A stretch of 10,603 nucleotides of DNA from an uncultured Methanosarcinales archaeon (lineage in GTDB: Archaea > Nanobdellota > Nanobdellia > Woesearchaeales > JAGVZT01): the NCBI GenBank assembly GCA_964419615.1, contig CAYQPU010000040.1:1-10603 (forward strand). The letters run 5' to 3'. Position numbers and translations under genes: made by a program. The notes beneath the pieces are model-generated. The model did not search any database. It was not told the DNA's origin and saw only the letters and a list, made by a program, of their open reading frames with translations. This document shows, one piece after another, positions 1-10,603 of the stretch (the stretch's first letter is position 1; every line of letters begins with the position of its first letter).

Positions 1-11
1 CGGCCGACGCA
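1..11 (+). tRNA. Possible 3' tail of a tRNA (Gly-like), cut by the window edge
   Basis: CGG-CCGACGC-A reads as the end of a T-stem, a 7-nt acceptor 3' strand (partner would be GCGTCGG) and discriminator A. It is followed by a 7-T run (13-19). Archaeal tRNA-Gly genes typically begin GCG and end CGCA. Only 11 nt are visible. Confidence 0.3.
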
Positions 12-22
12 CTTTTTTTGGT

Positions 23-37
23 CAAAAAATTTAAATA
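23..37 (+). promoter_or_regulatory. Archaeal BRE/TATA promoter for the NUDIX-HD unit
   Basis: A-rich CAAAAAA directly followed by TTTAAATA (30-37), ending 24 nt before ATG 62, which is leaderless spacing. Confidence 0.55.
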
Positions 38-61
38 AACCTTCAACTTTATAATCAAAAT

Positions 62-487
62 ATGGGAGATGAACCAGTTAAAGGACCACACGTCGTTTGT
101 AGTGCTTTTATTGAAAAGAAGGGAAAATTCTTATTAGTGTTTTGTCCTGGTTTTAAAGTTTGGCGTGTTCCAGGTGGACGGGCAGAATGGACAGAATTAT
201 TAGAAGAAACACTAATTAGAGAAATGCAAGAAGAAGTAGGAGTAAAATTTGATAATCCAAAGTTTCTTGGCTATGGACAAGATCAACAATATCATGTCCG
301 GGCTCAAAAAGAGACATCACGATTACTAATGTTTTTCCATGTTAAAACAGACGAAGAACTAATAATTGACCCTGAGGAGGCAGAAGAACACAAATGGATC
401 ACTTTTGATGAACTAAAAAATCATCAGAATAAAGAAGGTGCTATTGATGACTTCTTCAAGAAAAATTCTGATATGAAGTTAATATGA
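62..487 (+). CDS. NUDIX hydrolase
   Basis: Complete Nudix box GX5EX7REUXEEXGU: GRAEWTELLEETLIREMQEEVGV, preceded by WRVPGG. C-terminal EHKWITFDEL is typical of the family. Confidence 0.95.
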   Translation: MGDEPVKGPHVVCSAFIEKKGKFLLVFCPGFKVWRVPGGRAEWTELLEETLIREMQEEVGVKFDNPKFLGYGQDQQYHVRAQKETSRLLMFFHVKTDEELIIDPEEAEEHKWITFDELKNHQNKEGAIDDFFKKNSDMKLI

Positions 488-491
488 AAAA

Positions 492-1073
492 ATGGAAAAA
501 ATATACATAAAACTCTTTGAGTTAGCAAAACCATATTATAAAAAAGGAAGATCTTATGATATACCCTCAATTCAATGGATGATGCAGCAAGCAGATAAAA
601 TAGCAGACATTGAAAATCTGGATAAAAAGTTGTTATTACCCTTGATAGCACTGCATGATGTTGGTTATTCAAAACTTAAAGATAAAAATCCAAATGTGAA
701 ACATAAAGAACCAAAAATAATGCACATGAGAGTTGGTGCAAAAATTGCTGAAAAGATTCTAATGCAAATTAATTATGATGAGGACTACAGTAAGAAAATT
801 GTACATTATGTATCTGTCCATGATAACTGGGTATTAAATGATTATTCTCCTTACAAAGAATGTAAAGAAATGGCAGTGTTTGGTGACCTTGATTTCATGT
901 TTCCACTTGCGGACAAATCATTCCTAAAAGCCAGGGCGGATGGCATGGGGGAAACAATTAAGGAAAATATCCAAGGATTCTCAAATGATAAAATTTTAAA
1001 AATCCGACCACTATGCTGCAAAGCAACACAAGCATTATTTAATGAGTTGATTAAAAAGGCAAAGACTTATTGA
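492..1073 (+). CDS. HD-domain metal-dependent phosphohydrolase-like protein
   Basis: IALHDVGYS core, H..VGAKIA helix, second HD (VHD) and distal GDLD. Starts 4 nt after the NUDIX stop. The expected first His position appears to be Ser (YDIPSIQW). Confidence 0.8.
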   Translation: MEKIYIKLFELAKPYYKKGRSYDIPSIQWMMQQADKIADIENLDKKLLLPLIALHDVGYSKLKDKNPNVKHKEPKIMHMRVGAKIAEKILMQINYDEDYSKKIVHYVSVHDNWVLNDYSPYKECKEMAVFGDLDFMFPLADKSFLKARADGMGETIKENIQGFSNDKILKIRPLCCKATQALFNELIKKAKTY

Positions 1074-1095
1074 TCTTGCACAAAAATAAATCTTT

Positions 1096-1145
1096 CAGTT
1101 ATTAACTACTTTTAAGTGATATTTTACATAAGAGTTAAATAACTG
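1096..1145. promoter_or_regulatory. Imperfect inverted repeat whose right arm overlaps the TATA box of ORF 1164
   Basis: CAGTTATTAACT (1096-1107) and AGTTAAATAACTG (1133-1145) are reverse complements apart from one indel. GTTAAATA (1134-1141) ends 22 nt before ATG 1164. Confidence 0.35.
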
Positions 1146-1163
1146 TATAGATTTCCCATTATT

Positions 1164-1667
1164 ATGTCCCAAAAAGGAAAACCTCAATGCATTGGAAGAA
1201 AACAAATCTTCACTTGGCAGGCTTATTTGTTATATAATGAAGCGAGACCCTATGATGAATTGATAAGCGAACACTCTGAAAGTGATATTCCAATTTGCAT
1301 GGCCTTGGTAACAAAATCTTATTCAAAAGATTTTCTTGACGTACTTGTTGATGATGAACATGCGTTTAAAACATATTTTGCAAATGCAACTGAATCAATT
1401 ATTGTTACAAGATCTGCAGTCTTAACACAGAATGATAAAGGAATTATTCTAAATGCAGAACACATGGTCCATTACAGCATATTTGTGGAACATTATTCAA
1501 ATGCGTATGCTGTTTTTAAAAGAGACTCAGAAAAAAGAAAAGATTTGGGTCAAGCCGTACACCTAGAACAACCATACGATAGATTAGCAATAATTACTGA
1601 AGAGCATGTACAAGCTTTAGAAGATAATTTTAAAAGTTTTTGTACAGATAGAATTCTATTGGGTTGA
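1164..1667 (+). CDS. Hypothetical protein (167 aa)
   Basis: Open frame with ATG and an upstream TATA at leaderless spacing. No recognised motif. Confidence 0.7.
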   Translation: MSQKGKPQCIGRKQIFTWQAYLLYNEARPYDELISEHSESDIPICMALVTKSYSKDFLDVLVDDEHAFKTYFANATESIIVTRSAVLTQNDKGIILNAEHMVHYSIFVEHYSNAYAVFKRDSEKRKDLGQAVHLEQPYDRLAIITEEHVQALEDNFKSFCTDRILLG

Positions 1668-1682
1668 TACATATCAGTAAAT

Positions 1683-1690
1683 CTTATATA
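1683..1690 (+). promoter_or_regulatory. TATA box for the DAGK-family gene
   Basis: CTTATATA ending 23 nt before ATG 1714. Confidence 0.5.
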
Positions 1691-1713
1691 TCTTCATCTA
1701 GTCTCTTAATTAA

Positions 1714-2604
1714 ATGAAATACGCCCTAGTTACAAACCCCAATTCTGGCTTAATAAAGCTAAAAAACAGAAAATTCATATTAAATAAACTAATGAATATG
1801 TTTGGTGTAAAGCAAGTTTATGGATTAGAAACAGAATCTCCAAAAGAGTTCTGTGACTTACTAAGAAACTTACCAGAGCATGTAGGGTATAAGCCAGATG
1901 TGGTTGTTTTAGTTGGAGGTGATGGAACTTTTCATCATGGAATCAATGAATTAAAAAATACTTGTCTTGCCTTTCTTCCTTTAGGTTCAGGAAATTTCCT
2001 AAAATTCACCTTTGGATTAAAAAATTCACCTATTGAAAATGCAAAACTAATAATGCAATCCAAGATAAACTCAATAGATATTGTCAAAGCAGAATTTAAC
2101 AACACATCTATTCTTTCTACTTACTGTAGTATTGGAGTTGAAGCAGATGCTATTAACATCTCTGAAAAACTAAGAAAAAACAAAGTTCCTTCTCTTGTAT
2201 CTTATGGATGGGCAGCACCAATAACAAGTACCCAGGTTAAGATCTTAACAGCAAAAATGGAATACAATAAAACCAAAGAAACATTAAAATTTATATCACT
2301 AGCAATTCACAAAAGTCCATATGTTCTTAAAATGGGAACTAACATTAATCCAAATGCAAAACTCGATGATGGTCTTTTACATTTGACTATGTTTGAAGAT
2401 GTTCCTTCTTTACTCATGGGTTATGTTGAAGGAACAATTAATGTAAACACAACTGGAAAAATGTGGACAGCAGGTAAATTAAAAGTAAGATTCCCTAAAA
2501 AAGTTCAGATACAAGCAGAAGGAAATTATATAGGGGAAGCAAAAGAATTTGAATTTAAAGTTCTACCAAAGAAAATAAAAGTTAAGCATGAATTTCCAAA
2601 GTGA
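1714..2604 (+). CDS. Diacylglycerol kinase family lipid kinase (YegS/DagK/BmrU-like)
   Basis: Motifs in canonical order: VTNPNSG, VGGDGT, LPLGSGN, SIGVEA, AKLDDGLL. The C-terminal DGE motif is replaced by EGN. Confidence 0.9.
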   Translation: MKYALVTNPNSGLIKLKNRKFILNKLMNMFGVKQVYGLETESPKEFCDLLRNLPEHVGYKPDVVVLVGGDGTFHHGINELKNTCLAFLPLGSGNFLKFTFGLKNSPIENAKLIMQSKINSIDIVKAEFNNTSILSTYCSIGVEADAINISEKLRKNKVPSLVSYGWAAPITSTQVKILTAKMEYNKTKETLKFISLAIHKSPYVLKMGTNINPNAKLDDGLLHLTMFEDVPSLLMGYVEGTINVNTTGKMWTAGKLKVRFPKKVQIQAEGNYIGEAKEFEFKVLPKKIKVKHEFPK

Positions 2605-2619
2605 TATTTATGAGGAAAA

Positions 2620-2627
2620 TTTATATA
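2620..2627 (+). promoter_or_regulatory. TATA box for ORF 2650
   Basis: GAGGAAAA followed by TTTATATA, ending 22 nt before ATG 2650. Confidence 0.55.
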
Positions 2628-2649
2628 CTAAAATTCTTTTTATTCTAAC

Positions 2650-3015
2650 ATGCCTAAATGGATGGATGATTTATCAGAAGATTTTCATTTTCTATATGAT
2701 AAATATGACTCTATATGTGAAAAAATAACTAATTTTGTTTTGACTCATAAGGATTTTGTTCCAGAGAGACTTGATGCTTTATTTGATAAAATTAATCCTG
2801 CTTATACTCCACATAAGAATCTTGCAGAACTATCAATGTCCCTTTCTCCAGATGAAAAATCAGAACCAATTAGACCTGAACATCAACCTTTTGTTGATGA
2901 ATACTTGTCAGTTGTAAAAGAGAATCCACTTGAAACCACTTTGAATGCAATAACACTCTACCACATTGCACATCCTATAAACTCATTCAGATATTTTCGC
3001 GAAAGTAATATGTAA
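2650..3015 (+). CDS. Hypothetical protein (121 aa)
   Basis: Open frame with ATG and its own TATA box. No recognised motif. Confidence 0.7.
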   Translation: MPKWMDDLSEDFHFLYDKYDSICEKITNFVLTHKDFVPERLDALFDKINPAYTPHKNLAELSMSLSPDEKSEPIRPEHQPFVDEYLSVVKENPLETTLNAITLYHIAHPINSFRYFRESNM

Positions 3016-3076
3016 ATTTTGTTATATCTACATAATTTATTTATATAATCATCATCTCTCATAGAACATTGAACCG

Positions 3077-5212
3077 CTAACCAACACTACTAGCAGCACC
3101 TAATATATTCAAAGCAACAATATTAAACATAATTGTAACAATAGTTGCAATAGCAACATATAATATCGTACTTCCTTTCATATTCTTGCCAAGCATGTAC
3201 TGCTCATTTAATTTGTCAGAACCATTCTCAATACCATTAGCCATCACACTTAAAACATAAACAATCTGGATAACGTACAAACCAACAACAATCTGGAAAA
3301 AATAAGTTGGAATACCTTGCTTAAACAAATCAGGCATACCACTACCCATTGTTCTCACTTCAGAACCACTCAAACCTGATAGTTGTCCACCTAATGCTCC
3401 AATAATTGTGGAAATCATAGAAGTAATCCCAACAACAATTCCAGCAATCGCAGGTGCTAAAAAACTAATCTGGGATTTCATAGATGAAATAATATCTGAT
3501 AATAAATCATTAAGCCTTTCATTAACTCTATGAATTTCTTTTAAATACTGTGAAACATTAATCAAAGCTTGTGAACAAATTTTAGGACCTTTTCTAGAAC
3601 TCTGCATTAATACTTTCATTGAGCTTTCAATAATCTTGCTTGGAAAATAAGATAAGGCACCTTGCCTATCATTAAATATGGCCTGTTTTAAACTCATACC
3701 CATCTTGGTTATGTTATTTGAAACAACTGCAAAAAACTCACCTGTTTTTGTACCAGACAAAACTTTAGCTACATTTCCAAAAGCAATCTCAATTGGAAGC
3801 CCGTCTCCAATTCTATTCCCGAGCTGGAAAAGACCAGATGCAAATTCTTTTTCAAGCGCCTTTGCCTCATTTCGTTTATCAATTAATTTTCTTGATTTTA
3901 TTATAAAGTAAATAGCCATGCCTATACCAATAGACAAAGGAACAAACATGCTAAACATAGCCGCACCGAGTCCAAATGGCCCTAAAAGTTCATCACTTTC
4001 AGCATCAGCTTTCATATACTTCATAAACTTAAAAGGTCCAACATCGATCTCAAAATCAGGACTCACTGCATGAATCAACAAAGGCAATATTCCAATAAAA
4101 AATAAAATGCCACCGATAATTAAAGCAACATTAATTGGTTTTATCTTAATCTCTAATTTACCAAGTTTAATTAAAACATTTTTGTACTTTTGCATATCTG
4201 GATTCTGCATAGAAATATCAGTATCTCCATAACCAGTTGGTCTTTTGGAAAGAATATTTTTACCCATAAAATAGACCATTATTGGTAAAATAAAATTATA
4301 CAAAAAGGAAAGATGATACCATCTAACATTACCCATAAAACTAACAATTAATGGTAAAATAATCATGCCCAAAATAGGCAGGATAATACCAAGCATATGA
4401 AGCATAGTAATAGGATTCTTTAAATTATGAGTGTAGTGAAGCATTTTTTCATATGTTTCTGAAAGCATAACATCAAGCGCCTTATCAACAAACATCAACC
4501 TTCTAGTTTCAGAAGGTTCGAGCAAGGAAGCTTCAAGTAAATGAAAAGCCTCAATAAATTCAAGATTCCATTTTCTCCAGCTCTCTAAGTATGAATCAAG
4601 ACTCTCTTTTACAGACTCAAATTCTTCAGTCTCAACATCCCACAAAACCTTTTTCAAATCTAATGATAATGGTGGGGAAGTATGATCAGCTGCAAACTGC
4701 AAAGCATTCTCCATATTGGATGTATGCCTCATATAAGTTGCAACATAGAAGATACACTGGACCATTTGATTGGAAGCTTTCAAACGCCAGTTATTGGCAA
4801 AATACTGTGGAAGCTTATCAAAAATCATCAATCCCATAAGGCCAATTGTCAAAAATAAAACCATAATAAACATAGACTTAAACAAAAACAATCCAATAAT
4901 AGCTCCAAGCAAAACACTGGCAATAGCCCACACAATTGAAAAACTGTAAGCCCCAGCTGGAGTAACATGAAGATGACTAATTCTCAAATTCTCTTCCATA
5001 GGCCCAGCTTTCTTCGGATCAGGTTTTATATTCAAAAACTTTGCACTAAAATTACATGCTTTTTCATAAAGATTAAGATGGCCAGGAAGATTCTCCTTTC
5101 TAAATTGCTTATATTCATGAGATTGAACAACCTCTTCTTTAGAACCTTTTTCAAAATATTTCTTCTTATATCTACTGATCTCACTTCTAAGCTGATCTTC
5201 GTCTAATCCCAT
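3077..5212 (-). CDS. Type II secretion F-domain (TadC/TadB/ArlJ-like) pilus assembly platform protein with two fused F domains
   Basis: 711 aa polytopic membrane protein. Two T2SS-F-like cytoplasmic modules (NQMVQCIFYVATYMRHTSNMENAL and EKEFASGLFQLGNRIGDGLPIEIAF) are each followed by TM helices. SD GAGGG at 5220-5216 and TATA TTTATATA at 5256-5249. Confidence 0.85.
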   Translation of the reverse strand: MGLDEDQLRSEISRYKKKYFEKGSKEEVVQSHEYKQFRKENLPGHLNLYEKACNFSAKFLNIKPDPKKAGPMEENLRISHLHVTPAGAYSFSIVWAIASVLLGAIIGLFLFKSMFIMVLFLTIGLMGLMIFDKLPQYFANNWRLKASNQMVQCIFYVATYMRHTSNMENALQFAADHTSPPLSLDLKKVLWDVETEEFESVKESLDSYLESWRKWNLEFIEAFHLLEASLLEPSETRRLMFVDKALDVMLSETYEKMLHYTHNLKNPITMLHMLGIILPILGMIILPLIVSFMGNVRWYHLSFLYNFILPIMVYFMGKNILSKRPTGYGDTDISMQNPDMQKYKNVLIKLGKLEIKIKPINVALIIGGILFFIGILPLLIHAVSPDFEIDVGPFKFMKYMKADAESDELLGPFGLGAAMFSMFVPLSIGIGMAIYFIIKSRKLIDKRNEAKALEKEFASGLFQLGNRIGDGLPIEIAFGNVAKVLSGTKTGEFFAVVSNNITKMGMSLKQAIFNDRQGALSYFPSKIIESSMKVLMQSSRKGPKICSQALINVSQYLKEIHRVNERLNDLLSDIISSMKSQISFLAPAIAGIVVGITSMISTIIGALGGQLSGLSGSEVRTMGSGMPDLFKQGIPTYFFQIVVGLYVIQIVYVLSVMANGIENGSDKLNEQYMLGKNMKGSTILYVAIATIVTIMFNIVALNILGAASSVG

Positions 5213-5405
5213 ATTCCCTCTTTTTTAAATTAATATTTCAAAATTTAATATATAAATGTTGTGAATTAAAACCTAATTTATTAGTTGGGCTATGTTTCAT
5301 AAAACAAGATCAGCAAATAGTAGAATTCCTCACGGGGAAGGTGATCAGTGGAAGTTTTGCAAAAGATAATAAAATACTCAGAAAAACTAATCTCTAGGCA
5401 AAAAA

Positions 5406-5413
5406 CTATATAA
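5406..5413 (+). promoter_or_regulatory. TATA box for the surface protein gene
   Basis: CAAAAAA then CTATATAA, ending 23 nt before ATG 5437. Confidence 0.5.
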
Positions 5414-5436
5414 ACCAATTACCCAAAACCAACTAT

Positions 5437-6573
5437 ATGAAGAAAATCCTTTGGTTATTAATAGCAATTCTAACTATTCAAACAGGCTATTCAATAGGAG
5501 TTGGACCTGCATTTAACACATTAGAATACCAACCAAACACAATCCAAAGTGATTATCTAAAAGTATACAACACAGAAGATAAAGAATTCTATGCCGTGTT
5601 AAGTGTAGAAGGAGGACTCAAAGAATATCTAATACTTGATGACACTCAAATTTACATCCCATCAAATGAAGATTTTAAAAGAATCTATTATCATGTACAA
5701 TACCCAGAATTAGAACCCGGATCTTATCAAACAAGAATAAGAATAATAGAAACACCACAAAATGTTGAAGGTGAATCAGTAATAATAGCAGCTTTGGGTG
5801 TTTCTCATAAAATTGGCCTTGAAGTTTCAGCATATGGAAAATACCTGAAAATAAGTTTTGTTGTGGAAGACAAAACACTAAAAGTAACTTTGGACAACAT
5901 TGGAGAAGAAGATGTTGAACAGGTTGATATTGAATTCACATTAACAGATGATAAACAATCATTAGTATATGAAGAAACAGCTTCAAACATTAATGTTGGA
6001 CAAAAACAAATCATCACAAGAAATTTACAAAAAGTAGAAGATGGAGTATATCAAGCACTGTTAAACGTAACATATGATGGAATAAACAAAATTATAAAGC
6101 AAGAAATTGCAATCGGTCAAATAATAGTCACAATAAACAGTATGGATATTGCAGACTTTGAAATTGGAGACATTGCAAAAATAGATCTGGAAGTAGAAAA
6201 CAAATGGAACAGAGAACTAAATAATCTAAATCTGGAAATGGAAGTTGTCAGAAACAACAAAATCTATGGTTCATATAAATCAGAAGACTTTAACCTTGCA
6301 CCAAACTCCAAAAAAACAATCTCAGCATATTGGGACACACAAGACAAACCAGTTGGAGACTATGATGCACACTTTACAGTAAACTATGCAGGCAAAAAAG
6401 CAGAACAAAGCTTTATCTTAACACTAGGCGAAGAAAAAGTAACAGCAGCAAAACCAAAAGAATTCAATTGGCTAATCCCAATAAGCATAATAGCAGTAAT
6501 AATGTTAATAGTCGTGATCTTGTTATTGGTCAGATACTTTAAACAGAAAGGGGAACCTGTGATAATGCATTAG
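5437..6573 (+). CDS. Secreted, C-terminally membrane-anchored protein with Ig-like/CARDB-type beta domains (S-layer/COG1361-like)
   Basis: N-terminal signal peptide (MKKILWLLIAILTIQTGYS), beta-rich repeats (VTLDNIGEEDV, EVENKWNRELNN, YWDTQDKPVGDYDAHFTVNY), and a C-terminal TM helix (WLIPISIIAVIMLIVVILLLV) followed by RYFKQK. Confidence 0.75.
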   Translation: MKKILWLLIAILTIQTGYSIGVGPAFNTLEYQPNTIQSDYLKVYNTEDKEFYAVLSVEGGLKEYLILDDTQIYIPSNEDFKRIYYHVQYPELEPGSYQTRIRIIETPQNVEGESVIIAALGVSHKIGLEVSAYGKYLKISFVVEDKTLKVTLDNIGEEDVEQVDIEFTLTDDKQSLVYEETASNINVGQKQIITRNLQKVEDGVYQALLNVTYDGINKIIKQEIAIGQIIVTINSMDIADFEIGDIAKIDLEVENKWNRELNNLNLEMEVVRNNKIYGSYKSEDFNLAPNSKKTISAYWDTQDKPVGDYDAHFTVNYAGKKAEQSFILTLGEEKVTAAKPKEFNWLIPISIIAVIMLIVVILLLVRYFKQKGEPVIMH

Positions 6574-6604
6574 GAGAACAATTAGTCTCACTTAATGCAA
6601 TCAA

Positions 6605-6907
6605 TTATTGTTGATCTTTATGCGAGAACTCAACAAATCTTAATATCTTATCTTTTGAGTAATATTTATAATAAAGCCTAAATGAATCCAGGTAAACTTC
6701 TTGTTCACCTTTTCTACTGTATTGTACATACTTCCCAATATTGGGATTCTTTACAATTTTCAGGATTTGCTTGAACAATCTAAACTTAACTTTGTTGTCT
6801 CTTATTTTCCTTATTTGTTTATCAAATTCATAAGAGAAGCGCAACTTAATCTTGTTTTGCTTAGCTGCCCTCATAATTAATGTTCTTAATGTTTTAATCT
6901 CACTCAT
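6605..6907 (-). CDS. RelE/ParE-superfamily toxin
   Basis: 100 aa, very basic, with a RelE-like layout (FSYEFDKQIRKI...IVKNPNIGK...FRLYYKY...FSHKD). Its start overlaps the antitoxin stop (ATGA at 6907-6904). Confidence 0.75.
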   Translation of the reverse strand: MSEIKTLRTLIMRAAKQNKIKLRFSYEFDKQIRKIRDNKVKFRLFKQILKIVKNPNIGKYVQYSRKGEQEVYLDSFRLYYKYYSKDKILRFVEFSHKDQQ

Positions 6908-7173
6908 CTTAGAACATCTTCTGCCTTTAGTTCTTTTCCCTTCTCCATTTCTGTGAGAATTTTATCATGCCTCATCGCCCTAACAAAATCCTCTGCATAT
7001 TTGCTCTTTTTCTTCTTAATATTCAAGACATCTTTGATTGGTTTAATAATAATTTCATTATCTTCTGACATAACCATTAACTGCTCATCTTTAACAAGGC
7101 CAAGTTTTGTCCGAATATTATTTGGAATCACAATTTGCCCTTTTGTACTTATTTTTACTAATCCTATCTCCAT
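6904..7173 (-). CDS. AbrB/MazE/SpoVT-family antitoxin
   Basis: KISTKGQIVIPNNIRTKLGL...IIIKP is the classic AbrB signature. ATG 7173 is preferred over TTG 7185 because SD GGTGA lies at 7183-7179. Confidence 0.9.
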   Translation of the reverse strand: MEIGLVKISTKGQIVIPNNIRTKLGLVKDEQLMVMSEDNEIIIKPIKDVLNIKKKKSKYAEDFVRAMRHDKILTEMEKGKELKAEDVLR

Positions 7174-7183
7174 TTTTTTCACC

Positions 7184-7199
7184 AAAAGTAGGAAAAGTA
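7184..7199 (-). promoter_or_regulatory. Candidate autoregulatory operator of the abrB-relE pair
   Basis: Direct repeat AAAAGTA at 7184-7190 and 7193-7199, lying between a weak TATA-like sequence (7214-7206) and the SD. Confidence 0.3.
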
Positions 7200-7237
7200 A
7201 GACGGCTTAAATATCTTGTGTTTTTAATACCTTGTAT

Positions 7238-7353
7238 ACCTCCAGTGTATTTCACTGGATGGGTGCGTAGCAATACTAAGTGTTCAACAAAGCGAGTGGC
7301 CCGAGCCACTAAGTGGCGAGGATGCCACTGGTCTATAGACCATTGGTGGTTAC
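7238..7353 (+). mobile_element. Non-coding multi-hairpin element resembling an IS200/IS605 end (PATE-like remnant or orphan omega-RNA scaffold)
   Basis: 116 nt at about 51% GC (59/116) in an AT-rich context. Hairpins: TCCAGTG-TATTT-CACTGGA, GTA-GCAA-TAC, alternating AGTGGC/GCCACT hexamers, and a terminal imperfect hairpin GCCAcTGGTC-TATA-GACCAtTGGT followed by GGTTAC. The last part resembles IS200/IS605 right ends (subterminal hairpin then GTTCAC/GTTGAC). No tnpA/tnpB in the window. Confidence 0.5.
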
Positions 7354-7384
7354 GAGCCTTTTGGCAATTGATAATCTGGTAAAT

Positions 7385-8020
7385 TCATTTAGATTGTGCT
7401 TCATACAACCTATCAAAACACCTTTTTTTAATAAAACTTATCTTCTTTAAGCTCTGCATGGTCTCTTCCAAATCAATCAAAACCCAAGGTAAATTATCTT
7501 TCTGTTTTATTGCTTGATTTACAACAAAGTCCCAATCAAGATTTTTTTCAATTTTTACAGTTGTTTCAATATCTTCATAGTCTCTTTCTCTATTTGTAAT
7601 TGATTTTAATAAAACCAACAATTCAACCATTGGAACATAAAGAGTAAGTTCTCTTTTTCCTATGAAATCATGTCTTTGAACAAAAGAATCAAAATCAAGC
7701 TTGAACCCAAAAACAGACTTCACAAATAAATCAAATCTTTCCTCACCTCTTGAAAAAATCTCTGGTTTTGATTGATTTTCTTTTCTCTTTTTATCATAAA
7801 CATCTACAATTGCAGTTTTCTTATATCCAAGTTCTTCAATAGCTTTGACAAAGATCTTTTTAGATTTCTCATCCTTAAACACAATATCAATGTCTTTTGT
7901 AGTATTCTTATAATTAGAAAACATCATTGCAGTTCCACCAATAGCAAAGCATTCAATACTCTCTTCCAAATATTCTGCAATAAGTTTGAACAATTCTTCT
8001 TGATCTTTTGTGTTGATCAT
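7385..8020 (-). CDS. Nucleotidyltransferase, AbiEii/DUF6036-like (putative type IV TA toxin)
   Basis: IGGTAM...TTKDIDIV is the Pol-beta NTase motif (GG + DxD). It also has ERFDLF and the LLVLLKS...RERDYEDI helix typical of AbiEii-like proteins. ATGA-coupled to the upstream gene. Confidence 0.8.
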   Translation of the reverse strand: MINTKDQEELFKLIAEYLEESIECFAIGGTAMMFSNYKNTTKDIDIVFKDEKSKKIFVKAIEELGYKKTAIVDVYDKKRKENQSKPEIFSRGEERFDLFVKSVFGFKLDFDSFVQRHDFIGKRELTLYVPMVELLVLLKSITNRERDYEDIETTVKIEKNLDWDFVVNQAIKQKDNLPWVLIDLEETMQSLKKISFIKKRCFDRLYEAQSK

Positions 8021-8487
8021 CTTTCATATCTCTTTGGCATTGTTTTGCACTTTGTTATCTTTCTTGTATAATCATATTGTTTATATAGCTTATCCAGCAC
8101 ATTCCGTTGTTTTGCTAGATCAAACAATCTTTTCCAATTAGTAATATGTCTAAACAAATGAGAAACAGCTGTTTTTATTCTAACATCATCAAACTTAAGA
8201 CCATCAACAATTGCATGCTCAACAGTGTATCTTCCATATGTATAATGCTCAAACCAAGGATTAAGTTTCTCAGGTGAATACTTATTAACAACATAAAAAA
8301 ATCCATTCTCCTTGTTTTTAGGTTTGTAATGAACTGTGTATATTCTTTTTTGTCTACCTCCTCCACTCACACTAACTAACCTTTGTTTCTTTAGCTTTGA
8401 TAACTTATTTATAGCAGATTGCCTAGTCAATCCTTGTTTTCTTGCATATAATTCTAGTGTGTATTTTCCTGTTTTTGATGTCATCAT
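8017..8487 (-). CDS. Winged-HTH protein, putative AbiEi-like antitoxin/regulator
   Basis: N-terminal wHTH (LELYARKQGLTRQSAINKLSKLKKQRLV), then Y-T-V-E-H-A-I-V-D resembling the AbiEi C-terminal T.E..LVD motif. TATA at 8515-8508. The start may be the second ATG (8484). Confidence 0.7.
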   Translation of the reverse strand: MMTSKTGKYTLELYARKQGLTRQSAINKLSKLKKQRLVSVSGGGRQKRIYTVHYKPKNKENGFFYVVNKYSPEKLNPWFEHYTYGRYTVEHAIVDGLKFDDVRIKTAVSHLFRHITNWKRLFDLAKQRNVLDKLYKQYDYTRKITKCKTMPKRYER

Positions 8488-8594
8488 ACATTATCTATTT
8501 GGACCATTATATAAATATTTCTATTTCTATATTATATTAAATTGTAATCTACACAAGTTATGCATTTAGACATATCTTCTCAATAAAGTTAAAA

Positions 8595-8624
8595 TACTTA
8601 CAATAAGTACAGATTATTAATATA
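8595..8624 (+). promoter_or_regulatory. Short inverted repeat and TATA box for ORF 8646
   Basis: TACTTA-CAA-TAAGTA (8595-8609), then TTAATATA (8617-8624) ending 21 nt before ATG 8646. Confidence 0.4.
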
Positions 8625-8645
8625 TCAAACTTGATTCCCACTGCT

Positions 8646-9227
8646 ATGATTGATTTTTATGCAGTAGATGGGTATGCATTCCTGAACCAGGAAGAAAATG
8701 ATTTTGAAGGTCATTTTGAAGCATTCTCAAGACTCTTAAAAAGATATGAAAGAGAAAACCTATTGATAAGATTCTTTAAGTTTAATGAAGAGCCTGAAAA
8801 AAAGCTTGAGAGAATCATTAAACAAGGACATGATAGAAAACGATGGGCGCGGTTTGAGGGAGAAGGAAAAGAGCAGCTAATGGAGTTAGGATACGGTCCA
8901 CTTGATGTAATCTTTGCATATCCTTATGCTCCAAATAATAATCATAAAGGGTATAAATTTAATTTTAATGATTGGTTTGACATAAATCCAAAATATCTGG
9001 AAACATTCGGCGCACTAATTATTGATAAAAATCTATCCAAATATGAAGGTCCATTGGTAAACCAATGGCATACTTTTGGTCAAAAAGATGAAAAGCTAAG
9101 AAGGGATGGTGTTTTATGTGTTGCTGTTTTTGAATTCTCTGAAACTAACAAATCAGTGAATGCTGTCCACTGTGCAACCAGAACAAACCCTATCCAAGCA
9201 TTTAGAGAAAAGGGTTTGTTGTTATAA
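8646..9227 (+). CDS. Hypothetical protein (193 aa from ATG 8646)
   Basis: Long open frame. The track's TTG 8631 is only 6 nt past the TATA box, so in-frame ATG 8646 is preferred. No recognised motif. Confidence 0.7.
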   Translation: MIDFYAVDGYAFLNQEENDFEGHFEAFSRLLKRYERENLLIRFFKFNEEPEKKLERIIKQGHDRKRWARFEGEGKEQLMELGYGPLDVIFAYPYAPNNNHKGYKFNFNDWFDINPKYLETFGALIIDKNLSKYEGPLVNQWHTFGQKDEKLRRDGVLCVAVFEFSETNKSVNAVHCATRTNPIQAFREKGLLL

Positions 9228-9272
9228 TAAAAAATAACTCAACACAGGAACTATCAAACATCCCTTTGCATG
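9222..9272 (-). pseudogene. Orphan copy 3 of the TctA-family gene 3' end
   Basis: Translates HAKGCLIVPVLSYFLL*, versus HAMGCLILPVLTYFLM* in the gene. No indels and the same stop position. Confidence 0.9.
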
Positions 9273-9339
9273 CCATCTTTTTGAAAAAAAGCTGGACCAA
9301 AAACTAGTGGGTTTCCTCACTTTGTTCGTCAAGCCCACA
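9273..9339. repeat. Double-hairpin element X
   Basis: CCAtCTTTTT-GAA-AAAAAGcTGG plus ACCAAAAA, then stem GTGGGTTT/AAGCCCAC enclosing CTCACTTTGTTCG. Confidence 0.8.
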
Positions 9340-9390
9340 CTATAATAAAAAATAGGATAACACTGGTAGAATCAAACACCCCATAGCATG
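9340..9390 (-). pseudogene. Orphan copy 2 of the TctA-family gene 3' end
   Basis: Translates HAMGCLILPVLSYFLL*. It has 9 nt differences from the gene copy, 7 of them at third codon positions. Confidence 0.9.
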
Positions 9391-9455
9391 CAAACTTTTT
9401 TCGGAAAAAAGTTTGATCAAAAAAGGATTTTCTCACTTCTTTCGAAAATCATTTA
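9391..9455. repeat. Double-hairpin element Y (homologue of X)
   Basis: Perfect 11-bp stem CAAACTTTTTT-CGG-AAAAAAGTTTG plus ATCAAAAAA, then GATTTTC/GAAAATC stem with CTCACTTCTTTCG spanning its loop. Confidence 0.8.
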
Positions 9456-10603
9456 CTACATTAAGAAATAAGTTAATACTGGAAGTATCAAACACCCCAT
9501 TGCATGGTTTCTCCCAATTTCTTTTAACGGAGCTATTAATCCAATAGCAGCACCAGTAATCAACACAATTATCCCCAAAGGACCATTCAAAATCAAACTC
9601 ATAACAAACACTAAAACGACAATCAACACAACTAATTTCTTATAATTAACCTTAACAATCAGCTTAGAAAACACTTTTGAAAACCACAAAGTTAACAAAA
9701 CAGAAATAGAACCTGCAATTAAAAACACAAAAATCAAAATCAAAAACGAACTCAAATCAATCTCCATTAATTTAGCTATAACAACAATTGTTCCATCTTT
9801 AGCTTTATCTAAAACATAAAACGTAACCAAAGAAAACACAACACTCATTGTACCCATAGCGCCAACTAAAGCTAAATACCCTTTATCCTTAACATCTTTT
9901 ACAATCTGATTGCTAATCACAGCACCTTGTGCAGGTCCAAGCCCTGGAAAAAATTGAATTAAAAAAACAGCAATACTACTTCCCAATATTGCTTTAAACA
10001 AATCTTTGAGTTTAAGATCAATTTTAGTCTCTATTTTCTGTGTAGGAATTTTTGTATTTTCATAATAACTCAAAACAAGTCCAGAAACACCAAACAAACC
10101 AGATAACATTGGAAATAAAGGCTCTTTAAAATTAGGAATAGAAAACACAACTAACCCCAAAGTTCCAGACAACATAAACAAAATAAAACTCCATAATTTC
10201 TTTTGCTCTTTTAGGATCATATAAATCATCAACACCAAAAGCAAATACCCAACATAAGGTTTTAACAAATCATAAACTTTAGTTGCAATTAACATAAAAA
10301 CCGGAATCAACACAATCGCAACAATTAGTCCAATATAAGTTCCAAAAATAGTTATCTTAACAGCTTGATAACCCTCACCATTTAATAACATCTTCTGACC
10401 AGGCAAAACACTTAATGCATTCTCGTTCTCAGGTGCACCAAGATAAATAGATGGAATAGTATCTAGAAAAGAATGCACAACGCTAAGTGAAATAATAAAC
10501 ACAGCCAAGGAAAGAGGAGACATAAAACCTAGTAGCCAAGGCGAAATCGTAAACATTGCAGTTGCAACTAAGTTAACGTGGATACCTGGGATGATGCCTG
10601 TTA
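9456..10603 (-). CDS. Archaeal TctA/DUF112-family (tripartite tricarboxylate transporter-like) membrane protein, 5'-partial
   Basis: The frame stays open upstream of the track's ATG 10556 to the window edge, giving TGIIPGIHVNLVATAMF (family GxxPGxHxN motif). Also HSFLDTIPSIYLGAP, LPGQKMLLNG.G, PMLSGLFG and FFPGLGPAQ. Highly hydrophobic. Confidence 0.88.
   Translation of the reverse strand, partial: TGIIPGIHVNLVATAMFTISPWLLGFMSPLSLAVFIISLSVVHSFLDTIPSIYLGAPENENALSVLPGQKMLLNGEGYQAVKITIFGTYIGLIVAIVLIPVFMLIATKVYDLLKPYVGYLLLVLMIYMILKEQKKLWSFILFMLSGTLGLVVFSIPNFKEPLFPMLSGLFGVSGLVLSYYENTKIPTQKIETKIDLKLKDLFKAILGSSIAVFLIQFFPGLGPAQGAVISNQIVKDVKDKGYLALVGAMGTMSVVFSLVTFYVLDKAKDGTIVVIAKLMEIDLSSFLILIFVFLIAGSISVLLTLWFSKVFSKLIVKVNYKKLVVLIVVLVFVMSLILNGPLGIIVLITGAAIGLIAPLKEIGRNHAMGCLILPVLTYFLM

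Follow-up and report, generated by a model that had tools for sequence, protein, structure and literature searches.

Layout of the Locus

The window analyzed here, a stretch of 10,603 nucleotides, lies on contig C40 of the genome G000 of a Woesearchaeota/DPANN archaeon, which was recovered as a metagenome bin of 64 contigs with 2.3% contamination. Its principal gene belongs to the TctA family (tctA), as judged from a match to Pfam PF01970 (E = 1.9e-52; 178.7 bits at a gathering cut-off of 28.9) that covers profile positions 14-422 of 423, and orthologs of this gene are found in 38 of 41 relatives. The contig ends within tctA, 1.1 kb from the array formed by three copies of the gene's 3' end and the two spacers between them (Table 1). 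Beyond the array lies an accessory block that is particular to this genome and includes ORF198, an orphan absent from all 40 relatives searched. Synteny with G001, an independently assembled genome of the same genus and the sole congener for comparison with the window, picks up again at 6016-7226.

Table 1. Features at and around the stacked 3' ends of tctA, with positions in the window.
Feature	Position	Strand	Remarks
tctA-family transporter gene	9456..10603	-	PF01970; 5' end missing at contig end
Copy 1 (W1), live end, 16 codons and stop, HAMGCLILPVLTYFLM	9456..9506	-	Continuous with the tctA ORF
Spacer 1, two-hairpin module	9391..9455	-	nhmmer match 9394-9436, E 3.7e-5
Spacer 1, hairpin A	~9426-9450	-	Fold
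Spacer 1, hairpin B	9391-9415	-	Perfect 12-nt arms; abuts CATGC of copy 2
Copy 2 (W2), displaced untranslated end, HAMGCLILPVLSYFLL	9340..9390	-	No ORF enters from a start codon
Spacer 2, two-hairpin module	9273..9339	-	nhmmer match 9279-9313, E 3.3e-5
Spacer 2, hairpin A	~9307-9338	-	
Spacer 2, hairpin B	9273-9295	-	Abuts CATGC of copy 3
Copy 3 (W3), displaced end, HAKGCLIVPVLSYFLL	9222..9272	-	Repeat and pattern matches
Accessory block particular to this genome	7227..9221		Between the array and a conserved MazE-type pair
ORF198, orphan, in accessory block	8631-9227	+	Convergent to tctA
ORF156, in accessory block	8017-8487	-	
DUF6036 nucleotidyltransferase, in accessory block	7385-8020	-	Pfam

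Three Copies of the Gene End

The last 51 nt of tctA are present three times, in register and free of indels, at periods of 116 and 118 bp; on the gene strand each copy opens with CATGC. This recurrence, the aligned stop codons, the common junction and the counts of pairwise differences had been described in the original prediction, and all were reproduced exactly. A degenerate 29-nt pattern used for copy detection was found at exactly these three sites and at none in 200 shuffled controls. Copy 1, the live end, is the closest of the three to the orthologous end of G001, from which it differs at 8 of 51 nt. The silent copies 2 and 3 were inspected as small ORFs and as parts of another protein, and neither a start codon nor an ORF was seen. 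Copy 3 carries an L>V replacement and an M>K replacement inside the otherwise invariant HxMGC motif, and its stop codon overlaps that of the convergent ORF198. The longest perfect match between any of the copies is 14 nt. The whole 321-nt array has no dispersed copies elsewhere in the genome; among its parts, only the hairpin module is dispersed.

Divergence of the Silent Copies

The copies differ pairwise at 9 nt (codon positions 1/2/3: 2/0/7), 11 nt (2/2/7) and 12 nt (2/2/8), and the encoded peptides by just 2-4 conservative residues; one Ser has the codon TCC in copy 2 but AGT in copy 3. In a formal test, an equal number of random substitutions was placed on one copy (kappa 2, 20,000 trials), and as few amino-acid changes were obtained by chance with P = 0.001, 0.016 and 0.0002 for the three pairs, the last value belonging to the pair in which both copies are silent. 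The coding parts contain no indels, the spacers do. The same pattern is seen at independent loci (see below): in G339 all 12 of the 12 differences between the two ends are synonymous (P < 5e-5), leaving identical peptides, in G388 a pair with 6 differences shows no amino-acid change, and in G029 the same test returned P = 0.0007-0.007. At 9-15 of 51 nt, the copies are as far apart as orthologous ends from different species (12 between the G339 ends, within a between-species range of 8-18). As coding selection acted on the silent copies while they diverged, they probably once were the working ends of other tctA alleles. The excess of third-position changes and the species-level distances thus support the earlier proposal that both evolved as functional gene ends in other lineages.

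The Spacers and a Family of tRNA-Intron Modules

The two ~66-nt spacers (65-67 nt, with no ORF inside) are homologous to each other and each comprises two hairpins, A and B, whose predicted folds are of modest stability (z = -2.0 and -0.5). The original prediction had endowed each unit with a hairpin tail; the hairpins are indeed present, but the homology between the spacers and the kinship of the module to tRNA introns had been missed. An nhmmer profile of 21 tRNA-intron modules, all taken from other contigs, singled out the two spacers within the window (E ~3e-5; next best 0.09), which at 17 bits, under the genome-wide cut-off, are the weakest members of the family. This family counts 23 regex matches and 29 nhmmer matches in G000 (~29 copies), and the copies inspected are introns of tRNA genes, located in the T loop or the D loop; in control tRNAs with introns, the acceptor and T stems match. 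The hairpin B variant of spacer 1 (TCAAAC..GTTTG) is common to four tRNA introns of this genome. In BLAST, spacer 2 matches a tRNA-intron module on contig C15 of G004 at 82% identity over 66 nt, and its hairpin B is 91-97% identical to modules in tRNA introns of G002 and G003; G001, G030 and G119 contain the exact motif of this hairpin B as well. The unit of G001 resembles a chimera of spacers 1 and 2. Relative to their orientation in tRNAs, the modules of the window are antisense. Rfam searches returned no family in the window or in G001 at E up to 1, and at E up to 5 none at the hairpin-element loci, where an intact tRNA beside one of them (G119) matched tRNA. Judged by their sequence, the spacers belong to the tRNA-intron module family of this lineage and are not unique tails.

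Members of the same hairpin family also accompany displaced tRNA ends. In two distant genomes a hairpin separates the intact 3' end of a tRNA from a displaced copy: in G119, behind a tRNA that is itself intact (Rfam, 54 bits) come hairpins A and B and then a second, displaced version of the tRNA's last 22 nt, and G030 has the same architecture with an identical repeat of 22 nt. At three types of target (tctA, the G119 tRNA and the G030 tRNA) the family directly adjoins a displaced copy, and in each case the joint is exactly the 3' base of hairpin B. In genus g170, only 3 of ~28 hairpin-element copies are flanked by target duplications. Elsewhere in the genome of the window, on contig C21, the end of an Lrp/AsnC gene is displaced around a single inserted Bro-N gene.

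Recurrence Across Woesearchaeales

Stacked tctA ends are also found in five or more further lineages of Woesearchaeales. A scan of 401 genomes of the order for H-x-M-G-C-L-x-x-P, in which contigs with at least two same-strand copies were counted, returned G000, G029, G114, G388 and G339, the reversed control yielding ~1 match; G001 carries a two-copy version, the second copy being degenerate, truncated and devoid of the His. The G114 array lies on a 351-kb contig. In G029 there is a third copy, and the middle one is a mosaic, with its left 42 nt equal to the distal copy and its tail equal to the live copy, a structure that crossovers within the repeat would produce. In some other lineages the copies enclose small cargo (MNT/HepT, Fic, TrmB). 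Two lineages have their left junction at the His codon; that of G029, G114 and G388 is 33-50 nt upstream of it. Across Woesearchaeales, the tctA 3' end is a recurrent landing site, occupied in some lineages by accessory cargo (including toxin-antitoxin genes) and in others by hairpins alone.

A parallel to the window is provided by G339 (genus g170), in which a 124-bp unit is located at the same His codon and the order is tctA, E1, 73 nt, E2 and native downstream DNA. Its congeners G199 and G306 have a single uninterrupted tctA end and the same downstream region, and this empty site identifies the 124-bp unit of gene end plus hairpins as an insertion. Together with the tRNA cases of G119 and G030, the comparison bears out the view that a unit consists of a replacement end with a hairpin tail and enters beside the gene. 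A donor-tract scan of the G339 gene body, based on sliding identity to relatives, gave no informative signal. For the window itself, the sole congener also carries an array, and other genera have one copy with unrelated flanks. No relatives were retrieved from metagenomes by a protein-based scan or by a hairpin-B pattern scan.

Search for a Recombinase and Comparison with Other Element Classes

The direct repeats of the window copy the end of an intact target, as those of integrative elements do. However, a Pfam scan of the 10 larger ORFs of the window revealed no recombinase domain, no recombinase or nuclease gene lies within or beside any unit of the window or of the other arrays, and the module loci of G002-G004, G030 and G119 have no adjoining integrase. 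Matches to PF00589 in G000 are on contigs C39, C37 and C20 and not on C40; the candidate enzymes on these contigs are two Xer-like recombinases (C39:5751-6233 and C37:10673-11149) and a 420-aa integrase-like protein (C20:4555-5025). In G029 a 19-nt repeat match is found 160 nt from an integrase 10 kb off; it was taken as chance because it is inside another ORF and a ribosomal-protein gene separates it from the array. The site-specific mechanism originally proposed finds no support, as no integrase is nearby and the left junction varies among lineages, which argues against one strict site-specific enzyme.

Several other classes were considered and rejected. A diversity-generating retroelement would require adenine-specific mismatches, and among the 9 W1/W2 differences A is present in W2 at 2 only and in W1 at 5; no reverse transcriptase was found by Pfam in the 10 larger ORFs. 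Integron cassettes were discarded for want of a GTTRRRY core at the boundaries (GTTTG/CATGC and GATGG/CATGC), of any Rfam match and of an integrase. For splicing of the units from mRNA as bulge-helix-bulge introns, no motif was found by eye or in two noisy and insensitive scans, which recovered only 1 of 3 control tRNA introns and returned no bulge-helix-bulge joining equivalent copy positions (spacing 116, 118 or 234).

Origin of the Array

On balance, the array of one live and two displaced tctA 3' ends probably arose from serial, gene-less mini-cassettes that restore their target, a reading we hold with moderate confidence. Each unit of ~117 bp would consist of a foreign gene end (the last 17 codons) and a two-hairpin module of ~66 nt, with no gene, and would enter the conserved HxMGC motif at its His codon. 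It would thereby provide a new gene end and 3' flank, and the previous end, shoved downstream, would remain untranslated and decay slowly. The newest unit would be nearest the gene, making copy 3 the oldest and copy 1 the newest; the decay gradient, comprising the M>K and L>V changes of copy 3 and the truncated second copy of G001 that lost its His, fits this order. The junctions would be made by DNA recombination and not by RNA splicing, presumably through an enzyme acting in trans, for which two Xer-like recombinases on other contigs are candidates, or alternatively through host homologous or illegitimate recombination. A double-stranded circle of 117 bp is physically awkward, which counts against a mini-cassette. 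The same holds for the lack of recombinase genes beside the units, the left junction that shifts between lineages, the array carried by the only congener of the window, the low family scores and modest folds of the two spacers, and the small share of g170 hairpin elements with flanking target duplications. The serial insertions of the original prediction survive in part: new units do enter next to the gene, but two independent insertions need not have occurred, as copies 2 and 3 could be stacked by unequal recombination. The third copy may stem from such an event between two-copy alleles of different strains.

A rather less probable explanation, although the most serious rival, is that the array represents ordinary recombination scars with no mobile unit. 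DNA of a related strain would have been anchored in the body of tctA and joined by illegitimate microhomology upstream of the resident end, the donor end and 3' flank happening to hold a hairpin module, and later unequal homologous recombination would have produced three copies. The absence of a nearby recombinase, the junction positions that differ among lineages and the chimera-like G001 unit agree with such scars, as do a G339 joint at which the end of the hairpin element and the gene may share 4 nt of microhomology (ACCA), and the other genes of this genome with ends displaced around one inserted gene (the Lrp/AsnC case). However, random illegitimate joints would not be expected to coincide with the 3' base of hairpin B at all three target types, nor to fall at the same His codon in two unrelated lineages, and copies sharing at most 14 nt of perfect identity are a poor substrate for homologous recombination.

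A chimeric assembly, in which the alleles of co-occurring strains were concatenated, is very unlikely. The fragmented and slightly contaminated bin and the nearby contig end within tctA would allow for it, but the junctions between hairpin and CATGC are unique and would need spanning reads, and similar arrays are present in the independent assemblies of G001, G339, G029 and G114. Moreover, copies that share no exact word above 14 nt give a k-mer graph no repeat around which to loop; this and the two-copy version of G001 make an artifact improbable.

Even less credence is due to an already disfavored scenario, a local tandem duplication whose unused copies then drifted neutrally, perhaps with some gene conversion. 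In its favor, the entire 117-bp unit, spacers included, is tandem, and duplications are known to arise by slippage between hairpins. By contrast, drift accounts neither for the third-position excess and scarcity of amino-acid changes in all three pairs, the silent one included, nor for the TCC and AGT codons of the silent copies, the restriction of indels to the spacers and the similar behavior of independent loci, where up to 12/12 changes are synonymous. Functional switching between alternative C-termini, by DNA rearrangement or bulge-helix-bulge splicing, is equally hard to credit: the spacers do have true tRNA introns as homologs and each silent copy retains an intact frame and stop, but nothing would be gained by swapping near-identical peptides (identical in G339), direct repeats would only delete, the modules are antisense to their tRNA orientation and the noisy scans described above linked no equivalent positions; the array of C-terminus-swapping cassettes that had been offered as the original alternative is likewise unsupported.

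A broader and distinctly tentative idea is that the conserved tRNA-intron modules of this DPANN lineage are elements mobile at the level of DNA, intron gain and displaced ends being two possible outcomes of one mini-element mobilized in trans. The introns in tRNAs would be tolerated because they are spliced, and the family would also invade tRNA 3' ends and protein genes when carrying a recoded replacement end. Two- to three-hairpin modules make up most of the non-canonical tRNA introns of the lineage.

Relation to Known Systems

What is new here is the tie, drawn from sequence similarity, between the spacer hairpins and the tRNA-intron module family of the lineage. The arrangement otherwise recalls tycheposons of Prochlorococcus, target-restoring elements at the 3' ends of tRNAs and genes that include tandem arrays (bioRxiv 10.1101/2020.12.28.424599). 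In elements of this type the insert likewise brings its own copy of the target 3' end and leaves the target intact, and later arrivals push earlier ones and partial target copies away; however, they measure kilobases and a tyrosine recombinase is encoded in them or in related elements, whereas the unit of the window is ~117 bp long, gene-less and has no integrase nearby. The WHO homing elements at FBA1 of Torulaspora and Lachancea yeasts repeatedly replace the 3' end of a conserved gene, and the live 3' end is chimeric and fast-evolving (Coughlan et al., 2020; PMC7282813). Old 3' fragments there start at approximately one position and are stacked downstream with the newest nearest the gene, and in the window, too, the fragments share one start (CATGC) and decay from copy 1 to copy 3. 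WHO units differ in encoding an endonuclease that cuts sensitive alleles, while the window units have no ORF, and their host is a eukaryote with meiosis and not an archaeon. A mobile-element model of archaeal tRNA gene disruption rests on a 1.8 kb insert that encodes a recombinase (Sugahara et al., 2012; PMC3293823). The likeness is that one hairpin family here occurs both as tRNA introns and beside stranded tRNA and gene ends; that study describes neither a protein-gene target nor a gene-less unit.

An archaeal genome that is streamlined and poor in classical mobile elements would appear to admit foreign DNA at a conserved gene and leave that gene intact, and the link between hairpin tail and tRNA introns offers a testable route to the gain and spread of non-canonical archaeal tRNA introns. 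For annotation, the last codons of a conserved gene may have a history unlike that of the remainder.

In the C-terminal displacement arrays of Rhs and CDI systems, orphan 3' gene tips are also stacked downstream of a live gene, but there the tips specify a variety of toxins, accompanied by immunity genes, and provide functional diversity. By contrast, all tips of the window encode practically the same membrane helix.

Tandem Copies of the tctA End

Contig C40, which is the window, belongs to a 1.48-Mb bin of 64 contigs (genome G000). The last 51 nt of its tctA-family gene (W1) recur twice downstream as the displaced copies W2 and W3, in register and without indels, and a degenerate 29-mer matches exactly these three sites, with no match in 200 shuffles. 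The peptides, stop codons, CATGC start and the serine encoded by TCC or AGT, as described in the original prediction, were the same on re-examination. W1 and W2 differ at nine sites (2, 0 and 7 at codon positions 1, 2 and 3), W1 and W3 at 11 (2, 2 and 7) and W2 and W3 at 12 (2, 2 and 8); with as many substitutions placed at random on one copy, amino-acid changes are equally few with P = 0.001, 0.016 and 0.0002, respectively. W3 carries M>K and L>V. The spacers, of 65 and 67 nt, are also mutually homologous, with indels, and the repeat is therefore a unit of ~117 bp, more than the coding tail alone. A strong 10-bp hairpin (AACAAACCCT..AGGGTTTGTT, z = -2.7) lies immediately after W3, in the last codons of the orphan ORF198, and may be a terminator common to the convergent genes.

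Locations of the features discussed (genome G000 unless stated)
Feature	Location	Remark
tctA-family gene, 3' end	window 9456	minus strand; Pfam PF01970, E 1.9e-52
W1 (live end)	window 9456-9506
W2	window 9340-9390
W3	window 9222-9272
Spacer 1 (W1/W2)	window 9391-9455	profile match 9394-9436, E 3.7e-5
Spacer 2 (W2/W3)	window 9273-9339	profile match 9279-9313, E 3.3e-5
Hairpin after W3	window 9150-9221
Hairpin module (examples)	C21:14722-14786; C3:41919-41984; C32:6945-7010; C32:19665-19719
tRNA genes with matching acceptor stems	C21:14752; C3:41950
Module before rpl2	C48:4780-4900
Two-cassette tctA locus (L074)	G029:C3:7000-19000
g170 element	G339 L077:6764-6825	further loci L108-L136
Lrp/AsnC-type end repeat (L085)	C21:5759-5859 / 6794-6894
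107-nt direct repeat (L086)	C9:10408-10514 / 11323-11428
GC-rich hairpinned stretches	window 7238-7373; G001 L010 1190-1400
Toxin-antitoxin-like modules	window 6605-8487

A Hairpin Module Shared with tRNA Introns

Each spacer consists of two hairpins (A and B). A locus in a relative (G004:C15) is 82% identical to spacer 2 over 66 nt; for hairpin B, loci with 87-97% identity occur in G002, G003 and the congener G001. At all four inspected loci (G002:C10, G003:C9, G003:C1, G004:C15) the match lies within a tRNA gene, antisense, between the halves of the T arm. The module, hairpin A-TTTTGR-hairpin B, is present in G000 in at least 23 copies by pattern and 29 by nhmmer, most of them next to parts of tRNA genes, a T loop in 14 cases and a D loop in several. 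Hand-checked examples are tRNA genes with long, non-canonical introns (100-150 nt), at times two per tRNA; acceptor stems match in two of the four, and in the C21 tRNA the T stem also matches and a TTCAA:TTGAA central helix is recovered. At those hairpin-associated loci on which it was run, ARAGORN reports no tRNA gene except one tRNA-Phe. An nhmmer profile built from 21 modules of G000, with contig C40 left out, finds only the two spacers in the window (next best E 0.09). The hairpin-B variant of spacer 1 (TCAAAC..GTTTG) is also found in four tRNA introns of G000. That of spacer 2 (TCCAGC..GATGG) occurs nowhere else in G000 and is present in G001-G004, G030 and G119. The module often has a third hairpin in G000. 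One copy immediately precedes the rpl2 start codon, and upstream of it lies a stretch that may be a displaced and decayed copy of the rpl2 start (frame RLLRGKRKALG).

tRNA genes as targets show the same arrangement. Downstream of an intact tRNA of G119 (Rfam RF00005, 54 bits) come hairpins A and B, in the orientation seen in the window, and then a second, degenerate version of the final 22 nt of this tRNA; G030 is arranged alike, and there 22 nt of a tRNA 3' end are repeated identically. The succession of target end, hairpins A and B and displaced target end is thus characteristic of the module family, not of tctA.

Stacked Ends in Other Genomes

The stacked-end pattern is general at the tctA gene. 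In G001 (TctA 91% identical) the live end is followed by a 59-nt spacer like spacer 2 and by a second, truncated copy from which the His codon is gone. The pattern H-x-M-G-C-L-x-x-P, run over 401 genomes of the order (reversed control, ~1 match), has at least two same-strand occurrences on a single contig in G000, G029, G114, G388 and G339. G029 has three copies, separated by an MNT and HepT toxin-antitoxin pair and by a Fic gene, and the last is followed by a ribosomal protein L35Ae-like gene. The remaining three have two copies each, enclosing a TrmB regulator and an unknown gene (G388), an unknown 159-aa ORF (G114) or 73 ORF-free nt (G339). Coding-type divergence recurs in G339 (12 differences, all synonymous), G388 (six differences, no amino-acid change) and G029 (P = 0.0007-0.007 by the same substitution test). 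On the left, the homologous stretch begins at the His codon in G339 and in the genus of the window, and 33-50 nt farther upstream in G029, G114 and G388. The middle copy of G029 resembles the distal copy in its left 42 nt and the live copy in its 18-nt tail, as expected if both cassettes came in via crossover within the repeat.

An empty-site comparison was made in the analogous case of genus g170. The order in G339 is gene body, proximal end (E1), 73-nt spacer, distal end (E2), promoter-like TTTATAAA and lipoprotein gene; its congeners G199 and G306 have one end only, followed by the same downstream region. Hence E2 is the resident end, and the 124-bp E1 plus spacer has been inserted in front of it, at the His codon. 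Across eight g170 species, the orthologous ends encode nearly the same peptide and differ at 8-18 of 51 nt, a range that includes the E1-E2 distance of 12. W1, W2, W3 and the G001 end behave like these between-species ends (mutual distances 8-15). The empty site and these distances support the original prediction that each copy was formerly a working end in another lineage.

The G339 spacer comprises 13 nt and a ~60-nt double-hairpin element dispersed in g170, whose stems covary and which has no Rfam family. By covariance model R1, G406 has 13 copies, G408 nine, G405 five, G399 four and G339 three, and G199 and G306 have none. Genomes G006 and G403, flagged as unpublished, turned up in searches but contribute to none of the conclusions. 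Duplicated target ends flank three of the copies: tctA, the end of another gene (43/47) and a tRNA 3' end (21/22). This element (consensus ATGCAC-stem1-GGGCGACC-stem2-GAGTA) is unrelated to the G000 module; it forms a tandem triple in G406:C17, and one copy lies within a tRNA gene (L112).

Possible Mechanism

On balance, the array is probably the product of a gene-less, target-restoring mini-cassette. Such a cassette would enter on the gene-proximal side and strand the previous tctA end, which would make W3, with its two replacements, the oldest. The candidate enzymes are two Xer-like recombinases per genome, encoded elsewhere; integrase or nuclease genes are found neither in the window nor beside any array or module locus checked. 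The stacking of FBA1 3' fragments by WHO homing elements, newest nearest the gene (PMC7282813), is similar. Sugahara et al. (2012; PMC3293823) proposed that a mobile element, on integrating at a tRNA gene, can leave a stranded fragment as well as an intron. Unlike the known systems compared, the unit of the window is ~117 bp long, lacks genes and is made of a tRNA-intron module, a combination of which a limited literature search found no description.

Ordinary recombination, the main rival, is rather unlikely. Here, donor DNA anchored in tctA would form an illegitimate joint before the resident end, and unequal exchange of two-copy alleles would add the third copy. This is consistent with the lack of an enzyme, with junctions that differ among lineages and with displaced ends at other G000 genes, one being the Lrp/AsnC end on C21 with its Bro-N gene, but leaves unexplained why, at three kinds of target, the joint coincides exactly with the base of hairpin B. 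The four remaining readings are disfavoured: local duplication with subsequent neutral drift, a chimeric assembly, switching of the C-terminus and splicing of the units from mRNA.

Other Displaced Ends and Accessory Genes

The last 101 nt of the Lrp/AsnC-type gene recur 1035 bp downstream (85% identity, stop codons acquired), enclosing a single Bro-N domain gene. The direct repeat on C9 (92% identity) spans the final 25 nt of a gene of 429 aa and the 80 nt that follow, and encloses small ORFs beside an RHH/PIN toxin-antitoxin pair. In the window and in G001 alike, a strongly hairpinned, GC-rich stretch lies on the far side of the accessory block, directly upstream of a conserved MazE-type pair; the two stretches are unrelated in sequence and have no Rfam match. 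The window also contains two adjacent toxin-antitoxin-like modules: one, conserved with G001, pairs a MazE/AbrB-type antitoxin with a protein of 100 aa; the other, specific to G000, pairs a DUF6036 nucleotidyltransferase with a 156-aa partner upstream.
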